Assembly: GCA_048538275.1 (NCBI GenBank)
Contig: JBLYPW010000001.1
Coordinates: 299,924-363,923, forward strand
Reading direction: 5' to 3'
Length of the DNA stretch: 64,000 bases
Origin: Candidatus Komeilibacteria bacterium
Lineage (GTDB): Bacteria > Patescibacteriota > Patescibacteriia > UBA1558
The translations under genes were made by a program, and so were the position numbers. This document shows positions 1-64,000 of this stretch, in pieces. The notes beneath the pieces were generated by a model. That model saw only the letters and a list, made by a program, of their open reading frames with translations. It had not been told where the DNA came from and searched no databases. Positions within the stretch are counted from its first letter, which is position 1. The number at the start of each line of letters is the position of its first letter.

Positions 1-2
1 TA

Positions 3-359
3 GTGAAGGCTTTGGATTATTATTATCTACAAAATGGATCTTATCCAGCAGTTGTAGATGATGATAGTGATGGTTGGGATTATAGCAATGATACATCTCA
101 GGGTGGGGCAAATTTTTTGTCTTCATTAGTTAGCGCTGGTTATTTAAAGGCCGTACCTTTTGATCCGAAGAACGATGAAGTTTATTATTATCGCTATAAA
201 AAATTTGACGCTGGTGAATATGGTTGCGCAAAGCCTTTTTATGTTTTTCAGGTGGTGCGTTTTGAGGGTGATAATGTGTCCCATGGTAATGGCAGTTGCC
301 CTAATTTGGACTGGACCAAACTTGCACCAAATGGCTATACAGCTTTAGAACAGGAATAG
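3..359 (+). CDS. Pilin/pseudopilin-like protein, C-terminal portion (gene continues upstream of window)
   Basis: ORF open at window edge; C-terminal motifs (GYL..VPFDP...YYY) resemble type IV pilin/GspG-like C-termini; followed by hairpin+T-run. Confidence 0.4.
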   Translation: MKALDYYYLQNGSYPAVVDDDSDGWDYSNDTSQGGANFLSSLVSAGYLKAVPFDPKNDEVYYYRYKKFDAGEYGCAKPFYVFQVVRFEGDNVSHGNGSCPNLDWTKLAPNGYTALEQE

Positions 360-381
360 AAAAAGTATAGAGAAAAATAAG

Positions 382-406
382 ACTCCTAAAACACGGGAGT
401 TTTTTG
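382..406 (+). terminator. Rho-independent terminator (actcc..ggagt stem + T-run)
   Basis: 5-bp stem 382-386/396-400 followed by TTTTT. Confidence 0.45.
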
Positions 407-501
407 TTATTTATAGCTGGCCTTGACAGAAATATATAAATGTGTTATTATTGAATAATTGTTATTTAAAAAAATCGTTTTAACCTAAAAAAGGAGGGGA
501 A

Positions 502-1260
502 ATGAAACGTTTGATCGCTCTGGTTGTTCTATTGAGTGGTGTTAGTAGCGCCATAGCGCAGTCTTTTTATGGCTATGCGGCTATGGATGTGCCCACTACC
601 CAGGGTCAGCAGTTTACAGTGCTCCGGGCGCGTATTGGCATGTTTCAACAAATGCAGCAAAGTAAAGTTGCATTTGAGTACGATGCGGCTAGCCAGGTCA
701 TGACTTATGCCAATCTGACGTTATCATATGACTTTGGCTGGAGTAATCTGGATGTGGTGGCTGGTAAATACTTGGCGCCAGTGGCTTATCTGTACGATAG
801 CCAGAAATTACTTCATGCCACTCGTTATGCATCTACGTTAAACGGGTTTTCTGTTTATGGCACGGGTGCGATGGTAAAAGTCTCAACCGGTAAGTGGCTA
901 TCGCGTCTGGCCTATTATGGTCAAGAGCAGATGGCTGCGACCATTGGTTATGGTCCAGTGGCTGTATTTTGGGAAAAGGATGCCGGTCAGGGTCTCATGT
1001 TTAATTATATGAAGATCTACGCCGATCGTCATTTCCGATTTTGCGCTGGCCTGGCTAATCGTAGTAGCTTAGCCAATAGCACTGCGCTGTTGGAGATTGA
1101 ACTATTCCCCAATGTTTACTGGTGGAATCAAGTTGACTATGAGGGACGAGTGCATTGTTTAAATGGCTTTACTTGGCAATATGCCAAGCAGTCTTTTGCC
1201 AAGTTGTATTATGACAGCATGGCAAAAATGGCAAAAATTCAGCTTACTTTCACCATGTAG
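502..1260 (+). CDS. Secreted hypothetical protein (N-terminal signal peptide, beta-rich alternating pattern)
   Basis: MKRLIALVVLLSGVSSAIAQ signal-peptide-like N-terminus; RBS aaggagggg upstream; strong terminator downstream. Confidence 0.5.
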   Translation: MKRLIALVVLLSGVSSAIAQSFYGYAAMDVPTTQGQQFTVLRARIGMFQQMQQSKVAFEYDAASQVMTYANLTLSYDFGWSNLDVVAGKYLAPVAYLYDSQKLLHATRYASTLNGFSVYGTGAMVKVSTGKWLSRLAYYGQEQMAATIGYGPVAVFWEKDAGQGLMFNYMKIYADRHFRFCAGLANRSSLANSTALLEIELFPNVYWWNQVDYEGRVHCLNGFTWQYAKQSFAKLYYDSMAKMAKIQLTFTM

Positions 1261-1278
1261 GCTGTATAAAAAAAATCA

Positions 1279-1314
1279 CCCCCGATCGTTGTTAAGATGA
1301 TCGGGGGTTTTTTA
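1279..1314. terminator. Bidirectional rho-independent terminator
   Basis: 9-bp GC stem cccccgatc/gatcggggg flanked by A-run upstream and T-run downstream; sits between convergent genes. Confidence 0.65.
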
Positions 1315-1315
1315 T

Positions 1316-1654
1316 TTAAGTAGTTTGTTTGATTCTTTGTTCTGCTATTGCTTTGGGAGTAAATAGCATTGATTGAATATCTGCCAAGGGGATTGTTTCT
1401 ACTTGGATACTTTTGTGTGTTGTTTTAGCCATCAGATCGGGGAGAATAATTTTAAATCGGACGGTAGTGGCTATAAATTCTGGTTCGCTGGCAACGCCGC
1501 CGACTATAAAACGTTGGCCTTGTTTTTTGTCAGTGATGACTAGTCGTAGATAATAGGGTAATGCGTCATTATATTCTTCAATCTTGTCTTTGATTTTTTG
1601 CAAGCTAGGCGGCAAAGAATCGGTTGGTTTGCGATTGTTCATGTGCGCCTCCAT
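1316..1654 (-). CDS. Hypothetical protein
   Basis: 112-aa ORF, no recognisable motif. Confidence 0.35.
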   Translation of the reverse strand: MEAHMNNRKPTDSLPPSLQKIKDKIEEYNDALPYYLRLVITDKKQGQRFIVGGVASEPEFIATTVRFKIILPDLMAKTTHKSIQVETIPLADIQSMLFTPKAIAEQRIKQTT

Positions 1655-1696
1655 AGCGTATTATACGCTGGTTGTATAGTTAGCGTATAGATAAAT

Positions 1697-2554
1697 TTAA
1701 GGCTTGTCAAATTTTATTTTCAAAAGGCGCGGCTGGCCGACTAAGTCCTTAATAATATCAATAGTAATGCCCGGGAATAATTTAGTGACAGTCGTGCATA
1801 ATTGCTTGTTTTGTCTGGGGTCAATTTCTATGAATAAATATTGCGGTAAGGTGGCCAGCGCTTTGATTTGGACTAGTAGCTGATGATAAAGCATAAGGCC
1901 AGCCGCGCCGCCATAAAGAGCTTGGCGTGGTTCGTATTTGATAGTTGGCTCGTCCAATTGCTCGGCGGTGAGATAGGGTAAATTGGCGATGATAATGGCT
2001 TGAGATATTATTTTATGATTGATCTTCGCCAGTAAATCACTTGATATAAAATTTATATTGACTTTATGTAGTCCGGCATTTTGTTTAGCTATTTTTAGAG
2101 TTTGAGTTGATATATCAGTGGCAAAAAAATTATTGTCAGGTAGCTCTTGGGCGGCGCTTATGATAAGACAGCCGGAGCCAGTACCAATATCTATAATATT
2201 GGTTTTTTTTGGATTAATTTTTTTTAATTCATCAATAAATAATTCAGATTCCGGACGGGGGATGAGAGTATGCTTATTAACTAGAAAATCTCTACCATAG
2301 AATTCTTGCCTACCTAATAAATAAGCTAGTGGCTTGCCTTTTGCTCTTTGTTTTAGTAGGTAATAAAAAAAACAGCTCTGTAAAAAATTTAGCTGATTTT
2401 CTGTATGCGTCAGTACATAGCTGCGCGGTTTCTTGATAATTTTGCTTAAAATAAGCTCGGCATCTAAGCCATATTTTGGGCTGGTCAAATTTTTGTTGGC
2501 ATAGCGTAATGCTTTAGTTATTGTCAGAGGCATGGTCAGCTTGGTAAAGGGCAT
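1697..2554 (-). CDS. prmC: Release factor glutamine N5-methyltransferase PrmC/HemK (true start possibly at 2533)
   Basis: SAM-binding [12 protein letters not shown] motif and NLPY (NPPY-type) catalytic motif; overlaps and follows prfA as in the conserved prfA-prmC operon. Confidence 0.8.
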
Positions 2555-3575
2555 CTATTATTTCATCCAGATTGCCGTCTAGGATATTATTTAGATTATG
2601 TACAGTTAATTTTATACGATGGTCAGTGACACGATCCTGCGGCCAGTTATAGGTACGTATTTTTTCTGAGCGATCGCCGCTGCCAACTTGAGATTTGCGC
2701 GAGGCAGCTTCAGCTTGATGTTTGTCATCTTCTATTTTTTTTAATAAACGAGAACGTAGTACTTGCATTGCTTTCAGTTTATTTTGTTGTTGACTACGTT
2801 CGTCTTGACAAGAAACAACTATATTGGTGGGTAGGTGAGTAATGCGAATTGCTGAATAAGTAGTATTGACGCTTTGACCACCGTGTCCACCGGCGCAAAA
2901 GGTATCAATGCGCAAATCTTTGGGATTGATTTCTATGTCTATCTCTTCTGCCTCCGGCAAAACCGCCACAGTAGCTGCAGAGGTGTGAATACGTCCAGAT
3001 TTTTCTGTTTCGGGTACGCGTTGCACACGATGAACCCCACTTTCATATTTGAGACGACCATAAGCACCATTGCCAATAATTTCGACAATGATTTCTTTGT
3101 AGCCATTTAATTCTGTACGATTGGCAGCTACAATGTGTGTTTTCCAGCTGTGCTTTTCCGCATAGCGACTATACATGCGCCAAAGGTCAGCGGCAAATAA
3201 GGCAGATTCATCTCCTCCAGTACCGGCACGAATTTCTATAATGGCATTTTTTTTATCCATTGGATCTGATGGAATTAGCATTTGGTTAATCTCTGCTGCT
3301 AGCCTGGGTAATTCTTTGTGTAGTTTTTCCAATTCATCATTGATCATGGCTTTCATTTCTTCATCTGGTTCGGAATTGACTTGCTTTTCTAGATCACTTT
3401 GAGCTGCTTGTTTTTCAAAATAAGTAGATAGTGCAGCACTGATCTCTTTGCTTCTGCCATACTCTTGGGATAATTCTGCCAATTTTGCGCTATCATTAAC
3501 ATTGTCTGGATTTTGTAGATCAGCTTCCAGTTTCTTTATTTTTGTTTGGTATTCGGTGAGTAATTTTTTATCCAT
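2514..3575 (-). CDS. prfA: Peptide chain release factor 1
   Basis: GGQ motif ([10 protein letters not shown]), conserved RF1 core [21 protein letters not shown]; tripeptide reads PET rather than PAT/PVT. Confidence 0.9.
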
Positions 3576-3594
3576 AATTTTATTATAAAATAAA

Positions 3595-3629
3595 AAACCC
3601 TGTTGGCCAACGAGGGTTTTTTAGATAGT
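3595..3629 (-). terminator. Rho-independent terminator downstream of rpmE
   Basis: Palindrome ccctgttggccaacgaggg flanked by A-run/T-run. Confidence 0.5.
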
Positions 3630-3634
3630 AAAAG

Positions 3635-3925
3635 TTATTTTTCTTTAGCTTCTTCAGCGGCACGCTTGGCAGCTATTCTAATTTTCTTGGCTTTTTTACC
3701 TTTTCTTTCTTTAGCAACATCTGTTTGGCGAGCAATGCGTTTTTTAAATTTATCAACCCGACCAGCCGTATCTACTAGATTTTGTTTACCAGTATAGAAA
3801 GGATGACAGTTAGAACAAATTTCTACATGGATTGCTTTGATAGTAGAGCCAACAGTAAAACTATTGCCACAAGCACAAGTGACCTTAGCATTAGGATAAT
3901 ATTCTGGATGGATATCTTTTTTCAT
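3635..3925 (-). CDS. rpmE: 50S ribosomal protein L31 (Zn-ribbon form) with Lys-rich C-terminal extension
   Basis: [10 protein letters not shown]...CxC...[13 protein letters not shown]31 signature; ~30-aa K/A/E-rich tail. Confidence 0.85.
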
Positions 3926-4217
3926 AAAATAATGGTTAAATTAGATATTCGTGCAAGCGTCGCCAGTATAACAGAGGTGGGGCATAGTGTCAAGGGTTGT
4001 TTATTTAAGTAGTAAGTTTATTTAGTTTTGAGGATTGAGATTGGCCTGAGCATTGAATTATCGCTGATTAACAAAATTCAGCAGGCTCCAAAAATTTGTC
4101 AGCTATTTCCAAAAAAAAAGATTTTGATGATTTAGCATGTTCATAGTTTAACAAATTAGAGTGGTTTAGTCCACGCTATTATGTTATATTAGAGTTGTTC
4201 AATATTAGCGTCTTTCT

Positions 4218-4799
4218 ATGATAAAACGTTGTCCTTGGTGTGAGATAAATGATGAAATGATAGCTTATCATGATAAAATTTGGGGCGTGCCGGTGCGGCG
4301 CGATCGTGATATTTTTAAATTTTTTGTGCTGGATACTTTTCAAGCTGGTTTAAGCTGGAATATTATATGGCGTAAGCGGCAGGGATTTGCTCGGGCATTT
4401 GCTGATTTTGATTTTAATAAAGTGGCCCAGTTTAAGCAACGCAAAATAGAGTCAATGTTAAAAGATACCGGTATCATACGCAATCGCTTGAAAATTCAAG
4501 CTACCATTAATAATGCCCAGCGCTTTTTGGATATAAGACAAGAATTTAATACTTTTAGTCGTTATATCTGGCAATTTACCGGCGGTCAACCTAAGATAAA
4601 TAAATGGCAAAATATGAAGCTGATACCGACGTATAGTTCAGAATCTGATGCCATGAGCAGAGATTTAAAAGCGCGTGGTTTTAAATTTGTTGGTACTACC
4701 ATTTGTTATGCTTTTATGCAGGGCATAGGTATGGTAAATGATCACATTGTGAGTTGTCACCGCTATTCCGACCTTCAAGGTCTAAACCTTGAAGGTTGA
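4218..4799 (+). CDS. tag: DNA-3-methyladenine glycosylase I
   Basis: CPWC...YHDKIWGVP...QAGLSWNIIWRKR...IRNRLKI motifs typical of Tag. Confidence 0.8.
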   Translation: MIKRCPWCEINDEMIAYHDKIWGVPVRRDRDIFKFFVLDTFQAGLSWNIIWRKRQGFARAFADFDFNKVAQFKQRKIESMLKDTGIIRNRLKIQATINNAQRFLDIRQEFNTFSRYIWQFTGGQPKINKWQNMKLIPTYSSESDAMSRDLKARGFKFVGTTICYAFMQGIGMVNDHIVSCHRYSDLQGLNLEG

Positions 4800-4947
4800 A
4801 ATTCGAGCATCTTGCCAAAAATATAATATTATGTTAGCATAGCTGTGCTAATTAATTCACACATTTTGGCCAGCGACCATCCTCGGTCCAAGCTTGACTT
4901 GGTTCGCGGCCGCAAACAGTGTCAAAATGGCGGTAAAAAGGAAAAAT

Positions 4948-5685
4948 ATGACAACTAAACAAATGCCCGTAGTAGAGCTTATTGATCTACTTAAGGCCGG
5001 GGTACATTTCGGCCACACCAAGTCCAAGCGCCATCCAAATATGGAGCCTTATATTTTTGGGGTAAAACAGGGGATTAGCATTATTGACTTGGAAAAGACC
5101 CAACAAAAGTTGGGCGAAGCATTACGCTTTGTTCAAGACATAACTTCACGCAATGGAGTTGTGCTTTTTGTTTCTAGTAAACAACAAGCACAGGCTATCA
5201 TCAAAGAAGCGGCACAAAAGGCGGAGATGCCTTATATTAATACCCGTTGGCTGGGTGGTACTTTCACAAATTTTGATAATATTGTGAATTTGCCCAAGAA
5301 GTTAAAGCGTATGGAAGAGGAGCGGGCTAGTGGCCAATGGTCTCGTTATACCAAAAAAGAAGCTTTGGAAAAAGAAAGAGAAATGGAAAGATTGCGCGAA
5401 ATGGTAGAAGGCATTAAGAATTTGGAAAAATTACCTCAGGCTGTATTTATTGCTGATATCAAGAAAGACCAAACTGCTTTATACGAAGCTAATAAGATGA
5501 GAATCCCGGTTATTGCTATTTGTGATACTAATGTCAATCCAGTTAAAATAGATTGGCCAATACCAGGAAATGACGATGCGGTAAAATCAATTGATTTATT
5601 AACAAATTTAGTAGCGGATGCTTGTTTAGCGGGGAAGAAGAATGCAGTCCCGACCAGTGCTAAGAAAGCGGAGGATAGTAAATAA
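4948..5685 (+). CDS. rpsB: 30S ribosomal protein S2 (start chosen at MTTKQ; ORF track extends to 4894)
   Basis: LLKAGVHFGH...conserved S2 N-terminus; RBS aaaggaaaaat; rpsB-tsf-pyrH synteny. Confidence 0.9.
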   Translation: MTTKQMPVVELIDLLKAGVHFGHTKSKRHPNMEPYIFGVKQGISIIDLEKTQQKLGEALRFVQDITSRNGVVLFVSSKQQAQAIIKEAAQKAEMPYINTRWLGGTFTNFDNIVNLPKKLKRMEEERASGQWSRYTKKEALEKEREMERLREMVEGIKNLEKLPQAVFIADIKKDQTALYEANKMRIPVIAICDTNVNPVKIDWPIPGNDDAVKSIDLLTNLVADACLAGKKNAVPTSAKKAEDSK

Positions 5686-5760
5686 GTTAATCAGTTTGAA
5701 GATTTCTAATTTTCAATTTACAATTATAAATTTTGAATTCTAAACTTTAAATTTTTTATT

Positions 5761-6345
5761 ATGTCTATGGAATTGATAAAAAAATTACGCGCCGCTACTG
5801 GTGCCGGTATCAATGATTGTAGTCAGGCTTTGGCAGAAAATGATAATGATTATGATAAAGCCTTGGCTTGGTTACGAAAGAAGGGTCAAAAAATTGCCAG
5901 CAAAAAACAGGATAGAGAAATCAAAGAAGGATTGGTGGACGCATATATTCATCCCGGTGGCAAGGTCGGTGTATTATTAGAAGTGGGTTGTGAAACTGAT
6001 TTTGTCGCCAAGAACGAAGATTTTAAGAATTTTGTTCATGAGCTGGCTTTACAGATTGCCGCTACTGACCCGCAGTATATTTCTCCCCAGGATGTGCCAG
6101 AAGATGTGATTGCTAAAGAAAAGGATGTTTATATGGAGCAGCTTAAGAATGAAGGTAAGCCGGCGGAAATGATAGATAAAATAGTAGAAGGTAAATTGCA
6201 AAAATTTTATGCTGATGTTACTCTTTTAAAACAGCCTTATATCAAAGATGATACTCAAACTATAGAAAAGTTATTGACTGATAATATTGCTAAGATTGGT
6301 GAAAACATTCGCATTAATCGTTTCGTGCGTTATTCTCTAAGTTAA
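5761..6345 (+). CDS. tsf: Elongation factor Ts (short ~194-aa form)
   Basis: N-terminal UBA-like IKKLRAATGAGINDCSQAL motif; position after rpsB. Confidence 0.85.
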   Translation: MSMELIKKLRAATGAGINDCSQALAENDNDYDKALAWLRKKGQKIASKKQDREIKEGLVDAYIHPGGKVGVLLEVGCETDFVAKNEDFKNFVHELALQIAATDPQYISPQDVPEDVIAKEKDVYMEQLKNEGKPAEMIDKIVEGKLQKFYADVTLLKQPYIKDDTQTIEKLLTDNIAKIGENIRINRFVRYSLS

Positions 6346-6350
6346 AATTT

Positions 6351-7061
6351 ATGCCCTATGCGGCGCCACAAAATATTGTTATCAAGTTATCAGGTAAAAT
6401 GATGACTGATGATTGTCAGTGGAACTGGCCGCTTATAGCTGCTTTAGCAGCAGAATTTCAAACCCAAGCGCGCTTGGGTTTGTTTGCAGTTTTAGTGGTG
6501 GGTGGCGGTAATGTCATTCGGGGTAGAGAAAGTGATGCGAAGTATTTACCTCGCCAATTTGCTGATCAGATGGGCATGCTAGCCACTAATATCAATGCGC
6601 TGGCTTTAGCTGGTAGTTTGCAGGTGGCGGGTTTAGCTACTCAGGCAATGTCAGCTGTTTCTGTAGATGGCATGTTGCCTAAGATTAGTAAAGGCGCTTT
6701 ACGGCGTGCGCGTAAAAATGGTAGTTGGGTTGTTTGTGGCGGTGGTATAGGAAAAGTAGGGCACTCTACTGATTTGGCGGCCATGGCGCGCGCCGTGCAA
6801 ATTGATGCGGATTTAGTGATCAAATTAACTGATGTGGATGGCGTTTATGACAGCGACCCAGATACTAATCCCCAGGCTAAAAAAATAGCTCATCTAACTT
6901 ATGCGCAGGCGATAAGCCAGAATTTACAGGTCATGGATATAGAAGCTTGGCAATTGGCACAAAGTCATAAGATTCCTACCAGGGTCATACAGTGGTCGCC
7001 TGGTAATTTTACTCAACTAATGCAAGGTGAAAATATTGGCACTTTATTAACAGCCGCCTAA
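6351..7061 (+). CDS. pyrH: UMP kinase-like amino-acid-kinase family protein
   Basis: VIKLSGKMM...VVGGGNVIRG glycine-rich loop; synteny after tsf. Confidence 0.7.
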   Translation: MPYAAPQNIVIKLSGKMMTDDCQWNWPLIAALAAEFQTQARLGLFAVLVVGGGNVIRGRESDAKYLPRQFADQMGMLATNINALALAGSLQVAGLATQAMSAVSVDGMLPKISKGALRRARKNGSWVVCGGGIGKVGHSTDLAAMARAVQIDADLVIKLTDVDGVYDSDPDTNPQAKKIAHLTYAQAISQNLQVMDIEAWQLAQSHKIPTRVIQWSPGNFTQLMQGENIGTLLTAA

Positions 7062-7288
7062 AAATAGCTTTACAGATTTTAAGTTGCTGGCAATCTGGAG
7101 AAAACTAGATATGATTATGGTAAAGTAATAAGTTTATATTTCTTAGCGATAGATATCAAGCGCAGATAGAGCAATAAAGCGAAAATTATATTACACTATA
7201 AAGCCGGGCATTAGTTTTTATTAGGCTTTTTTTATTAAGCAAAAAAGTTTATAATAAAAATGTATAAATTATTATTAAATTGTTTTCT

Positions 7289-8299
7289 ATGGCAAAAAAT
7301 AAATTACGTGTGGCTATCAATGGCTTTGGTCGCATCGGGCGAGCGGCTTTTAAAATCGCTTTGCAGCATAAAAATATAGAAATTGTAGCTCTAAACGATT
7401 TAACCGATGCTCATACCCTAGCATATTTATTACAATATGATACTGCTTATGGCAAATATCATAAGTCGGTGAAGGTGCAAGGTAATAATTTGGTAGTTGG
7501 TCGCCAAAAGTATCCGGTCATAGCGGTATCTGACCCAGCTAAATTACCCTGGCGCAAGATGAAGGTGGATATTGTTTTAGAATGTACCGGACGTTTTCGT
7601 ACAGCGATAGACGCTGGTAAACATGTCAAGGCTGGTGCCAAGCGGGTTATAATTTCTGCTCCGGCTAAAGGCGGTGCAGTGAGCACTTATGTTTTGGGCG
7701 TTAATCATCATAATTATAAAAAGGAAAAGATTATTAACAATGCTTCTTGTACCACTAATTGTGTTTCGCCAGTAGCTCAAATTATGCATAGTAAATTTGG
7801 TGTAGCTAAGGCCGCTTTGACCACCATTCATTCTTATACGGCTGATCAACGTTTGCAAGATGCTCCGCATCGTGATTTGCGTCGGGCTCGGGCAGCAGCG
7901 GAAAATATTGTTCCTACCACTACGGGAGCTGCCATTGCTACTACAGAAGTTATTCCTGAGCTGAAAGGATTGTTTGACGGCATTGCCGTACGCGTACCTA
8001 CTATTTGCGGATCATTATCAGATTTTACTTTTTTATTAAATAAGAATGTTACCGTGGCGCAAGTAAATAATGTTTTTCGACAAGCTAGTCGTCAGTCGCG
8101 TTGGCGTGATATATTAGTGGTGACAGACGATCCTTTGGTCTCGTCCGATATTATTGGTAATGGCGCATCAGCCATTATAGATATGGGTATGACTCAAGTG
8201 ATTGGCGGTAATTTAGTAAAGATTATTGCTTGGTATGATAATGAGTGGGGTTATGCCAATCGTTTGGTGGAAATGGCGAAAGCAGTTAGCGTTGCCTAA
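7289..8299 (+). CDS. gap: Glyceraldehyde-3-phosphate dehydrogenase
   Basis: VAINGFGRIGR NAD-binding motif and active-site SCTTNC. Confidence 0.9.
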   Translation: MAKNKLRVAINGFGRIGRAAFKIALQHKNIEIVALNDLTDAHTLAYLLQYDTAYGKYHKSVKVQGNNLVVGRQKYPVIAVSDPAKLPWRKMKVDIVLECTGRFRTAIDAGKHVKAGAKRVIISAPAKGGAVSTYVLGVNHHNYKKEKIINNASCTTNCVSPVAQIMHSKFGVAKAALTTIHSYTADQRLQDAPHRDLRRARAAAENIVPTTTGAAIATTEVIPELKGLFDGIAVRVPTICGSLSDFTFLLNKNVTVAQVNNVFRQASRQSRWRDILVVTDDPLVSSDIIGNGASAIIDMGMTQVIGGNLVKIIAWYDNEWGYANRLVEMAKAVSVA

Positions 8300-8330
8300 T
8301 TTTGTTAGCTAATTATTTATATAATCATAT

Positions 8331-8525
8331 ATGTTTTTACCAGTAGTTATAGTAATACTGGGCGTGGTATTGCTTCTCAATAATTTGGGTATAGTTAGCG
8401 CTAATGTTTGGGATGTGGTGTGGCCAATATTGATCATTGCCATTGGCATTGCTATGATGTCAAAGCGTCATTGTGGGTGGCTGCGTCACTGGCAACAAAG
8501 TGATGATGCTTCAGACAAGCAATAG
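8331..8525 (+). CDS. Small membrane protein (hypothetical)
   Basis: 64-aa ORF with two hydrophobic helices; hairpin+T-run terminator downstream. Confidence 0.3.
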   Translation: MFLPVVIVILGVVLLLNNLGIVSANVWDVVWPILIIAIGIAMMSKRHCGWLRHWQQSDDASDKQ

Positions 8526-8635
8526 CATGTTTTCCACAGGCTGATTTGACAGTCTAAAAGCTTTGCGCTAAGTTAACAGTAGATAAAATAAATAAAGCAA
8601 CAGGGTCGCTATTTTGCGATCTTTTTGCTTATAAA

Positions 8636-8670
8636 TACAGGGTTTACCCTTTTTGGGGCCCTGTATTTTA
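8636..8670 (+). terminator. Rho-independent terminator
   Basis: tacaggg/ccctgta 7-bp stem followed by TTTT. Confidence 0.45.
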
Positions 8671-8750
8671 TTTTATCTGTTAAAAGCAACTAACTCGTCC
8701 TTTGAAAAGTTAGTGCAAGCCAGAAACCATAAAAGCAAAGGAGGCTTATC

Positions 8751-11135
8751 ATGAAACGCTGGCTAATTTTATTGTTTAGTACGGTTGTCTGGGCACAAAA
8801 CTGGCAACCAGTGTATGAATTGTTTAATCCCGCCATGGCTGATCATTTTTACACTATGAATCAGACAGAAGTGGAAAATGCTACCAATAATATGGATTAT
8901 ACTAATCACGGTATAATTTATTATTGGTCTTCAGTGCCATTTAGTGGCGGTATACCAATTTATCGCTTATGGCATAGTTATGATCATTTTTATACCACGT
9001 CTGTGGTAGAAAGAGATGCTTGCGTGTCTAATGGTTATACCGATGAAGGCATAGTAGGTTATTTAGCTACAACCAATAGTGGTAATTTATTTGGCTGGCA
9101 TCGTTATTATCATTCTGATTGGGATGACCACGCCTATCCTGTTAGTCAAAATGACCGTGATGTTTTGTTTGCGGCTGGTTATATTGACGAAGGTATACAT
9201 GGTTATGTCTGGATGGAATCAGGTGACACCGGCGGCGGTTCTAATCAGCCACCTGACGCTAGTTGGACTAGTGAATTGTATGATCAGTATAATTATCAGG
9301 AAATCAGTTTTTCTTGGCAAGGTAGTGACGACAGCACGGCCAGTACTGATCTTTGGTATTATGTTGATATGTCCGGTGAAGACGGTTTTGCTTATTGGAC
9401 GCCTAATAATTATATTGCTGCTTGGCCAGGCGTTGGCGAACATACCCTGACTATTACTACCCGTGATCTGAATAATCAGCTGGATCCAAGTCCGTTGACT
9501 CATGATTTTGAGACAGTGGGACATATTCCGATTGCACCAGTCAATGTGGCTGCTGTAGAGACGGACGATGGCGCTGTGCAGTTGACTTGGCAGAGCGATG
9601 ACCAGTGGAATGTTGGTTTTCGTATTTGGCGTGATTATGATCAACAGATTGCTGATTTGGGTAGCAATGCTCGTCAGTATTTGGATAGTGAGGTGGTCCC
9701 GGGTGGCGCTTATCGTTATACTGTCGTGGCTTATAATTATTATGCTCATACATCCAGCGATCCGGTTTATATCACAATCGGTGGTGGTCAAGATGATTAT
9801 CCTTGGGCTGATCGTTTTGATTATCCAGTTGGTTATCCTGATTTTGTTGGTGGTTGGTACGATGCGCAACCATTTGGTTCGGTCTTGGCTGATGCGGCGC
9901 GTTTTCATTCCGGCAATGATTTGAATAAATATGGTGGTGATCTTGGCGAGCCGATTTATGCACCAGCCAATGCTACTATTGTTTATAAAACCAATAGTGC
10001 TAATGGGTGGGGCAAGGCATTAGTTTTGTCTAGCCAAGCAGACAATGATCACTCTTTTCGTTGGCCGGATGGACATCGTAGTCGCCAGGTTTACTTTTTG
10101 TTGGCGCATTTACAGGATATTGTTGTTTATGGCGATGATCAGACTTTCACTTATGACGATATTGTGGTCGGCAGCACCACAGTACAGCGCGGTTGGCAGG
10201 TAGCTACAGTGGGTAGTCCACCGAGCAGTAATAGTCCTCATTTACATTTGGAATGTTGGTCTGAGTGGGATAGTGATAACCCTTTAGGTTTTGGTTATTA
10301 TAATGTTTTGCCTACTGAAAAGTATGACGCCATGGAGTTTATTGCCAATAATCGCCGTTTGGATAATAGTTATTATATTTGGTCTCATCCTTACAACCGA
10401 GTGTCTGATTATAATAATTGGTTCACTACTTTGTCGGATGGATGGCAGATGATAACTGGGTATGATTATGATCCTGATGTGCCGATTGGATATAGTAATT
10501 ACTTTTTGGCAGCCCCAGCTGATCAAGCAGTGAGCGCTATGTGGCAGTGGTATGTTCCAGAAGATGGTGATTATAACTTATCAGTTTTTATTCCCAGCCA
10601 ATTTTATACTGGTAGTGGCCAATATCAGTTGCAGATCTATGGTCAAGATAATCAGTTTTTCACAGTTAATGGCGGTAGCTATAGCAATCAGTGGGTGCAA
10701 ATTGGTGATTTCTCTTTGTCCAGTGATGGCCCCACTCGTTTATTACTGAGTGGCGGCGATGGTAATGCTAATGAGTGGTTGGCAGCTGACGCTATTCGTT
10801 TGTATCGGCAAGTGGATACTGGCGGCTATACTAATATTGATGAGGAGCGGGCAAGGACTCTAAGCTCTGGTTTACAAGTTTATCCCAATCCTTTTAATAA
10901 TACGGTTACAATAAATTTTATTGTGGCTCAAGCTGGTTTGGTTGGCTTGGACATTTATAATTTATTGGGACAATTAGTATATAGTTGGCCAGATGAATAT
11001 TTGTCAGTTGGTCAATATAGCTATCAATGGCAAGCTCAAAATCAGATTGGGCAAAGCTTGCCCAGCGGTATTTATTTGTTATTACAACAAGATACGCAAG
11101 GTAAGCACATTGTCAAATTGCATTATTTGCGTTAA
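8751..11135 (+). CDS. Secreted multidomain M23 (LytM-type) metallopeptidase with N-terminal HFYT..E..GY.EGI.GY repeats, FN3 domain and T9SS type-A-like C-terminal sorting domain
   Basis: Signal peptide MKRWLILLFSTVVWAQ; M23 motifs HSGND and PHLHLE; FN3-like segment (LTWQ...YRYTVVAYN); C-terminus VYPNPFNNTVTINF...IYNLLGQLV...SGIYLL...K matches Por-secretion CTD pattern; RBS aaaggagg. Confidence 0.75.
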   Translation: MKRWLILLFSTVVWAQNWQPVYELFNPAMADHFYTMNQTEVENATNNMDYTNHGIIYYWSSVPFSGGIPIYRLWHSYDHFYTTSVVERDACVSNGYTDEGIVGYLATTNSGNLFGWHRYYHSDWDDHAYPVSQNDRDVLFAAGYIDEGIHGYVWMESGDTGGGSNQPPDASWTSELYDQYNYQEISFSWQGSDDSTASTDLWYYVDMSGEDGFAYWTPNNYIAAWPGVGEHTLTITTRDLNNQLDPSPLTHDFETVGHIPIAPVNVAAVETDDGAVQLTWQSDDQWNVGFRIWRDYDQQIADLGSNARQYLDSEVVPGGAYRYTVVAYNYYAHTSSDPVYITIGGGQDDYPWADRFDYPVGYPDFVGGWYDAQPFGSVLADAARFHSGNDLNKYGGDLGEPIYAPANATIVYKTNSANGWGKALVLSSQADNDHSFRWPDGHRSRQVYFLLAHLQDIVVYGDDQTFTYDDIVVGSTTVQRGWQVATVGSPPSSNSPHLHLECWSEWDSDNPLGFGYYNVLPTEKYDAMEFIANNRRLDNSYYIWSHPYNRVSDYNNWFTTLSDGWQMITGYDYDPDVPIGYSNYFLAAPADQAVSAMWQWYVPEDGDYNLSVFIPSQFYTGSGQYQLQIYGQDNQFFTVNGGSYSNQWVQIGDFSLSSDGPTRLLLSGGDGNANEWLAADAIRLYRQVDTGGYTNIDEERARTLSSGLQVYPNPFNNTVTINFIVAQAGLVGLDIYNLLGQLVYSWPDEYLSVGQYSYQWQAQNQIGQSLPSGIYLLLQQDTQGKHIVKLHYLR

Positions 11136-11143
11136 AAACAAAG

Positions 11144-11187
11144 CCCGCCCCGTCAGCTGAAGCTGACGGGGCGGATTTCTTTTTTTA
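11144..11187 (+). terminator. Strong rho-independent terminator
   Basis: 14-bp GC-rich stem cccgccccgtcagc/gctgacggggcgg followed by T-run. Confidence 0.7.
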
Positions 11188-11192
11188 TAATT

Positions 11193-12275
11193 TTGTTATA
11201 TAATATAAACATGTCAACAGAACCAAAAGACAAAACATTGGTTATAGAAACCATAACTTGGTGGAAAAAAATATCTCGCCCTTTTAGTTTATCCGGAGAG
11301 CGTCAAGAAATTGTTGAACGCAACATTCGTGAAGAAGCTAAGGGGGATTTTGATTTTTTTACTTTATCTATATTGTCCGCCATTATTGTCACTCTGGGTT
11401 TGATTATTAATAGTGCAGCGGTCATTATTGGTGGTATGTTAATTGCACCATTGTTTTGGCCAATTTTGGCTTTATCACTCGGTATAGTTAAGGGGAGTGT
11501 GCGTTTATTAGAAACTTCTTTTTTTACTTTGGCTAAAGTAGCTGTTGTGATTTTATTGATCTCTTTTTTGATTGGTTGGTTGGCGCCAATTACTCAGTGG
11601 GATACAGAAATAATCAGCCGCACCCAGCCCACTCTTTTTGAATTAATAATTGCTTTAGTAGCGGGCTTTGCTGGTGCTTTTATTATTTCCTATCCAAAGT
11701 TAGAACAGGCAATTGCCGGCGTGGTAATTGCCGCAGCTTTGGTGCCACCTATTTGTGTATTGGGATTATCTTTGGCAGAGCAGAATTTAAATGCAGCCGG
11801 CGGTAGCATGTTATTGTTTATTGCTAACTTGATTGCAGTGACAGTGGCAGCTTCTATATATTTTCTTTTAGCACATTTTAAAACTTTGCAATATAGTGTG
11901 AGTAAGGAAAGACAAAGGCATAATTTGTTATGGTCAGCAGCTATTTTATTAATAATTTTTATTCCTTTATTGATTATTACCGGCAATACTATTCAAGATT
12001 ATCAACGTACATCGAAAGTAAAAAAAATAATGACTATGCAATTGCCCAATAGTGAGTTAGTAGATATGAACATCAGTCAAGTTGACAATGTTTATTATAT
12101 AAATACTACCATACGCTCTGCTCAAAATATTAGTCAGTATCGGATGGATTTGATAACCGATGCTTTGACCAAAGCTTTGGATTCGTCTGTACGTTTGCAA
12201 GTTTCTATTATCCCGGTATTACAGGGGGGTAAGGAAATAGATAATGGCAATACAAATTTCTTGCCCAATACATAG
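11193..12275 (+). CDS. DUF389-family integral membrane protein
   Basis: Repeated hydrophobic domain with GG.LIAPLF.PI and AGVVIAAALVPP motifs characteristic of DUF389/TIGR00341 proteins. Confidence 0.55.
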   Translation: MLYNINMSTEPKDKTLVIETITWWKKISRPFSLSGERQEIVERNIREEAKGDFDFFTLSILSAIIVTLGLIINSAAVIIGGMLIAPLFWPILALSLGIVKGSVRLLETSFFTLAKVAVVILLISFLIGWLAPITQWDTEIISRTQPTLFELIIALVAGFAGAFIISYPKLEQAIAGVVIAAALVPPICVLGLSLAEQNLNAAGGSMLLFIANLIAVTVAASIYFLLAHFKTLQYSVSKERQRHNLLWSAAILLIIFIPLLIITGNTIQDYQRTSKVKKIMTMQLPNSELVDMNISQVDNVYYINTTIRSAQNISQYRMDLITDALTKALDSSVRLQVSIIPVLQGGKEIDNGNTNFLPNT

Positions 12276-12475
12276 GCGAGTATTTTTTATAATAGTTTAT
12301 TCTTTGAGCACTTTATAAAAAGTGTTTTTTTTATAATTTAGCTAGACAAGGTGTTTTAGGGCACTATTTGATAGCTGTGATGAGCTATACTTGACAATAT
12401 TTGTATTGGGCGTTAAAGTGCTCTATTAACTATGAGCCGTCGCAATAGTAAGCGCCGTCTCTAATAATAGAGTAA

Positions 12476-13402
12476 ATGATAGCCAATAAACGCTATAAAG
12501 TATTATTTTTAGTCGTAGGTACGCCAAAATGGCAAGAGGCGGCTATTTTACCGACCAAACTTCCAGAGATTGAATTATTGGCTGATGTTACAACGCATTT
12601 TCTTCCGTCCATAACCGCATCAGCTAAACAAATTGAACAGTGGCGCGCAGTGAATCACTATTTGGCGGATAAATATGATGAGTTTGATGGCTTTGTTATT
12701 ATGCAAGAGCCGGATAGCTTGATTTATGGTGCGGTCGCCAGCGCCACCGCTTGGTTAAAAAATCGTAAGCCTATTATATATACCACCGCTCCGTGGCAGG
12801 ATGGTGATTTTGTTTTTGATGATAATTTATTTTCATTGGGTTGGCGAGCTAATATCATCAATGCTTTGCAAATGGTAGCCAAACAAGTACCGCTGGTTAT
12901 GATTTTGTATGGACAAAAAGTGATGGAAGCAACTTTGGCGCGCAAAGTTAATTTGTCCCAATTAAATGCATTTGTGAGTCGCAATAATAAGTATATTGCG
13001 CACCTTGATTGGGGATTGGAATTATCTAATAATATACCAATTATTGCTCAGGGAAAGAAAATTGCTAATCAGTGGTCAAATGAATTTTTGGTTATTTATT
13101 TACACCCGGGTTTTAATTGGAACAATTTTTCCCATGCTTGGAAGAAAGCGAGGGCGGTTATTATCAAAAGCAATAGGCAAACCGGTTTAACTGAGACTGA
13201 TAGAAAACAGCTGGCCAAATATTTCAACGATAAGCCAGTGATTATCTATAATCGTTTGGGTTTTATGATAGAAAATTCTTTACCGACCAATTTTGTGCTA
13301 GTGGATAATATGACTTGGGAAGAAACAATAGTGCGCACCAGCTGGGCATTAGCTCAGACTGATAATATTAGCAAATTTATAAAATTATTAACACGGTCAT
13401 GA
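12476..13402 (+). CDS. L-asparaginase-fold protein with degenerate catalytic motifs (possible pseudoenzyme)
   Basis: Layout matches asparaginase signatures but TGGT is replaced by VGTP and HGTDT by QEPDS (FDGFVIMQEPDSLIYGA...KPIIYTTAP...DG..N). Confidence 0.4.
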   Translation: MIANKRYKVLFLVVGTPKWQEAAILPTKLPEIELLADVTTHFLPSITASAKQIEQWRAVNHYLADKYDEFDGFVIMQEPDSLIYGAVASATAWLKNRKPIIYTTAPWQDGDFVFDDNLFSLGWRANIINALQMVAKQVPLVMILYGQKVMEATLARKVNLSQLNAFVSRNNKYIAHLDWGLELSNNIPIIAQGKKIANQWSNEFLVIYLHPGFNWNNFSHAWKKARAVIIKSNRQTGLTETDRKQLAKYFNDKPVIIYNRLGFMIENSLPTNFVLVDNMTWEETIVRTSWALAQTDNISKFIKLLTRS

Positions 13403-13956
13403 AATTATTTGTCTGTACCAATGGGAAAAATCATAATTTTATATCCGTTCCTAAACTATTGGAAGAAGCGGGCGTGATTGTGTTCTCCAATCAAACAGCG
13501 AAACCGAGCGGTGATCAGTTATCCTTCCAACAGCTAGATGGTTTGGTTATAGATGGCGCAAGTGATAATAATGAAGCCGGCTATATCAGCGCCTTGGCTA
13601 TTTCACAAAAAAGACCAATTTTGTATCTTTTACCAAAAGGCGCCATTTTGCCAACCGAGCTGGATTATCTGCGTAACAACAAAGAGGTGGCTAAATATTT
13701 ATTGGTGAAGTTTTATGATCAAAATAATTTATCTCAAAGGTTATCTGAATTTATTGATAGTTTGGAGCATGGCAAAGGTGATTGGGATAGCCCAACTATT
13801 AAATTTACTTGGCGGATTACTCCGCGCATTGAACGCTATCTACGTTGGCGTACCAATAATACTGGTAAAAGTAAGGCAGATTGGTTACGCGCTTATATTG
13901 AAGATGAACTTATTCAAAAAGATCAAGAATATAAAGATTTTCTCGGTAGTCTTTGA
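13399..13956 (+). CDS. Hypothetical protein co-transcribed with asparaginase-like gene (4-bp ATGA overlap)
   Basis: 185-aa ORF; Rossmann-like N-terminal pattern (LDGLVIDGASDNNEAGYISALAIS..RPILYLL), basic C-terminal region. Confidence 0.4.
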   Translation: MKLFVCTNGKNHNFISVPKLLEEAGVIVFSNQTAKPSGDQLSFQQLDGLVIDGASDNNEAGYISALAISQKRPILYLLPKGAILPTELDYLRNNKEVAKYLLVKFYDQNNLSQRLSEFIDSLEHGKGDWDSPTIKFTWRITPRIERYLRWRTNNTGKSKADWLRAYIEDELIQKDQEYKDFLGSL

Positions 13957-14167
13957 AGCGATATGAATGATATTAAAACTTTGTATAAATTATACGTCTG
14001 TTCTCCTTCCCATGGCCATGCTGGAGCAAACTTAAAAACTTATGAACTCAGAACCAATCAATTAAATTTACTATATTTGCGTTTATAAGTAATTTATACA
14101 GGCCTTGGTGGCTGGGCTTTTTTTTGTTATAATAATAGTGTAAATTTGATTATCAAATTCAATCATT

Positions 14168-14620
14168 ATGACAGAATTGTATAATTATAAGCAATCAGCC
14201 AGCCAACTGATGATTACCGCCTTTGTGGTCGGTTTTTTTGCTTTTGCTTATGCTGGATGGCAAGCTGTGGAAGCAGATAGATTATGGTATTGGCTAGGGG
14301 CCATTATTTTCATTTTTATTGGTTGGCAATTTTCTAGTCTGCGTATAGTTTTGACGCCAGAATATTTACGTTTTGGTTTTGGTTGGATGCGGCAGACAAT
14401 CAAGGTAGAGGATTTGATGTCTGTGGAAATCAGTCAATTTAAGTGGGGTAATTATTGGGGATTGGGCATTCGTCGTGGCCGTGACCGAACTTGGGGTTAT
14501 GTAGCAACTACCGGACCGGGACTATTATTAAAAACTACTAAGCATAAATTTTTTATCAGCTTGGACAATCCTGAACAATTAGCCGATTTGCTTAAAAATA
14601 GTTTTATTAAAAGTAAATGA
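14168..14620 (+). CDS. Membrane protein (two N-terminal TM helices; possible bacterial PH-like domain)
   Basis: 150-aa ORF, hydrophobic N-terminus; overlaps pgk start by 4 bp. Confidence 0.4.
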   Translation: MTELYNYKQSASQLMITAFVVGFFAFAYAGWQAVEADRLWYWLGAIIFIFIGWQFSSLRIVLTPEYLRFGFGWMRQTIKVEDLMSVEISQFKWGNYWGLGIRRGRDRTWGYVATTGPGLLLKTTKHKFFISLDNPEQLADLLKNSFIKSK

Positions 14621-15729
14621 AATCGGTCAAACAACTTTCTAAATTAAAAGGTAAAACCGTTTTGGTACGGGTAGATTTTAATGTAACTGTGTCGGCTGGT
14701 AAGGTGGTAGATGATTTTAAGATGCAAGCGGCTTTGCCTACTATTCAATATTTGCGACGACAAGGAGCGCGCGTAATTTTAGTATCTCATTTTGGTCGGC
14801 CGCTGGGTAAAGATAATAAATTTAGCCTCCGGCCAATAGCTCGGCATTTGAGCCAACTATTGCAGACAAAGGTTGAGTTTACAGTTGATTATAAAAAAGT
14901 ATCTGATAGTAAGGCCCAGTTGATACTGCTAGAAAACATTCGCTTTGATAAGCGTGAGCAGGCCGGTAGCAAAGCGTTGGCTAAAGAGTTGGCTGATTTA
15001 GCCGATGTTTATGTAAATGAAGCCTTTGCTGTTAGTCACAGAAAAGACACTTCGGTTTATTATTTACCCAATTATTTACCCAGCTATGCGGGTTTGAGAT
15101 TATTGCAAGAAGTGCATGAATTATCCACTTGGCACAAACCTAGCCCCGGTAGTGTGGCGGTGTTAGGCGGAGCTAAAATTTCTACCAAGCTAAAACTGGT
15201 TAAAGTCTTGGCTAAAAAAATGGACTATGTGTTGTTGGGTGGAGGCTTGGCTAATAATTATTTACAGGCGATAGATTTACCTATCGGTCAGTCGTTGGTT
15301 GAGCCAGGTATGAAAACAGCCGTTCGTAAGGATTTGGGTGCTAATATATTGGGGCCGATAGATGTGGTAGTACAGACGGACAAAGGCAAAAGAGTGATTA
15401 AGCCGGCTGCGGATGTGCAAAAGACAGACAAAATTTATGATATTGGACCGATTAGTATTGATATTTATAAGGACATTATTAAGCAGGCCAAACAAGTTTT
15501 ATGGAATGGTCCGATGGGTTTATTTGAGATAAAAGGTTTCCAATCCGGTACCTATGAGATTGCTATGGCGGTGGCTAATAGTAAACGATCCTTAGCCGGT
15601 GGGGGAGAAACAGTAACAGCTATTAATAATTTGCAATTAGCTAGTTATTATACTTTTATTTCCACTGGGGGCGGCGCTATGCTAAAATACTTAGAAGTTG
15701 GCAGTTTGCCGGCATTAGCAAAGTTATAA
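14617..15729 (+). CDS. pgk: Phosphoglycerate kinase
   Basis: VRVDFNV and SHFGRP motifs, full-length PGK. Confidence 0.9.
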   Translation: MKSVKQLSKLKGKTVLVRVDFNVTVSAGKVVDDFKMQAALPTIQYLRRQGARVILVSHFGRPLGKDNKFSLRPIARHLSQLLQTKVEFTVDYKKVSDSKAQLILLENIRFDKREQAGSKALAKELADLADVYVNEAFAVSHRKDTSVYYLPNYLPSYAGLRLLQEVHELSTWHKPSPGSVAVLGGAKISTKLKLVKVLAKKMDYVLLGGGLANNYLQAIDLPIGQSLVEPGMKTAVRKDLGANILGPIDVVVQTDKGKRVIKPAADVQKTDKIYDIGPISIDIYKDIIKQAKQVLWNGPMGLFEIKGFQSGTYEIAMAVANSKRSLAGGGETVTAINNLQLASYYTFISTGGGAMLKYLEVGSLPALAKL

Positions 15730-15756
15730 TTATGTTAATTATTTTATAAAAAAAAT

Positions 15757-17037
15757 ATGAAAGGCGATAAAATTGATAAAATTTATGCGCACGAAATTTT
15801 AGATTCGCGTGGTCATCCAACCGTGCAGGTGACTGTAACCTTGGATAATGGCATGTCCGCCAAGGCAGCGGTGCCTTCTGGCGCTTCTACTGGCGTACAC
15901 GAGGCTTTAGAACTGAGAGATAATGACCAGAGTCGTTTTCGTGGTAAAGGCGTATTACAAGCGGTACAGAATGTCAATACTATAATCAATGATTTATTGC
16001 ACGGCCATGAGATTGGGGATATAGAGGGTGTAGATAAAAAAATGATAGAAGCTGATGGTACTGAGAATAAAAGTAAATTGGGTGCTAATGCAATTTTGGG
16101 AGTTTCATTGGCGGTGGCTCGAGTAGGTGCTATTGCCTCTGGTTTGCCTTTGTACCAATATATTCGTGAAGTTTATAATTTGCAATATGATGGTTGGCGA
16201 TTGCCCACGCCTTTAGTAAACATTATCAATGGTGGTAAACATGCTGATAGTAATTTAGATTGGCAAGAGTTTTGGATAATACCGTCGGGCATCAAAAAAT
16301 ATCCTTTGGCTTTACGGGCGTGTTCAGAAATTTTTCATGCTTTAGGAAGCGAGTTAACCAAAAAAGGTTATGATACGGATTTTGGTGCTGAGGGTGGCTA
16401 TGCTCCTGATGTCAAAGATACTGCCGAAGTTTGGGATATGATTATAGCGGCTATAGCACAAGCCAACTATCAAATTGGTCAGGACATCTATTTGGGTATG
16501 GATGCGGGCGCTTCTACTTTTTATAATACCGGCACCGAGCGTTATCAACTGGATTTGGAAAATAAGTCTTTTACCGCTTCAGAATTGATTGAATATTATC
16601 ATACATGGTTGAATAAATATCCTATTTTAGCTTTGGAAGATGGTTTGGCGGAAGATGATTGGGTTGCTTGGCAAACCATGACGGCAGATAAAGAATTTGT
16701 TGATAAAAAAGTAATCCTGATCGGCGATGATTTGTTTACTACCAATACCAAACGCTTGCAACGTGGCATTGATGAGCATGTAGCTAATTCAATTTTGGTA
16801 AAGCCCAATCAAATTGGCACTTTGACGGAAACAATCGCGGCGGTAAAACTGGCACAAGCAAATAATTATCAAGTGGTTATTTCACATCGTAGTGGTGAAA
16901 CAACAGATGATTTTATCGCTGATTTGACAGTAGCTGTCAATGCTCCTTTTATTAAAACTGGTGCTACTTCTCGGGGCGAGCGGATAGTAAAATATAATAG
17001 ATTATTAGAAATAGCGGAGGAAGTAAATCATGAATAA
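15757..17037 (+). CDS. eno: Enolase
   Basis: Conserved enolase N-terminus (ILDSRGHPTV) and C-terminal SHRSGETTD motif. Confidence 0.9.
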   Translation: MKGDKIDKIYAHEILDSRGHPTVQVTVTLDNGMSAKAAVPSGASTGVHEALELRDNDQSRFRGKGVLQAVQNVNTIINDLLHGHEIGDIEGVDKKMIEADGTENKSKLGANAILGVSLAVARVGAIASGLPLYQYIREVYNLQYDGWRLPTPLVNIINGGKHADSNLDWQEFWIIPSGIKKYPLALRACSEIFHALGSELTKKGYDTDFGAEGGYAPDVKDTAEVWDMIIAAIAQANYQIGQDIYLGMDAGASTFYNTGTERYQLDLENKSFTASELIEYYHTWLNKYPILALEDGLAEDDWVAWQTMTADKEFVDKKVILIGDDLFTTNTKRLQRGIDEHVANSILVKPNQIGTLTETIAAVKLAQANNYQVVISHRSGETTDDFIADLTVAVNAPFIKTGATSRGERIVKYNRLLEIAEEVNHE

Positions 17038-18583
17038 TAAACGATCAAATACGCCATTATTATTAGCCATTCTAGATGGCTGGGGAATTGGTAAACCTAG
17101 CCGCGGCAATGCTATTACTTTAGGCAAAACCCCTAATTATGATAAATGGTGGCGTCATTATAGCCATACCAAGTTATTTACTTCTGGCCAATATGTTGGT
17201 TTGCCACGGGCGCAATTTGGCAATTCAGAAGCGGGGCATTTGAATTTGGGCGCGGGCCGGGTAGTTAAACAGGATTCAGTGCGGATCAGTGATGCAATTA
17301 AAGATGGGCGATTTGCCAAAAATCCCGCTTTTTTGACTGGCCTCCAACACTTACAAAAATATAAAGGTAGAGCTCATGTTATGGGTTTATTATCCGGTAG
17401 CGAGTCGGCTCATGCCGAACGAGGACATTTGTTGGCGGTATTGCAATTGTTAGCCGATCACAAGATTCGGGAGGTTTATTTACATTTATTTACTGATGGT
17501 CGTGATGCGCCTCAACATGATGCTATTAAATTTGTGCGAGAAGTACAAAAAGGTTTTTGTAATGGTGAGCGGATTGTATCCATTGTGGGACGTTATTATG
17601 CCATGGATCGCAATAAACGTTGGGGTAATACTGAGCGAGCATATGAATTATTAACACGTGGTAAAGGATATTGGGCACCTAATCCAGAAGAGGCTATTAT
17701 GCAGGCTTATAATCGCAAAGAGACAGATGAGTTTATAGAGCCGACTAGTATTCGTCCTAAAGAATCAGATAAGCCGATAGTGATTAAAGATAATGATATA
17801 ATTATATTTTATAATTTACGTTCAGATAGAGCACGGCAATTAGCTAAAACATTTGTACAGTCTGATTTTAATAAAAGTAATCTTGGATCTTTTATTCGCA
17901 AGCCGGTATTATCCAATATTAAATTTATTGCCATGACAGATTTTGGTCCAGATTTGGATGAGATTATTACTGCTTTTCCCAGTGAAGATCTCAAAGAAAC
18001 TTTGCCGATGATGCTAAAAGATTTAAGACAGCTGTATATTGCTGAAAGTGAAAAATTTGCCCATGTCACTTATTTTTTTAATGGCGGTTATGCTAATCCG
18101 GTTAATAATGAAAAACGCAGTTTAATTCCATCACCTCATTTGAAGTCTTATGCTGACAAACCAGCCATGTCTATAAATCATTTGGCAGACACTTTATTGT
18201 CTAATATTAAAGAAGATAAGTTTGATTTTTATTGTGTTAATTTTGCTAATCCAGATATGATTGGTCATACCGGTGATTTGGAAGCGGCTATACAAGCCGT
18301 AGAAGTGGTAGATGAAGTTATCGGCAAGATACAGTCAGCTTTGGCGGCTGTGGGAGGTACCATGATTATTACCGCTGACCATGGCAATATTGAAGCCATG
18401 ATTGATTTGAAAACAGGCGAAGTAAATACCGAGCACACAGACAATCCCGTTCCTTTCATTATTATCAATGAACATAAATATCGTTTGCGACGAGGAGGTA
18501 GTCTCGCCAATGTCGCGCCGACTATTTTAGATTTATTGGATTTACCCAAGAGCAAGCTGATGACTAAGTCTTTGTTAAAATAA
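17030..18583 (+). CDS. gpmI: 2,3-bisphosphoglycerate-independent phosphoglycerate mutase (copy 1)
   Basis: LAILDGWG, catalytic Ser context FGNSEAGHLNLGAGR, TDGRD, TADHGN motifs. Confidence 0.85.
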   Translation: MNNKRSNTPLLLAILDGWGIGKPSRGNAITLGKTPNYDKWWRHYSHTKLFTSGQYVGLPRAQFGNSEAGHLNLGAGRVVKQDSVRISDAIKDGRFAKNPAFLTGLQHLQKYKGRAHVMGLLSGSESAHAERGHLLAVLQLLADHKIREVYLHLFTDGRDAPQHDAIKFVREVQKGFCNGERIVSIVGRYYAMDRNKRWGNTERAYELLTRGKGYWAPNPEEAIMQAYNRKETDEFIEPTSIRPKESDKPIVIKDNDIIIFYNLRSDRARQLAKTFVQSDFNKSNLGSFIRKPVLSNIKFIAMTDFGPDLDEIITAFPSEDLKETLPMMLKDLRQLYIAESEKFAHVTYFFNGGYANPVNNEKRSLIPSPHLKSYADKPAMSINHLADTLLSNIKEDKFDFYCVNFANPDMIGHTGDLEAAIQAVEVVDEVIGKIQSALAAVGGTMIITADHGNIEAMIDLKTGEVNTEHTDNPVPFIIINEHKYRLRRGGSLANVAPTILDLLDLPKSKLMTKSLLK

Positions 18584-18589
18584 ATTTTT

Positions 18590-20176
18590 ATGTTTGAAGA
18601 CAGACCAAAACCAGTTGTGTTGCTTATTTTAGATGGCTGGGGAGTAGCGCCAGCTTCCAAGGCCAATGCTGTGACTTTGGCGGATACCAAAAATTTAGAT
18701 AGCTATATTTTGCAGTATCCGACAGTAACCTTGCAGGCGGCAGGAGAAGCTGTGGGTTTGTCTTGGGGAGAGATGGGTAATTCTGAAGTTGGACATTTAT
18801 CTTTGGGCAGCGGTAAGATTATTTATCAAAGTTTACCTCGTATTACTCGGGCCATTTCTGATCACTCTTTTTTTACCAATGAAGGGTTTATTAATGCCAC
18901 CAAGCATGTCAAAGAAAATAACAGTGCCTTACACTTAATGGGATTACTTTCAGATGGTAGCGTACATAGTTATAATGAGCATCTTTATGCTTTGGTAGAA
19001 ATGGCCAAGGAGCAGGAAGTCAGTAATGTATTTATACATATTTTCTTAGATGGCAGAGACACGGCCTATAATGCGGGTATAAAATTTGTTAAAAAATTGG
19101 AAGATAAGCTCAAGCAAATTGGCTTGGGCAGGATTGCTACTGTATCTGGTCGATATTATGCTATGGATAGAGATAATCATTGGGAGCGTATCGCGAAAAC
19201 TTATTGGGCTATGACTGAAGGGGAGTCAGATAAGCAATATAACAATGCCACAGACGCTATTCAAGCTTCTTATGATGCGGGTGTTTATGATGAAGAATTT
19301 GTGCCAGTAGTGATTAGCGATAATAATAAACCGGTAGCTATTGTAGGCGAAAAAGACGCCATAATATTTTTTAATTATAGATCGGATAGAGCACGGCAAT
19401 TGACCAAGGCCTTTGTTTTACCCAGTTTTGATAAGTTTGATAAGCCGCGACCTTATTTAAAGGATTTATATTTTGTCACTATGACAGAATATGAGAAAGA
19501 TTTACCGGTTAAGATCGCTTTTCCTCCTATACAGGTAGAAGCGTCTTTAGCAAAAGTTATTTCTCAAGCAGGATTAAGCCAATTACATATAGCGGAAACT
19601 GAAAAATACGCCCATGTTACATTTTTTTTCAATGGGGGCAGAGAAGAAAAATTTGCAAATGAAGATAGGATTTTGATTCCATCGCCTCGTATTCCAGCCT
19701 ATAATGCGCAGCCAGAAATGAGCGCCGGTCAGGTGACTAATAAGATAGTAGAGGCGGTCAAACAGAATAAATATGATTTTATAGTGGCAAATTTTGCTAA
19801 TCCAGATATGGTGGCTCACACCGGTGATATAAAAGCTACCATCATCGCTTTACAATTTATTGATCAGTCAGTTGGTCGTATAGTAGAGGCGGTCTTGGAA
19901 CGTAATGGAGTGATATTGATAACTGCTGATCATGGTAATGCTGAAGAGTTGTTTAAATTACAGACCGGAGAAATAGACAAAGAACATTCTACTAATCCCG
20001 TGCCACTCTATATTATTGCTAATGAATTGAAGGACAAAACTATTATTCCCGGAGTTAATCCTCAAAATCTATGCCAGCAAACGCCAGTAGGTATTTTGTC
20101 CGATGTAGCGCCAACTATTTTGCATATTATGGGATTAAAAAAACCCGCTACCATGACAGGCACGAGTTTGATTTAG
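18590..20176 (+). CDS. gpmI: 2,3-bisphosphoglycerate-independent phosphoglycerate mutase (copy 2, divergent tandem paralog)
   Basis: LLILDGWG, MGNSEVGHLSLGSGK, LDGRD, TADHGN motifs; immediately downstream of copy 1. Confidence 0.85.
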   Translation: MFEDRPKPVVLLILDGWGVAPASKANAVTLADTKNLDSYILQYPTVTLQAAGEAVGLSWGEMGNSEVGHLSLGSGKIIYQSLPRITRAISDHSFFTNEGFINATKHVKENNSALHLMGLLSDGSVHSYNEHLYALVEMAKEQEVSNVFIHIFLDGRDTAYNAGIKFVKKLEDKLKQIGLGRIATVSGRYYAMDRDNHWERIAKTYWAMTEGESDKQYNNATDAIQASYDAGVYDEEFVPVVISDNNKPVAIVGEKDAIIFFNYRSDRARQLTKAFVLPSFDKFDKPRPYLKDLYFVTMTEYEKDLPVKIAFPPIQVEASLAKVISQAGLSQLHIAETEKYAHVTFFFNGGREEKFANEDRILIPSPRIPAYNAQPEMSAGQVTNKIVEAVKQNKYDFIVANFANPDMVAHTGDIKATIIALQFIDQSVGRIVEAVLERNGVILITADHGNAEELFKLQTGEIDKEHSTNPVPLYIIANELKDKTIIPGVNPQNLCQQTPVGILSDVAPTILHIMGLKKPATMTGTSLI

Positions 20177-20191
20177 TTTTTTTAAATTTTA

Positions 20192-20611
20192 TTATAATAG
20201 CCAAAGCATGAGGCTGAAGACAATACCCCATAAAGTACCAGCCATTACTTCTTTGATAGTGTGACCTAAGCGTTCATTTAGTAAAGGATATTTATATTCT
20301 TGTTTATCTGGTAATTCTTTAATCAATTTATTGAGAATATTACCATGGTAACCTAATTGCCAGCGAGTAGTAAAGGCATCCCAAATAATAACCATGGCAA
20401 AGCTTAAGGCAATAGCAAAACTCAATGAGTTTAGCCCAGCCGTTAGGTAGCTGATAGTAGCGATACTAGCTGCGAAAGCTGAGTGGGATGAGGGCATGCC
20501 GCCATTACTTAATAAATGATTCCAGCTGAAATTACCATGTCGGCTTTCAAAGAATAATTTTAAAAGCTGGGTGCTGGCTAATACTATAAGGGGGTAGAGA
20601 AACAAAGGCAT
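20192..20611 (-). CDS. Divergent PAP2-family (DUF212/YuiD-like) membrane phosphatase-like protein
   Basis: GGMPSSHSA motif typical of acid phosphatase/vanadium-haloperoxidase-related family. Confidence 0.6.
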   Translation of the reverse strand: MPLFLYPLIVLASTQLLKLFFESRHGNFSWNHLLSNGGMPSSHSAFAASIATISYLTAGLNSLSFAIALSFAMVIIWDAFTTRWQLGYHGNILNKLIKELPDKQEYKYPLLNERLGHTIKEVMAGTLWGIVFSLMLWLL

Positions 20612-20630
20612 AAATAATTAATAAAGGTTA

Positions 20631-21431
20631 ATGCATTTATTATACATTATAATCAGCTCTATAATCCAGAGCTTAACAGAATTTATTCCAGTTTCCAGTT
20701 CTGGGCACTTGGTTATTTGGCATAGTGTGTGGTCAGCGCCACTGAATAGTTTGCAGCTGGATATCGTTTTACATCTCGGTTCTTTACTGGCTTTAATAGT
20801 TTATTTTCGTAAAGATATCATTCGGTTGTTTATTGCCTGGCTATATACTTGGCGCAAGCAGTGGACAGCGACGGGTAAATTGGCATGGTGGTTAATTTTG
20901 TCTACTGTACCAGCCGCTATGGTTGGCGTTTTGGCGGGACAGTGGGTGACAGATAATTTACGAAGTGATAGTACGGTGATAGCTATGCTTATTATTGTTG
21001 CTTTGTTGTTTTTATTGACTGAGAAAATAGCTCAGGGCAAACGTGATTTACAGCAATTAAATTGGCGCGATGCTTTATTGATTGGTATTGCTCAGTGTTT
21101 AGCATTTGTGCCTGGTACTTCTCGTAGCGGTATCACCATCGTGGCTGCGATGTTGTTAAAAATAAAAAGAGCGGAAGCCGCTCGCTATTCTTTTTTATTA
21201 GCAATTCCAACCTTGCTAGGAGCTAGTTTGAGTGGTGTAAGCATGATGGTTGACCAGGGGATAGATAGAGCTAGTATGATTATGGCAGGTATTGGATTGG
21301 TCATAACTTTTGTTTTATCTTGGGGGGTTATAAGATTTTTCTTACGCTATTTGCGTCAACATAGCCTCGTTCCTTTTGCTTTATATCGTATTGTTTTAGC
21401 GCTGGTACTTTGGCTAATATTATATTATTGA
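20631..21431 (+). CDS. uppP: Undecaprenyl-diphosphatase (BacA/UppP)
   Basis: LTEFIPVSSSGHL and PGTSRSGITI motifs. Confidence 0.85.
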   Translation: MHLLYIIISSIIQSLTEFIPVSSSGHLVIWHSVWSAPLNSLQLDIVLHLGSLLALIVYFRKDIIRLFIAWLYTWRKQWTATGKLAWWLILSTVPAAMVGVLAGQWVTDNLRSDSTVIAMLIIVALLFLLTEKIAQGKRDLQQLNWRDALLIGIAQCLAFVPGTSRSGITIVAAMLLKIKRAEAARYSFLLAIPTLLGASLSGVSMMVDQGIDRASMIMAGIGLVITFVLSWGVIRFFLRYLRQHSLVPFALYRIVLALVLWLILYY

Positions 21432-22085
21432 TAGTGTGATAGGTAGGGTACGAAAGGCTTGATAGCTATTATTGTAATCCGACATCATTTCCGATAATTT
21501 TAATTTGCGAGGACTACCAAAAATTTGTACTACTACCACCTGTTGTTGTCCCTGCAGTTTACCCATGATCACGGCTAGGCCAATTTCACGGTATTTGTCA
21601 TTTAAGATATTAGCACGGTGTCCGCTAGAATCCATCCATGCCTTCATTACATCTTTGTTGGTTGTAAAACCAGCTGCTAAATTTTCGCCGATAATCTGAT
21701 AGTCATAGCCAACATCATCTATCCAGCTACTGAAAAAACTGCCATCGGGAGCATTATGAGAAAAAAAATTATTCGCTATTAAATCAGTCGCCTTAGCTTG
21801 TGCGGCGGCGTTTAATTTATCGTTCACAGTCAATGGTTGTAATTGCTTGATGTCACGTATCTCATTGGTTAGCATAATCAAGTCATTGGCAGCTATACTG
21901 CTATCCAATAAGCTGGGTGATTGAGAGGTGGCACTTGGTACAAAAAAAAGTAAGCAACCAGAGCCTACTATTATTAATACAGCTATAGACAACCAAAAAA
22001 TAGCTTGGTGTTTATTTATTGACATTTGGACCCTCGTTTTTGTTTTTGTGGCTAATTTTGGCCACTTATATATACAGTATATCAT
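21420..22085 (-). CDS. CAP/SCP (PR-1-like, YkwD-type) domain protein with N-terminal TM anchor (start possibly at 22025)
   Basis: ATDLIANNFFSHN...GENLAAGF...AWMDSSGHRANIL CAP-domain motifs. Confidence 0.65.
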   Translation of the reverse strand: MIYCIYKWPKLATKTKTRVQMSINKHQAIFWLSIAVLIIVGSGCLLFFVPSATSQSPSLLDSSIAANDLIMLTNEIRDIKQLQPLTVNDKLNAAAQAKATDLIANNFFSHNAPDGSFFSSWIDDVGYDYQIIGENLAAGFTTNKDVMKAWMDSSGHRANILNDKYREIGLAVIMGKLQGQQQVVVVQIFGSPRKLKLSEMMSDYNNSYQAFRTLPITLSII

Positions 22086-22308
22086 ATTCTTTGGTAAAAG
22101 TCAAGGTTAATAAATATCATGCCAGATTTTAGAATCAGTCGTTGAGGATGATTGATTATCTAATCATTTAAACTATTGATTGTCAAGGCAAATAAAATAG
22201 GCTCAATCATTTGATGGAGCCTTTTGCCAACCTGTTTGGTGACCATGCATCCGATGCGGTTGTCCCGTAGATGCATTATTCCTTAGCAGGAATAAGGTCA
22301 ATGCTTCG

Positions 22309-22611
22309 CTACAGCCTGGTGATTAAAAAGATATCATAGCCTTGTGCCTTGATTTCTTCGAGACTATGCTCGCAGTATCCAGACAAGCGACCACGTACCT
22401 TGATTACCAGAGCTTCATCGTAGCCTTTACAGACATGACGTTCTGTAACAGGCTCAATGCCAAGCAACCTAACCGTGTCGTGACCGACAAAATTTTCGGC
22501 GACTTGGGCGAAAGCCTTGGCCTGGTCCAGGTCAATACGCCTCATCTGCCAATTGCCACATTCCAGCAACATGGTAGTAGAGAGTATGACCTTGCGGTTA
22601 ATGGTTTCCAT
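22309..22611 (-). CDS. Small DUF1874 (STIV B116-like) family protein, tentative
   Basis: 100-aa ORF in a locally GC-rich segment; pattern VILSTTMLL...VGHDTV..LLG....YDEALVIKV...LS.EEI resembles DUF1874 recalled from memory; overlapping + strand ORF judged a shadow. Confidence 0.4.
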   Translation of the reverse strand: METINRKVILSTTMLLECGNWQMRRIDLDQAKAFAQVAENFVGHDTVRLLGIEPVTERHVCKGYDEALVIKVRGRLSGYCEHSLEEIKAQGYDIFLITRL

Positions 22612-22876
22612 GTTTGAACTTCACTGGCTAAGCGGCTGCGCCTGGAGCCCTATTAGCCTGTATGGTAACCGTTTTTGGAAACCTAACCTTAAAAAGAACG
22701 ATAGCGTACCTTAGCATAGGATATTTTTTTTGTCAAGCCCCTGTACTTGATGACCACCTTTCGGGCACTTTCATATATTTTTAGTTGATTTGTAGACTTG
22801 TGAGGTGGGGTTTGTATTAATGTTACAGATTTTTTTAACATTCTTGATATTAATAGTTTATTATCTACATATTAAA

Positions 22877-22903
22877 TTGACAATTGTTAGGGGGGGGTAT
22901 AAT
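22877..22903 (+). promoter_or_regulatory. Sigma70-like promoter (TTGACA-15 nt-TATAAT) with G8 homopolymer tract in the spacer
   Basis: TTGACA at 22877-22882, TATAAT at 22898-22903, spacer contains gggggggg (22890-22897); 80 bp upstream of repeat-protein gene. Confidence 0.45.
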
Positions 22904-22985
22904 TAAGATGAAGCTAGATGTTTATTTTTACTATAATATAATTCAGTCTAGTCTAAATCTATTATTTAACACTTAATTAAATTCT

Positions 22986-24734
22986 ATGAGTATTGAAAAA
23001 AATGGTGGTTTTAAGTCTCCAGAATTTAGCTCAACACCTTCAATAGAACAAAAAGAGCAAGCAAAAGAAAAACTTTTACAAGAAGCATTGCAAGAGAGCT
23101 ATGAGTTAAATTTAAATGCGGGTCATATTGTACATGCAGAAAAAATTAGCGAAGACAGAGGAATAAGTTTAAACTCAGAAATATTCCAGATAGCGTATGA
23201 TGCACAAATAAATAAGGGTGATATATATACCGCTACTAGGGTAGCTAAGTTAGCCGAAGGCAAGGGATTGAAATTAACCCCCAAAGCTGAAAGTTTGCAA
23301 TTAGGCTATGAAAAAGCAATGGAAATGGGAAAAAAATACGATATTGAAAAAATAAAACAGTTTGCCCAAGAAAAAGGCATTAAACTAACAGTAAATAAGG
23401 ATGCTATCCAAAAATGGTGCGATTATGCGCTTGAGAACGGTGATAGTGGCATATTAAAAGAAATAAAAAAAATTGCCAAAAAAGAAAGAATAGAATTAGA
23501 AGTAAAAAAAGAAGTGTTGCAAAAGACTTATGATAAAAAACTTAATGAGTTAGAAGATTTGATCTCATTAACAGAAATTGAACAATTTGCTAAACAGAAT
23601 GACATTGATTTGGAAGTTAATAAAAAGATTCTGCAACAAGGGCTTGAAAATTATATAGAGTATGCAGCACCTAGAGAACCATATGAAAACTTGTTAGCTG
23701 ATGTTAAAAAAATTATAAATTTTGCCACTAAGAAGGGTGTTAAGATAAATATAGATGATATAGATGACAAAAAGGTACAAGAACTATATGAGAAAGGGTT
23801 AATAAATGGGGACAGTAGAATGATCAAAGGGATGAAAAATCTTGCCAGTGAGAAAGGCATAGATTTGGATATTCAAAAGTTAGATTTACAGGAATTATAC
23901 GATAAGTTTTTTACAGATGGGGAAATATATATAGCGCAACAGATAAAAGAAATAGGTGACGAAAATGGTTTAGAAGTTAAAGTCCCGAGTAAAGAAAAAA
24001 TACAAAAAAATTATGATATACTGTTAGCTTCGGGTAATCAATATGGAGCACTTAAAATACAACAATTTAGTGGTGATAATGGAATAGCGATTGAAATAAA
24101 AAAGGATATGTTACAAAAGGCGTATGAGACAATTTGTAATGGTAACATGGAGAGTGTGAACCTTAATTATATGTCCGACCTTGAAGAAATGGCTAAAGAT
24201 AATGGATATGAGATTGAAAACGCTAAAGAGCTAATTGAAAAAACTTATATTGAAGTTATTCATAATTTGAATATGGGCCATGCTGGTGCCAAAAGGGAGG
24301 GGCTAATAAAAAAACTAAAGGAACTAGGCTCTGATCTAACCTATGAAGATGTTATCAAGATGGATTATCTTGATTATTTAAAAGTACCAGAAGAGCAAAG
24401 ATTGAGCATACAAAAGACAATGGAAATAGATGGTGCGCCCATAAGGGTTAGCTTTTATGGTCAGAAGCAAGAAGCTCCGGTACATGGTAAGTTTATCATC
24501 GGCACAAGTACAGATAATGGTTTAGAGTTTGTTTTCGATAGTACATTAGGAGAACATGGGGATATTGGCAACAAATATAATTTAGAAGTGATTGGTGGTG
24601 GTTGGTTGGAAATAGATGAAATAAACAAGAAAATAAAGATTCACAGAAATAGTGAGGATTATGGTTATGAACCGAGGTCTATATCTAAAAGAGTGATAGC
24701 TGATACTTTCTCTGATTACGAGATTATAGTGTAG
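22986..24734 (+). CDS. Tandem-repeat protein (~9 helical repeats of ~38-40 aa) with distinct C-terminal beta-rich domain; no signal peptide; strongly AT-rich
   Basis: Repeating I..FA...GI.L.V.K..LQ..Y.....NG pattern through residues ~100-420; composition ~30% GC versus ~40% in neighbours. Confidence 0.6.
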   Translation: MSIEKNGGFKSPEFSSTPSIEQKEQAKEKLLQEALQESYELNLNAGHIVHAEKISEDRGISLNSEIFQIAYDAQINKGDIYTATRVAKLAEGKGLKLTPKAESLQLGYEKAMEMGKKYDIEKIKQFAQEKGIKLTVNKDAIQKWCDYALENGDSGILKEIKKIAKKERIELEVKKEVLQKTYDKKLNELEDLISLTEIEQFAKQNDIDLEVNKKILQQGLENYIEYAAPREPYENLLADVKKIINFATKKGVKINIDDIDDKKVQELYEKGLINGDSRMIKGMKNLASEKGIDLDIQKLDLQELYDKFFTDGEIYIAQQIKEIGDENGLEVKVPSKEKIQKNYDILLASGNQYGALKIQQFSGDNGIAIEIKKDMLQKAYETICNGNMESVNLNYMSDLEEMAKDNGYEIENAKELIEKTYIEVIHNLNMGHAGAKREGLIKKLKELGSDLTYEDVIKMDYLDYLKVPEEQRLSIQKTMEIDGAPIRVSFYGQKQEAPVHGKFIIGTSTDNGLEFVFDSTLGEHGDIGNKYNLEVIGGGWLEIDEINKKIKIHRNSEDYGYEPRSISKRVIADTFSDYEIIV

Positions 24735-25000
24735 AATTAGTTGATAATTTTTAGCACATCAGTTCAGACACTCTAATTTAAATTTATTATCATCAAACAT
24801 AAATTTAATATGTTTGGTTAATTTCACAATTTCTAATTCTAATATAATTTGTGAAAACAGGGGTGTCCGAAAGGTATCTCATCTTTTGCAGCCCATTATC
24901 AGGAATAATTATACAAACAAATATTTTGTTCACTCGGGTATAATAAGTTTTGTAGTTAGTTGGTTTTTAGTTTATAATAAAAAAAGAATAATTATTTTTT

Positions 25001-25633
25001 ATGGCTTACCAAAATATTGATCAGCTAATAGACTACCTCAAGGGCAAAAGTGTTTTGCATTCACCCCGTCTGGAGCAAGCCTTACGTATAGTTGATAGAG
25101 GTGATTTTGTGCGTCCGGAAACAAGGCCTTGGGCCTATTGGGATGAGCCTTTGTCTATTGGTTATGGCCAAACAATATCACAGCCGGCAGTAGTAGTATT
25201 TATGTTAGAATTATTGGCTCCGCAAATGGGGGAGAATGTTTTAGACGTGGGTTGTGGTTCTGGATGGCAAACGGCTTTATTGGCCTATTTGGTTGGTCGA
25301 GAAGGTAAGGTGACTGGTTTAGAAATAAAGCCACCTTTAGTACAACAAGCCAAGGTTAATTTAGTACCTTATGAATTTAGTAATATTGAAATTTTATTAG
25401 CTGATGGTCACGAGGGGTTTAGCTTGGGCGCGCCGTATGACAAAATTATTATAGCGGCGGCTACGGAAGAGTTGCCAGAGGTTTTGTGGCAACAATTGAA
25501 ACCGGATGGTGTGATGGTATATCCTGAGGGTAAAGGTGCCCAATCTATTGTCCGTTTGCGGAAAAATCTGGATGGCACTAGAGAACGTTCTAGTTGGCCA
25601 GGATATTTATTTGTACCATTTGTGCGACAATGA
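25001..25633 (+). CDS. pcm: Protein-L-isoaspartate O-methyltransferase
   Basis: LDVGCGSGWQTALLAYLVG SAM motif and PIMT-family architecture. Confidence 0.8.
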   Translation: MAYQNIDQLIDYLKGKSVLHSPRLEQALRIVDRGDFVRPETRPWAYWDEPLSIGYGQTISQPAVVVFMLELLAPQMGENVLDVGCGSGWQTALLAYLVGREGKVTGLEIKPPLVQQAKVNLVPYEFSNIEILLADGHEGFSLGAPYDKIIIAAATEELPEVLWQQLKPDGVMVYPEGKGAQSIVRLRKNLDGTRERSSWPGYLFVPFVRQ

Positions 25634-26721
25634 AGATAAAGAATAAAAATTTATATGCGGTTATATTAGCCGGCGGTATTGGTAGCCGACTATGGCCTTT
25701 ATCACGTCGCTTGCGACCTAAGCAAGTGCAGTCAATTTTGTCTGGGCCTACATTGTTGCAACAGACTTTTAAGCTGTTACGACGGGGGTTACCACCTAGT
25801 CATATATATTTGGTGACTACTAGAGATCAGCTTTCTATTATTCGTAAGCAACTACCTGAATTAGCTGCTAAAAATTTTATTGTAGAACCACAACGTCGGC
25901 ACACGGCAGCAGCTATTGCCTTGGCCAATAAGGTGATTTCTCTTCAAAATCCACAAGCTATTATCGTGACTACCAATACTGATGGCTATATTCCGCAGGC
26001 AGATAAATATTGGCAAGCCATTGACATGGCCACTCGGGCGGTGATGCGGAATACTGATTGTGTAGTTGCGATTGGCATCAGACCGACTTATCCGGAAACC
26101 GGCTATGGCTATATACATTTGTCCAATAAGCTATTTGGCAATTTGTATCAGGTAAAAAGCTTTAAAGAAAAACCATCATTATCACGAGCTAAATATTTTG
26201 TTTCTCGATCAGATTATTTATGGAATAGCGGAATCTATATTTTCAAGGCAGTGACTATGCAATCCCAGTTGGCTAAGTATTTGCCTCTGCATGACAAAGT
26301 ATTATCAGCTTGGCAGGCTCATACCAATAGCAAAAATCGTTGGGCCAAGTTATCCTACTATTATCATCGTCTCCCTATGATTTCTATTGACGTGGGCATT
26401 ATAGAAAAACAAAAAAATTTATTGTCACTGAGTGCTGATTTTATTTGGCAAGACATTGGACATTGGCGAGCGGTCAGAGATATTATTGCCAGTTTGCCGG
26501 ATGAGCTAACCGATAAGAGCGGTGGTAAGGTTTTGAACTTGACTGGTAAGAATAATTTGGTAAAAAATTTGTCCGATAAATTAGTGGTGACAATTGATTT
26601 GCAAGATATGATCGTGGTAAATATGGATGACGTGGTATTGGTTTGTCCTAGTAGTAGTGCGCAAAAGATAAAACAAGTAGTGAGTAGACTAGAGAAAAAT
26701 GGTTGGGAAGAATATTTGTAG
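25630..26721 (+). CDS. Mannose-1-phosphate guanylyltransferase-like nucleotidyltransferase (start chosen at MKIKNK, 4-bp overlap with pcm)
   Basis: YAVILAGGIGSRLWPLSR...PKQ nucleotidyltransferase N-terminus. Confidence 0.7.
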   Translation: MKIKNKNLYAVILAGGIGSRLWPLSRRLRPKQVQSILSGPTLLQQTFKLLRRGLPPSHIYLVTTRDQLSIIRKQLPELAAKNFIVEPQRRHTAAAIALANKVISLQNPQAIIVTTNTDGYIPQADKYWQAIDMATRAVMRNTDCVVAIGIRPTYPETGYGYIHLSNKLFGNLYQVKSFKEKPSLSRAKYFVSRSDYLWNSGIYIFKAVTMQSQLAKYLPLHDKVLSAWQAHTNSKNRWAKLSYYYHRLPMISIDVGIIEKQKNLLSLSADFIWQDIGHWRAVRDIIASLPDELTDKSGGKVLNLTGKNNLVKNLSDKLVVTIDLQDMIVVNMDDVVLVCPSSSAQKIKQVVSRLEKNGWEEYL

Positions 26722-26757
26722 CTTGCCTAAGACGTTTAAATTTGGCATAATGGGTGA

Positions 26758-27786
26758 GTGAGTAGTTATCAGTTTAACATGATTGAAGTCTATCAAAAAT
26801 ATAGCCTGAAACGGCGTTTTATTTTTAGCATCATTATTATAATTTTAGTCATTGGTGCTATTTTTTATTTATCTGGTGATGCCATTGATGATAATGTTAT
26901 TATTGTGACTATTCCTGCACAAGCTTCCTTGCCTGAGGTAACGGATTTATTGGTTGGTGAGAATATTATTAGCCATCCCGTATTATTTGGTTGGTATTTA
27001 CGCATCAGTGGACAAGCTGAGCAAATAAAAGCTGGTCAACATAAATTGTCTGCTGCTATGAGTTGGTCAGAGATGGTACATGAATTAACAATAACCACGT
27101 CTGCCAAGGAGAAGCAAATTACCATTATTGAAGGCTGGACAAATAATCAAATTGGTCAGTATTTAGTGAACAGTAATCTAGTTAATTATGATGAATGGCA
27201 ACAGGCTATGGCAGCTGCTTATGATTATAATTGGTTACCCAAGCGGACAGATGATTATTTACAAGGTTATTTATTTCCAGATACTTACCGTGTATATTTT
27301 GATAGCAGTGCTGAGCAGATAGTAAATAAGCTGTTGGCCAATTTTGCCAATAAAGTTGACACTGATTTACAAGCAGAGATTGAAGCACGGGGTTATAGCT
27401 TAAGACAAGTCATTACCTTAGCTTCTATTGTGGAAAGGGAAGTAAGAGCAGATCAGGACAGGGCATTGGTAGCGGATATTTTTTGGCGCCGCTTGGCCGA
27501 TAATTATCCCTTACAGTCAGATGCTACCGTGACTTATATTACACAAAAGAAACATCCACAGGCTACTTTTGCAGATACTAAAATTGATTCTCCTTATAAT
27601 ACTTATAAATATGCTGGTTTACCTCCCGGGCCAATAAGCAACCCGTCCTTATCGGCAATTAAGGCGGTGATTTATCCGCAAGCCAATGATTATTATTTCT
27701 TTTTAACTACCAACGATGACGGACGTGTCATTTATAGCCGTACCTATGAGGAACATTTACGTAATAAAGCTAAATATTTGGATTAA
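26758..27786 (+). CDS. mltG: Endolytic murein transglycosylase MltG (YceG family)
   Basis: N-terminal TM, YceG-like core with C-terminal YYFFLTTNDDGRVIYSRTYEEH. Confidence 0.75.
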   Translation: MSSYQFNMIEVYQKYSLKRRFIFSIIIIILVIGAIFYLSGDAIDDNVIIVTIPAQASLPEVTDLLVGENIISHPVLFGWYLRISGQAEQIKAGQHKLSAAMSWSEMVHELTITTSAKEKQITIIEGWTNNQIGQYLVNSNLVNYDEWQQAMAAAYDYNWLPKRTDDYLQGYLFPDTYRVYFDSSAEQIVNKLLANFANKVDTDLQAEIEARGYSLRQVITLASIVEREVRADQDRALVADIFWRRLADNYPLQSDATVTYITQKKHPQATFADTKIDSPYNTYKYAGLPPGPISNPSLSAIKAVIYPQANDYYFFLTTNDDGRVIYSRTYEEHLRNKAKYLD

Positions 27787-27792
27787 GGATTT

Positions 27793-28716
27793 ATGTTAAA
27801 GATATATCATAATAGCAAAGTGAATAGAAAATGGAAACGGAGCAAACAATGGTTAAGATCAGCCTGGGTAGCAGCCATCGCCCCTGCGGATGCCGAGCTA
27901 GAAGATTTGAGTAAGCATTTACAATTGCCGGTTGATATTTTGCAAGACAGTTTAGACGAATATGAATTACCTCGTTTACGCGTAGTGGGTAAAAATTTGG
28001 TGGTGATATTGCGCGCTGCTTGGCAGGAAGAAGGTGAGTATGGCACTACGCCTTTAACTATTATTGTAGCGCCTCAGCAAATCATTACCATTACGCGCGA
28101 TAAAACTCAGATTATTGATGATTTTATTGCTGGCGTGGTGCCGACTTTAAGTACGCAGCGATCAAACTTTTTGATCAAAATGTGTTTGCGCATGATTTAT
28201 TATTATGAGGAATATATTAATGGCCTCAGTCGCCAAGTTGATTCTAAGCAGCGTTTATTGAGACAGATTGATAAAGAAGATATCATTGCTCTGGTGGAGA
28301 TTGAGGAAATTTTGAATTCTTATATAGATGCTTTGACACGCAACTTGTCAGTGGTGAATAAAATTTTATTACAAAAACATATTGATTTATATGATCAAGA
28401 CAAGCAATTGATTGATGATTTAGTCATTGATGGAGAGCAAGTATTAGATTTAGCGAAAACAAATTTGAAAACCATTTCCAATATCCGAGAGGGTTATACC
28501 ACAGTTTTATCCTTGCGTTTGGAACAGATTATGAAAGTTTTGACGTATGTGACAGCATTTTTTACTATCCCGATGTTGGTTACTAGTTTGTACGGTATGA
28601 ATGTCAGTTTGCCCTGGGCAAGTGAGCCTCATGCTTTTACTTTAATTGTGGGTATTATTATTATTTCTTTGCTGGCTGCTTGGTTACTATTTGCCACTTT
28701 TAAAAAACATTTATAA
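27793..28716 (+). CDS. corA: CorA-family Mg2+/Co2+ transporter
   Basis: C-terminal two TM helices with YGMN motif (LYGMNVSLPW). Confidence 0.75.
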   Translation: MLKIYHNSKVNRKWKRSKQWLRSAWVAAIAPADAELEDLSKHLQLPVDILQDSLDEYELPRLRVVGKNLVVILRAAWQEEGEYGTTPLTIIVAPQQIITITRDKTQIIDDFIAGVVPTLSTQRSNFLIKMCLRMIYYYEEYINGLSRQVDSKQRLLRQIDKEDIIALVEIEEILNSYIDALTRNLSVVNKILLQKHIDLYDQDKQLIDDLVIDGEQVLDLAKTNLKTISNIREGYTTVLSLRLEQIMKVLTYVTAFFTIPMLVTSLYGMNVSLPWASEPHAFTLIVGIIIISLLAAWLLFATFKKHL

Positions 28717-28723
28717 TAAATTT

Positions 28724-29185
28724 ATGAAGTGGAGTTATATTATTATCGTCGCTTTAGTGCTATTAATGAGTGTGAGCGGTAGTTTGATTACTAATGGTGG
28801 TATGAATTGGTATGACTCTATTAACTTGCCCACTTTTACGCCACCGGGTAGCGTGATTGGTGGAGTCTGGACAATTATATTTATTTTATTTGCCATTATA
28901 AGTATACTGATGTGGCGACAAGGCAAATCAGCATGGCGACGTCGTATCAGTTGTTTATTTATCATGAATGCTATATTAAATATTGGTTGGAGTGCGGTGT
29001 TTTTCGGTTGGCACCAAATTGGTTGGGCGGTAGTGGTAGCTGTTCTGTTAGAAATATCTGTATTATCTTTGATTATTAGTATGTGGTCGCGTTTGCATTA
29101 TTGGACGATATTATTATGGCCATATGCGGCTTGGGTATTATTTGCTACTTATTTGACTTATAGGGTGTGGTTATTAAATGTTTAG
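28724..29185 (+). CDS. tspO: TspO/MBR family tryptophan-rich membrane protein (start chosen at MKWSY)
   Basis: 5-TM ~150-aa protein, Trp-rich, WY..L.KP..TPPG..FG.VW pattern. Confidence 0.6.
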   Translation: MKWSYIIIVALVLLMSVSGSLITNGGMNWYDSINLPTFTPPGSVIGGVWTIIFILFAIISILMWRQGKSAWRRRISCLFIMNAILNIGWSAVFFGWHQIGWAVVVAVLLEISVLSLIISMWSRLHYWTILLWPYAAWVLFATYLTYRVWLLNV

Positions 29186-29316
29186 AAACTGATCAAAGAA
29201 TGAAAAAGTTATTATATTCCTACATTGCAAATCCTTTAGCCAATAAATTTTGTATTGCTGAAGCGATGATGAGCTTCATATTAGCAGAAGAAAATTTTAC
29301 AGATTAGCATTTTTTT

Positions 29317-30069
29317 ATGTCCCAATATTATCAAGCGCGTCGGACGCGTAATTTATATAGCCCCAATGCTCGTGAAGCTTTTAAGCTCAGTCGTTCTAAA
29401 CTGGAGTTGTTTATAGAATGTCCCCGTTGTTTTTATCTTGACCGAGTACTAGGTGTAGGGCGTCCGCCTGGCTTTCCTTTTAATCTCAATAGTGCCGTTG
29501 ACGCTTTATTAAAAAAAGAATTTGATATTCATCGTGTCCAGCAAAGCAGCCATCCTTTGCAAAAAGCTTATGGTTTGGATTTGCTACCATGGCAAGATCC
29601 GCGCATGGATCAGTGGCGAGAAAATTTTGTGGGCGTGCAATATCTACACCAGCCTACAAATTTATTAATCTTTGGCGCTGTGGATGACATCTGGGTAGAT
29701 AAGCAAGGTGTGCTTTATGTAGTGGATTATAAATCTACCAGTAAAAATGAAAAAATTGAGGCCTTGGACAAGACCTGGCAAGATAGCTATAAACGGCAGA
29801 TGGAAATATATCAGTGGTTATTGCGACATAATGATCTGACAGTATCAGACACAGGATATTTTGTTTACTGTAATGGTGATAGAGACAAACAAGCCTTTGA
29901 TGCTAAATTGGAATTTGATATTACTTTGATTCCTTATGAGGGCAAAGCTGATTGGGTAGAGGATTTGATTGGGCAGGTTTATACTTGTTTGCAAGCGGAT
30001 GACATACCGCCGGTTAACAAAGATTGTGATTATTGTGCTTATCGCCAAGCGGCTGAAGAGGTTTTATAG
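29317..30069 (+). CDS. Standalone Cas4-like PD-(D/E)xK nuclease with predicted Fe-S cysteines
   Basis: N-terminal CPRC, GAVDD...VVDYKS (D...D-x-K), QMEIY (QhxxY) motif and C-terminal C...CDYC cysteines. Confidence 0.6.
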   Translation: MSQYYQARRTRNLYSPNAREAFKLSRSKLELFIECPRCFYLDRVLGVGRPPGFPFNLNSAVDALLKKEFDIHRVQQSSHPLQKAYGLDLLPWQDPRMDQWRENFVGVQYLHQPTNLLIFGAVDDIWVDKQGVLYVVDYKSTSKNEKIEALDKTWQDSYKRQMEIYQWLLRHNDLTVSDTGYFVYCNGDRDKQAFDAKLEFDITLIPYEGKADWVEDLIGQVYTCLQADDIPPVNKDCDYCAYRQAAEEVL

Positions 30070-30071
30070 CT

Positions 30072-30536
30072 ATGTTGGATATTATTTTATTGACAGTGGG
30101 TAAGACTAAGACGCCTTATTATCAGGCGGCGATATCTGACTATGTAAAGAGAATCAAACCATATGCGCGCTGGCAGCAGCAGATAGTGAAGGCGGTGCCT
30201 TGGCATTCTATTCATCAACAACAGCAGGTCCGCCAGGAAGAAGGGGAGCGGTTAAAAAAAGTTTTGGCTAAAATGCAGGGTCGTCGCATTGTTCTATTGG
30301 ATGAAAAGGGCACGGCCATGACCTCTTTGCAATGGGCGCAGGAGATTCAGCCAATGCAAGGGATCTGTTTTGTCATTGGTGGGGCTTTAGGATTAGCGCA
30401 AGATATTTTGCAGGCTTATCCGGAACATTGGTCTTTGTCAGATTTGACGCTGCCGCATGAATTGGCGCAGCTAGTATTGGTAGAGCAGCTTTATCGGGTA
30501 GCTACTATTTTGCAGGAAAAAACTTATCATTTTTAA
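30072..30536 (+). CDS. rlmH: 23S rRNA (pseudouridine1915-N3)-methyltransferase RlmH (SPOUT)
   Basis: YbeA-family length and motifs (VLLDEKG...FVIGGALGL...ELAQLVLVEQLYRV). Confidence 0.8.
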   Translation: MLDIILLTVGKTKTPYYQAAISDYVKRIKPYARWQQQIVKAVPWHSIHQQQQVRQEEGERLKKVLAKMQGRRIVLLDEKGTAMTSLQWAQEIQPMQGICFVIGGALGLAQDILQAYPEHWSLSDLTLPHELAQLVLVEQLYRVATILQEKTYHF

Positions 30537-30544
30537 ACTAGCCC

Positions 30545-30573
30545 TTGACATATTTTTTTTATTTATATATACT
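30545..30573 (+). promoter_or_regulatory. Candidate sigma70 promoter upstream of rplJ leader (TTGACA-17-TATACT)
   Basis: TTGACA 30545-30550, TATACT 30568-30573. Confidence 0.3.
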
Positions 30574-30843
30574 GTTTTATAGCCGTAGACAGTAGGCGAG
30601 CACCAGCTCTTAAAATATCAGCCTATCGAGGTAACAGATTTTTTTGTTTACGGCCTAAATAGCCGTATTTTTTATTAAAATAATTTATGGACAAGCAAGA
30701 AAAGATTATATTTGGCTCAATTTTGATTAGTTATACTTTGTTGGTAATAGGAGTTTGGGAATACATAGCCAAGCCGATTATCACCTTTGCCCAGGAAATT
30801 ATTCATTTGTATTAATTTATATAAGTAATTATTAATCAGGTTT

Positions 30844-31380
30844 ATGGCTAAAAATAAAGAACAAAAGCAAGCTGAAGTCAAAGCTTTGCAAGCCAAGCTA
30901 GAAAAAGCTAAGAGCGTTGTATTTACTGCCTATGCGGGTTTAAGCGTTGGTGATATGGAGTCCTTAAGAGGAGAATATCGTACAGCTGACGTTGAGTACA
31001 AGGCGGCAAAAAAGCGTTTATTGGATTTGGCTTTGACGGCAAATAAAGTTGATCACGAATCAATTGTTGATATGGAAGGTAGTATTGCTACCGCCTTTGG
31101 TATGGAGGATGAAGTTGCTCCAGCTCGTGTATCACAGGAGTTTGCTAAAAAACATGATAATTTTTCCATTCGCGCTGGTCTTTTAAAAGTTGGCGAGGAT
31201 TGGAAATTTTTATCAGCCGAAGAGGTGATAGCAATGGCCAGTCTACCTAGCCGAGAAGAGCTTTTGGCTAAGGTGGTCGGTTCTATCAATGCACCGGTTA
31301 GCGGATTTGTGAAACTGTTGGCCGGAAATGTTCGTAGTTTATTGAATGTTTTAAATGCCATTCAAGAGACAAAATCCTAA
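30844..31380 (+). CDS. rplJ: 50S ribosomal protein L10
   Basis: L10 family N-terminus and adjacency to rplL. Confidence 0.85.
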   Translation: MAKNKEQKQAEVKALQAKLEKAKSVVFTAYAGLSVGDMESLRGEYRTADVEYKAAKKRLLDLALTANKVDHESIVDMEGSIATAFGMEDEVAPARVSQEFAKKHDNFSIRAGLLKVGEDWKFLSAEEVIAMASLPSREELLAKVVGSINAPVSGFVKLLAGNVRSLLNVLNAIQETKS

Positions 31381-31415
31381 TTTGTTTATAATTATTAATT
31401 AAAGAAGATAAAAAT

Positions 31416-31862
31416 ATGTCTGACGAAGAAAAAAAAGAGGCTGCCGAAGCTACCACTGACGCTAAGGAGTCTAAGGAAGTAGAAGTCCCCGCTAAGTTTA
31501 AAAGCTTGGTTGAGGAAATTGAAAAGATGTCTGTCTTGGATTTATCCGAGCTGGTCAAAATTTTAGAAGATAAGTTTGGTGTTTCAGCGGCTGCTCCAAT
31601 GATGGCAATGGCTGCTGGCCCTGCAGCAGCTACCGAAGCTGCTGAAGAAAAGAGTGAATTTACCGTAGAGTTAACTGCAGCTGGTGAAAACAAAATTAAT
31701 GTTATTAAAGCTGTGCGTGAGATTACTCAGTTGGGCTTAAAAGAAGCCAAGGATATGGTAGATAGCGCTCCTACTGCTATAAAGGAAGGTGTGAAGAAAG
31801 AGGAAGCCGAGGAAATGAAGAAGAAGATTGAAGAAGCTGGTGGTCAGGTTACTTTGAAGTAA
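31416..31862 (+). CDS. rplL: 50S ribosomal protein L7/L12 (long, 148 aa, E/A-rich hinge)
   Basis: Conserved C-terminal domain [26 protein letters not shown]...GVKKEEAEE...AGG.V.LK. Confidence 0.9.
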
Positions 31863-31883
31863 TATTGATTTATTTTAAAAAAA

Positions 31884-31913
31884 ACGGCCGAGTTTGAACT
31901 CGACCGTTTTTTT
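31884..31913. terminator. Rho-independent terminator between convergent rplL and downstream minus-strand gene
   Basis: acggccgag/ctcgaccgt stem (one mismatch) flanked by A-run and T-run. Confidence 0.55.
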
Positions 31914-31926
31914 GTTTATTGAAATA

Positions 31927-34068
31927 TTATAGAGGAATGACGAATAGGGTATGAGGTGTTATTAGGAAGGCGCGTTGCTGATCTTCTTGAATGCTCATAG
32001 CTTGTAGGTCAATGAATTTGTCGGAATGGTATTGTTTGATCAATTTGCCATTTTTATCCAGTACTATTAAACGATTATTCTCTGGATCCAGTAAATAAAT
32101 ATTAGCACTTTCGGGAGAGGTAAATAGTTGGCTGGGATTATTAAGCGGCGGGTATATGTTGATAGCTGGGAAATCTATTTGTCTGCCAGCGCTGAGTTTG
32201 ATAATTTTATTATTTTGTAAAATATAAATATTACCGTCAATGGCCAGATCCTTGGCATCAGTAAGATCAATATTGTCTTTTAGCCATAAATCGGGCGATT
32301 GAAAAGCATTGCCGACTAGGCGATGACGATAAACTTGATCGGTTTCATTATCTAATACATATAAGCGATTGAAAAAGCTAGTGGCTGATGAGACATTTTT
32401 TAATCCAGCACTATATGATATGGGCATGGGTTGCAGAGCATCATTGTTTACTTGGAAAATATTATTATTTTGATCAAAAATAATTATGCTATCATCCGGG
32501 GCTATGGTAGTAAATTTAATTTTTTGCATATTGGCAGGATAGGGAGTGGTGCTGAATTCTTTTTGTGTAAAATTATAATTTACCCAATCATTGCCATTGG
32601 TAAAAAGATAAATATTATCTTCTTGAGCCATAACTTTTTGCCAACTTATTGTTTGGTTTAGTTGATCACTACTTATGATCGCTACTGGCTCTGCTATATC
32701 CATAATATTCCAAATACGCTCGGTCAAAATATTAAGCTGTTGTCGCCAACCATCAATAGCATTTTGGTAATTTTTATCTGTCACAGGAAATTGATCGCGT
32801 AAAATAATCAGATCGTCTAGTAAAGTTTGAGCGCGTAGACGGTCACCATATATTAAAGCAGCTTCTATATTTTCACTTTTGTTGGTAAATTCATTATTGA
32901 TAGTAGTGAATTGTTCTTCCGTTAATCCCTGCGGGCCTTTAGATAAGAGGATAATAACTATTATTATGATAGCCGCAGCAATTAAGCCAGTGGCGACCAA
33001 CTTTTGTTTTAGGTTTATATGTTTTAGCCATTGCCAGCTCCAAGCACGACGGCGATGAATATTATCTGGATGGATAAGATTGACTATGATATTTTTTAGC
33101 TGCAATGCTATCCAGAGAAGTCCTATGCCTAGATTACGTAGTAACCACCATATTTTTTTTCCTAGCCAATGAAAAAATCTGATTAATAAAGGCATTATAT
33201 TGGATTGGCTGAAAGCGTCTTTCAAATTACTTAAAGTAGAGGTAAATGCTTGCCAACTGGATGGCACGGTCATAATTTGTTGGGTTTGTTTTTGCGTTAC
33301 TATTAACTGGTCTAAAGAAGCTTTGGATTTAACAGTAGTGGCATTATCATGCGGCCTGTTGATTGGCTCCATCGGTGTAATGTCTGGCGTAGACCTGTAT
33401 TCTTCTTCCGCTACGCTATTTTTTATAATAACACTTAAAAAAGAAACATGATCAGAAACCTCTGCCACCATATTTTGAAATTGGGCGGCAGCGGAGAGCG
33501 CCGGTATGGTGGTGATTATTTTTCGTACTTTGTCTAAAGATAAATAGTCAAGGAGAGAATCATTGGTTAACAAAAAAGCAAATCCTGGTTGTAATTGGCC
33601 AGTGATCACATTGGCAAATATTTTTACTGGATTAATAGGTCCATTGTCCTTACCGACAACATCTATAGCTTTTAACGGATGTAGTAAATAACCTTGCCAT
33701 TGACCGAGTAGAGAGATGTTTATAATATTATCTTTAATATTGCCTATGCCAATATTAAGATTTTGAAGAATTTTTTTATTGTGGGGCAAGTTTTGTGGTA
33801 GCCACTGATTTATTTCATTTAAGGAGTATTCTAAAATTTTAGTAGAATCTTCTAATACTGAGCTATAATAGAAATGGTGAATTTTTTCTAAAAATGCTCC
33901 AATAAATTTATCATAATCATTTTCCGGATTATTGATATTGATTAAAACAAAAAGACAGCCATTTTTAGCTAGCTGAGCAGGATCATTTTCCACGTATATA
34001 TCGCCGATGGAATCGGCGTGTACAGGGTCTTGTATAAAAATTTTAGCTGTTTGGATATTGGCTGCCAT
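31927..34068 (-). CDS. Membrane protein: N-terminal cytoplasmic domain, 2 TM helices, C-terminal beta-propeller-like extracytoplasmic repeat domain
   Basis: 713-aa ORF; TM segments in the middle; C-terminal repeated IYLLDPENNRLIVLDKNG / LYVLDNETDQVY / IYILQNNKII blade-like motifs. Confidence 0.5.
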   Translation of the reverse strand: MAANIQTAKIFIQDPVHADSIGDIYVENDPAQLAKNGCLFVLININNPENDYDKFIGAFLEKIHHFYYSSVLEDSTKILEYSLNEINQWLPQNLPHNKKILQNLNIGIGNIKDNIINISLLGQWQGYLLHPLKAIDVVGKDNGPINPVKIFANVITGQLQPGFAFLLTNDSLLDYLSLDKVRKIITTIPALSAAAQFQNMVAEVSDHVSFLSVIIKNSVAEEEYRSTPDITPMEPINRPHDNATTVKSKASLDQLIVTQKQTQQIMTVPSSWQAFTSTLSNLKDAFSQSNIMPLLIRFFHWLGKKIWWLLRNLGIGLLWIALQLKNIIVNLIHPDNIHRRRAWSWQWLKHINLKQKLVATGLIAAAIIIIVIILLSKGPQGLTEEQFTTINNEFTNKSENIEAALIYGDRLRAQTLLDDLIILRDQFPVTDKNYQNAIDGWRQQLNILTERIWNIMDIAEPVAIISSDQLNQTISWQKVMAQEDNIYLFTNGNDWVNYNFTQKEFSTTPYPANMQKIKFTTIAPDDSIIIFDQNNNIFQVNNDALQPMPISYSAGLKNVSSATSFFNRLYVLDNETDQVYRHRLVGNAFQSPDLWLKDNIDLTDAKDLAIDGNIYILQNNKIIKLSAGRQIDFPAINIYPPLNNPSQLFTSPESANIYLLDPENNRLIVLDKNGKLIKQYHSDKFIDLQAMSIQEDQQRAFLITPHTLFVIPL

Positions 34069-34128
34069 ACTTTACAAAAAATACTTAATTTTATTATACT
34101 ATATTTACCTTTGCCAGTAAAACTGCTT

Positions 34129-34692
34129 ATGTTAGAACAATTATTTAGTTCGCGCACCAGAGAAAAGCTATTAAAGCTGTTTCTTTTTAATCCTGATAAA
34201 CGTTATTATGTACGGGAAATAACTCGTTTGATAGGGGAGCGCTTAAATTCGGTGCGACGTGAGTTAGCCAATTTGGAGAATTTTGATTTGATTGGCACGG
34301 AAGATTTTGAACGGCGTAAATATTATTTTCTTAACAAAGACTTTGTTTTGTTGAAAGAAATGACTGATTTGTTTATTAAGGCTCGCCTTTTGTGGGAGAA
34401 ACGCATTGCTGATAAGATAATAAAGTATGACGGTGTCAAATATTTATCATTATTAGGTTTTTTCGTCAATGATCAAGAGGCTAAGACAGATATGTTGTTG
34501 ATTGGTCGTATTAATAAGAAAGATTTAGCCGCTTTCGTGCGCGAAGTAGAAAAGTTGACCAACCAACCCTTGCGTTATACACATTTTACTATGAATGAAT
34601 ATAGTTATCGTCAATCCATGACCGATCGTTTTTTGTATGATCTGCTCAATCGCCAGTCTATCGTCTTATTGAATAAATTAACTAAACGCTAG
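34129..34692 (+). CDS. Winged-helix transcriptional regulator-like protein (start chosen at MLEQLF; ORF track extends to 34018)
   Basis: N-terminal wHTH-like segment SRTREKLLKLFLFNPDKRYYVREITRLIGERLNSVRRELANLENFDLI. Confidence 0.4.
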   Translation: MLEQLFSSRTREKLLKLFLFNPDKRYYVREITRLIGERLNSVRRELANLENFDLIGTEDFERRKYYFLNKDFVLLKEMTDLFIKARLLWEKRIADKIIKYDGVKYLSLLGFFVNDQEAKTDMLLIGRINKKDLAAFVREVEKLTNQPLRYTHFTMNEYSYRQSMTDRFLYDLLNRQSIVLLNKLTKR

Positions 34693-34693
34693 T

Positions 34694-35074
34694 ATGATTT
34701 TAGCTTTTTTATTAAAAGAGAGTAGTGTGCAGGTAAGGTTATTGCGTCCTGCTAGTATGATTACTGATGAATGGCAAGCTGATCGTAATAACCTTTTAGC
34801 GAAATTGGACAAGTTTATCAATGATAACAATATTAAGTTAACTGCTCTGGAGGCAATAGTGATGAATTATAGTCCAGCGCCATTTTCTTGGTCACGAACG
34901 GTAACAAGTATGGCCAATGCCTTGGCTTGGTCTTTACAAATACCTATTTTTAAAATCAAAGGTGAGCTGGATGATCCAGTAATATTAGCCAAGACTATCA
35001 AGAAAACAAGTGCTGGCAAAACTAAAACCAGTTTTATCGTACCGGAATATTATAAAGAACCAAATATTACATAA
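34694..35074 (+). CDS. Short TsaB/YeaZ-like protein (N-terminal domain only), tentative
   Basis: ILAF...SAPFSWSRTVTSMANALAWSLQIPIF resembles the YeaZ/TsaB N-terminal region (GPGSFTGLRIG..A.GLA.....P). Confidence 0.4.
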   Translation: MILAFLLKESSVQVRLLRPASMITDEWQADRNNLLAKLDKFINDNNIKLTALEAIVMNYSPAPFSWSRTVTSMANALAWSLQIPIFKIKGELDDPVILAKTIKKTSAGKTKTSFIVPEYYKEPNIT

Positions 35075-35205
35075 TCTTCACTTTCAGGGTCTAAAGTCTG
35101 GAAGGTTCAATTATTTTATAACCAGTAGTCAAAATTGACTATTTTTTTGTTTTATTGCTTGATAAAAATAGTAAAGATGTGGTTGCCAAGTTGGTTATGG
35201 TGGTG

Positions 35206-35244
35206 TATAATGAATTTGAGAGGTGAAAAGTGGGAAAATGTGGG
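35206..35244 (+). promoter_or_regulatory. Pmra-like promoter -10 (TATAAT 35206-35211) followed by two GTGGG direct repeats spaced 10 bp (candidate MraZ boxes)
   Basis: GTGGG at 35230-35234 and 35240-35244; additional GTGG/GGTGG at 35179 and 35199 upstream. Confidence 0.4.
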
Positions 35245-35279
35245 GATAACCTCTGAAATCTGTGTATAAGTATATAAAT

Positions 35280-35711
35280 ATGCTAATTGGTGAATATAGT
35301 TATAACCTTGATATAAAAAAACGTCTGGCTTTGCCAGCCAAATTTAGAACGGTTTTTAAGCAAGGAGCGGTTATTACCCGTGGTTTGGATAATTGTTTAT
35401 TTGTTTATCCACGTAAAGACTGGGAAGTATTAGCCGATAAATTGATCAAACTACCTATTAGTCAGGCGAAAAATCGTGCTTTTGCTCGTTTGATGTTGGC
35501 TGGTGCTATGGATGTTAGTTTGGATAAACAGGGACGCATAAATGTACCAGAGTATTTAACTCGTTATGCTCAGCTTAACAAAAAAGTTATAGTTACTGGT
35601 TTGTACAACCGTTTGGAAATTTGGGATGAGACTATCTGGAATAAGTATAAGCAAAATACTGAGGCTAGTAGTACAGAAATCGCCGAGGCCTTGGGTGAGC
35701 TAGGGGTTTAA
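35280..35711 (+). CDS. mraZ: Transcriptional regulator MraZ
   Basis: MLIGEYSYNLDIKKRLALPAKFR and second MraZ repeat; first gene of dcw cluster. Confidence 0.8.
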   Translation: MLIGEYSYNLDIKKRLALPAKFRTVFKQGAVITRGLDNCLFVYPRKDWEVLADKLIKLPISQAKNRAFARLMLAGAMDVSLDKQGRINVPEYLTRYAQLNKKVIVTGLYNRLEIWDETIWNKYKQNTEASSTEIAEALGELGV

Positions 35712-35718
35712 AACAACT

Positions 35719-36654
35719 ATGACCGAGCATGTACCCGTATTATTGTCTGAAGTGATAGCCGGACTGCAAGTGAAGCCCAATCGTGATTATATAGATTGTA
35801 CCTTGGGAGCGGGTGGTCATGCCCGCGCCGTATTAAAGCTCAATGGACCGCAAGGATTATTATACGGTATAGACGCTGATAAAAAAGCTCTCTCTCTGGC
35901 TCAGCACAATTTGCAGGAATTTGGTAGCCGAGTCATATATATAGAAGCAAATTATCGTACTTTAGAAAATATTGTCCAACAATATAAAATCGCTAATTTA
36001 AATTTAGGGGGTATTTATGTAGATTTAGGCTTGTCTTCTATGCAATTGGCCGCGAGTGATCGTGGTTTTAGTTTCCAAATTGACGCGCCATTAGATATGA
36101 GCTTTGGTAAGACTACTAATTTAACAGCCGCCGAAATTATAAATTATTGGTCGGAAGAAGAAATTGCTAATATTTTGCATAATTATGGTGAAGAAAAAGC
36201 CGGACGATCTATTGCCAAAGCCATAGTAAAAGCCAGAGGCAATGAATTGATTCAGACTACCGGGCAATTAGTTGCGATTGTATCTCAGGTTAAGGGTGCT
36301 AGACGACGACACAAGATTCATCCGGCAACCAAAACTTTCCAGGCTTTACGCATAGCGGTGAATGATGAGCTGAATGGTTTACGGGATTTTCTTCCCCAAG
36401 CCATTAATCTACTTCCTAGTAGAGCTAGGTTAGCAGTTATTGCTTACCATTCATTAGAAGACAGGATAGTTAAAAATTGGTTTAGGCAGGAAACGCGTGA
36501 TTGTATTTGTCCACCCAGCTTACCACAGTGTATTTGTGGTCATCAGCGCTCAGTTAAACTTATTACCAAAAAACCAATTATGCCCAGTGCAGAGGAGATA
36601 GGGCTGAATCCGCGAAGCCGTAGTGCTAAATTGAGAATAGTTGAAAAAATTTAA
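35719..36654 (+). CDS. rsmH: 16S rRNA (cytosine1402-N4)-methyltransferase RsmH
   Basis: HVPVLL...DCTLGAGGHA motif; follows mraZ. Confidence 0.85.
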   Translation: MTEHVPVLLSEVIAGLQVKPNRDYIDCTLGAGGHARAVLKLNGPQGLLYGIDADKKALSLAQHNLQEFGSRVIYIEANYRTLENIVQQYKIANLNLGGIYVDLGLSSMQLAASDRGFSFQIDAPLDMSFGKTTNLTAAEIINYWSEEEIANILHNYGEEKAGRSIAKAIVKARGNELIQTTGQLVAIVSQVKGARRRHKIHPATKTFQALRIAVNDELNGLRDFLPQAINLLPSRARLAVIAYHSLEDRIVKNWFRQETRDCICPPSLPQCICGHQRSVKLITKKPIMPSAEEIGLNPRSRSAKLRIVEKI

Positions 36655-36693
36655 TTTTAATGTAAAAAATAAATAATTAAATAAAAATTTAAT

Positions 36694-36999
36694 ATGCGAG
36701 GGCCAAAAACAAAGATAAATTTTAATTTTTCATATCTCCGTATTTTATTATTATTATTGGTAGTGGGATCATTATTTGGTTATTTGATGGCCATTAATAA
36801 TTCTGCGACCATTGGTATAGAGATATCGGGCTTGCAACAAAATATTTATCAGTTGCAAGAGCAAAATCGTGAATTGGAGTTACAAATTTCTCATTTACGC
36901 TCTATTTCGCGAATTGAAAATCTAGCTGGCGAACTTAATATGGTAGCAGTAGATAATTATGCATATGTTGGCGGCGATACAGCCGTGGCAGTAAAATAA
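36694..36999 (+). CDS. ftsL: FtsL-like cell division protein (single TM + coiled coil)
   Basis: 101-aa bitopic protein with leucine-zipper-like segment, positioned between rsmH and ftsI. Confidence 0.5.
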   Translation: MRGPKTKINFNFSYLRILLLLLVVGSLFGYLMAINNSATIGIEISGLQQNIYQLQEQNRELELQISHLRSISRIENLAGELNMVAVDNYAYVGGDTAVAVK

Positions 37000-37051
37000 C
37001 CCCCATGCCGGAGTTAGAGTAAGTTTATTCTGAGTCCTCAGAACATTTATT

Positions 37052-38824
37052 GTGAAGAGGGCTCAAATTTTTTTCTTTATGAACAATCGTAAAGCAAATA
37101 ATTGGTGGGAAAACCGCCTTGCAGTTATGATGGTAATAATAGTTTTTTTTGCCGCTCTTTTATTGGCTAAATTAGCATTGATGCAACTGTGGCAACATGA
37201 TGATTATTTAGCGCGGGCGGAGGGACAGCATCAGACTAGTGAAAAGCTGACGCCTAAAAGGGGAGAAATATTTTTACAGGATTATAAGGAGCCTCAACAT
37301 TATTATCCTTTTGCTACTAATCGCAAATTTTATTTGGTCTATGCTAATACCAATGAGGTCAAATATCCGCATGATACCATGGATAAGTTAGCCGCTATTT
37401 TTAATATTGCTGAAGATGATCAAGAATCCCGTGATATTTTATTAGGCCGTTTAATCAAATCAAATGATATTTATGAACCGTTGCAGAATAAAGTAACGGA
37501 AGAGCAAAGGTTGCAATTGGATGAGCTGGCATTGCCCGGTATTTATTATAATGATGAGGTGATGCGTTATTATCCAGAAGGACGTGTTGGTAGCCAGGTA
37601 GTTGGTTTTGTTGGCTATACTGACGATGGTTATCAGGGACAATACGGTTTAGAAGGTTATTTTAACAAGGAGTTAAGTGGTCAGAGTGGATATTTATCCT
37701 CAGATGTAGATGGTATTGGGCGCATTATAGCAACTGCCGAGCGTAATTATAAAAGGGCGGAAAATGGTTTTGATCTTATATTAACAATTGATCGCGCTAT
37801 TCAATTTCACACTTGTTCTTTATTGCAAAAAGATGTCTTAAAGTATGGTGCAGAAAGCGGTACCGTTATTATAATGGATCCTAATACCGGTGCTATCATG
37901 GCAATGTGTTCTTATCCTGATTTTGATCCTAATATTTATAATAAAGTAGAATCAATGTCGGTTTATAATAATCCGGCAATTTTTGAAGCTTATGAACCTG
38001 GTTCGGTATTTAAGGCAATCACCATGGCGGCTGGGCTGGATATGGGGCTTTTGACGCCCGAAACTACTTTTGAAGATACGGGCGAGGTAAAAATTGCTGA
38101 TTATACTATTCGTAATGCAGAAAACAAGAAATACGGTAAACAAAATATGACGCAAGTCTTAGAAAAATCAATTAATACTGGAGCTATTTGGGTGGCGCAA
38201 CAAGTTGGTAATCAAAAGTGGCGCGACTATGTAGAAAATTTTGGTTTTGGTCAGCCGACCGGTATTAGTTTGGACTCAGAAGTGGCGGGGAACATTTCCG
38301 CTTTAAATAAAAGAGGGGAAATATATTTGGCTACTAGTTCGTATGGGCAAGGTATCACAGCTACACCCATACAATTAGTTACAGCTTTTGGCGCGATTGC
38401 CAATGGCGGCAAATTAGTAAAACCATATATTGTAGATAAAGTAAAATTTTCTTCCGGTTTAGAAGAGCAAAATCAGCCAACAGTTGTTCGTCAAGTGATT
38501 TCTTCTAAGACTAGTATTACTTTGGCTGCTATGCTGGGCTCTGTAGTAGAATCAGGACACGCTCAATCGGCTGGAGTAGACGGTTATTATATCGCTGGTA
38601 AAACCGGTACTGCGCAAAGCGTTATTAGTGGAGGAGAATATGACAAAACTAAAACCGTTCATACTTTTGTTGGTTTTGCTCCGCTGGCTAGTCCTCGTTT
38701 TGTGATGTTGACTAAGTTTGATCATCCAACTAATGTAGAATTCGCCGCCTCGTCAGCTGCTCCATTATTTGGAGAGATTGCTAAATATTTGTTAAATTAT
38801 TTACAAATACCAGTGGAAAAATAA
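37052..38824 (+). CDS. ftsI: Class B penicillin-binding protein (FtsI-type transpeptidase)
   Basis: N-terminal TM; SxxK (GSVFKAIT), SxN (KSINTGA), KTGT motifs. Confidence 0.8.
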   Translation: MKRAQIFFFMNNRKANNWWENRLAVMMVIIVFFAALLLAKLALMQLWQHDDYLARAEGQHQTSEKLTPKRGEIFLQDYKEPQHYYPFATNRKFYLVYANTNEVKYPHDTMDKLAAIFNIAEDDQESRDILLGRLIKSNDIYEPLQNKVTEEQRLQLDELALPGIYYNDEVMRYYPEGRVGSQVVGFVGYTDDGYQGQYGLEGYFNKELSGQSGYLSSDVDGIGRIIATAERNYKRAENGFDLILTIDRAIQFHTCSLLQKDVLKYGAESGTVIIMDPNTGAIMAMCSYPDFDPNIYNKVESMSVYNNPAIFEAYEPGSVFKAITMAAGLDMGLLTPETTFEDTGEVKIADYTIRNAENKKYGKQNMTQVLEKSINTGAIWVAQQVGNQKWRDYVENFGFGQPTGISLDSEVAGNISALNKRGEIYLATSSYGQGITATPIQLVTAFGAIANGGKLVKPYIVDKVKFSSGLEEQNQPTVVRQVISSKTSITLAAMLGSVVESGHAQSAGVDGYYIAGKTGTAQSVISGGEYDKTKTVHTFVGFAPLASPRFVMLTKFDHPTNVEFAASSAAPLFGEIAKYLLNYLQIPVEK

Positions 38825-38868
38825 TTAGGTCAAATGTGTTTTTCAGTATATGCTAAGAGCATAATTTT

Positions 38869-40155
38869 ATGAAAAAAGTAATACTATACAAAATATTATA
38901 TTGGTTAAGTCAACTTATATTACATAAATATAAGCCTGATATAATTGGCATCACTGGCAGTGTGGGAAAGACCAGTACTAAAGAAGCAATTTTTACAGTA
39001 TTAAAAAATAGTATTTCGGTTCGTCAAAGTGCTAAAAATTATAATAATGAATTAGGCGTTCCCTTAACCATTTTGGGTAGTGAGTCGGCTAGCAATTCTT
39101 GGTGGGGTTGGTTTATTATTATCATGCGTGCCCTGTTTTTATGGTTGCAAAAGAATCCTCAGTATCCGCACGTATTAGTTTTGGAAATGGGCGCTGATCA
39201 TATTGGTGATATTGAGTATTTAGTAAACATGGCACCTTGCAAGGTAGGAGTACTAACGGCCGTTTCGGAAAGTCATTTAGAATTTTTTGGTGATTTAGCG
39301 ACAGTAGCTAAGGAAAAAGGTATGATTATTAGTCATTTAGCTGATTCAAATTGGGCTATAATTAATCGTGATAATGAAATGGCTTGGCAACAACGGAGCA
39401 GGACTAAAGCGCAAGTTATTAGTTATGGTATAAAAAAACAAGCTGATTTTCGGGCCAGCGATATAAATATAAGTTGGCGCCAGGGGAAAATTGGTTTAAG
39501 TTTTAAATTAAGTTATCAAGGTACAATTTTACCGATTTTTGTACCGGAAATTATAAGTGAACAACAAGTATATGCTTTATTAGCGGCCGCCGCGATTGGT
39601 ATTATATATGATATGAATTTAGTTGAGATTGGACAAGCTCTTCAGGATTATCATGGTATAGCGGGTAGAACTCGTTGGTTACCGGGTATCAAAAATACTC
39701 AAGTGATTGATGATACTTACAATTCTTCACCGCTAGCTGCAGAAGCCGCTTTAGAATTATTGGTTAAAATTGACTTTTTATCTGAGAAAGAGAAGGGTAG
39801 GCGTTGGGCGATATTAGGTGACATGTTGGAATTGGGGGATCAAAGCGAAGTCGCTCATCGTACTTTAGGGCATAAAGTAGCTGAACTGGGAATTGATTAT
39901 TTAGTCAGTTTTGGCGAGCGAGCCAGAGATATTGCCCGTGGTGCCAAAGAAGCTGGCATGTTAGATGATTATATCTTTACTTTTTCTGATCATGATCGGG
40001 CTGGTCATTTTATACAAAATAAGATCAAGGAAAATGATATTATTTTAATTAAAGGATCACAGGGCGTACGTATGGAAAAGTTGGTCAAAGAAATAATGGC
40101 TGAGCCGCAACGAGCCAATGAATTATTAGTACGACAGACAAAAGAGTGGCAATAA
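38869..40155 (+). CDS. murF: UDP-N-acetylmuramoyl-tripeptide--D-alanyl-D-alanine ligase MurF-like, with very short N-terminal domain
   Basis: GITGSVGKTSTKE P-loop, IDDTYNSSPLAAEAAL MurF-type C-terminal motif. Confidence 0.7.
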   Translation: MKKVILYKILYWLSQLILHKYKPDIIGITGSVGKTSTKEAIFTVLKNSISVRQSAKNYNNELGVPLTILGSESASNSWWGWFIIIMRALFLWLQKNPQYPHVLVLEMGADHIGDIEYLVNMAPCKVGVLTAVSESHLEFFGDLATVAKEKGMIISHLADSNWAIINRDNEMAWQQRSRTKAQVISYGIKKQADFRASDINISWRQGKIGLSFKLSYQGTILPIFVPEIISEQQVYALLAAAAIGIIYDMNLVEIGQALQDYHGIAGRTRWLPGIKNTQVIDDTYNSSPLAAEAALELLVKIDFLSEKEKGRRWAILGDMLELGDQSEVAHRTLGHKVAELGIDYLVSFGERARDIARGAKEAGMLDDYIFTFSDHDRAGHFIQNKIKENDIILIKGSQGVRMEKLVKEIMAEPQRANELLVRQTKEWQ

Positions 40156-40300
40156 GTATTGATGAGAGCTGCGGTCTATCAACAAATTTACTTGATAAAT
40201 AATATACAAAAAATCAGTTAAAGAACATTTAACTTTCAAGAAAAGTTGATTTTATCGATGAGCTTTGTTAATATATTTCTGCCGTATTTTTTATCTATTA

Positions 40301-40375
40301 GCCGCCTTCGTCTAGTGGTTAGGACGCCAGGTTCTCATCCTGGTAACAGGGGTTCGACTCCCCTAGGCGGTACCA
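40301..40375 (+). tRNA. tRNA-Glu (anticodon CUC)
   Basis: Manually folded cloverleaf: acceptor GCCGCCT/AGGCGGT (G1-U72 wobble), D-arm GTCT/GGAC with 8-nt loop, anticodon stem CCAGG/CCTGG, loop TTCTCAT, 4-nt variable, T-arm AGGGG-TTCGACT-CCCCT, encoded CCA. Confidence 0.8.
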
Positions 40376-40386
40376 CGTCGTAGTCG

Positions 40387-40458
40387 GGTTTCGCCACTGC
40401 GTGCGACAGATCAAGTCTGTCTCACTGCGTTTGACTCAACCACGCCTACTCCTTGCTG
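40387..40458. repeat. 72-bp perfect direct repeat, copy 1 (GC-rich, contains 10-bp-stem hairpin)
   Basis: Identical to 40524-40595; internal hairpin gtgcgacaga-tcaag-tctgtctcac. Confidence 0.75.
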
Positions 40459-40523
40459 GTCGTGACTTAACCATTCACTTCGTTCATGGCCCAAGTCACT
40501 CCCAGTTTTTTTCAGTTTGATCT

Positions 40524-40595
40524 GGTTTCGCCACTGCGTGCGACAGATCAAGTCTGTCTCACTGCGTTTGACTCAACCACGCCTACTCCTTGCTG
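40524..40595. repeat. 72-bp perfect direct repeat, copy 2
   Basis: Identical to 40387-40458 (period 137 bp). Confidence 0.75.
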
Positions 40596-40707
40596 CTCAC
40601 CTCGTCATATGAGGTTCGTTCCTTACCCTTCGCCTTTCTCTGTTTATTCAGAATCAAGATTTATTTTAATGTCAGTTTTTTTTAGATAAAATTGTTATAA
40701 TAGATTT

Positions 40708-41164
40708 ATGTCTACTGATATAAAGAAGATAATAGTCGCCTCCGGCCCAGTGATTATTGAAAACGGGGAAGTCTTGTTAAACAAACATGGGGATGATAAA
40801 TTTTGGAAATTTTTAGGTGGTAAAGTACAGGTCAGTGATTCAATCAATCTTTGGACGCCTTGGAACATGCTTGTCGGCGTGAGGTAAGAGAGGAAAACGG
40901 GATTGAATTGAGATTATTTGCGCTTTGCAACCCATGATGGTAGCTAAGCCAAAGGAGCCCGGCGTGTATGTTGTATTGATTCATTGGTTAGCGCGACGCA
41001 AGGGTGATATTGTTTTAGGGGTAGATATTGAAAATTATAAAACTTTTGTTGTGGATAAATTATTGTCCGGAAAATATAGAGGTGAACAATTTGCGCCTAA
41101 TATTAAGCCAGTATTACGTAATTATCAGTATTTGTTAAAGAGGGGAATATTAGCAAAACTTTAG
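40708..41164 (+). pseudogene. NUDIX hydrolase pseudogene (at least two frameshifts)
   Basis: N-terminus MSTDIKKIIVASGPVIIENGEVLL...KFLGGKVQ in frame 1, Nudix-box remainder LEHACRREVREENGIEL in a second frame ending RLFALCNP*, C-terminal part (ORF 40925-41164) in the third frame. Confidence 0.55.
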
Positions 41165-41250
41165 GATAGATAATGCCAGTTAGCATTATTTTTTATTTAT
41201 TGCTATAATACCTATACCATAGGTATAGGTTTAAATAATTAGTTAAATTT

Positions 41251-41523
41251 ATGACTAAAGCAGATAAAGATATTTTAATTTCTTTAAAGAAAGCGCAAAG
41301 TAGCTTAGCCAAGGTACAGGAGATGATAGAAGGCGGTAGTTATTGCGTCAAAGTGATGCAACAAACTTTGGCTGCTATTGGTTTGCTAAAAAGTGTAAAT
41401 ACTAAGTTGATGAAACGACATTTGGATAGTTGCTTTACTACGGCCGTGAAAGGTTCTAATAAACAAAAGGTCAGCGATATGATTGAGGAGATTATTCAAG
41501 TTAATAAATTGGCTAATAAGTAA
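41251..41523 (+). CDS. csoR: CsoR/RcnR-family metal-sensing transcriptional repressor
   Basis: ~90-aa helical protein with C-x(24)-H-x3-C spacing (YCVKV...KRHLDSC); upstream of copA. Confidence 0.6.
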   Translation: MTKADKDILISLKKAQSSLAKVQEMIEGGSYCVKVMQQTLAAIGLLKSVNTKLMKRHLDSCFTTAVKGSNKQKVSDMIEEIIQVNKLANK

Positions 41524-41534
41524 AGTATCTAAAT

Positions 41535-41861
41535 ATGAAAAATCATTTTCTAATTTTTTTTATGGCTTTAGTTAGTTTGTGGGCACTACCAATGATTACT
41601 TTGGCTGATTATGACCATATGATGATGGGTGGAGAAAATGTTTCTGCTAGTGCTTATCCCATGGGATGTCATTATTATGGTCTGGGTTGGCATTGGTTGG
41701 GCTGGTTAGTTGTAGCCTCAGTTGTTGTATTATTGCTTATTAAATTTTGGCAGGCGCCTGGTTATCAAGATGATGCCATGAAATTATTACGTGCACGTTA
41801 TGTCAAAGGTGAAATAAATGATGATGAATTTATACGTATGAAAAAAGCTTTACGAGATTAA
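41535..41861 (+). CDS. Small membrane protein with C-terminal SHOCT domain
   Basis: TM helices plus C-terminal LLRARYVKGEINDDEFIRMKKAL (SHOCT-like); His/Met-rich segment DYDHMMMGG. Confidence 0.5.
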   Translation: MKNHFLIFFMALVSLWALPMITLADYDHMMMGGENVSASAYPMGCHYYGLGWHWLGWLVVASVVVLLLIKFWQAPGYQDDAMKLLRARYVKGEINDDEFIRMKKALRD

Positions 41862-41864
41862 ACA

Positions 41865-44039
41865 ATGCACGATGTAGCCAATTACCAATCTCATCAACAG
41901 TCAGTTTATAAAGTGCAGGGCATGCATTGTGCTAATTGTGCGGTGACTATTCGTAAACAGCTGGAAAAAATACCTGGTGTCAATCAGGCAGCGGTTAATG
42001 CTGTGACAGAAGAAGCCACCGTTCATTGGCATGATCAAGTTAATCATCAGGCGGCGTTGCAAGCTGTCAAACAGAGCGGTTATCAGGCAACACCCATGCC
42101 AGCAAATCATAATGGACGTCATCAGCATGAACATGGTGGTACTGCCAGTCAGGAACAAGGCTGGTTTATTTTGAGTGTGTTATTAGCCGTGCCGGTGGTG
42201 ATTTTAAGCATGGTATTACATAATGACAGCCTATTAAGCCAAATTATCCAATTTTTTATAGCTTCAATAGTTCAATTTTATATTGGGGCACGTTTTTATC
42301 GGGGCGCCTGGCACGCTTTGAAAAATAAAACGACCAATATGGACACCTTGGTTGTTTTAGGCACCAGCGCCGCTTATTTTTATAGCTTGGTTAATACTTG
42401 GTGGCTATCTGGACCAGTGTTTTATGATACGGTAGTTTTGTTGATTACTTTTATTATAATTGGTAAGTGGCTGGAAGCCAGAGCCAAACAAAAGGCTAGC
42501 CAGGCGATTGGTAAGCTTTTACAATTACAACCTAATGAGGCTATTAGATTGCGAGATGGTAAGCAGGAAATAGTAGCGGTTGATAAAATTTTAGTAGGTG
42601 ATATTTTATTAGTTAAGCCTGGTGCTCAAATACCTATGGACGGCTTGGTGGTAAAAGGTGCCAGTAGCGTAGATGAATCCATGATTTCAGGTGAAAATTT
42701 ACCAATTGAGAAGCAGGCGGGTGACACAGTAATTGGTGCTACTATAAATCAAACCGGTAGTTTAGAAATAAAAGTAACGCGGGTAGGAGAGGATACTACA
42801 TTGTCAAAAATTGTAAGAATAGTACGTCAGGCACAGAATCGGCCGGTGCCCATTCAGGCTTTAGCCGATAAAATATCCAGCTATTTTGTTCCCCTAGTTA
42901 TTGTCATTGCTGGAGTGACTTTTTTGGCTTGGTTGGTGTGGGCGCAGGCTGGATTTACCATCGCTTTGTTGAATATGGCGGCGGTTTTATTAATTGCTTG
43001 CCCTTGCGCTTTGGGATTAGCGACTCCTACCGCTTTAGTCGTTGGCGTGGGTAAGGGAGCGCGCCATGGTATATTGTTACGTGGCGGAAAAGCTTTGGAA
43101 AGAATGAATAAAATAAAAGTTATTGTTTTTGATAAAACCGGTACTATCACTACGGGCCATCCTAGCGTCCGAGAGGCGGTGGAATATCAGCCTGATTTTA
43201 GCATTATCAGTAGAGCATTGGAGTTGCCGTCAGAGCATCCCTTAGCCCAAGCAATAGTAGAGTATATTGGAGACTTGCCCGAGCTGAAATTAGTGGCTTG
43301 GCAATCGCATAGTGGTGTTGGTGTGGAAGCAAAATTAGGTAAAAGTGTGATTAGATTAGGTCAACCAGACTGGATAATAAATAAGCATATTAATTTATCT
43401 ACCAAAATTAAACAGCAAATCAATATTTGGCAGAAACAAGGTTGGACGGTTGTTTTAACAACCAAGGATGATGAAGTGATAGGCATGTTTGCCCTTAGCG
43501 ATACGATTAAAGCTAATGCCAGTCAGGTTGTACAGCGATTGCATTTATTCGGCATTAAAACTGTGATGCTGAGTGGTGATAATCAAAGAGCCGCGCAGTC
43601 AGTGGCAAAACAAATTGGTATTAATGAGGTCATAGCGGGAGTACCCCCCACAGATAAGGCGGAGGTGATAGCTAATTTACAGAGGCAGCATGGTTTAGTT
43701 GCAATGGTTGGTGATGGTATCAACGACGCACCGGCTTTAGCGCAAGCTGATATTGGCATTGCTATGGGTGGCGGTACTGATATTGCCATTGCCAGCGGGG
43801 ATATTGTCTTAGTAAAGAATGATCTGCGTGATGTGATCAGGTCTTATGAGTTGGGTAGGCAAACCATTGATAAAATTAAACAGAATCTTTTTTGGGCTTT
43901 GTTTTATAATGTGATTGCCATACCTATAGCCGCCCTGGGTTGGTTGCGTCCGGAAATTGCCGGTCTAGCTATGGCACTGAGCAGTGTTACGGTAGTGGCC
44001 AATTCACTATTATTACGAAATAAAAAGTTGGCTATTTGA
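41865..44039 (+). CDS. copA: Copper-translocating P1B-type ATPase
   Basis: N-terminal HMA GMHCANC, CPC transmembrane motif, DKTGTIT phosphorylation site, GDGINDAP. Confidence 0.9.
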
Positions 44040-44100
44040 TCAAAATTTATGTATAATAAGTGATATTTAAATCACGATTTAATTATTAAGTAAAAAAATT

Positions 44101-44865
44101 ATGTTAAATGAGCATAAAAAAAAGTCTGGCTTCTTGCATAACTTGCAACCTAGCTCCGCTTTTTGGTTGGGATTAGTTGCTGGCATAGCCGCAATGTTTG
44201 TAGTCGGCTTTTTCATTTTATTGGGGTATATAGTGAAGGGTGGTGATTTGCCGGTGGGTAATGACAGGGTCGCTAATCAGCCAACAGCTGCCGCTCCCAA
44301 CGGTAATCAGCCAGCTGACATTACTTTACAGCCGATCACTAAGGATGATTGGATCAAGGGTGACGTCAATGCGCCGATTAGTATTGTGGAGTTTTCTGAT
44401 TTAGAATGTCCTTACTGCAAACGTTTTCATGATACTTTAACTCAAGTATTGGCGGATAATCCACAAGTCAATTTAGTGTATCGTCATTTCCCTTTAAGCT
44501 CTTTACATTCCAAAGCGCCAAAGGAAGCAGAAGCGGCTGAATGTGCCGGCGAACTGGGAGGTGATGCTGGTTTTTGGAAATTTGTGGACAGGCTATTTGC
44601 TATAACGCCATCTAATAATGGATTAGATTTGGACCAATTACCAGAAATTGCTAGTTATGCAGGATTAGATAAAAATGCATTTAATGATTGTTTGGATTCT
44701 GGTAAGTACGCTGATAAGGTTCAGGATCATTATCAGCAAGCAGTAGCTGCTGGTGGTCAAGGCACGCCTTATTCTGTCATTGTATCAGGTGATCAGAAAG
44801 TTCCAGTTTCCGGCTCAGTTAGCGCCACGCAATTACAAAGTATCATTGATTCTTTGAGTAAATAA
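44101..44865 (+). CDS. Membrane-anchored DsbA-like thioredoxin-fold protein
   Basis: N-terminal TM, CPYC active site within DsbA-like fold. Confidence 0.65.
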   Translation: MLNEHKKKSGFLHNLQPSSAFWLGLVAGIAAMFVVGFFILLGYIVKGGDLPVGNDRVANQPTAAAPNGNQPADITLQPITKDDWIKGDVNAPISIVEFSDLECPYCKRFHDTLTQVLADNPQVNLVYRHFPLSSLHSKAPKEAEAAECAGELGGDAGFWKFVDRLFAITPSNNGLDLDQLPEIASYAGLDKNAFNDCLDSGKYADKVQDHYQQAVAAGGQGTPYSVIVSGDQKVPVSGSVSATQLQSIIDSLSK

Positions 44866-45431
44866 TGTCAATTTTTTTTGCTGTCAATAAAGCTATAAAA
44901 GTAGTCTTTAGCCGGCCAGGATATATTATCCTGGCCGGTCTGGCTGCTGTTTTTATGTATTTATTAATGCTATCTATTCACATTGGTCCGTTTGTATCGG
45001 AAGTATTGCGTTCGCCCTATTTCAGCGGTTGGTTGAAGCTTAAGCTGATTAGTCAATCAGTGTTTTCCGTAGACACTAATTATATTACGCAGTGGGCTTT
45101 TTATTGGGCTTTGCTTTTAGCTTTATTGGCGGGAATTAATATAGCTTTGTTAATTTTTAATCTTCGCCAGCAATATAAGGCTCGTAGCGCTACTGGGGCT
45201 AGTGCCGTGGCGATTATTATTTCATTACTTGGTGTGGGTTGCGCGTCTTGTGGCAGTGTAGTATTGTCTTCAATTTTTGGATTAGGCTTTACGACCGCCG
45301 CTTTACATTATATACCGGGCGGCACAATAGGTGTAAATGGATTAGCCACGATATTATTGTTATTTTCTATTTGGTTATTAGCGAGAAAAATAGTTTTGCC
45401 TGATAATTGTGATTGGCAACCGATTAAATAA
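44865..45431 (+). CDS. Polytopic membrane protein with intramembrane CxxC (possible redox partner of adjacent DsbA-like protein)
   Basis: 188-aa, ~5 TM, GVGCASCGS motif; 1-bp overlap with upstream gene. Confidence 0.4.
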   Translation: MSIFFAVNKAIKVVFSRPGYIILAGLAAVFMYLLMLSIHIGPFVSEVLRSPYFSGWLKLKLISQSVFSVDTNYITQWAFYWALLLALLAGINIALLIFNLRQQYKARSATGASAVAIIISLLGVGCASCGSVVLSSIFGLGFTTAALHYIPGGTIGVNGLATILLLFSIWLLARKIVLPDNCDWQPIK

Positions 45432-45476
45432 AATTGCGTCGACAAAAGGCGCTATTTTTTTTATAATATAGTCATT

Positions 45477-46592
45477 ATGCAGAAGGATATTTTTTTTATT
45501 GAAGCGGCCGCTATTCTTATCGGCACCACCATTGGCGCCGGTATTTTAGCTATCCCTTATGTTATAGCGGAAGCCGGTTTTTTAAGCGGTTTAGTGATGG
45601 TGATAGTAGTGACACTCGTGATGTTGGTATTAAATTTAATGGTTGGGCAGCTGGCATTGGGTACCAAAGACTTGCATCAGCTACCGGGCTATGCGCGTAA
45701 GTATTTGGGTCGTACCGGAGAACGGCTAATGTTTGTATTGATGGTAGCCTCTATTTATGGAGCTTTGCTGGCATTTGTTATTGGTGAGGGTAGAGTATTA
45801 GCAGATTTGTTTGGTGGTAGCCCTATGTTAAGTAGTTTAATCTTTTTGGCGGTGGGCGCCATTATTTTATATTTTGGTCTGAGTATTATCAGGCGTTTAG
45901 AATTATTATTGACACTGGTCATTTTTTTTATAATATTATTGCTTTTTTGGTGGAGCAGGCCATTTATTGCCTGGGATAATTTAAAGGTTTTTTCTTGGCA
46001 AAATATATTATTGCCCTATGGAGCGGTATTCTTTGCCGGCATGGGCTTTTCTTCTATCGCCCAGATGCGAGAAGTTTTAATTGGTAGGGAAAAGTTATTG
46101 CGCAAAGCTATTGTGGTGGGTACTTTTGCACCAGCTATCATTTATGTCATTTTTTCTTTATTGGTAGTAGGTGTTAGCGGTAGCGCTACCAGCGAAGTCG
46201 CCACTATTAATTTGGGCCACATTATCGGACCGCAGATGATAATCTTTGGTAATATTTTTGCTTTTGTTACCATGGCCACCACTTTTCTTGCTTTAGGCTT
46301 GGCTTTGAAAAAAGCTTTTATCCAAGATTTGCGGCGTTCAGCTAATGTAGCTTGGTTATTAACCTGTTCTGTACCGGCAGTTGCTTTATTATTAGGTTTG
46401 AATAGTTTTGCTAATATTGTCAGTATTGTGGGGGCAGTAGCCGGCGGCTTACAAGGCGTGCTCATTGCATTGACCTGGTATTATATGCATCAGATGGAGC
46501 GTAATCCAGAATATCGTTTACCACATACTGTTTGGCTTTTATTGCCGGTGTTAATAGTCTTATTGGCGGGCTTGTTCAGCGTTTGGTGGTGA
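45477..46592 (+). CDS. Amino-acid permease-like transporter (Trp/Tyr permease-like fold)
   Basis: 11-TM-like 371-aa protein, N-terminal IGTTIGAGILAIPY motif. Confidence 0.45.
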   Translation: MQKDIFFIEAAAILIGTTIGAGILAIPYVIAEAGFLSGLVMVIVVTLVMLVLNLMVGQLALGTKDLHQLPGYARKYLGRTGERLMFVLMVASIYGALLAFVIGEGRVLADLFGGSPMLSSLIFLAVGAIILYFGLSIIRRLELLLTLVIFFIILLLFWWSRPFIAWDNLKVFSWQNILLPYGAVFFAGMGFSSIAQMREVLIGREKLLRKAIVVGTFAPAIIYVIFSLLVVGVSGSATSEVATINLGHIIGPQMIIFGNIFAFVTMATTFLALGLALKKAFIQDLRRSANVAWLLTCSVPAVALLLGLNSFANIVSIVGAVAGGLQGVLIALTWYYMHQMERNPEYRLPHTVWLLLPVLIVLLAGLFSVWW

Positions 46593-46648
46593 TTTGACTT
46601 TTGCCTTCTTTTTAGGTAAAATTTGGCTGTTAATCATAAATAACTTAT

Positions 46649-48310
46649 ATGAGCAAAGTAAAGATCATGGCAATTGTAGTAATAGCTATTTTAGTGACTA
46701 TTGCTATTTATAGAACTCAGACTCAGGGGGGAGATATTAGTAGTAAATATATTATGGAAGCGGCAGCGCGGCGTAGTTTAGTGAAGACTGTATCGGCTAC
46801 CGGCTCAGTACAGTCGGCAGATAAAATAGATTTAAATTTTTCCGTCAGTGGACGGTTGCAGCGGATTAATGTAGCAGTGGGCGACGAGGTAAAGTCGGGT
46901 GATGTTTTGGCTCGTTTAGACACTAGCACACCAGGAGCAGATGTAGCGCAGGCGCGCGCTAATGTTACGGCAGCACAAGCTGATTTGGATAAAATAGAAG
47001 CAGGCGCTTCAGCGGAGGATATTGCTGTCACTGAGCAAAGCATTAAACAGGCGCAAGCTGATTTAACCTTGGCACAAAATCAGTTAGCCAGTACTGAGAG
47101 TGAGCGAGACGATAAAATAAATTCTTATCGGCAGACAGCTTTGAATGTTTTGAATAGCAAAAATTTTTACGCTCAATCTGCTCTGGATGTAATTAATACT
47201 ATTTTAAGTGATACCGATGCCGCTCCTTTGCTGGGAGTAAAAAATTCTCAATATATCACTTTAGTTAATGATAGTTATGATTCTCTTTATCCGCGTTATA
47301 ATCAAATTAATCAGTTGATAACGGCTACGGACAATAGTACTGATAATACAGCTTTATTATCAGTTTTGGATAGTGTAATAAATTATCAAAAGGAAGTATT
47401 GAATTTATTATCCAATACCTATTTATTATTGGAGAATAGTTTGACAGATGCTCAGTTTACTACGACTGAATTGGATTCTTATAAAACCAGCGTGCGTACT
47501 CAACAAACCAACTTGGACGCAGCGGTGGCAGCCCTACAAACTGCTAAAAGTAATTTAAGTAGCAATATTATTTATTATGACAATCAAGTCAAGGCAGCGC
47601 AAGACACTGTTAATAGTCGTGAACAGGCTTATATTTTAGCACAAAAACAATTAGCTCTAAAAAAAGCCGGTCCGCGTGATTTTGATGTTTCTTTGTATCA
47701 AGCGCGTTTGCAGCAAGCACAAGCTAATCTTCAGACAGCTTTGGCAAATTTGAGTAAGTATCTAATTATTGCTCCATTGGACGGCACTATTACCCAAGTA
47801 AATAAAGAAGTGGGTGAACAGGCAAATGCCACCGACATAGTGGTGCAAATGATTGGTAAATCAAAACTTGAAATTGAGGTTGATATTCCTGAAGCTGATA
47901 TTGCCCAGGTGAATCTAGGCGATGAAGCTAAGATTACTTTGGATGCTTATGGCAGTGCTTTGGAATTTGGTGGACATGTATCTTTCATAGATCCAGCAGA
48001 GACTATAATCCAGGATGTTGTTTATTATAAGGTGAAAGTTCAGTTTGATTTGCCGGACGAGGCTATTAAGCCGGGTATGACAGCTAATATTGATATTCTG
48101 GTAGATAAAAAGGATGATGTTTTAGCGGTGCCCAGCAGATCAGTTTATAGAGTAGATGGGCGTAGTGAAGTAAAAATATTGGATGCTCAAAATATAGAAC
48201 AAGTAGTTTCCGTACAAACTGGTTTACAAAGTGATGATGGCTATACAGAGATTAAGGATGGTTTATCCAGCGGTCAAATGATAATCGTAGGAGAAAAAAA
48301 TGGCAACTAA
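46649..48310 (+). CDS. Efflux transporter periplasmic adaptor (HlyD/MacA-like membrane fusion protein) with very long coiled coil
   Basis: N-terminal TM, extended Q/A-rich coiled coil, C-terminal beta-barrel region LIIAPLDGTITQV; precedes ABC ATPase/permease genes. Confidence 0.6.
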   Translation: MSKVKIMAIVVIAILVTIAIYRTQTQGGDISSKYIMEAAARRSLVKTVSATGSVQSADKIDLNFSVSGRLQRINVAVGDEVKSGDVLARLDTSTPGADVAQARANVTAAQADLDKIEAGASAEDIAVTEQSIKQAQADLTLAQNQLASTESERDDKINSYRQTALNVLNSKNFYAQSALDVINTILSDTDAAPLLGVKNSQYITLVNDSYDSLYPRYNQINQLITATDNSTDNTALLSVLDSVINYQKEVLNLLSNTYLLLENSLTDAQFTTTELDSYKTSVRTQQTNLDAAVAALQTAKSNLSSNIIYYDNQVKAAQDTVNSREQAYILAQKQLALKKAGPRDFDVSLYQARLQQAQANLQTALANLSKYLIIAPLDGTITQVNKEVGEQANATDIVVQMIGKSKLEIEVDIPEADIAQVNLGDEAKITLDAYGSALEFGGHVSFIDPAETIIQDVVYYKVKVQFDLPDEAIKPGMTANIDILVDKKDDVLAVPSRSVYRVDGRSEVKILDAQNIEQVVSVQTGLQSDDGYTEIKDGLSSGQMIIVGEKNGN

Positions 48311-49019
48311 TCTTATCACAGTTAAAGATTTGTATAAATCTTATTGGAATGATGATGTTGAGACAAAAGTGCTGCGCGGTCTAAATTTTACTATTGCCGA
48401 AGGCGAATATGTGGCTATTATGGGTCCTTCTGGTTCTGGCAAATCTACGCTAATGCATATTTTGGGTTTTTTGGACAAGGCTAGCTCTGGTCAATATTTA
48501 TTTCGTGATAAAGATGTTAGTAAGTTTAAGGGTGATCAATTAGCCGCTTTACGTAATAGTGAAGTTGGTTTTGTGTTTCAGCAATTTAATCTTTTGTCCA
48601 AAACCAGTGTATTGGAAAATGTAGAATTGCCTTTATTATATAGTTCTGTAAAAGATAAAGTAGCCATGGCGCGACAAGCAATAGCCGCAGTTGGTTTGCA
48701 ACATCGTAGCGAATATTTATCCAATCAGTTATCTGGCGGTGAAAAGCAGCGGGTGGCTATAGCACGAGCCATTGTTAATCAGCCCAAAGTTATTTTTGCC
48801 GATGAACCAACTGGCAATCTGGATTCTCGTTCTGGTAATCAGATTATGAGCGTTTTTGAAGCCTTACATAAAGCCGGTCATACAGTTATTTTGGTAACCC
48901 ACGAACAAGATACGGCAAATCACGCTGCTCGTATTTTGCAGATCAAAGACGGTCTGCTGGAGCGTGATTATGTAGTAAGTCATCAACGGACGGTAGAATC
49001 CGGTATTTTGCATAAATAA
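48300..49019 (+). CDS. ABC transporter ATP-binding protein (MacB/LolD-type)
   Basis: Walker A GPSGSGKST, signature LSGGEKQRVAIARA, Walker B IFADEPTGNLD. Confidence 0.85.
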   Translation: MATNLITVKDLYKSYWNDDVETKVLRGLNFTIAEGEYVAIMGPSGSGKSTLMHILGFLDKASSGQYLFRDKDVSKFKGDQLAALRNSEVGFVFQQFNLLSKTSVLENVELPLLYSSVKDKVAMARQAIAAVGLQHRSEYLSNQLSGGEKQRVAIARAIVNQPKVIFADEPTGNLDSRSGNQIMSVFEALHKAGHTVILVTHEQDTANHAARILQIKDGLLERDYVVSHQRTVESGILHK

Positions 49020-49021
49020 TT

Positions 49022-50266
49022 ATGGCACTGCGAGATTTTATAAAATTAGCTTGGCGGAACTTGGCTCGTAATAAATGGCGAGCCTTTTTAACGATGCTAG
49101 GTATTATTATTGGTGTGGCTGGCGTGATAATGATTTTGTCTGTTGGTGCCGGGGCGCAAAGTTTGATTTTCAATCAAATTCAAGGCTTGGGCAGTGATCT
49201 GATTGGTATTTTACCGGGAGCAGCTGATGATAATGGACCACCTGCTTCTGTCATGGGGGTGGCGGTTACCACTTTGGTAGACGGTGATTTGCAGGCTATT
49301 ATGACGGACAGCTTGACTCAATCTTCATTGCTAGCTGGCGCCGGATATGTGAGCGGCGTAGCTAAAGTCACATGGGAGAATCAACAGCTCAACACCTCTT
49401 TTACCGGTGTATCAGCCAGCTATCCGCAAGTAGAATCTACTAGTTTGGAAAGGGGGCGTTTTTATACGGACGAAGAAGATAGTAGTTTAGCCAGGGTGGC
49501 GGTGCTGGGTAATTCAGTGGCTCATGATTTATTTGCTGGTTTTGATCCTATTGGACAAAAGATAAAAATAAATAATGATATTTTTCGGGTTATAGGTGTT
49601 CTGGTGGAAAGAGGAGGTAGTTTATTAGCACAACAGGATGATGAGGTTTTTATTCCTTTACATACGGCACAGAAAGTTATGCTTGGCATCAATCATTTGA
49701 GTTATGTGCGTATTAAAGTTCAGGAAAATGCTAATTTGGATCATGCTATTGCCGACATTGAGACTATATTAAGGCAGCGACACAATATTGCCGACAGTGG
49801 CACAGATGATTTTAGCGTACGTAGTCAGACCCAAGCATTGGATGTATTGGGCAATCTCACCAATGCCTTGCGTTTATTTTTAGCTGCTATTGCCGCCATT
49901 GCCTTATTAGTGGGTGGGATTGGCATTATGAATATCATGTTAGTGTCTGTGACCGAGCGTACGGCAGAAATCGGTCTGCGTAAGGCGGTGGGCGCGCCTC
50001 GGCATGTTATTGTTTGGCAATTTTTAACAGAAGCCATTTTTATCACATTAGCGGGCGGTATTATTGGTATTATAATCGGTGCATTATTATCTGCCTTGGT
50101 GGCTGTAATTGCTCATTACCTTGGTTATTATTGGGAATTTATCGTGAGTTGGCAATCTATTTTAATTTCTTGCGGCGTGGCCGTGGGTGTGGGATTATTT
50201 TTTGGTTATTATCCGGCGCGACAAGCAGCGCGTCTGGATCCGGTGGAGGCTTTGCGTTATGAATAG
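49022..50266 (+). CDS. ABC transporter permease, FtsX/MacB family (copy 1)
   Basis: MacB-type periplasmic domain between TM1 and TM2, conserved C-terminal GIMNIMLVSVTERTAEIGLRKAVGA...GYYPA. Confidence 0.75.
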   Translation: MALRDFIKLAWRNLARNKWRAFLTMLGIIIGVAGVIMILSVGAGAQSLIFNQIQGLGSDLIGILPGAADDNGPPASVMGVAVTTLVDGDLQAIMTDSLTQSSLLAGAGYVSGVAKVTWENQQLNTSFTGVSASYPQVESTSLERGRFYTDEEDSSLARVAVLGNSVAHDLFAGFDPIGQKIKINNDIFRVIGVLVERGGSLLAQQDDEVFIPLHTAQKVMLGINHLSYVRIKVQENANLDHAIADIETILRQRHNIADSGTDDFSVRSQTQALDVLGNLTNALRLFLAAIAAIALLVGGIGIMNIMLVSVTERTAEIGLRKAVGAPRHVIVWQFLTEAIFITLAGGIIGIIIGALLSALVAVIAHYLGYYWEFIVSWQSILISCGVAVGVGLFFGYYPARQAARLDPVEALRYE

Positions 50267-51509
50267 ATTATACTCTTTTAAAATAGCCTGGCAGGCCTTA
50301 CATAAGCATAAAGTTCGTACCGCTTTGACGGTGCTCGGCATTGTTATTGGTATTGCTGCGGTAGTGATGGTATTGGCGGCCGGCGAAGGGATAAAAGGTT
50401 TTGTAAATGATCAGATTTCTGCTTTTGGTTATGATATAGTGGAAATAGAAATCAAAACTCCCAATGTAGGTAAGACGTCTACACAAAACGCCACTTCTTT
50501 AGCGAGGGGTTTGTCTATTACTACTTTGAAAATTGATGATGCCAAAGCCTTAAAAAATTTTTCCTATGTGCGAGAAGTCAATGTTGGCTTGATTGATCAG
50601 GAGGTTTTAAATTATCAAGGCAATACCAAAACTAGTATGGTATTTGGTACGGATGAAAATTTTTCTAATCTGTATAATATGGAAATAGGCGAGGGTATTG
50701 ATTTAACCCCAGCCGACAATGAATCTCAGGCCAGGGTAGTAGTTTTAGGTTCAGTTTTAAAGGATAAGTTATTTGGTATTCGGCCGGCATTGGGTCAGCT
50801 GGTCAAGATTCGTAATAAAAATTTTAAAGTTATTGGTATCTACAAACCTAAGGGTATGAGTTTTTTTATGGATATGGATAGTATGGCGGTAGTACCGATA
50901 CGTACTTTACAAAAACAATTAATGGGCGTAGATCACATTTCATATATGATGGTAAAGTTGGCAGATAAGTCCTGGGTAGATCGCGCGGTGTTGGATTTTA
51001 CTGAAGTGTTGCGTAAGCGGCACAATATAATAGAACGTGATCCAGATAAATATGATTTTTCTGTTAATACTATGCAGGAGGCAGTTTCTATGGTCAATAA
51101 TATTTTAGGCGGAGTGACTTTATTATTATTAGCTATTGCTGGTATTTCCTTATTGGTTGGCGGCGTTGGTATTATGAATATTATGTATGTTTCAGTTACA
51201 GAACGCACTTATGAGATTGGTTTACGTAAAGCCGTTGGTGCTCGTCGCGAGGATATATTAAAACAATTTTTATGGGAAGCGGCTTTGATTACTTTTGGCG
51301 GTGCCGTGGTGGGGATTATTCTCGGTGGACTATTAGCTTATGTAGTGGCTTTGGTGGCTCGTAGTCAGGGTCTTGATTGGCCATTTGCCATGCCACCGCA
51401 AGCTGTCTTAACGGCTACTGCCATTGCCATTGCCATTGGTTTGATTTTCGGTTATTATCCGGCTCGGCGGGCGGCGCGTTTGGATCCTATAGACGCTTTA
51501 AGACAATAA
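50259..51509 (+). CDS. ABC transporter permease, FtsX/MacB family (copy 2; start chosen at MNRLYSF overlapping upstream stop by 8 bp)
   Basis: Same architecture; GIMNIMYVSVTERTYEIGLRKAVGA...GYYPA. Confidence 0.75.
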   Translation: MNRLYSFKIAWQALHKHKVRTALTVLGIVIGIAAVVMVLAAGEGIKGFVNDQISAFGYDIVEIEIKTPNVGKTSTQNATSLARGLSITTLKIDDAKALKNFSYVREVNVGLIDQEVLNYQGNTKTSMVFGTDENFSNLYNMEIGEGIDLTPADNESQARVVVLGSVLKDKLFGIRPALGQLVKIRNKNFKVIGIYKPKGMSFFMDMDSMAVVPIRTLQKQLMGVDHISYMMVKLADKSWVDRAVLDFTEVLRKRHNIIERDPDKYDFSVNTMQEAVSMVNNILGGVTLLLLAIAGISLLVGGVGIMNIMYVSVTERTYEIGLRKAVGARREDILKQFLWEAALITFGGAVVGIILGGLLAYVVALVARSQGLDWPFAMPPQAVLTATAIAIAIGLIFGYYPARRAARLDPIDALRQ

Positions 51510-51511
51510 TT

Positions 51512-52000
51512 ATGGCTATTAGCAAGCTAACAGTTAAAATAACCAACAAAACTCGCCTGCAGGCAAAAATAAAGCTTTTGGGCGCTCGTTTGCAGAAACG
51601 TGAACATCAGATTGACGTGTATTATCAAAAATCCGTTAAAGATAGGCCGATCAGAATACGAAAAAATTTGACTAGGGGTATAGCTAGTTTGGATTATCAG
51701 GCAGATAAGCAGTGGTCAGCACGTATCAATGATGGCAATATGCTGGATGTTATTTTTCAGCATTTACGTATTAAAGAAATAGCCACACTGGATAAGATGC
51801 GTAGTACTTATGTTTATAAAAATTTTATTTTTGATTTAGACGAAATTAAAAGCAAGGGTTCTTATCTTACCTTACGCAGTAGGGGAATGACGCCAAAGCG
51901 TGGGCACAAAGCTTTGACTGACATATTGGCAGACCTTGGTTTGTCTAAGCAGCCATTGATCAAACAAGATTATTGGCAATTGATAACACAAAAAAAATAA
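51512..52000 (+). CDS. CYTH-domain protein (class IV adenylyl cyclase/thiamine-triphosphatase-like), tentative
   Basis: ~160-aa; E.E.K pattern, R.R, L..LG spacing consistent with CYTH fold; ORF track start 51377 judged too early. Confidence 0.45.
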   Translation: MAISKLTVKITNKTRLQAKIKLLGARLQKREHQIDVYYQKSVKDRPIRIRKNLTRGIASLDYQADKQWSARINDGNMLDVIFQHLRIKEIATLDKMRSTYVYKNFIFDLDEIKSKGSYLTLRSRGMTPKRGHKALTDILADLGLSKQPLIKQDYWQLITQKK

Positions 52001-52030
52001 CCCAGCGCTGAATGAAGCTGGGTTATTAAA
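51999..52030. terminator. Bidirectional rho-independent terminator
   Basis: aacccagc/gctgggtt stem flanked by A-run and T-rich run, between convergent genes. Confidence 0.55.
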
Positions 52031-52048
52031 TTTACAATTTATTTCATT

Positions 52049-52297
52049 TTATACCGGGCGCATAGTCCGGCATGTCAAAATATCGTCCCAAGCGCAAACA
52101 AATGATGTCAGCACGCCGCTGCTCATACATTCATCATTGATGATATCCCCGAGGCACAATTTTTGGTCAGGATTGTTTTTTAATCCGGCTAGCAATGTGC
52201 GAATAAAGCTGTCTTTTGAAGATAAGTTTTCCAGCTCTGCTTGCTGCGAATTTGTCAGCTCGCTATAGCTGACTCTTTCATCTGTTAGATTTGTCAT
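52049..52297 (-). CDS. Small hypothetical protein with Cys-containing C-terminus
   Basis: 82-aa ORF, divergent from rarA. Confidence 0.35.
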   Translation of the reverse strand: MTNLTDERVSYSELTNSQQAELENLSSKDSFIRTLLAGLKNNPDQKLCLGDIINDECMSSGVLTSFVCAWDDILTCRTMRPV

Positions 52298-52405
52298 AAA
52301 ACCTCCTTATTTGTTTTATATTTCGCAGGTACTAATATAGTTATATATCACAAATTTTAAGACTTGTCAATGGTGAGGTAGCATAATAAGTGTTAATATA
52401 GATTT

Positions 52406-53650
52406 ATGGATTTATTTGATAAGAACTTAGATAGTGCTCGGCCTTTAGCCGATCGTATGCGTCCCCAAGATTGGACCCAGTTTTTTGGTCAGGCAGATAT
52501 TGTGGCTAAGGATAAAATTTTACGTCAGGCCATTGCTAATGATCAGCTTCCATCCATGATATTTTGGGGGCCTCCTGGTACGGGCAAGACTACTTTAGCA
52601 ACAATTATTGCTGAACAGACTAATTCTATTTTTGTTCAGCTATCGGCTGTGACCAGCGGCAAGAAAGATTTACAAACAGTGATTGAGCAGGCGCAACGCC
52701 AGCTAAAAGAGCAACAAACTCAGACGATTTTGTTTGTGGATGAAATTCATCGTTGGAATAAAGCTCAGCAAGATGCTTTATTGCCGTATGTAGAAAAGGG
52801 AGTTGTCACATTGATTGGCGCTACTACTGAAAATCCATCTTTTGAGATTATTTCCGCTTTATTATCTCGCTGCCGGGTATTTGTTTTGCATGCTTTGACA
52901 GAAGCGGACATTTTGAAGATTTTGCGTAAAGCTTTGCAAGATAAAGATCGTGGACTAGGCAAACTTGCTATTAAAGTCAGTGCCAAAGACTTGACTTATC
53001 TGGCTAGTTTATCGGCCGGTGATGCACGAGCGGCACTGAATGCTTTGGAGTTTGCTGTTTTGACTAAACTTAAGAAAAAAAGCAGCGGCGAGATCAATCG
53101 TAATGATATTGAACAAGCCATGCAAAGCAGTAGCTTGTATTATGATAAGGCAGGCGAAGAGCATTATAATATTATTTCCGCTCTCCATAAAAGTATGCGT
53201 GGTTCGGATGCTGATGCAGCTTTATATTATTTAGGAAGAATGTTAGAGGCGGGAGAAAGCCCTCTTTATGTGGCGCGACGTTTGATTCGTTTCGCTTCCG
53301 AGGATATTGGTTTGGCCAATTCACAGGCTTTGGTACAGGCAGTAGCGGCCTATCAGGCTTGCCATGATATTGGCATGCCGGAGTGTGAGTTGGCGCTTGC
53401 TCAGGCTGTAGTTTATATGGCAAAATGTAAGAAGAGTAATGAATTGTATCGTGCTTATGGTAAAGTAAAGCAGGATGTCAAAGCTACGATGCATTTACCA
53501 GTGCCTTTGCACTTACGCAATGCTGCAACCAAGTTAATGCAAGATGTCGGCTATGGTCAGGGTTATAAATATTCTCCGGATCATAATTATGAAGAAAAAC
53601 AAGAATATTTGCCGGAGGAGTTGAAGAATAAAAGGTATTTAGATCAGTAA
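52406..53650 (+). CDS. rarA: Replication-associated recombination protein A (RarA/MgsA AAA+ ATPase)
   Basis: MRPQ...FWGPPGTGKTTLATIIA Walker A, LFVDEIHRWNKAQQDALLP, C-terminal MgsA domains. Confidence 0.85.
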   Translation: MDLFDKNLDSARPLADRMRPQDWTQFFGQADIVAKDKILRQAIANDQLPSMIFWGPPGTGKTTLATIIAEQTNSIFVQLSAVTSGKKDLQTVIEQAQRQLKEQQTQTILFVDEIHRWNKAQQDALLPYVEKGVVTLIGATTENPSFEIISALLSRCRVFVLHALTEADILKILRKALQDKDRGLGKLAIKVSAKDLTYLASLSAGDARAALNALEFAVLTKLKKKSSGEINRNDIEQAMQSSSLYYDKAGEEHYNIISALHKSMRGSDADAALYYLGRMLEAGESPLYVARRLIRFASEDIGLANSQALVQAVAAYQACHDIGMPECELALAQAVVYMAKCKKSNELYRAYGKVKQDVKATMHLPVPLHLRNAATKLMQDVGYGQGYKYSPDHNYEEKQEYLPEELKNKRYLDQ

Positions 53651-53687
53651 ACGCATTTATCAATATTACAATTAAATAGTGTAAATT

Positions 53688-53918
53688 ATGTCCAATATAA
53701 AAATTGGAAAATATCGTCATTACAAAGGCAAAGATTATGAAGTCATCGGCGTAGCGCATCATAGCGAGACTTTAGAGGAGTTAGTAGTGTATCGGGCTTT
53801 GTATGATTCGGAAGAATTTGGTCCTCACGCTCTTTGGGTTAGACCAAAAGCAATGTTTATGGAGAATATTAGTATCGCCGGAGTGCTTAAGCCGCGCTTT
53901 AAGTATTTAAACGAGTAG
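53688..53918 (+). CDS. DUF1653 family protein
   Basis: KYRHYKGKDYEVIGVAHHSETLEELVVYRALY...WVRP motif typical of DUF1653. Confidence 0.55.
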   Translation: MSNIKIGKYRHYKGKDYEVIGVAHHSETLEELVVYRALYDSEEFGPHALWVRPKAMFMENISIAGVLKPRFKYLNE

Positions 53919-54040
53919 TGCTTATGTACTCCTGCGGCAGGGGGATGAGCAGGGTAGATTAAGGTTGTTTATAGTTTCTTATTATATGACACAAAAAATA
54001 GATTGGGTAAATTGATGAAAATAACTATTGACAGTAGAAG

Positions 54041-54071
54041 AAAACCGCCCCAATGGTTAGAGCGGTTTTTA
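54041..54071. terminator. Bidirectional rho-independent terminator
   Basis: aaccgc/gcggtt stem with 13-nt loop, A-run upstream and T-run downstream. Confidence 0.5.
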
Positions 54072-54086
54072 AATTTTCTTCTCGGT

Positions 54087-54338
54087 TCACTCCGTCGCTA
54101 GAGAATTAGCAATGTTTTCTAGATACTGAGCGACTTCATATTCACTACCTACCGGCATTAATTTTTGAGCCAAATCGCGCAAACAATCAATGACAGTTGG
54201 TTTATCTGCTTTGTCTAGTTGAGCGAGATGTATAATGTCGGCCAGATCTTTAATAAAAGTTAGTTTTTCTGGAGTTGTGTTTTGTAAAATTTTCTCCATT
54301 TTAAGAAAAACTAAAGTGATCCATATTTTCTTAGCCAT
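54087..54338 (-). CDS. Hypothetical protein
   Basis: 83-aa ORF. Confidence 0.35.
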   Translation of the reverse strand: MAKKIWITLVFLKMEKILQNTTPEKLTFIKDLADIIHLAQLDKADKPTVIDCLRDLAQKLMPVGSEYEVAQYLENIANSLATE

Positions 54339-54486
54339 AATAACCTCCTTGGCTAAATGTGCGATCTATTTATATCAAACCATTTATGCTTTATGAATGT
54401 CAACTTTCATATTGACTTTCTTTTGTTTTACACAAAGTTAAAAAATTGTTATAATTTAGTAGTTATTTTTATCACATTATATTACT

Positions 54487-54810
54487 ATGCAACCAGACAA
54501 ATGGGCAGAAATCAAAAATAAGATCAACAGCAGTTTTGAGGTGGTGGAAAACAATACAGAGGAGAATAAGGAGCAAAGGGAAACAATAGAAACGGTGGTT
54601 TTTAAGGGGCCTGCCGGTAAAATTCGTTTGGCTTATCGCACTCATCCGCGCGTTTTGGATAAGAAAACCACTTATTCAAATCGTATTGGTAGCGATGTAA
54701 AGGTGGATTATATTCTGTCTGATACAGAATACGCTCATGAGTTGACGGCTTGGCAATGGGATGAGGCTCAGGAGGAGTGGGTAGCCATGGACGCTAGTAC
54801 TTGGCAATAA
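54487..54810 (+). CDS. Hypothetical protein
   Basis: 107-aa ORF. Confidence 0.35.
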   Translation: MQPDKWAEIKNKINSSFEVVENNTEENKEQRETIETVVFKGPAGKIRLAYRTHPRVLDKKTTYSNRIGSDVKVDYILSDTEYAHELTAWQWDEAQEEWVAMDASTWQ

Positions 54811-54835
54811 AAATTATAATTAATTGATATAACAA

Positions 54836-55591
54836 ATGTATTATTTAAGCGCCGTAATATTGATTATTTTGATCAGTATTCGTCAAATCAATCAGTTTCA
54901 AAGAGGCGTTAAGTTTACCTTGGGGCGCTATACATCTACCTTGAAACCGGGCTGGCATTTAGTGTGGCCTATTTTTCAAAGCATGACACGCATTGATGTA
55001 CGCGTCAAAGCGGTAGATGTGCCCGATCAAGAAGCGATCACTAAAGATAATATTTCTACCACAATCAATGCGGTAATTTATTATAAAGTGGCAGATGTCG
55101 CTAAAGCGGTAATAGAAGTAGAAAATTTTTATTATGCTATTTCTCAGCTAGCGCAAACCACTATGCGTAATATAGTCGGTGAGGTAGATTTAGATGAATT
55201 ATTATCTGAGCGTGATAGAATATCAAATCGTATTAAAGAAATAGTGGATCAAGCTACTGATCCTTGGGGTATTAAGGTGGAAAATGTTGATTTGAAAGAC
55301 ATATCTTTACCTGAAGAGATGAAACGTACTATTGCTAAGCAAGCAGAAGCAGAACGAGAAAAACGGGCTGTCATTATAAAGGCGGAAGGAGAAAAGATAG
55401 CAGCGGAAAATATGTCGGCGGCAGCCAGACAGCTATCGGCAGCTCCAGGCGCTTTACATTTGCGTACCTTGCAATCTATTAATGATATGTCGTCAGACCA
55501 GTCTAATACAGTGGTGTTTGCAGTTCCTTTGGAAATATTGCGGGCATTAGATGGTTGGCAAAAAAATCAGGATAATAATAAGAAGGATTAA
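54836..55591 (+). CDS. SPFH/band-7 (stomatin/prohibitin-like) domain protein
   Basis: N-terminal TM followed by SPFH core (VDVRV...DQEAITKDNISTTINAVIYYKV...) and coiled-coil EAEREKRA tail. Confidence 0.8.
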   Translation: MYYLSAVILIILISIRQINQFQRGVKFTLGRYTSTLKPGWHLVWPIFQSMTRIDVRVKAVDVPDQEAITKDNISTTINAVIYYKVADVAKAVIEVENFYYAISQLAQTTMRNIVGEVDLDELLSERDRISNRIKEIVDQATDPWGIKVENVDLKDISLPEEMKRTIAKQAEAEREKRAVIIKAEGEKIAAENMSAAARQLSAAPGALHLRTLQSINDMSSDQSNTVVFAVPLEILRALDGWQKNQDNNKKD

Positions 55592-55593
55592 TT

Positions 55594-56043
55594 ATGCGTA
55601 GTACCAAGTTTGTTTTTTTCACCATTTTGCTGCTCTTAACAGCGGTTTTGATTTTTATTATTGTAGGAGAAAGTGATAATTTTGCGAGTGATAAAATGAT
55701 TGACAAATCGCCACAGTCCAATATTGCTGATAATACTGAGCCTATTGTGATGAGCGTAATTCATTATCAATCAACGGTGCGAGATATCTTACTTCGTTGG
55801 CAAGAGGCTTTGCAGACCGATGTAGTCACTCCGCCGGTGGCTATGGAGCAGTTACGTGAGCAATTATTGGCGCTTGATAATATTCCTATTGATTTAAAGG
55901 ACTTACATTTTATGTTGGTAGTGTCATTTAGTAGAGCTTTACAAGGAGAGATCGGACAGGCACAAAGCGTTTGGGAAGAATTAAGTAATACGTATACTTG
56001 GTTAGCAGATAGTTTGTCGTTTTTTATAAATTTATCTAAATGA
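55594..56043 (+). CDS. Hypothetical membrane-anchored protein
   Basis: 149-aa ORF with N-terminal TM; overlaps next ORF by 4 bp. Confidence 0.4.
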   Translation: MRSTKFVFFTILLLLTAVLIFIIVGESDNFASDKMIDKSPQSNIADNTEPIVMSVIHYQSTVRDILLRWQEALQTDVVTPPVAMEQLREQLLALDNIPIDLKDLHFMLVVSFSRALQGEIGQAQSVWEELSNTYTWLADSLSFFINLSK

Positions 56044-56720
56044 TTTTAGTTAATCGTTTTTTTACTTATTTTTTACCGGGTTTTTATTGGCTAAGCGCAT
56101 TGCTGTGGTTAGTGCATCCAGCTTGGGTATTTGCTTCTTTGGCTATTTTACTACTTTTATTGTTGTTATATGCTTTGCTCAATCGCCAGGATGATGGTAG
56201 GGACATTAGCATTTGGTTAACCTTGGGTCGTTCATTATTATTGCTACTGATTAGTGTTGGTATATTAATTTTATTACCTCAGGGCTGGGCTTATGTCGGC
56301 GTGGCCACGGTTTGGACGGGTTTATTTTATTTATTATTGAGTGATCATTGGGTTCGTAAACATCCTTTCTTACAACGTCGTTTATGGCTGACCGGCAATG
56401 CCGCTGTGTTGTATACCGCTTGGTTATTTTTTTCTGCTTTAGTAGTTGTTTATAATTTTATTTTATTGTTAAACTGGCCATTATGGCAGGCATTGTTGGT
56501 GATGGCAATATTGTGGTGGTTATTGTTATTATTGGCTCCAGAGTGGCTTTGGTCTGGCATTCATTGGCGCTGGTTACCGGTGCATTGGTTTATTAATTTA
56601 GAGTTGGTGGTGGTGTTGTATTATTTGCCAGCAGATATTTATATAAAAAGTTTTATTATAACCATTCATTGGTTAGCCCTAGCGCATTATAATAGAAAAA
56701 AATTATTAATTGTAAAATAA
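56040..56720 (+). CDS. Polytopic membrane protein (hypothetical)
   Basis: 226-aa, ~6 hydrophobic helices, Trp/Leu-rich. Confidence 0.4.
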   Translation: MILVNRFFTYFLPGFYWLSALLWLVHPAWVFASLAILLLLLLLYALLNRQDDGRDISIWLTLGRSLLLLLISVGILILLPQGWAYVGVATVWTGLFYLLLSDHWVRKHPFLQRRLWLTGNAAVLYTAWLFFSALVVVYNFILLLNWPLWQALLVMAILWWLLLLLAPEWLWSGIHWRWLPVHWFINLELVVVLYYLPADIYIKSFIITIHWLALAHYNRKKLLIVK

Positions 56721-56723
56721 TAT

Positions 56724-57986
56724 ATGCCAACAAAAAAGAAAACAACGACTACTAAGGCAGAAATTAAGAAAGCTGACAATAAAAAAGCCGAAACTATAAA
56801 AGAGATTTATGCTAGCGGCGAAGAAATTGTTTTACCAACTAAAACTTTGAATTGGCTAGCGGTGGTAATAGTGGCATTAGTAGCTGGTGCGGCAGCTGGT
56901 TGGTTTGGCGGCTGGTGGCAAGCTCAAATTAATGGTTTGGTGATTAATAATGAAGTAAAGGATAATAATGTTTCCAGTATTATTGATTTAGCAAATAATC
57001 AAAACGATAAATTAAAAAAAAGCTTTGATCAGGTTACTTTAGATAATTTAGCCACTCAGACTGTCGGTATTTATTTGGCGCCAGCTGGCGGTAGTCCCTT
57101 GCAAGAAATATATAAAGAATCCAACTTGGTAGGCCAGGCTTTGGTTATCACTAGTGATGGTTGGCTTTTGACCAATGATTCTGTATTGACCAATGATCCA
57201 GACAAATATCTTATTATTACCAGTTCACGTGCTGGTTATGGCATTGACCAAGTAGTGCGTGACGCTTTTAGCCATCTCGTATTTATCAAAATAGATGCAG
57301 ATAAGTTAAATCCGATTGCGATTAGTCGGGCGGATAATATTGAGTATAATGATGACTTGATTAGCATGCGTCAGAATGTTCGTTATAATCAACCGGACAT
57401 AAATTATATACGTTTGACTAATAAGCATTTTGTGGCTTGGCAAGAAGCGGCTGACTTTCTTCATACCACCGATATTAATGATGTTTATCTAAAGTTGAAT
57501 CAAGTTTTAGCAGCCAATAATGATGGTAGTATGCTGGCCACTCAAGCTGGCGAGGTAATTGGTATGTTATATCAAGGTGATGACGCGGGTATTATCAGAG
57601 CGGTACCAGGTTTTTATTTACAATTAGCGGTTAGTAATTTTTTAAGCGACCAGACAAGGGTGAATCATAATTCATTGGGAGTTAGTTATATTGATTTGGC
57701 GGAGACCGTCGGCCTTCCGCAAAGTATGCATCAAGGCTATAATCGCGGTAGTTTATTGTTTGGTACGGACGGTCAACCAGCTGTAGAGAAAGACAGTGTA
57801 GCAGACAAGGCAAAATTAGTAGCTGGGGATATTATTATCGCTGTGAATGATCAAGAGCTAAACGCTGCTACAGGATTGACACGTCTTTTGCAAGAATATC
57901 CTTTAGGTGCCACTGTAACTTTAACTGTAGTTCATGAAGATAATAGTACCGAAGATATTATAGTGACTTTGACCGCGCAGGAATAA
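56724..57986 (+). CDS. HtrA/DegP-like trypsin-fold protein with C-terminal PDZ domain; catalytic motifs degenerate
   Basis: N-terminal TM; G.ALVITSDGWLLTNDSVL (TNxHV with His replaced), PDZ-like VAGDIIIAVNDQELN...VTLTV. Confidence 0.5.
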   Translation: MPTKKKTTTTKAEIKKADNKKAETIKEIYASGEEIVLPTKTLNWLAVVIVALVAGAAAGWFGGWWQAQINGLVINNEVKDNNVSSIIDLANNQNDKLKKSFDQVTLDNLATQTVGIYLAPAGGSPLQEIYKESNLVGQALVITSDGWLLTNDSVLTNDPDKYLIITSSRAGYGIDQVVRDAFSHLVFIKIDADKLNPIAISRADNIEYNDDLISMRQNVRYNQPDINYIRLTNKHFVAWQEAADFLHTTDINDVYLKLNQVLAANNDGSMLATQAGEVIGMLYQGDDAGIIRAVPGFYLQLAVSNFLSDQTRVNHNSLGVSYIDLAETVGLPQSMHQGYNRGSLLFGTDGQPAVEKDSVADKAKLVAGDIIIAVNDQELNAATGLTRLLQEYPLGATVTLTVVHEDNSTEDIIVTLTAQE

Positions 57987-57996
57987 ATTATGTTTT

Positions 57997-60561
57997 ATGA
58001 AAAAAAGTAGCCAGCTTAATAATAAAAATCAGTCACCGGTAGATTTTGATTTGGCAGATTTTTATATTGCAGAAGAAGAGTTGGTAGAGGAGATTGCAAT
58101 TAAAGCTAAAGCAAAGCTTTTGACTCAGTATGAGCTTGATAAACTTATCAATCAATCAACGCAGCAAACCGCTTGGCCGATTCGCAAAAACAATTCTCAA
58201 TTATTACCAACTTCACCACATATTTTAGATTTGCGTCGGCGTCTCCAAGTCCAAGAACAAGAGTTAGCTGCGCTAGAGAAAGATTTGGTACGGCAACAGA
58301 ATGTTATCAGTTGGCGTCAACGTTGGTTGTCCTTGGTTCATTGGCAATGGCAATGGCCAGAATTTAGTTGGCGACCTGCTTTATGGCAAAAGTTATCAGC
58401 TGTTCAATTTTTGATCAGTTGTGGTCTTTTATTATTTATGATTCTCAAAAATCTTGGTCGACTTCTTAGATTTTCTTTGCGGCGGGTTGTTGATTTTATC
58501 TTACATGTTTGGTTGGGATTTCAGAAAATTAAGCGGCATATTAGAGAAGGTTTGACTAATGTACAAGAGGCGAGCTGGCGACGTGGTTTACGACCGGCCG
58601 CTATGTTTGCTGTTATTGCGACGCTATTATTATTGCCTTATGCTGTATTTGGTATTTATCGCGATGCTCGTATTACAGAGGGTAAGGTTATGGGTATTAG
58701 CCGGACGGCAATAGATGGTTGGCAATTGGGTGTGGATGCTTTAGTGCAAGGAGATTGGCAAGCCGCTTGGCAAGCATTTGATCGGGCCGGCACTGATTTT
58801 AGTGACGCCACGTCTTTGATTAACAATTATCAATCTGTTTTATTGAATATGTCACAAAATATGCCTGGTGCTTTGGGTAGAGCAGCAAGCGGTCAGAGAT
58901 TATTATCCTTAGGTGAAAAATTGTCGGCCACAGTAGCTGATATTAGTAGTACTATACAGTCTAGTCAGGACTCTGAAATGGTATTGACTGATAAGTTGAG
59001 TCTTTGGTCCGAACACTTATCCCAGTGGCGCGACGTTTATAATGATATTGGTCCTGACTTATTAGCTATTCAAGTTGATTTATTGCCCATGCAGTATCAG
59101 GCGCCTTTATTGTATTGGCAAAAAAACTATCATTTGATAGAAAATTTATTGAATGAAAGCCAGTTGACTTTAGATTGGTTGAAGGTCACTTTGGGCGCCA
59201 ATCAACCACAACGTTATTTGATTATGTTTCAAAATAGTAATGAACTAAGAGCCACGGGTGGCTTTATGGGCAGCTTTGCTTTATTGGATGTAGCACAAGG
59301 GGAAATAAGCAATATAGAAATACCGGGTGGTGGCATTTATGCTTTGCAAGGTCAACAAAAAGAGTTTGTCGCAGCACCTTATCCTATGCAGTTATTGAGC
59401 AGTCGTTGGCAGTGGTGGGATGCTAATTGGTGGCCTGACTGGCCCACCAGTGCGCAGAAGATAGCTTGGTTTTATGAGAGAGCGGGCGGTGCTACCGTAG
59501 ACGGCGTCATAGCGATCAATAGCCAAGTATTGAGTGATTGGATGAATTTAGTTGGTCCAATTTCATTGCCCAAGTATGATAAAGAATTAGATAGCGCTAA
59601 TGTTATATTAGCATTACAACATGCTGTTGAATTTGAATATGATAAACAAGCCAATCGTCCCAAGAGTATTATTGGTGATCTATTTCCGGTTTTGATGCAG
59701 AGGATTTATGATTTGCCAGCTGATAAGTATGCTACCGCCCTCGGTCTTGTCTTGGATGAATTCAATCGCTCTGATATACAATTTTATTTTACTAATGATG
59801 AACAGCAAAATTATGTTGCCAATCATCGCTGGGACGGCAGTATCAAAAAAATCAATGGTGATTATTTGAATGTGGTGGCTACGAATATCGGTGGCGGGAA
59901 AACAGACGCCGTTATTAAACAAAAAGTTGATTATCAAATAAGCTTGGGGCCAGATGATCATCTTATCGCTAAAGTAGCTATCACACGCAGTCATCATGGT
60001 GATCAGGAGGATGTATTTGAACGCCAACGTAATGTTTCCTTCTTGCGTCTTTATGTTCCCTTGGGGAGCGATCTTATTCAAGTAAACGGCGCTATGCCCC
60101 CTGATGATAAATTATTTGAGAGCGTGGGTAATGATTTAGCAGCTGATAAAAATTTAATTGCGTTTGATGGTTTGCATTATTATGCTCCATTTGAAAAGTA
60201 CTATAGCGTAGAACAGTTTGGTAAGCAGGTTTTTGGTCAATGGCTGATGGTGGACCCGGGAGAGAGTAAAACTATTACTTTTATTTATCGTTTGCCTATT
60301 GCCGTTGAGCAGGTGACAAATAAAACTGGTTGGCTGCCCTGGTCGCATAGCACTGCCCAGCGACTGGTGTATAGCTTATATGTGCAAAAGCAGTCGGGTG
60401 ATTTAAATACGGAGTTTAATTTTGCCACTAATTTAGATGATAGTTGGCAGATAGAGTGGGCCAAGGACAGTGATGGCAACTTAGTTAAGCTGGGGAATTG
60501 GTTATCGTCTAGTCAGCCGCTGCAGCGCGATTATCAGCTTGGTTTTATAATTACAAAGTAG
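57997..60561 (+). CDS. DUF4012 domain-containing membrane protein
   Basis: N-terminal TM region and conserved RYLIMFQNSNELRATGGFMGSFALLDV motif characteristic of DUF4012. Confidence 0.6.
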   Translation: MKKSSQLNNKNQSPVDFDLADFYIAEEELVEEIAIKAKAKLLTQYELDKLINQSTQQTAWPIRKNNSQLLPTSPHILDLRRRLQVQEQELAALEKDLVRQQNVISWRQRWLSLVHWQWQWPEFSWRPALWQKLSAVQFLISCGLLLFMILKNLGRLLRFSLRRVVDFILHVWLGFQKIKRHIREGLTNVQEASWRRGLRPAAMFAVIATLLLLPYAVFGIYRDARITEGKVMGISRTAIDGWQLGVDALVQGDWQAAWQAFDRAGTDFSDATSLINNYQSVLLNMSQNMPGALGRAASGQRLLSLGEKLSATVADISSTIQSSQDSEMVLTDKLSLWSEHLSQWRDVYNDIGPDLLAIQVDLLPMQYQAPLLYWQKNYHLIENLLNESQLTLDWLKVTLGANQPQRYLIMFQNSNELRATGGFMGSFALLDVAQGEISNIEIPGGGIYALQGQQKEFVAAPYPMQLLSSRWQWWDANWWPDWPTSAQKIAWFYERAGGATVDGVIAINSQVLSDWMNLVGPISLPKYDKELDSANVILALQHAVEFEYDKQANRPKSIIGDLFPVLMQRIYDLPADKYATALGLVLDEFNRSDIQFYFTNDEQQNYVANHRWDGSIKKINGDYLNVVATNIGGGKTDAVIKQKVDYQISLGPDDHLIAKVAITRSHHGDQEDVFERQRNVSFLRLYVPLGSDLIQVNGAMPPDDKLFESVGNDLAADKNLIAFDGLHYYAPFEKYYSVEQFGKQVFGQWLMVDPGESKTITFIYRLPIAVEQVTNKTGWLPWSHSTAQRLVYSLYVQKQSGDLNTEFNFATNLDDSWQIEWAKDSDGNLVKLGNWLSSSQPLQRDYQLGFIITK

Positions 60562-60586
60562 AAATAATATTAACGTATATTTATAA

Positions 60587-60610
60587 ATGCCTAATATTGG
60601 GCATTTTTTT
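60587..60610 (+). terminator. Weak rho-independent terminator
   Basis: atgcc/ggcat stem followed by T7. Confidence 0.35.
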
Positions 60611-60631
60611 CTATTTATGTGGATAAAGTCC

Positions 60632-60802
60632 TTGACAGATAGTACATAATAGTGTATATTACAGTATTAAATAAAATGTTTTTTTGAAAAATATTTGAAA
60701 TTGTATTAATATAGACTTCATAAGGAGAGAGTCAATATTAGTATCCTAAAGAGATATTAATATTGTTTTAGGAAAACGACCTACTCTCTCTGGGTCGTTT
60801 TT
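60632..60802 (+). ncRNA. Candidate small RNA: sigma70-like promoter (TTGACA-17-TATATT, 60632-60660) to intrinsic terminator (cgacc/ggtcg + T-run, 60777-60802)
   Basis: Consensus promoter spacing; ~135-nt transcript region with long-range pairing ggagagagt (60724-60732)/actctctct (60783-60791); no ORF. Confidence 0.3.
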
Positions 60803-61587
60803 CTTTAATTAGCTGTAGGGGGGAGAGTTATTTGTCGGTACTGACCGAGGATTGACGGTTGGGATCGGCGCGGTTTATGCCTTTTAGGCAATATCCGGCC
60901 AGTCACGTGTGACGTGATTGAACTGGATTTTACCTGGACATAATCCATCGTTTAGTGGGTTTTTTATAAAGCCAATGCTAAACCAACTCTTCTACCTATA
61001 GCTAGTTAGAGAGGATATTTATAAAATGGAAATTAAAGTCGGGCGTACATTATATATTTATTAAATTCTCCCATCGCTTTAGTTTCCAGCTTATAAATAT
61101 TCTAGTGAGATCAGCGTAGGTGGGGCTAATAAAATGGTTTGTTGTAGTCCGTGTGATAACCATCAAGCTATTTAGTCCCTCGTACATTGATTTTAAAAAA
61201 CAATATTTACGGCAGTGGTTATCCAAAAAAGTTGTTGGTACAACCCCGGTCACCCGGTGGGATAACAATAGGGTTCGATTCCCGACATTGCCACGCAAGG
61301 AGAGAGCAATCTCTCCTTTTATTACCAGCATAGTGATTGACAACAGAACAATAAGGTGTAGAATGAATTAGCTAAGAGTCATCTTGGCTAGAGAAAACTG
61401 CGCCCGAACTGAAGGCTGAATTACAGGATTCTTTATTCTTCAATAAAACGGAGAATAAACTCTCTCCTTTAAGAATACTGTAACTCATGCAATCCTCTCA
61501 GTCGGGCGCAGTTTTTTGCTTTGTATAATGATATTGCCTTATGGTATAATTTTATTAATACAGAATTTATAAATCCTATGAAAAATT
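60803..61587. other. Non-coding structured region: T-loop-like ggttcgattcc (61272-61282), terminator-like ggagagag-caat-ctctcc-TTTT (61299-61322), large nested inverted repeat 61398-61517 with T-run, tandem TATAAT boxes 61524-61550
   Basis: No credible ORF (two overlapping antiparallel ORFs with random-looking translations); multiple predicted stable hairpins. Confidence 0.3.
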
Positions 61588-63510
61588 ATGGAAAATCCAG
61601 ACTGGCTAAAAAATAAATATAATGATTTACACAATACAAAAGAAGTAAAGTCAGCTGTTCGAGCAGAAGAGCAGTTTACTGGTGAAAAAGTACCACAGAA
61701 TCCAGAACAACAGATTCAAAGCTATTTAGATCGTTTAGAAAAGTTAGTCCTTGATCCAGATAAAAAGCAATCAAGGAAAATGATGGGTAAAGAGCAAAGA
61801 CCAAGAGCCCTATCCTTACTTAGAGAAATGGTAATGAATGAATATATTCGTCCTAATAAAGAAAAACTAGCAGAAGGAGCAGCCAGAGTAGAAGAAAGAG
61901 CAGCTAGGAACTTAGGAATGGATATTGAATATGGAGAAGAACAATTAGAACAAAGAGGTGAAATAGCTATAGAAGATTTAGAAAAATCACTAGATAATTG
62001 GATTTCTTATCTTTCAGATGCTAATGAACCATATCCAACTTGGTTTAGATATTATGCTTTTAGAAATATATTAAAGCTAGGAGATTATGATAAAGACAAA
62101 AAAGAGTTTACCAAGAGAACTAAAGGTAGTACTAAACTATTCCCCGAAATAGATAGGGGAGCCTTAGCATATATACAGCAAAATATAGAAGCTTCTAAAG
62201 ATCCTAAAATACTTGCCAAGCTTCAAGAAGCACAAAAACAAGCAGCTAATGGTGATGTTCCAGAAGATCAGCTTATCACCAAAGAAAAGGTACAAAACTT
62301 TTCTAATCTTTCCTTTGCTAAGCAATATGCAGAAGGAATATCTAAAAATGGTGAAATAACCCCAGAGCTTAGAGCCATAACAGAAGGTAAATGGGTTAAG
62401 TATCAACAAGGTACAGAACCAACAGCTCTTTGGTCATCTCTACAAAACAAAGGCACAGCTTGGTGTACAAAAGGTTTTGCTACAGCCAAAACTCAACTTG
62501 AAGGTGGAGATTTTTATGTATATTACACATTAGATAAAAAAGGCAGTCCTACTATTCCTAGAATAGCTATAAGAATGCAAGGAGAGAATGTAGGAGAAGC
62601 CAGAGGAGTAGAAGACAGTGATCAGAATATGGAAGGTAATATGATAGCTATTGCCGAAGAAAAGCTAAGTACACTTCCAGGAGCTGAAAGCTATAAAGAA
62701 AAAACAGCTGACATGAAAATGCTTACTAGTATATATAACAGACATAAGCAAGGAGAAGAACTTATAAAAGAAGACCTTATCTTTTTATATGAAATAGATA
62801 AACCTATTCAAGGCTTTGGTTATAAAAAAGATCCGAGAATAGAAGAAATACGAGACAAAAGAGATGTAACCAAAGATGCATCAATTGTATTTGAATGCAC
62901 TCCAGATCAAATAGCTAAAAATATTAATGAAGTAAATGAAAATACAGTAGCATATATAGGGCAATGGAATATACCAGCTTTTCAAGTAATTAAAAACCAT
63001 CCCAATATTATTTACTTTTATGAATCTTTCCCAGATAAAAAGATATTCATGCAAACTCTAGAAACAGATCCTAGTATAGATTCACCTGATACAGCCAAAC
63101 AGTCTCTTAAAGATAAGAACATCTATCTTTCAGATTGGGGAAAGGATATTTTAGAAAAAACAGAGTTTAGTAAAGAAAAACAAGAATATGATTTAGTGAG
63201 ATTTACAGTAGAGCAATTAGGATTTCCAAATGGTGCTACTACTGATGAAATATATAATAAAGCTCAAGAGCTCGGACTTGAATTATGTCCAGCTGAAATT
63301 GGACCTCAATTAAGATTACAAAGTACTAGTAAGGAATGGATGCTTATTGCTATGAAACAGATTATAGACCGTGATGGCGCTCCGTCGCTGTTCGATCTGC
63401 GTGATGATGGTTATCAGCTGGTACTGAGCAGCGACGGTGCTTGGTCTGACGGCAGGTGGTTTTCGGACGGTAGGTTTGTGTTTCATTACCGCCCCAGTAG
63501 CAAAGCGTAG
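61588..63510 (+). CDS. Orphan 640-aa hypothetical protein; AT-rich body with abrupt GC-rich 3' end
   Basis: Long uninterrupted ORF, charged/low-complexity N-terminus, no signal peptide; composition shift at ~63360. Confidence 0.5.
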   Translation: MENPDWLKNKYNDLHNTKEVKSAVRAEEQFTGEKVPQNPEQQIQSYLDRLEKLVLDPDKKQSRKMMGKEQRPRALSLLREMVMNEYIRPNKEKLAEGAARVEERAARNLGMDIEYGEEQLEQRGEIAIEDLEKSLDNWISYLSDANEPYPTWFRYYAFRNILKLGDYDKDKKEFTKRTKGSTKLFPEIDRGALAYIQQNIEASKDPKILAKLQEAQKQAANGDVPEDQLITKEKVQNFSNLSFAKQYAEGISKNGEITPELRAITEGKWVKYQQGTEPTALWSSLQNKGTAWCTKGFATAKTQLEGGDFYVYYTLDKKGSPTIPRIAIRMQGENVGEARGVEDSDQNMEGNMIAIAEEKLSTLPGAESYKEKTADMKMLTSIYNRHKQGEELIKEDLIFLYEIDKPIQGFGYKKDPRIEEIRDKRDVTKDASIVFECTPDQIAKNINEVNENTVAYIGQWNIPAFQVIKNHPNIIYFYESFPDKKIFMQTLETDPSIDSPDTAKQSLKDKNIYLSDWGKDILEKTEFSKEKQEYDLVRFTVEQLGFPNGATTDEIYNKAQELGLELCPAEIGPQLRLQSTSKEWMLIAMKQIIDRDGAPSLFDLRDDGYQLVLSSDGAWSDGRWFSDGRFVFHYRPSSKA

Positions 63511-63550
63511 CTTGCTACGGGGCAAGCAAGTTAGAAACTTAGAAATTTTG

Positions 63551-63597
63551 CCTGCCTGCCGAAGCTTCGGCGTAGGCAGGATCCTTTGTTTTTTTAA
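63551..63597 (+). terminator. GC-rich rho-independent terminator
   Basis: Nested palindrome cctgcctgccgaagcttcggcgtaggcagg followed by TTTGTTTTTTT. Confidence 0.6.
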
Positions 63598-63739
63598 TTC
63601 TTTGATTTCTTTGACGCTTTGATACTTTGCCTGTCCATCGTAACAACTGTTCATGTTTCGCATACAGGTAGGTTGATGCAGGTGGGATTATTTTAGGTGG
63701 ACAAAATTGTAATTTTTCCCTATAATAATAGGGATTTTT

Positions 63740-64000
63740 ATGTGGCATAGATTGTGGCACAAATTAATAACAACCGTAACTGGTGGGGCAGTATTGATTG
63801 CCTTTTTTTCTATTATATCCAAGGTAATAGGTCTTTTTCGTGATCACTTATTAGCTAGTAATTTTGGCGCTGATCAAACTTTAGATATTTATTATGCCAG
63901 TTTTCGTTTACCTGATTTTATATTCAACACCTTGGTGTTGGGAGCATTGTCAGCGGCTTTTATACCTATATTTGTCAAACTATGGCACAACAATGAAGAA
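63740..64000 (+). CDS. murJ: Lipid II flippase MurJ (N-terminal 87 codons; continues beyond window)
   Basis: GLFRDHLLASNFGA...DIYYASFRLPDFIFNTLVLGALSAAFIPIF matches the conserved MurJ/MviN N-terminus; open to window end. Confidence 0.6.
   Translation, partial: MWHRLWHKLITTVTGGAVLIAFFSIISKVIGLFRDHLLASNFGADQTLDIYYASFRLPDFIFNTLVLGALSAAFIPIFVKLWHNNEE

Follow-up and report, generated by a model that had tools for sequence, protein, structure and literature searches.

The 3'ETS-leuZ RNA of E. coli is a fragment of a tRNA's 3'ETS, or 3' external transcribed spacer, that ends at an intrinsic terminator and forms a stable regulatory RNA. It is reported to work with Hfq and to sponge RyhB and RybB (PMC6191717). 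A comparable arrangement is described here at a tRNA-Glu locus of a Candidatus Komeilibacteria bacterium, in a window (the whole stretch of DNA analyzed) of 64,000 nt. As in 3'ETS-leuZ, the tRNA 3' end is separated from the terminator of its transcription unit, on the same strand, by a structured segment, in this case predicted from sequence alone. The two differ in that they have no sequence relationship (blastn against 5,426 E. coli genomes; no Rfam hit), and the 70-nt rod with a conserved bulged helix found at the new locus has no E. coli counterpart. 3'ETS-leuZ is the nearest known analogue, an analogue in kind, of the putative trailer RNA.

The locus was originally described as a pair of perfect direct repeats, for which three readings were offered: a duplicated small RNA, a REP/MITE-like element, or remnants of integrase attachment sites. 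The interpretation to which we give somewhat better than even credence is that the first repeat copy belongs to a structured trailer, or 3'ETS, of tRNA-Glu, and that the second is an incidental, incomplete local duplicate. The small-RNA reading therefore comes closest. Its first half stands, since copy 1 lies in a structured, terminator-ended trailer with a covarying fold, but copy 2, an incomplete version of that structure, comes without its own expression signals.

The tRNA-Glu gene and the promoter proposed for it are located as follows.

40301-40375, + strand: tRNA-Glu(CUC) gene with the CCA encoded (ARAGORN; Rfam RF00005, 63.3 bits).
40247-40275, + strand: putative tRNA-Glu promoter, read as TTGATT, a 17-nt spacer and an extended -10 element, TGtTAATAT.

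The promoter is putative. It scores under the 9/12 threshold of the consensus scan, and similar elements (TTGATT-17-TAATAT/TAATCT) are found upstream of tRNA-Glu in two related loci, L002 and L006. The gene order is ftsI-like PBP, murF, tRNA-Glu, the repeat block, a NUDIX hydrolase, a csoR-like repressor, a SHOCT protein and a copper ATPase, followed by a DsbA-like protein, a permease and HlyD/ABC/MacB genes. The tRNA, the U-tract of the terminator described below and all the flanking genes share the + strand. The synteny of murF and tRNA-Glu is retained in every examined relative having a tRNA call. The MurF encoded upstream of the tRNA is 100% identical to MFW0837709.1 of the source MAG. After that protein, the next best MurF among 5.8 billion protein clusters is 60% identical, so the organism has no close relatives in public data; a MurF-based locus search of the GTDB representative genomes returned a sole locus, from Clostridia and 28% identical. 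The contigs of relatives tend to break at the tRNA-Glu locus. One contig, P0244, stops 105 nt 3' of murF.

The two repeat copies occupy the following positions.

40387-40458 (78-nt version, 40384-40461), + strand: repeat copy 1 (A1), comprising most of the rod-like hairpin SL1 as well as the UCCUUG linker and the start of the terminator stem.
40524-40595 (78-nt version, 40521-40598), + strand: repeat copy 2 (A2), a partial duplicate of SL1 plus the linker.

As claimed, the 72-nt copies are identical and their starts are 137 nt apart. The match can be extended to 78 nt at 97% identity, with one mismatch 3 nt inside each end, and a comparably long match arose in none of 100 shuffles of the window. 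The tails 3' of the two copies score 7 against 4.6 +/- 1.9 in shuffled sequence, a value reached or exceeded in 149 of 1000 shuffles; the flanks behind the copies are thus not significantly alike, which gives the repeat sharp edges and leaves no clean 137-nt tandem unit. The copies enclose only 59-65 nt, and no third copy was detected within the 64 kb by blastn-short, nhmmer or a covariance model. The block does adjoin the tRNA-Glu gene, copy 1 beginning 11 nt after it, and the sub-repeat CACTGCGT is present as predicted at 40395-40402 and 40423-40430, where it overlaps the ends of the hairpin stem. The hairpin itself is present, though its stem is not the 10 bp first proposed: 3 bp and 6 bp are separated by a C.U mismatch and closed by a 5-nt loop. 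The block is also the top GC peak of the 64 kb (50-59% in 120-150-nt windows, against a mean of 38%), although certain coding stretches in the window reach 55-57%. Its + strand is rich in C and U with a negative GC skew, and in overall folding the - strand does slightly better (-96 vs -86 kcal/mol on the + strand). Such a C/U-rich + strand is unusual for a structured RNA and counts against the trailer-RNA reading.

A CRISPR array has at least three short repeats, each about 23-50 nt long, that alternate with unique, similarly sized spacers, and it usually comes with cas genes. The exclusion of CRISPR in the original prediction is borne out: there are two 72-nt copies, no array reported by TRF, and no cas-like domain in the neighbouring ORFs tested. 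TIGR-Tas arrays adjoin a Tas gene with a Nop domain and are built of alternating 8-12-nt edge and loop repeats that 9-nt spacers keep apart; the unit is 36 nt long and usually occurs 5-15 times (PMC12045711). In contrast, the 8-nt sub-repeats of the block are 28 nt apart around a palindrome, the two units are identical and contain no variable spacers, and no Nop-domain protein was found among the neighbouring ORFs tested.

Three structural elements are predicted around copy 1.

40380-40449, + strand: rod-like hairpin SL1 of the tRNA-Glu 3' trailer, 70 nt with 26 predicted pairs (MFE fold).
40401-40425, + strand: apical hairpin of SL1, -12.2 kcal/mol.
40455-40512, + strand: strong intrinsic terminator T1, made up of a compound hairpin of -17.5 kcal/mol (40455-40506) and the U7 run behind it (40506-40512).

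SL1 begins 4 nt past the CCA, preceded by the four unpaired bases CGUC, and the MFE of 40376-40455 is -25 kcal/mol (z = -2.4). The apical hairpin is composed of GUG, a C.U mismatch, GACAGA, the loop UCAAG, UCUGUC and CAC, flanked by CUGCGUG and CACUGCG. The pyrimidine linker UCCUUG joins the rod to T1, which is positioned between the two repeat copies and was overlooked by a simple terminator scan because its loop is longer than 8 nt. The boundaries of the repeat and of the structural unit do not coincide: copy 1 requires four additional upstream bases to form the 70-nt rod, and the repeated segment, which starts past the first four bases of the basal stem, ends 12 nt beyond the rod inside the terminator stem. 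In L002 and L006 (MurF 56-57% identical), merely a short plain terminator, a hairpin with a U-run, is found 3' of tRNA-Glu, at the same position and on the same strand. Compared with these, the window and a further locus, L023, add a covarying 70-nt rod, and the window duplicates most of that rod behind the terminator.

L023 lies on a Komeilibacteria contig whose MurF is 58% identical and provides the one independent homologue of the trailer. This locus has, in order behind an intact tRNA-Glu(UUC), CGUC, a rod, the linker UUCCUUUU and a terminator. Two covariance models were made using the window sequence only: R1 from the 78-nt unit, and R2 from 40376-40512 with its MFE structure. The best match of R1 is L023 4946-5019 (19.3 bits, E ~9e-4), and R2 aligns over its whole length with L023 4939-5074, starting at the base next to the CCA (33.7 bits, E ~1e-6 over 146 kb), the E-values of such home-made models being rough. 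Neither model matched any of 12 other loci. Plain local alignment of the window and L023 trailers is not significant (p about 0.1-0.25). When folded independently, the L023 trailer assumes the same architecture as that of the window; its rod at 4943-5007 has a z of -6.2 alone and, together with the terminator, -9.5.

Between the two rods, 12 of the 26 pairs differ on both sides and 9 do not vary, and pairing holds in 92% of cells, whereas controls with slid partners give 1-3 pairs changed on both sides; these counts come from a model-fitted alignment, and with two lineages only the shuffle statistics are weak. The apical hairpin of L023 is composed of GUG, a U.C mismatch, AUCGAG, the loop UCUAG, CUCGAU and CAC, so that five of the six inner pairs are swapped on both sides. 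The basal stem is GC-rich in the window and AU-rich in L023. Conserved in sequence in both lineages are CUGCGUG, the loop UCNAG and CACUNCG. The L023 terminator (5015-5074) aligns with T1, with AUUCACUU common on the 5' side and helix 3 paired in all rows. A candidate motif can be described as a rod 4 nt past the CCA, a CUGCGUG...UCNAG...CACUNCG core, covarying stems and a terminator. Window copy 1 and L023 have all of these; copy 2 has the core and not the basal stem. At 58% MurF identity, neutral spacer DNA would be expected to be randomized, and the fold is therefore taken to be under selection. That it was retained while the sequence changed favours an RNA over a sequence-specific DNA site. 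In the interpretation preferred here, selection acts on the RNA structure of the rod and of the terminator.

The covariation bears directly on another suggestion, to which we attach hardly any weight: that integrase attachment sites, or recombination at a tRNA integration hotspot, left the repeats behind or, in a variant, that the repeats are paired DNA operators for a regulator. The block does stand at the border between conserved murF-tRNA-Glu and variable genes (NUDIX, csoR, SHOCT and copA here, vs pilin/Gmad2/M23 in relatives), and two palindromes 137 bp apart would be separated by about 13 helical turns. A sequence-specific DNA site, however, would not keep its palindrome while altering five of six positions on both arms, and the csoR operon carries a separate palindrome of its own at 41210-41230. 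The attachment-site reading is further weakened by the repeats themselves, which exclude the tRNA 3' end (its 27-mer has a single occurrence in the window when up to 3 mismatches are allowed) and enclose a terminator only; among the ORFs tested between 40 and 64 kb, none showed an integrase or recombinase domain.

If copy 1 is part of a tRNA-Glu trailer, the tRNA promoter would drive transcription through tRNA-Glu, the rod and the UCCUUG linker, and transcription would stop at T1. Because a stable hairpin 4 nt downstream would stop exonucleases from trimming, an endonucleolytic cut would be needed to separate the CCA-ending tRNA from the trailer. A stable RNA of about 130 nt, consisting of the rod, the linker and the terminator hairpin, would thus be released, and it could act in trans or bind a protein via the conserved helix segment. 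This segment, UGCGUG / CAC-U-GCG with its bulged U and pyrimidine-pyrimidine mismatch, lies in a covarying rod, which suggests a candidate protein-binding site. The conserved U-CCUU linker could be a candidate site for pairing or binding. A more ambitious version, which we regard as distinctly unlikely, makes the rod an undescribed functional RNA of the CPR, cut from the tRNA-Glu precursor and recognized by a protein through the bulged helix, and the duplication either a second dose of it or a read-through switch from tRNA-Glu to the NUDIX and copper genes.

Copy 2 sits right behind the U-tract of T1 and is followed by one more hairpin.

40599-40615, + strand: 7-bp hairpin ACCUCGU-CAU-AUGAGGU, -7.3 kcal/mol, with a pyrimidine-rich tail, UCGUUCCUUACCCUU, and no U-run.

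The outer 5' strand of the basal stem is missing from copy 2, with the loss of three basal pairs (columns 5/74, 8/71 and 11/68). In its own context the MFE structure is not the rod (-19.6 kcal/mol, z = -1.2) and the ensemble is diffuse. No promoter was found upstream of it, either by eye or on the + strand in the consensus scan, and it has no efficient terminator behind it. Copy 2 is best read as a recent, partial, lineage-specific duplicate at the DNA level: a segment of 72-78 nt would have landed just behind the terminator, the duplication cutting through the basal stem. It is probably a neutral by-product, expressed at most through T1 read-through. A recent, non-functional duplication fits a locus with a freshly broken gene that is a rearrangement hotspot in relatives. 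The trailer reading offers no mechanism for the perfect identity of the copies beside unrelated flanks, and this counts against it.

The hairpin at 40599-40615 has the same offset from copy 2 as helix 3 of T1 has from copy 1 in the model-fitted alignment. It may be a weak or decayed terminator, a suggestive observation only, and its placement hints that copy 2 may be more than debris. This observation is the starting point for a reading in which both copies are functional. A 137-nt module of rod plus terminator would have been duplicated earlier, and the terminators would have diverged while the rods were kept identical by gene conversion or strong constraint; the result would be two sRNA-like modules, or a two-step termination/read-through device before NUDIX-csoR-copA. 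We consider this unlikely, although several observations agree with it: i) the hairpin falls at the exact helix 3 offset and is paired in all three rows with differing pair types; ii) the identity breaks off symmetrically, 3 nt from either end, a pattern that a conversion tract might leave; and iii) R2 gives A2 plus its flank 73 bits. Against these, the alignment is forced by the model, and a short hairpin would be expected there by chance in roughly 1-5% of cases (a rough estimate). The tails are not significantly similar and the hairpin lacks a U-tract, and a copy without its outer basal strand, misfolded in context and with no promoter found before it, is a poor candidate for a working module.

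The gene behind the block and its upstream motif are the following.

40708-41164, + strand: gene for a NUDIX hydrolase, frameshifted near 40851 and again near 40915, a neighbour outside the element.
40693-40701, + strand: extended -10 box TGtTATAAT, a sequence motif ending 6 nt before the NUDIX ATG.

To call this gene "decayed", as was done at first, overstates its condition. It is intact but for the two frameshifts, each of which can be mended by one added base in a short homopolymer run, and the repaired 152-aa product aligns end to end with homologues of 145-151 aa at 56-60% identity. The frameshifts, two single-base events within ~65 nt, could reflect local sequence quality or population heterogeneity. 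On one reading, the second copy, or the A-B-A layout as a whole, is an artefact of the MAG's assembly or a join between mixed strains. It would be in keeping with this that a single MAG is the source, that it occurs once in all collections, and that the breaks in relatives' contigs fall at the same locus. Nevertheless, an artefact is highly unlikely: a 78-nt repeat is shorter than usual reads and the largest assembly k-mers and should be resolved correctly, each of the other long genes checked (553-854 aa) reads without interruption as one ORF, evidence against an assembly that is noisy throughout, and the contig extends over 487 kb.

A leaderless promoter situated between the GC-rich block and the ATG appears to serve the NUDIX gene. 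The layout TA..AT-agattt-ATG recurs at other first genes (45477 and 52406), and a Shine-Dalgarno-like motif is missing at 17 of the 20 gene starts checked. With a -10 box 6 nt before the ATG, the block would lie upstream of the probable transcription start and not in the 5' UTR. A riboswitch or leader resides within the 5' UTR of the gene it regulates and recurs upstream of homologous genes; neither appears to hold for NUDIX. The closest NUDIX homologues have upstream gaps of 15-70 nt, other neighbours and no similarity to the block. It is accordingly very doubtful that the repeats are a cis-regulatory RNA, such as a tandem riboswitch or attenuator, for the NUDIX or cop genes, even though a unit with a terminator and then a unit with a hairpin, upstream of a gene on the same strand, is the layout that such an RNA might have. 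Apart from the position of the start and the missing leader in NUDIX homologues, no Rfam family matches at E <= 10, and the homologue in L023 is tied to tRNA-Glu.

REP elements are characterized by a conserved GTAG head and association with RAYT, and MITEs by terminal inverted repeats and target-site duplication. Like REP/BIME elements and MITEs, the units are short, GC-rich and intergenic, contain an imperfect palindrome and lie beside a terminator. Unlike them, they are present in two copies at one locus, with no inverted termini and no dispersed family within the 64 kb. We see very little prospect for a reading of the 72-nt unit as a non-autonomous small element, mobile or repetitive (REP/MITE/PATE-like), with two insertions beside the tRNA terminator. 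Sharp repeat edges between unrelated flanks and an internal hairpin between 8-nt direct repeats would suit such an element, as would the standing of the tRNA-Glu locus as a hotspot of GIY-YIG-associated insertions in the clade. The REP/MITE-like reading in the original prediction nevertheless lacks support on several counts. The two copies are adjacent, and 64 kb, estimated at about a tenth of the genome, holds no other. The unit ends, GGTTTCGCC... and ...CCTTGCTG, are not inverted with respect to each other, with only "TC" common beyond the edges and no convincing target duplication. A transposase-like domain is absent from the ORFs tested, and no match was obtained in genome, metagenome, viral, phage or plasmid collections. 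The sole homologue is syntenic, diverged and covarying, which fits vertical inheritance under structural selection and not recent spread.

The GIY-YIG-associated insertions at tRNA-Glu (L007-L016 and L023) resemble the block in using the same locus, in bringing GC-rich hairpin modules into an AT-rich genome and in having short segments locally duplicated. They differ in sequence, showing no similarity to the block, and the window has no GIY-YIG gene or tRNA fragments. When the tRNA-Glu gene, the GIY-YIG modules of L007/L012 and the 60.8-61.3 kb region of the window were set against the unit, the spacer and the tail, no similarity emerged: the lowest p in 36 tests, 0.03, is at chance level. The complement of the unit's 3' tail was found within the window in the unit itself and nowhere else.

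The element is narrowly distributed. Besides the plain terminators of L002 and L006, other sequence is found 3' of tRNA-Glu in L007-L016 (MurF 60%), and the lack of the rod in four other Komeilibacteria lineages (L002/L006 and L007/L012 types) indicates that it is dispensable. Exact scans for the 29-nt hairpin core gave no hits in the GTDB representative genomes, IMG/VR or JGI metagenomes, nor did those for the 22-nt 3' tail in JGI metagenomes and IMG/VR. The two-lineage consensus motif was not found in viral contigs (IMG/VR). With blastn, the block gave a single 24-nt chance match in phages (E = 0.9) and nothing in plasmids or the 5,426 E. coli genomes. An Rfam/Infernal search, proposed with the original prediction as a check, finds no family in the block even at E <= 10: over 40100-40900 the tRNA alone matched, and a scan of the window at gathering thresholds returned only tRNA and an L10 leader. 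ARAGORN at thresholds of 70-85% found no tRNA-like or tmRNA-like gene inside the block. It had also been supposed that a unit unique to this locus would be an anonymous local duplication; the duplication is indeed unique, but the unit has a homologue elsewhere, in L023.

Coding potential was likewise examined. A 67-aa ORF on the + strand has no match in 1.84 billion representative proteins at E <= 10, and a six-frame concatenate of the block has none in 5.8 billion clusters at the same threshold. On the - strand, stops occur in all three frames of each unit. A - strand peptide, suggested by AAGGAG, 5 nt, GTG and a 10-codon ORF in both copies, was rejected, as the genome hardly uses Shine-Dalgarno motifs and L023 is without the ORF. 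A promoter inside the unit (TTGACT) was also discarded, having no -10 partner.

To our knowledge, hardly any non-coding RNAs are known from Patescibacteria. Members of this group are missing much of the usual RNA-chaperone and RNase machinery. The putative trailer RNA is best placed among the structured trailers of tRNA 3' ends (3'ETS RNAs), as a narrowly distributed member that is new to Rfam. The functional candidate is the conserved hairpin; the eye-catching perfect repeat is less important, its duplication being probably incidental. With two lineages so far, and sister lineages without the element, the impact is modest. If the trailer reading is correct, the locus would yield a small structured RNA motif of Patescibacteria, backed by covariation and missing from Rfam, and a case in which a tRNA trailer is kept as a structured RNA outside the proteobacteria.

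In several Komeilibacteria related to the organism studied here, a GIY-YIG gene (82-96 aa) and an intact tRNA-Glu gene sit together between the fragments of an older tRNA-Glu gene. These elements occupy the following murF-tRNA-Glu loci of relatives (own coordinates of each locus):

L007, 6239-6820: GIY-YIG element with intact tRNA-Glu
L012, 3231-3745: GIY-YIG element with intact tRNA-Glu
L023, 4340-4940: GIY-YIG element with intact tRNA-Glu

The 5' fragment of the older gene, GCCGCTATCGT, directly follows the murF stop codon and the 3' fragment lies beyond the element, which is bordered by repeated GC-rich hairpin modules (GGTTAGCCACCC..GGGTGGTCACCCGGAGGGTGAGAC). The element has the look of a homing-type insertion, interrupting tRNA-Glu while supplying a replacement copy. 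No match to an Rfam group I intron was found. The relatives' metagenomic contigs (L007-L016, L023 and L025) repeatedly stop within a few hundred bases past murF/tRNA-Glu, which suggests that strain-variable or repeated sequence is present at this locus across the clade.

In the window, the 72-bp repeats downstream of tRNA-Glu are followed by a broken gene and then by two features upstream of the genes for a csoR-like repressor, a SHOCT protein and a copper ATPase:

40708-41164: NUDIX hydrolase gene with two frameshifts, each mended by one added base
41180-41209: promoter-like site, TTAGCA-18-TGnTATAAT, upstream of the three genes
41210-41230: perfect 9-bp inverted repeat, ACCTATACC-ATA-GGTATAGGT, directly after the promoter-like site

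The NUDIX frameshifts lie near 40851 (TTTT to TTT) and near 40915 (GG to G); apart from these, the gene is fully conserved, with 56-60% identity to CPR homologues of 145-151 aa. Either the gene became a pseudogene very recently, or the breaks stem from local sequencing errors. The inverted repeat, which is distinct from the hairpin inside the 72-bp repeats, is probably a CsoR operator.

Besides tRNA, only one Rfam family is found in the window, and about 1 kb elsewhere in it lacks a convincing ORF:

30565-30682: ribosomal protein L10 leader (RF00557, 54 bits)
60561-61588: region without convincing ORF, the notable part being 61211-61325

The latter holds a tRNA-like 3' domain, GGCAGTG ... AGGGTTCGATTCCCGACATTGCCA, followed by a terminator, AAGGAGAGA-gcaa-TCTCTCCTTTTATT. 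ARAGORN makes no call in this region at default settings; with lowered thresholds its calls conflict (tRNA-Ile with a 97-nt intron, permuted tmRNA, tRNA-Tyr), and the sole Rfam match is to 13 nt of the tmRNA 3' end (E = 0.055). The region may represent a tRNA that carries an intron, or else a divergent tmRNA; tRNA introns of Patescibacteria are known to be missed by annotation (PMC13011429). The motif GGTCACCCGG(T/A)GGG occurs in it at 61248-61262, and also in the hairpin modules that flank the relatives' GIY-YIG elements (L007, about 6745-6765; L012, about 3262-3280). These occurrences may mark a small mobile hairpin module common to both, or may be due to chance.

Of 20 gene starts checked in the window (40708, 45477, 52406, 56724 and others), 17 carry no Shine-Dalgarno-like motif, and in several first genes the -10 box ends 6-8 nt upstream of the ATG, as in TATAAT-agattt-ATG and TAATAT-agattt-ATG. 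These layouts suggest that leaderless mRNAs are frequent in this genome.

Follow-up and report, generated by a model that had tools for sequence, protein, structure and literature searches.

What is encoded by a kilobase of DNA that holds no credible gene, in a bacterium whose kind can ill afford spare sequence? In the tightly packed genomes of CPR/Patescibacteria, of about 1 Mb at most, a conserved non-coding kilobase is costly and presumably useful. Such a region lies near the end of the stretch of DNA analysed here, 64,000 nucleotides from a Candidatus Komeilibacteria bacterium (hereafter the window). An earlier note on this DNA had proposed that it holds one or more non-coding RNAs or marks a mobile-element boundary. 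The note had also dismissed the two overlapping open reading frames (ORFs) of the region; these exist as mechanical calls in the gap and show no protein-level conservation in relatives. We conclude, with a probability of roughly 0.7, that window positions 60632–61517, on the + strand and 3′ of a DUF4012 gene, form a lineage-specific island of non-coding RNA genes that is conserved across Komeilibacteria. The island is predicted to contain at least six structured RNA modules, so far found only in Komeilibacteria.

Relatives were gathered through homologues of the window's DUF4012 protein, one of which, from a Komeilibacteria MAG, is 100% identical to it, giving a sample of about nine lineages from one candidate phylum; the module comparisons cover up to ten lineages or sequences. 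At every Komeilibacteria locus recovered, a gap of 0.85–1.9 kb follows the DUF4012 gene, and in the Komeilibacteria relatives the next gene beyond it is murJ, except in L015. Apart from one weak Pfam match in L003, the gap is free of family-bearing genes at the Komeilibacteria loci. The outgroups have no gap (in the Kerfeldbacteria locus L023, DUF4012 and murJ are separated by 2 nt), and the island is an insertion relative to them. The neighbouring genes are DUF4012, an HtrA-like protease, murJ and lepA.

A genome-contig search for related loci with the DUF4012 protein found none, exact matching of the window's proteins was equally negative, and scans of viral contigs gave no match to M6. Three matches to the M4 motif in viral contigs appear inside protein-coding sequence and were rejected; L008, L010 and L011, which came from M6 pattern scans, were discarded as chance matches in GC-rich, coding-like sequence. 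Within the 64-kb window, the modules are single-copy: BLASTN and nhmmer runs with the profiles of all modules hit nothing besides the locus. A repetitive extragenic element or MITE was rejected, as dispersed copies are absent from the window. Our literature search for Komeilibacteria or CPR small RNAs, or for lineage-specific regulatory RNAs there, returned nothing.

Upstream, the island is preceded by the intrinsic terminator of the DUF4012 gene (60585–60612, + strand; a 9-bp stem with a T-run in the terminator scan), a block that is 73–77% conserved in relatives. Downstream, the gene 3′ of M6 varies: it is murJ in some lineages, a transglutaminase-like gene in L015, an orphan gene in the window and other sequence in L013. 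The site just 3′ of the M6 terminator is thus a recurrent insertion point, occupied by different genes in different lineages. The two TATAAT boxes reported ahead of the orphan gene are present on the + strand, as read from the sequence, at 61524–61529 and 61545–61550, the second with an upstream TG. In relatives the equivalent position is taken by the murJ promoter, TAGACA-17-TATAAT. The two boxes are putative −10 elements of the inserted orphan gene and lie outside the RNA island proper. The orphan gene encodes 640 amino acids, and its protein has no family in Pfam, PHROG, PADLOC or NCBIfam. Cargo at the locus is variable altogether, comprising small membrane ORFs, the orphan gene and the transglutaminase-like gene; in clade B and L003, M2 is parted from M3 by small ORFs that have terminators of their own.

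On the + strand the elements follow each other in the order P1, M1, M2, M3, M4, M5, T5, P6, M6, which make up two predicted promoter-to-terminator blocks, P1-M1-M2-M3-M4-M5-T5 and P6-M6. Promoter P1, TTGACA-17-TATATT at 60632–60660 (+ strand), had already been noted and is indeed present, matching at 11 of 12 positions; its pattern recurs at the equivalent place in all ten lineages, with the same 11/12 score in L001 and L002. Promoter P6, TTGACA-16-TAGAAT at 61337–61364 (+ strand), also matches at 11 of 12 positions. A TTGACA or TTGACT box precedes M6 in nine of ten lineages (the pattern match in L003 fell inside M4), and P6 scores 10–11/12 in L001 and L002. Taken as a class, promoter-like hexamers show no enrichment (6 sites, with 5.1 expected from shuffled sequence); P1 and P6 are credible because their position is conserved in the relatives checked. 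The M1–M5 unit is closed by the intrinsic terminator T5 (61297–61322, + strand), recognised by terminator scan and fold. Its hairpin, GGAGAGAG-CAAT-CTCTCC-TTTT, is the terminator-like structure previously remarked 3′ of a tRNA T-loop motif, and every lineage carries a terminator hairpin of differing sequence at this position.

Promoter, Rho-independent terminator and conserved structure, the marks of independent small-RNA genes, are all found among the sequence features; from these we infer the transcription start sites, RNA ends and processing alike. The modules nearly abut in the window and in clade A, with a few nucleotides between them. Only M2, M4 and M6 are universal across the lineages sampled: M3 is missing in L003 and L015, M5 in clade A, L003 and L015, and M1 in L003. 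The first block may not form a single transcript, given the small ORFs between M2 and M3 in clade B and L003.

Three structured modules between 60812 and 61195 had been missed by the earlier note. M2 (60812–61002, + strand; fold and covariation) is a predicted four-way-junction RNA of ~190 nt, in which a long closing helix (60812–60829 with 60985–61002) encloses three hairpins. Single-sequence minimum-free-energy folds give the same architecture in ten of ten lineages. Of the aligned cells 94.7% are paired, and 17 pairs have changed on both sides, against 0 of 500 shuffles and 29–53% in slid controls. M3 (61013–61102, + strand; covariation) is a long hairpin of ~90 nt with a conserved internal loop (5′ TC / 3′ ATCG). 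Of its 30 pairs, 16 have changed on both sides, and 93.3% of cells are paired (0 of 500 shuffles; slid controls 38–50%). M4 (61106–61195, + strand), likewise a long hairpin of ~90 nt, is defined by folds and by covariation of its inner stem. The long hairpin forms in all eight lineages folded (z = −4.1 to −8.6), and the inner hairpin and its loop are conserved (TAGTCCnnGTG...). Covariation among ten sequences is confined to the inner stem, and the outer stems are of unequal length, so that RNAalifold recovers the inner hairpin alone.

The second block encodes M6 (61369–61517, + strand; fold and covariation), a predicted small RNA of ~150 nt. It consists of a 5′ hairpin (61369–61390) and a long irregular hairpin (61392–61517), whose GC-rich base and T-run make up its own predicted terminator. 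The long inverted repeat at 61398–61517 that had drawn attention to this part of the sequence does end in a T-run and folds at −64 kcal/mol (z = −7.25), with none of 200 shuffles as good. Within the hairpin an internal loop is conserved, and a CU-rich bulge, AAACTCTCTCCTTT at 61457–61470, is left unpaired. In relatives the M6 region is 72–81% identical at the DNA level, where the DUF4012 protein is merely 40–45% identical. The structure comprises 39 pairs, nine of them changed on both sides, with 98.1% of cells paired (0 of 500 shuffles; slid controls 35–52%), and G-U pairs favour the + strand. M6 as a whole forms a single closed hairpin, and its alignment shows no conserved pairing that could serve as an alternative anti-terminator.

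M2, M3 and M6 keep their secondary structure through compensatory substitutions. The shuffle control ignores kinship among the sequences; the slid control accounts for it and still supports the structures. Together with the T-stem of M5, described below, this compensatory covariation indicates purifying selection on structure rather than decay. It also bears out the suggestion of one or more non-coding RNAs, both for the promoter- and terminator-delimited units and for the long inverted repeat. Rfam 15 recognised none of the modules when run at gathering and E-value thresholds on the window and three relatives; its matches were limited to generic miRNA-type hairpins, terminator-type small RNAs and the T-loop. 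Negative Rfam and tmRNA searches had been named in advance as one of several signs that together would argue for decaying spacer. Given the covariation, the negative results point to undescribed RNA families instead.

The T-loop motif noted at 61272–61282 is present (GGTTCGATTCC), and such sites are rare: the 64-kb window holds two against 0.06 expected, the other being a real tRNA-Glu. It is not the isolated fragment it had been taken for, and belongs to a complete tRNA-shaped element, M5 (61211–61293, + strand; 83 nt; fold and alignment to the mascRNA model), directly 3′ of M4 and 5′ of T5. A 7-bp acceptor stem (GGCAGTG / CATTGCC, 61211–61217 with 61286–61292) is joined by a T arm at 61269–61285 and followed by a discriminator base at 61293. 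In place of the D and anticodon arms there is a body of ~55 nt between acceptor strand and T arm, a 7-bp stem with two small hairpins. M5 is carried by the window, L014, L002/L007, L004/L005/L012 and L018. Six variants retain the acceptor stem and T arm, and T-stem pairs have switched between GC and AU on both sides. The bodies fall into three types, and the distribution of two of them is incongruent with the flanks: each type is 94–96% identical between lineages, against about 72–82% for the flanks, and between L004 and L007, which are otherwise 94–100% identical, the body has been replaced outright.

Several properties separate M5 from a canonical tRNA or a tmRNA. It has no encoded CCA, the next letters being ACGCA, GCAAC, ACAAC or ACAAT; the tRNA-Glu, tRNA-Gly and tRNA-Thr genes in the window and the relatives' loci all encode CCA. 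ARAGORN finds only tRNA-Glu in the window, nothing consistent for the island in its default, relaxed, intron, mitochondrial and tmRNA modes, and inconsistent or unassigned anticodons for the M5 orthologues under relaxed settings. The Rfam tRNA model does not match the window M5; the L002 copy reaches 24.5 bits on RF00005 (gathering score 29), near enough to the threshold to make a tRNA origin plausible. ARAGORN in tmRNA mode was negative for M5 at default and relaxed settings, and the Rfam tmRNA match covers only 13 nt of the T-loop (E = 0.058; 10.9 bits, where the gathering score is 47), with a partial beta-tmRNA match in L002. Alanine charging of tmRNA requires G-U at position 3:70, where M5 has C-G, and the acceptor strands are only about 70 nt apart, so that a tag reading frame does not fit. 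M5 is thus best described as a predicted tRNA mimic, neither tRNA nor tmRNA. A group I intron in M5 (cf. the tRNA introns of Patescibacteria, PMC13011429) was rejected, as the body spans only ~55 nt and gives no group I match.

M1 (60667–60806, + strand; fold, with hairpins kept in relatives) is a predicted small RNA or leader. A hairpin at 60714–60733 displays the GA-rich AAGGAGAGAG in its loop. The intrinsic terminator expected ~115 nt after the promoter proved to be a real hairpin with a T-run (60771–60806): the stem is GGAAAACGACC / GGGTCGTTTTTC (60771–60803), the T-run ends at about 60806, and the 10-nt loop (60782–60791) carries the CU-rich CTCTCTCT. The purine- and pyrimidine-rich partners proposed for long-range pairing, GGAGAGAGT at 60724–60732 and ACTCTCTCT at 60783–60791, are both found, within M1. 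The fold of 60660–60810 has z = −4.5. In nine of ten lineages M1 retains the GA-loop hairpin and the CU-loop terminator, a strong one with a 14-bp stem and T-run; the stem sequences vary among lineages and the pairing is kept. RNAalifold on a MAFFT alignment of M1 recovered no structure. The GA motif as a Shine–Dalgarno (SD) sequence of a small ORF was rejected, since start codons and reading frames are unconserved.

The M1 loop has its complement in the CU bulge of M6, and the match shows lineage-specific changes. Perfect complementarity extends over 11 nt in the window (AAGGAGAGAGU / ACUCUCUCCUU) and 12 nt in clade A (UUCUGAGGAGAG / CUCUCCUCAGAA), against 7–8 nt for non-cognate pairs between the two, and four positions have changed on both partners between window and clade A. 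In L003, the M1 hairpin is missing and the M6 bulge motif is degenerate. The 64-kb window contains four GGAGAGAG/CTCTCTCC sites, all within 60259–61467, against 0.62 expected. In clade B the complement is 7–9 nt, which is not significant by length alone (50–251 of 500 shuffles equal it). RNAcofold predicts an M1–M6 duplex in clade A only, a loop–bulge kiss being beyond its model, and RNAduplex on full-length M1 and M6 gives meaningless giant-loop duplexes. The complement is low-complexity GA/CU sequence of ambiguous register. GA/CU helices recur elsewhere in the island, in the M2 closing helix, the M3 stem and T5, and so the complementarity could reflect shared module ancestry rather than interaction. 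It suggests a candidate RNA–RNA circuit, short of proof. A general anti-SD role of the CU bulge is unlikely, as a GGAG Shine–Dalgarno precedes only four of 51 genes.

These elements can be assembled into a tentative mechanism. M1 fills the interval from P1 to M2 and leaves no room for another promoter, and in L003, which lacks M1, P1 leads straight into M2; the M1 terminator is therefore probably an attenuator for M2–M5. M6 may act in trans as a base-pairing RNA, to which we give roughly one chance in three. Its CU-rich bulge would pair with the GA-rich M1 loop, invade the GA-rich 5′ strand of the M2 closing helix, or both, and pairing with M1 could tune the attenuator. M5 might recruit tRNA-processing enzymes to the 3′ end of the M2–M4 transcript, an analogy that again has about a one-in-three chance of being right. 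It would present the acceptor/T-arm 'top half' alone together with a GG-bearing loop, and RNase P, RNase Z or the CCA-adding enzyme could cut or protect the 3′ end. In eukaryotes, mascRNA-type elements work through tRNA-processing enzymes. A more ambitious and rather improbable version of this scheme would be a self-contained, RNA-only regulatory device, in which M6 controls read-through of the M1 attenuator by loop–bulge pairing, the attenuator gates production of M2–M4, and the M5 cassette comes in three or more ancient specificity types that can be exchanged and persist as a cross-lineage polymorphism.

Other explanations of the locus differ in what they make of the same features. The first block (M1–M5, about 650 nt) could be one large ornate RNA similar to OLE, GOLLD or ROOL, with M6 as a separate partner. 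The island resembles these RNAs in being several hundred nucleotides long, multi-domain and supported by covariation, and GOLLD and ROOL often adjoin tRNAs. All helices of the block close locally, as in multi-domain RNAs, its modules nearly abut in the window and clade A, and the sole promoter-like site of the P1–T5 interval in the window is a weak TTGAAA-17-TAATAT inside M1. Unlike these large RNAs, the island is split by internal terminators and inserted ORFs: a 14-bp-stem terminator follows M1 in nine of ten lineages, and ORFs with their own terminators part M2 from M3 in clade B and L003. Its content also varies, M1, M3 and M5 each being missing in some lineages, and no Rfam large-RNA family matches, which leaves the single large RNA improbable. 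It is less probable still that the elements are cis-regulatory leaders, riboswitches or attenuators, of the downstream protein gene (murJ, here the orphan gene). In most relatives M6 does lie directly 5′ of murJ, and the terminator-like hairpin at its end is what a riboswitch in its 'off' state would show. Yet it has its own conserved promoter, and a conserved TAGACA-17-TATAAT intervenes between its T-run and murJ. Moreover, the downstream gene differs among lineages (murJ, transglutaminase-like, orphan or other), and M6 is a single closed hairpin with no conserved anti-terminator pairing in its alignment.

The suggestion of a mobile-element boundary holds only loosely, in that the site 3′ of M6 accepts variable insertions. 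That the whole locus is the scar or hot spot of a tRNA-targeting integrative element, with M5 a decayed tRNA (att) and the rest debris, would accommodate the insertion relative to outgroups, the varying cargo of small membrane ORFs, orphan and transglutaminase-like genes, the exchange of the M5 body between near-identical genomes and the 24.5-bit tRNA score of the L002 copy. We consider it unlikely, as no integrase or transposase was found in any locus (among called genes beside the site in relatives and in window 60500–64000), no direct repeat of the M5 or M6 3′ end surrounds the orphan gene (60500–64000), the modules are single-copy in the 64-kb window, and covariation in M2, M3, M6 and the M5 T-stem reveals structural selection. 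Hence, of the two origins offered for the T-loop sequence, an att remnant or the 3′ domain of a non-coding RNA, the latter fits better: a complete tRNA-like fold under selection stands directly 5′ of a terminator, and the flanking repeats of an att site are absent around the orphan gene. A housekeeping RNA so divergent in CPR bacteria that it was missed (tmRNA, RNase P, SRP or 6S RNA) is very unlikely to account for any one module. The 13-nt T-loop match, the partial beta-tmRNA match in L002 and the long irregular hairpin of M6, comparable in size to 6S or SRP RNA, are countered by the negative ARAGORN tmRNA runs, the C-G pair at 3:70 and the closely spaced acceptor strands of M5. Further, 6S, SRP and RNase P models gave no match (cut-offs of E ≤ 10 for the window region and E ≤ 5 for three relatives), and the SRP GGAA/AGCA motifs and the RNase P GAGGAAAGUCC are not present in the sequence. 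As to decaying spacer, with hairpins, promoter-like sites and T-loop arisen by chance, the near-random number of promoter-like sites (6 against 5.1 shuffled) and the want of Rfam matches would agree with it. Fold z-scores of −4.5 to −7.25 and a module order conserved over about nine lineages, with compensatory changes, speak against it, and the covariation counts refute this reading.

With an island of non-coding RNA genes as the preferred reading, its parts can be compared with known systems. M5 is most reminiscent of mascRNA/MEN-beta (RF01684; MALAT1, NEAT1). Like these elements it is tRNA-shaped, with an acceptor stem and T arm but no proper anticodon arm, and it lies (in M5, by prediction) where a non-coding transcript has its 3′ end. 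Its acceptor stem and T arm can be aligned to the Rfam mascRNA model (17 bits, E = 2.4). mascRNA is eukaryotic and cleaved by RNase P and RNase Z, and the likeness is one of shape and position alone. In contrast to mascRNA, M5 precedes an intrinsic terminator, is optional among lineages and has three unrelated body types. The tRNA-like domain of tmRNA and YrlA share with it the GTTCGAnTC T-loop, an acceptor-like helix and a replaced anticodon arm. Unlike tmRNA, M5 lacks G3-U70, a tag reading frame and pseudoknots, its acceptor strands being about 70 nt apart; unlike YrlA, it has no helix beyond the acceptor stem, no Ro/Rsr gene nearby and no Rfam match.

For M6 the closest parallels are RsaE/RoxS of Firmicutes, trans-acting small RNAs with C/U-rich seeds and Rho-independent terminators. 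M6 resembles this type in its own promoter, its length of about 150 nt, its terminator hairpin and an unpaired pyrimidine-rich stretch complementary to purine-rich, SD-like sequence. It differs in that good complements are found only in M1 and M2, not in mRNA ribosome-binding sites, in a host genome largely without SD sequences; its putative seed lies in a bulge of a long hairpin rather than in an apical loop, and there is no sequence or Rfam relationship. The candidate M1–M6 pairing also recalls kissing antisense pairs such as RNAI/RNAII of ColE1 and CopA/CopT of R1, where a hairpin loop is likewise complementary to an exposed segment of a nearby-encoded RNA; an effect on termination or folding of the target is the outcome proposed here as well. 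Those pairs are transcribed from opposite strands of one DNA and are complementary by construction, whereas the genes of M1 and M6 are distinct, share a strand and lie about 700 nt from each other, so that the complementarity of the two RNAs must be maintained by selection.

For Komeilibacteria, the locus would thus add five or six RNA modules that Rfam 15 does not contain, with covariation-supported alignments for M2, M3 and M6. It offers a bacterial tRNA mimic at the 3′ end of a predicted non-coding transcription unit, with body types that behave like alleles, and a candidate case of RNA–RNA pairing between separately encoded neighbours. The insertion site 3′ of the M6 terminator should help in the annotation of new cargo genes, the 640-aa orphan among them. 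If the RNA-only device were real, the pattern of M5 types would be the one expected where the mimic serves as decoy or target in some conflict, for instance with tRNA-directed nucleases or phages, and not as a passive processing signal.

The region under study (window 60562–61587) lies between a gene for an 854-aa DUF4012 protein (Pfam; 57997–60561) and a 640-aa orphan gene (61588–63510), with murJ starting at about 63741. Relatives were gathered via contigs encoding DUF4012 homologues and by pattern scans, giving about nine distinct Komeilibacteria lineages within one candidate phylum: clade A (L001, L006, L013, L016), clade B (L002/L009, L004/L005/L007/L012, L018) and, besides these, the window, L003, L014 (partial) and L015. 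A homologue search matched the window DUF4012 protein at 100% identity to that of a Candidatus Komeilibacteria MAG (487-kb contig); the next-closest homologues are only 40–45% identical. All Komeilibacteria lineages share the gene order protease, DUF4012, a gap of 0.85–1.9 kb, then usually murJ and lepA. Since only 2 nt separate DUF4012 and murJ in a Kerfeldbacteria outgroup, and the next gene abuts DUF4012 in another Parcubacteria relative, the non-coding block filling this gap is a Komeilibacteria-specific insertion.

No protein-level conservation of the region's mechanical ORFs was found in the relatives. At the nucleotide level, BLASTN showed a hairpin at 61392–61528 to be 72–81% identical across all relatives, far above the conservation of the flanking DUF4012 protein, and a block holding the DUF4012 terminator and promoter P1 to be 73–77% conserved. 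Read side by side across lineages, the gaps resolve into a single ordered set of modules, M1–M6, of which no paralogues were found elsewhere in the 64-kb window. The window is otherwise tightly packed; ORFs of 100 aa or more are also missing from unusually long stretches at 40376–41535 (directly downstream of tRNA-Glu), 53650–54487 and 3575–4218. These gave no Rfam match at the gathering threshold and may contain small genes or additional undescribed RNAs.

Every feature listed in the earlier note is present, including the TTGACA-17-TATATT promoter (P1, 60632–60660). A second promoter of equal quality, unnamed there, is P6 (61337–61364; TTGACA-16-TAGAAT). Three stretches are much more stable when folded than their shuffled counterparts, with z = -4.5 for 60660–60810, -4.5 for 61200–61325 and -7.25 for 61365–61525. 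M1 (60667–60806) consists of a hairpin whose loop bears AAGGAGAGAG, a lineage-variable middle hairpin and a strong terminator with an unusually large loop, always containing CUCUCU; its stems differ in sequence by clade, with complementarity kept. L003 lacks M1, and there P1 leads directly into M2. The latter (60812–61002) has three hairpins inside a long closing helix, a four-way junction that is identical in 10 of 10 lineages by single-sequence MFE. M3 (61013–61102) forms a hairpin in which the TC/ATCG internal loop is conserved. M4 (61106–61195) is a long hairpin common to all lineages (z = -4.1 to -8.6); both its inner hairpin and its loop are conserved. The tRNA-like M5 (61211–61293) is followed by a terminator, T5 (61297–61322). 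M6 (61369–61517) joins a small 5' hairpin, present in every lineage with variable sequence, to a 126-nt irregular hairpin with a GC-rich base and then a T-run; the long hairpin carries an invariant internal loop (GGCUGAAUUA / UAACUCAUGCAAUCC) and an unpaired bulge, AACUCUCUCCU.

In the alignments, 94.7% of cells are paired in M2 (both sides changed in 17 pairs) and 98.1% in M6 (nine pairs), and compensatory changes occur at 16 of the 30 M3 pairs. For these three modules the observed pairing values were reached by 0 of 500 shuffles, and sliding the 3' partners by 1–3 columns lowered pairing to 29–53%; set beside these values, chance is a poorly supported explanation. Support for M1 and for the outer M4 stem comes from lineage-by-lineage inspection, not from alignment statistics. 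The frequency of G-U pairs places the RNA on the + strand. A divergent housekeeping RNA is likewise poorly supported. Rfam 15 at the gathering threshold returned only tRNA-Glu and an L10 leader from the 64-kb window, both outside the region; at E≤10 the region yielded only hairpin-like noise, a tmRNA match confined to a 13-nt T-loop and an alignment to mascRNA, and no meaningful match was obtained at E-value thresholds in the four lineages searched (window, L001, L002, L015). M5 as a tmRNA was rejected: pair 3:70 is C-G, the tag frame has no space and ARAGORN's tmRNA mode was negative. That the island comprises undescribed structured RNA genes, in two predicted promoter-to-terminator blocks, is well supported; a single large, ornate RNA is improbable.

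In most lineages the M6 T-run is followed by the murJ promoter; the window has the orphan gene cassette there, L015 a transglutaminase-like gene and L013 unrelated sequence. Over this range of arrangements, a cis leader of murJ is poorly supported. L013 (119–140, reverse strand) departs from its clade A relatives L001/L006 right after the T-run (GTTTTTTGTGGGTTC... vs GTTTTTTGTTATCTAGACA...), which makes a second, independent breakpoint exactly where the orphan gene is inserted in the window. What stands of the mobile-element boundary proposed earlier is a recurrent insertion point beside a conserved RNA gene; neither an att-like repeat nor an integrase was found to accompany the post-M6 insertions, and an integration scar is poorly supported. 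The orphan gene is AT-rich (~34% GC), strongly skewed towards A over T and missing from every relative, and its product matched no family in Pfam, PHROG, PADLOC or NCBIfam. It has an extended -10 box of its own (61542–61550) and a putative terminator hairpin (about 63550–63596), and appears to be a recent cassette inserted after the M6 terminator and ahead of the murJ promoter (unit 61588–63596).

Clade B and L003 carry one to three small ORFs (41–113 aa) between M2 and M3 (L002 12990–13800; L004 12990–13550; L018 4289–4615; L003 12955–13296), several of whose products resemble membrane proteins. In L002 a ~60-nt repeated block (cccaagtctagtacttaggtaatagatttaggaagtaatttgtacattgaa) precedes two small ORFs, and the set varies even among near-identical genomes, L004 and L007 differing by a ~350-nt indel. 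AT-rich sequence upstream of the M1 GA hairpin (60674–60720; ...TTGAAAAATATTTGAAATTGTATTAATATAGACTTC) resembles clade B sequence upstream of M3 (L002 13868–13905), and 60699–60720 is 82% similar to the orphan gene promoter region (61548–61569), hinting that promoter-like segments have been duplicated or shuffled within the island.

The tRNA T-loop string reported earlier was borne out: it occurs twice in 64 kb, where 0.06 copies would be expected, and the second copy belongs to the genuine tRNA-Glu. The alignment to mascRNA, a eukaryotic tRNA-like 3'-end element, revealed the T-loop as part of a complete acceptor-stem-plus-T-arm element (61211–61292). M5 is carried by the window, L014, L002/L007, L004/L005/L012 and L018, and is absent from clade A, L003 and L015. 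Its variants keep a GGC...GCC acceptor stem of 5 to 7 bp (7/7 pairs in four variants, six in L018, five in L004), a T arm with GTTCGAyTC, with GC/AU switches at three T-stem pairs, and a purine discriminator base; the body folds, but not as a D arm plus anticodon arm. M5 as a tRNA was rejected: neither ARAGORN nor Rfam called it (best Rfam tRNA score 24.5 bits, in L002, vs a threshold of 29), relaxed ARAGORN gave orthologues different anticodons, and it lacks the encoded CCA of the genuine tRNAs of these genomes. Three body types were distinguished, a (L002, L007), b (L004, L018) and c (window, L014), with 94–96% identity within a type between lineages whose flanks are ~72–82% identical. L004 and L007 are 94–100% identical across the island except for the indel, yet their M5 body is wholly replaced, the switch falling exactly within the acceptor stem (L004 13868–13935; L007 reverse strand, about 1043), and the distribution of types a and b is incongruent with flank similarity. 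This within-type identity, together with the swap, indicates that the body is under selection and can be exchanged, as opposed to drifting.

All four GGAGAGAG/CTCTCTCC sites of the 64-kb window fall within 60259–61467, against 0.62 expected. Between the unpaired M6 bulge and the M1 loop complementarity is perfect, extending over 11 nt (window), 12 nt (clade A), 9 nt (L015; L004/L007), 8 nt (L002) and ~7 nt (L018), although the match is of low complexity and ambiguous register, and its length is not significant in clade B. For non-cognate combinations of window and clade A partners the match falls to only 7–8 nt. With both alignments anchored, the bulge differs between the two at four positions (U6C, C7U, U9A, U10G), and the M1 loop at exactly their four partners; in L003, without M1, the bulge is degenerate (CUCUAUCAUU). 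Co-folding supports the M1–M6 duplex in clade A only, and a further complement of the bulge, over 7–10 nt, is the 5' strand of the helix that closes M2. M2, M3 and T5 also contain GA/CU helices, and T5 61299–61319 (GGAGAGAGCAATCTCTCCTTT) is 76% alike to the apical-3'/bulge part of M6 (61450–61470; GGAGAATAAACTCTCTCCTTT), so common descent could mimic M1–M6 co-evolution. The same likeness means that in the window and clade A the bulge could instead be taken up into a T5-like hairpin, a possible conformational switch. A general anti-Shine–Dalgarno function of the bulge is unlikely, as GGAG-type sites precede only about 4 of the window's 51 genes. A/T-rich sequence precedes most starts, suggesting largely Shine–Dalgarno-independent initiation in this organism.

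Because M1 takes up all the room there is between P1 and M2, the M1 terminator most likely acts as an attenuator of M2–M5 transcription, which M6 may tune by pairing with the loop of M1 or with the helix that closes M2. M5 would most likely act as a tRNA mimic recruiting RNase P, RNase Z or the CCA-adding enzyme, which, by analogy with mascRNA-type elements, would set or protect the unit's 3' end. The body types of M5, being allele-like, hint at a more specific role.

Follow-up and report, generated by a model that had tools for sequence, protein, structure and literature searches.

The 640-aa gene at 61588..63510 (+) of the window, the whole 64-kb stretch of Candidatus Komeilibacteria DNA analyzed here, very probably (at roughly 0.9) belongs to a Patescibacteria family of diversity-generating retroelement (DGR) targets, its GC-rich tail at 63367-63492 being its DGR variable region (VR). 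DGRs are common in Patescibacteria and are already known as a kind of system; the window gene is new as a further DGR target. The initial annotation described this gene as an orphan and proposed that a recombination junction or an inserted GC-rich cassette had supplied its end.

A conserved protein family and its retroelement cassettes

The open reading frame of 640 codons starting at 61588 had been called correctly, and the body of the gene is as AT-rich as was claimed earlier (~33% GC): positions 61588-63359 have 33.4% GC and 42% A. The description as an orphan gene, on the other hand, does not survive homology searching, which returns >1,585 homologues (E ≤ 1e-3) across Patescibacteria at 58-70% identity. 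The best 120 of these are all about 630-660 aa long, show 57-97% identity, and come from many Patescibacteria lineages. In family alignments the body is strongly conserved, and the last ~45 codons are hypervariable over a fixed scaffold.

Some members of this family lie beside the machinery of a DGR. A survey of 53 distinct informative loci, each with at least 2.5 kb of downstream sequence, detected a reverse transcriptase (RT) together with a template repeat (TR) in 21, a partial cassette in 7, and none in 25. Where both RT and TR are present, they lie within ~2 kb downstream of the target gene, and the target stop and the start of the TR are 280-400 nt apart in cassette loci with the usual orientation. 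Across 19 TR/VR pairs, 344/366 core mismatches fall on TR adenines. A 62%-identical homologue (L003) illustrates the arrangement: its VR (11757-11885) and TR (12231-12362) differ by TR-A to VR-N mismatches, and they are adjoined by bAvd and RVT_1 genes, the Avd being called DivGenRetAVD by NCBIfam. The cassette-bearing family loci are canonical diversity-generating retroelements. The window protein aligns over its full length with cassette-linked targets at 46-73% identity (e.g. L053, L003, L065, and L102).

In the cassette-bearing relatives, TR RNA would be reverse-transcribed by the DGR reverse transcriptase with the help of Avd, and template adenines would be copied to random bases in the cDNA. 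This cDNA would then take the place of the VR, so that ~20 AAY-type codons are rewritten while the scaffold DRDGxPxVFxL...G..L.L....A.P..RW.....FVF stays fixed.

The protein itself offers few clues to function. As the initial annotation stated, it has no recognizable domain: Pfam, NCBIfam, and PADLOC are all without a match. Its sole PHROGs match, to phrog_31575, is weak (E 0.024) and leads to a family without known function, and a profile search of PDB sequences with the target protein gave no match. The protein is hydrophilic (maximum Kyte-Doolittle(19) score 0.46), has neither a signal peptide nor a transmembrane segment, and is probably cytoplasmic. A structure model (pLDDT 79) was compared with viral structures (BFVD) by Foldseek, and the top three matches are all annotated as “PcfJ-like protein” (E 2.4e-3, 2.7e-2, and 6.3e-2). 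Wu et al. (PMC5758913) also list “PcfJ-like protein”, in category g, as one of the few motifs that CPR DGR targets have upstream of the VR. However, the TM-scores of these matches are low (0.10-0.15), and the Pfam PcfJ model (PF14284) has zero matches to the window protein and to all 73 members of the family alignment A2, even at E ≤ 10. The PcfJ-like signal in the modeled body is weak, a lead rather than a sign of family membership. The VR may be carried by a small C-type-lectin-like ligand-binding domain, although this fold assignment is weak.

Upstream of the gene, TGGTATAAT (61542..61550, +; 38 nt 5' of the ATG) reads as a possible extended -10 promoter element and may serve the 640-aa gene. 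A -35 element is absent near it, and hence a consensus promoter scan gave no call there. A DUF4012 protein is encoded in the neighborhood.

The variable region and the composition switch

Homology to the VR/TR pairs of the family places the VR of the window gene at D594-R635 (63367..63492, +). The same comparison divides it into a mutagenized part at ~63367-63474 (+) and a constant 3' part at 63475-63492 (+), which encodes FVFHYR. Its 42-codon frame and its scaffold residues are those of the rest of the family.

Two relatives show how this segment varies. The closest, P0001, is an independent sequence of the same architecture, encoding a protein 97% identical to that of the window. The two do not differ at any position in residues 76-599, but they differ at 11 positions in residues 600-625. 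With template-adenine positions taken from the TRs of relatives rather than from a TR of the window's own genome, an A occupies position 1 or 2 in 20-26 of 26 family TRs at nine of these 11 codons, and in 7/26 and 12/26 at the remaining two. The second relative, L005, is more distant. Its VR differs from that of the window at 38%, 32%, and 16% of codon positions 1, 2, and 3, respectively, as opposed to 14%, 9%, and 30% in the gene body, an enrichment at positions 1 and 2 of the VR with a Fisher p of 2.6e-5. Among metagenome loci there is no near-identical contig for a population-level comparison of VRs, the best being 81% identical.

Could such variation arise without a retroelement, by ordinary fast evolution under diversifying selection or relaxed constraint? 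The lack of an available TR for the window's genome leaves room for this explanation. Yet the variation falls on codon positions 1 and 2 rather than 3, mostly at codons of AAY type in the family TRs, with scaffold codons unchanged, and TR, Avd, and RT are physically linked in relatives. An assembly chimera, the other way to account for the gene without a retroelement, is excluded by P0001, L005, and the family comparisons, the two independent relatives having the same architecture as the window gene. Fast evolution or a chimera is hardly credible as the source of the tail.

The change in composition at ~63360 is as abrupt as the initial annotation held, although its figure of ~60% GC for the tail was too high. 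Measured values are 54-57%: the 150-nt window starting at 63360 has 54% GC, and the maximum, 56.7%, is reached at 63373. Only 0.23% of 150-nt windows across the 64 kb reach the GC of the tail, which is exceeded only by the tRNA-Glu region at ~40300. From body to tail the change consists mainly of a loss of A (42% to 17%) and a gain of G (19% to 33%). If the tail is a DGR VR, its scaffold codons would need to be free of adenine to remain constant, and mutagenized adenines would become another base in three of four cases. The fall in A and the rise in GC may thus reflect a scaffold that avoids adenine and a mutagenized part that has mostly lost it.

The competing accounts are a recombination junction at ~63360 and the fusion of an AT-rich gene with a GC-rich cassette of foreign origin. 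The step at 63360 is indeed within the top 1.2% of composition steps in the window, and small lineage-specific insertions do account for the stop with the five codons before it and for the putative terminator hairpin, so that one part of the earlier proposal, a new C-terminus and probable terminator, is retained. The D594-R635 tail, however, is homologous across the family alignments, with its frame and length unchanged. The nucleotide alignment with L005 (window 61577-63485, 81.5% identity) passes 63360 uninterrupted. The switch to an A-poor, GC-rich tail recurs in every family member examined, irrespective of genome GC (tail 0.45-0.70 vs. body 0.30-0.57). The gene occurs at full length and with this tail in relatives, P0001 included, which refutes the junction at 63360. 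Nor is the tail a repeated element within the window, where no second copy turned up in a repeat search, in blastn with a word size of 7, or in a scan tolerant of adenines. Taken together, a junction or a fused foreign cassette is very improbable. Rfam searches identify only a tRNA-Glu and an L10 leader in the whole window at gathering thresholds, and a relaxed search of 60400-64000 gives nothing meaningful.

Insertions and hairpins at the 3' boundary

An alignment of the window with five homologues, L005 among them (A3), reveals a 35-nt lineage-specific insertion at 63493..63527 (+), exactly at the 3' boundary of the VR and absent from all five homologues. It brings in the last five codons and the stop, replacing the ancestral ending ...RKLET with ...RPSSKA. 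The ancestral 3' end of the gene, AAGTTAGAAACTTAG (63528..63542, +), is now untranslated. As judged from A3, flank comparison, and folding, it matches the family's conserved ...AAG TTx GAA ACT TAG ending and contains a small AAGTT/AACTT hairpin at 63528-63540.

The two GC-rich hairpins of the initial annotation, one of them over the stop codon, are recovered by DNA folding of 63470-63610 (-28.3 kcal/mol, z = -5.3 vs. shuffles). Hairpin 1 (63491-63523, +), which the 35-nt insertion forms, has the TAG stop (63508-63510) within it. The stable hairpin 2 (63551-63580) is followed by a T-run at 63584-63597, with TTTGTTTTTTT beginning 3-4 nt past the hairpin; the whole element spans 63551..63597 (+). 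Hairpin 2 represents a second insertion, of ~23-30 nt, where the other A3 sequences have a gap. The earlier view of it as a terminator agrees with the fold and the T-run but not with a simple consensus terminator scan, which does not list it; it is a putative intrinsic terminator. Patescibacteria loci often contain palindromes of the type CCTGCC...GGCAGG, which may be generic terminators. Short CTTTGA-type repeats follow at 63598..63633 (+), with TTTGA at 63601, 63610, and 63618, and such repeats are kept downstream of the stop in most family loci.

Insertions at the site of hairpin 1 are also present in L027, L020, and L008, and similar ones are present in L039 and L045. The stem at the VR boundary differs in sequence among loci, but its structure is retained. 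A boundary hairpin is found in 5 of ~21 orphan loci vs. 0 of ~20 cassette loci, counts too small to be firm. Hairpin 1 was also considered as a dispersed mobile element, but matches to CGGGGCAAGC (L056) lie in tRNA-like sequence and look coincidental.

The position of hairpin 1 recalls a feature of other DGRs. The sequence at the 3' end of the VR that marks the start of mutagenic homing is termed IMH; the mutagenized region has GC-rich segments on its flanks, and downstream of IMH there is an inverted repeat of high GC content (PMC5758913). In the Bordetella phage BPP-1 DGR, whose target is mtd, efficient homing needs a hairpin directly downstream of the VR, a hairpin/cruciform drawn in the figures with the target stop codon boxed inside the hairpin region (Guo et al. 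2011, PMC3240598). The window likewise has a GC-rich, IMH-like segment at the constant end of its VR (63475-63492), followed by an inverted repeat, rich in GC, which includes the stop, and the family resembles BPP-1 in preserving the structure of the stem while its sequence varies. By analogy, hairpin 1 would occupy the place that the retrohoming-promoting inverted repeat has in the Bordetella phage DGR. The likeness is incomplete: hairpin 1 lacks the 4-nt GRNA loop of phage DGRs, its stem is bulged, and it is a recent insertion absent from most family members. Gene order also differs, being target-TR-avd(reverse)-RT in the family vs. mtd-avd-TR-brt in BPP-1.

Absence of a cassette from the window

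None of the components needed to rewrite the VR is detected in the window. Neither an adenine-tolerant scan nor blastn (word size 7) detects a TR in the 64 kb, and RT and Avd are absent by tblastn with the L003 proteins and by a scan of open reading frames for the YxDD motif. A degenerate pattern built from the VR, with A permitted in place of any other base, matched nothing in collections of genome and metagenome contigs, where the VR itself is absent too; a cognate TR is a prediction. The best 120 of at least 8,000 RT homologues include no Komeilibacteria entry, which weighs neither way. Downstream, the 5' end of murJ (63740..64000, +; Pfam MurJ, E 4.5e-9) begins 230 nt past the stop of the target gene, leaving no space for the TR-avd-RT cassette seen in other genomes. 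Without RT, Avd, or TR in the window, this copy has either been diversified from elsewhere in the genome or become a fossil recently.

The chances are slightly better than even that a cassette at some other place in the genome continues to rewrite the window VR in trans, or did so until very recently. The gene is intact, and the comparison with P0001 speaks for recent activity: 11 VR differences, mostly at codons with adenine in family TRs, accompany identity over residues 76-599. Moreover, both genes share the insertion-derived ending HYRPSSKA. The VR differences between genes with this common ending indicate that rewriting took place after the insertion and hence very recently.

The competing view, that the cassette was lost and the tail, though still VR-like in composition and scaffold, is no longer rewritten, deserves serious weight, if at somewhat less than even odds. 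It agrees with the lack of RT, Avd, and TR in the window and with the 25/53 informative family loci that have no cassette within 10 kb. That orphan copies can decay is seen in L005, the closest one for which DNA is available: it contains an in-frame stop as well as a scrambled stretch. In addition, the 35-nt insertion coincides with the VR boundary, the site that specifies homing, and splits the VR from the conserved downstream sequence, which could impair homing. If the VR is a fossil, the P0001 differences must predate loss of the cassette or stem from allelic recombination; the intactness of the window gene and the P0001 pattern itself weigh against it.

A bolder version of rewriting in trans is unlikely, though worth stating: orphan VRs would be rewritten by a distant Patescibacteria cassette, with the GC-rich hairpins forming part of homing. 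Hairpin insertion at the exact VR/IMH boundary appears to have recurred in unrelated lineages, so far only in cassette-less loci. An inserted hairpin might be an acquired cruciform “beacon” that marks a remote target, or it might be the scar of aberrant cDNA integration.

Paul et al. 2017 is said to deal with CPR diversity-generating retroelements as well. The nearest known systems are the CPR DGRs, described as DGR clade 2 (Roux et al. 2021, PMC8144416) and as the “CPR set” (Wu et al. 2018, PMC5758913). Shared features are the C-terminal VR, the Patescibacteria host, and, in relatives of the window gene, adenine-specific TR-to-VR mismatches and the Avd and RT. There is likewise a single target gene without a recognizable domain or transmembrane segment, as is typical of CPR DGR targets (PMC8144416). 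Unlike these systems, the window is without a cassette for 62 kb upstream and 0.5 kb downstream, and about half of the surveyed family loci are cassette-less orphans. In this respect the window gene resembles DGRs whose targets are non-adjacent or remote, such as those of Treponema denticola and Legionella (PMC5758913): its VR has neither RT nor TR beside it and yet bears signs of recent diversification. Remote targets, >100 kb from the RT, were found only in lineage 4 and its neighbors and not among CPR DGRs (Wu et al. 2018, PMC5758913). For the window gene, moreover, trans action is presumed.

An apparently chimeric orphan gene thus becomes a recognizable object, a probable DGR target, and its composition switch gains a possible mechanistic account in adenine avoidance combined with A-to-N mutagenesis. 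A conserved AT-rich gene with a hairpin at its stop and a final 130 nt poor in A and rich in GC may serve as a signature of DGR targets even when RT and TR are off the contig. If rewriting by a remote cassette is correct, trans action would be a novelty among CPR DGRs. The family is very large, unusually conserved, and without a transmembrane segment, and about half of its surveyed loci lack a cassette. It would lend itself well to two questions: do CPR DGRs act in trans, and what are the binding partners of a hypervariable protein that is apparently intracellular?

A conserved family with an adenine-poor variable tail

The open reading frame at 61588..63510 (+) encodes a 640-aa protein that the initial annotation took for an orphan, whereas protein searches recover more than 1,585 homologues. 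The 120 top-ranking ones are ~630-660 aa long and 57-97% identical, and host lineages include Komeilibacteria, Magasanikbacteria, Giovannonibacteria, Yanofskybacteria, Moranbacteria, Buchananbacteria, Woesebacteria, and others. The absence of a recognizable domain was borne out, with no model matched in Pfam, NCBIfam, or PADLOC and a single weak PHROGs match to a family without known function. In family alignments the first ~590 residues are strongly conserved, and the last ~45 combine hypervariable positions with a fixed scaffold, DRDGxPxVFxL...G..L.L....A.P..RW.....FVFR.RK. Three metagenome loci (L104, L105, and L106) match the query only from residues ~398-424 to 635; in some genomes, therefore, the C-terminal half, including the variable region (VR) domain, may be joined to other N-terminal sequences.

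Base composition switches near the 3' end of the gene, mainly through loss of adenine. The body (61588-63359) is 33.4% GC and 42% A, and the final 151 nt are 54.3% GC and 17% A. The window averages 38.4% GC, a GC content as high as that of the tail is reached in only 0.23% of its 150-nt windows, and the tail peak (56.7%, at 63373) is exceeded only in the tRNA-Glu region. The abrupt switch first described is therefore real, although its figure of ~60% GC was too high. A second AT-rich, A-skewed stretch at 23001-25000 (31% GC, AT skew +0.3) resembles the gene body in composition.

The origin of the tail is displayed by a homologue 62% identical to the window protein (L003), in which the target gene has its 3' end repeated downstream over 130 nt, with A in the downstream copy at every mismatch. 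Also following are bAvd, encoded on the opposite strand, and an RVT_1 reverse transcriptase (RT). This arrangement of VR, template repeat (TR), Avd, and RT is that of a canonical diversity-generating retroelement (DGR). Among 84 distinct family loci from genome and metagenome collections, 53 have at least 2.5 kb of downstream sequence; RT plus TR is present in 21, a partial cassette in 7, and none within 10 kb in 25. Across 19 TR/VR pairs, 344/366 core mismatches fall at TR adenines, and the TR-encoded peptide is well conserved family-wide (…DRDGNPNVFNLERNEDGLWLNDNWAKPDNRWNPDNEFVFRLRK), with abundant AAY codons. The tail is A-poor and GC-rich in all family loci (GC 0.45-0.70, A 0.11-0.25; body GC 0.30-0.57, A 0.27-0.42). 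Because of these adenine mismatches and the universal A-poor tail, the switch is a property of the VR rather than the recombination junction originally proposed. Scaffold codons would have to be adenine-free to stay constant, and mutagenized adenines would become other bases three times in four. General DGR features include GC-rich segments on either side of the mutagenized region and, downstream of the IMH (the sequence at the VR 3' end that marks where mutagenic homing starts), a GC-rich inverted repeat (Wu et al., PMC5758913).

Cassette loci share a conserved TTTTTTGGTATAAT-like extended -10 motif ~90-110 nt past the stop and a ~200-nt leader between it and the TR, with Avd on the opposite strand; the promoter-like motif is retained in some cassette-less loci (L005, L070, and L074). 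CTTTGA-like short repeats directly follow the stop codon in most family loci (e.g. L053 11918-12400, L011, L015, and L024; window 63598-63633).

The window protein is hydrophilic and has no transmembrane segment, in agreement with DGR targets of Patescibacteria (CPR), which typically lack transmembrane or known domains (Roux et al., PMC8144416). In its AlphaFold model, pLDDT averages 79 overall and lies above 90 in the C-terminal half. C-type-lectin-like domains head the PDB Foldseek list, weakly (E ≥ 0.6), and a viral fold search places 'PcfJ-like protein' on top, also weakly (best E 2.4e-3). PcfJ-like is one of the motifs in CPR DGR targets (Wu et al., PMC5758913); the Pfam PcfJ model gave no match here. 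The VR domain would most likely form a compact module that binds a ligand.

Diversification of the window gene

The window VR spans 63367-63492 (+), encoding D594-R635 with the 42-codon frame and scaffold residues of the family. Compared with P0001, a 97% identical protein from a Komeilibacteria MAG, the window protein has no differences in residues 76-599 and 11 in residues 600-625. Of these, nine are at codons with A at position 1 or 2 in 20-26 of 26 family TRs; the other two have A in 7/26 and 12/26. The Komeilibacteria locus L005 (81% nucleotide identity) aligns continuously through the composition switch. Body differences show a third-position excess (14%, 9%, and 30% at codon positions 1, 2, and 3), the inverse of those in the VR (38%, 32%, and 16%; Fisher p = 2.6e-5). 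Both patterns are DGR signatures, and neither requires the TR to be at hand.

Outside the VR, the sole differences from P0001 are 11 substitutions in residues 5-75 (61588-61812), a cluster that suggests a recombination tract entering the 5' end of the gene from the non-conserved upstream region. That ~1-kb region (60562-61587) lacks a long ORF, an Rfam match, and similarity to any family locus. Two strong promoter-like sites lie within it (60632-60660 and 61337-61364, 11/12 matches each), along with a terminator-like hairpin (61302-61315), a long-range stem that pairs 61400-61408 with 61502-61510 and precedes a T-run, and a tRNA T-arm-like GGTTCGATTCCC at ~61274. The region could be a site of novel small RNAs. 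Elsewhere, two 78-nt direct repeats (40384-40461 and 40521-40598; 97% identical, 137 nt apart) directly follow tRNA-Glu (40301-40375) at the most GC-rich spot of the window (58%), and may represent a duplicated integration site or a repeated RNA element.

Hairpin insertions at the variable region boundary

Folded as DNA, 63470-63610 (-28.3 kcal/mol, z = -5.3) forms three hairpins on the + strand. Both GC-rich hairpins noted initially are present: hairpin 1 (63491-63523) encloses the TAG stop, and hairpin 2 (63551-63580) is strong and followed by a T-run. A small AAGTT/AACTT hairpin (63528-63540) lies between them. Alignment of the 3' end with L005 and four other homologues reveals two insertions in the window. 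The first, 35 nt at 63493-63527 (+) between family-invariant ...CGC and AAGT..., forms hairpin 1, brings the stop codon, and changes the ancestral ...RKLET* ending to RPSSKA*, with ancestral AAGTTAGAAACTTAG retained untranslated at 63528-63542. The second (~23-30 nt) makes hairpin 2, a probable terminator. Two small insertions thus do supply a new C-terminus and probable terminator, as the proposal of an inserted cassette had it, but the GC-rich tail itself is the VR.

Insertions at the same site occur in L027 (~11914-11950), L020 (~11915-11950), and L008 (~11886-11906), with the same start (CC...) and end (...GGGCA[A/G]GC, before AAGT) and differing inner stems. CCTGCC...GGCAGG hairpins lie at about the same place in L039 (11909-11928) and L045 (4403-4418). 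The boundary insertion is recurrent, since close relatives differ in having it (present in the window and L008, absent from their respective relatives L005 and L001). Carriers are distantly related family members, cassette-less wherever context is known, and no cassette-bearing locus surveyed has the insertion. This association, in small numbers, is unexplained.

In a Bordetella phage, efficient homing requires a GC-rich hairpin/cruciform immediately 3' of the VR, whose stem sequence is free and whose drawn region includes the boxed target-gene stop codon (PMC3240598). Hairpin 1 is alike in position, but its loop is not GRNA and its origin is recent.

Possible activity without a local cassette

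Neither TR, RT, nor Avd was found within the 64-kb window, and genome and metagenome collections contain no near-identical contig. The TR starts 280-400 nt past the stop in usually oriented cassette loci; in the window, murJ starts at 63740. The VR may be a fossil that is no longer rewritten, to which we give somewhat less than even odds. The insertion sits at its homing boundary, remote targets are not described for CPR DGRs (PMC5758913), and in the L005 copy (3098-5008), from the closest relative for which DNA is available, an in-frame stop interrupts the gene at ~residue 254. That copy also has a scrambled stretch near residue 515, and may be a decaying pseudogene or contain sequencing errors. 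In favor of recent activity, the window protein and P0001 both carry the HYRPSSKA ending produced by the insertion, while 11 of their VR codons differ. We put the probability that the VR is active in trans, or was very recently active, at about 0.55.

The gene is an unannotated CPR DGR target, and a known mechanism accounts for its tail. It adds two modest twists, an absent cassette and a recurrent hairpin inserted at the VR boundary.
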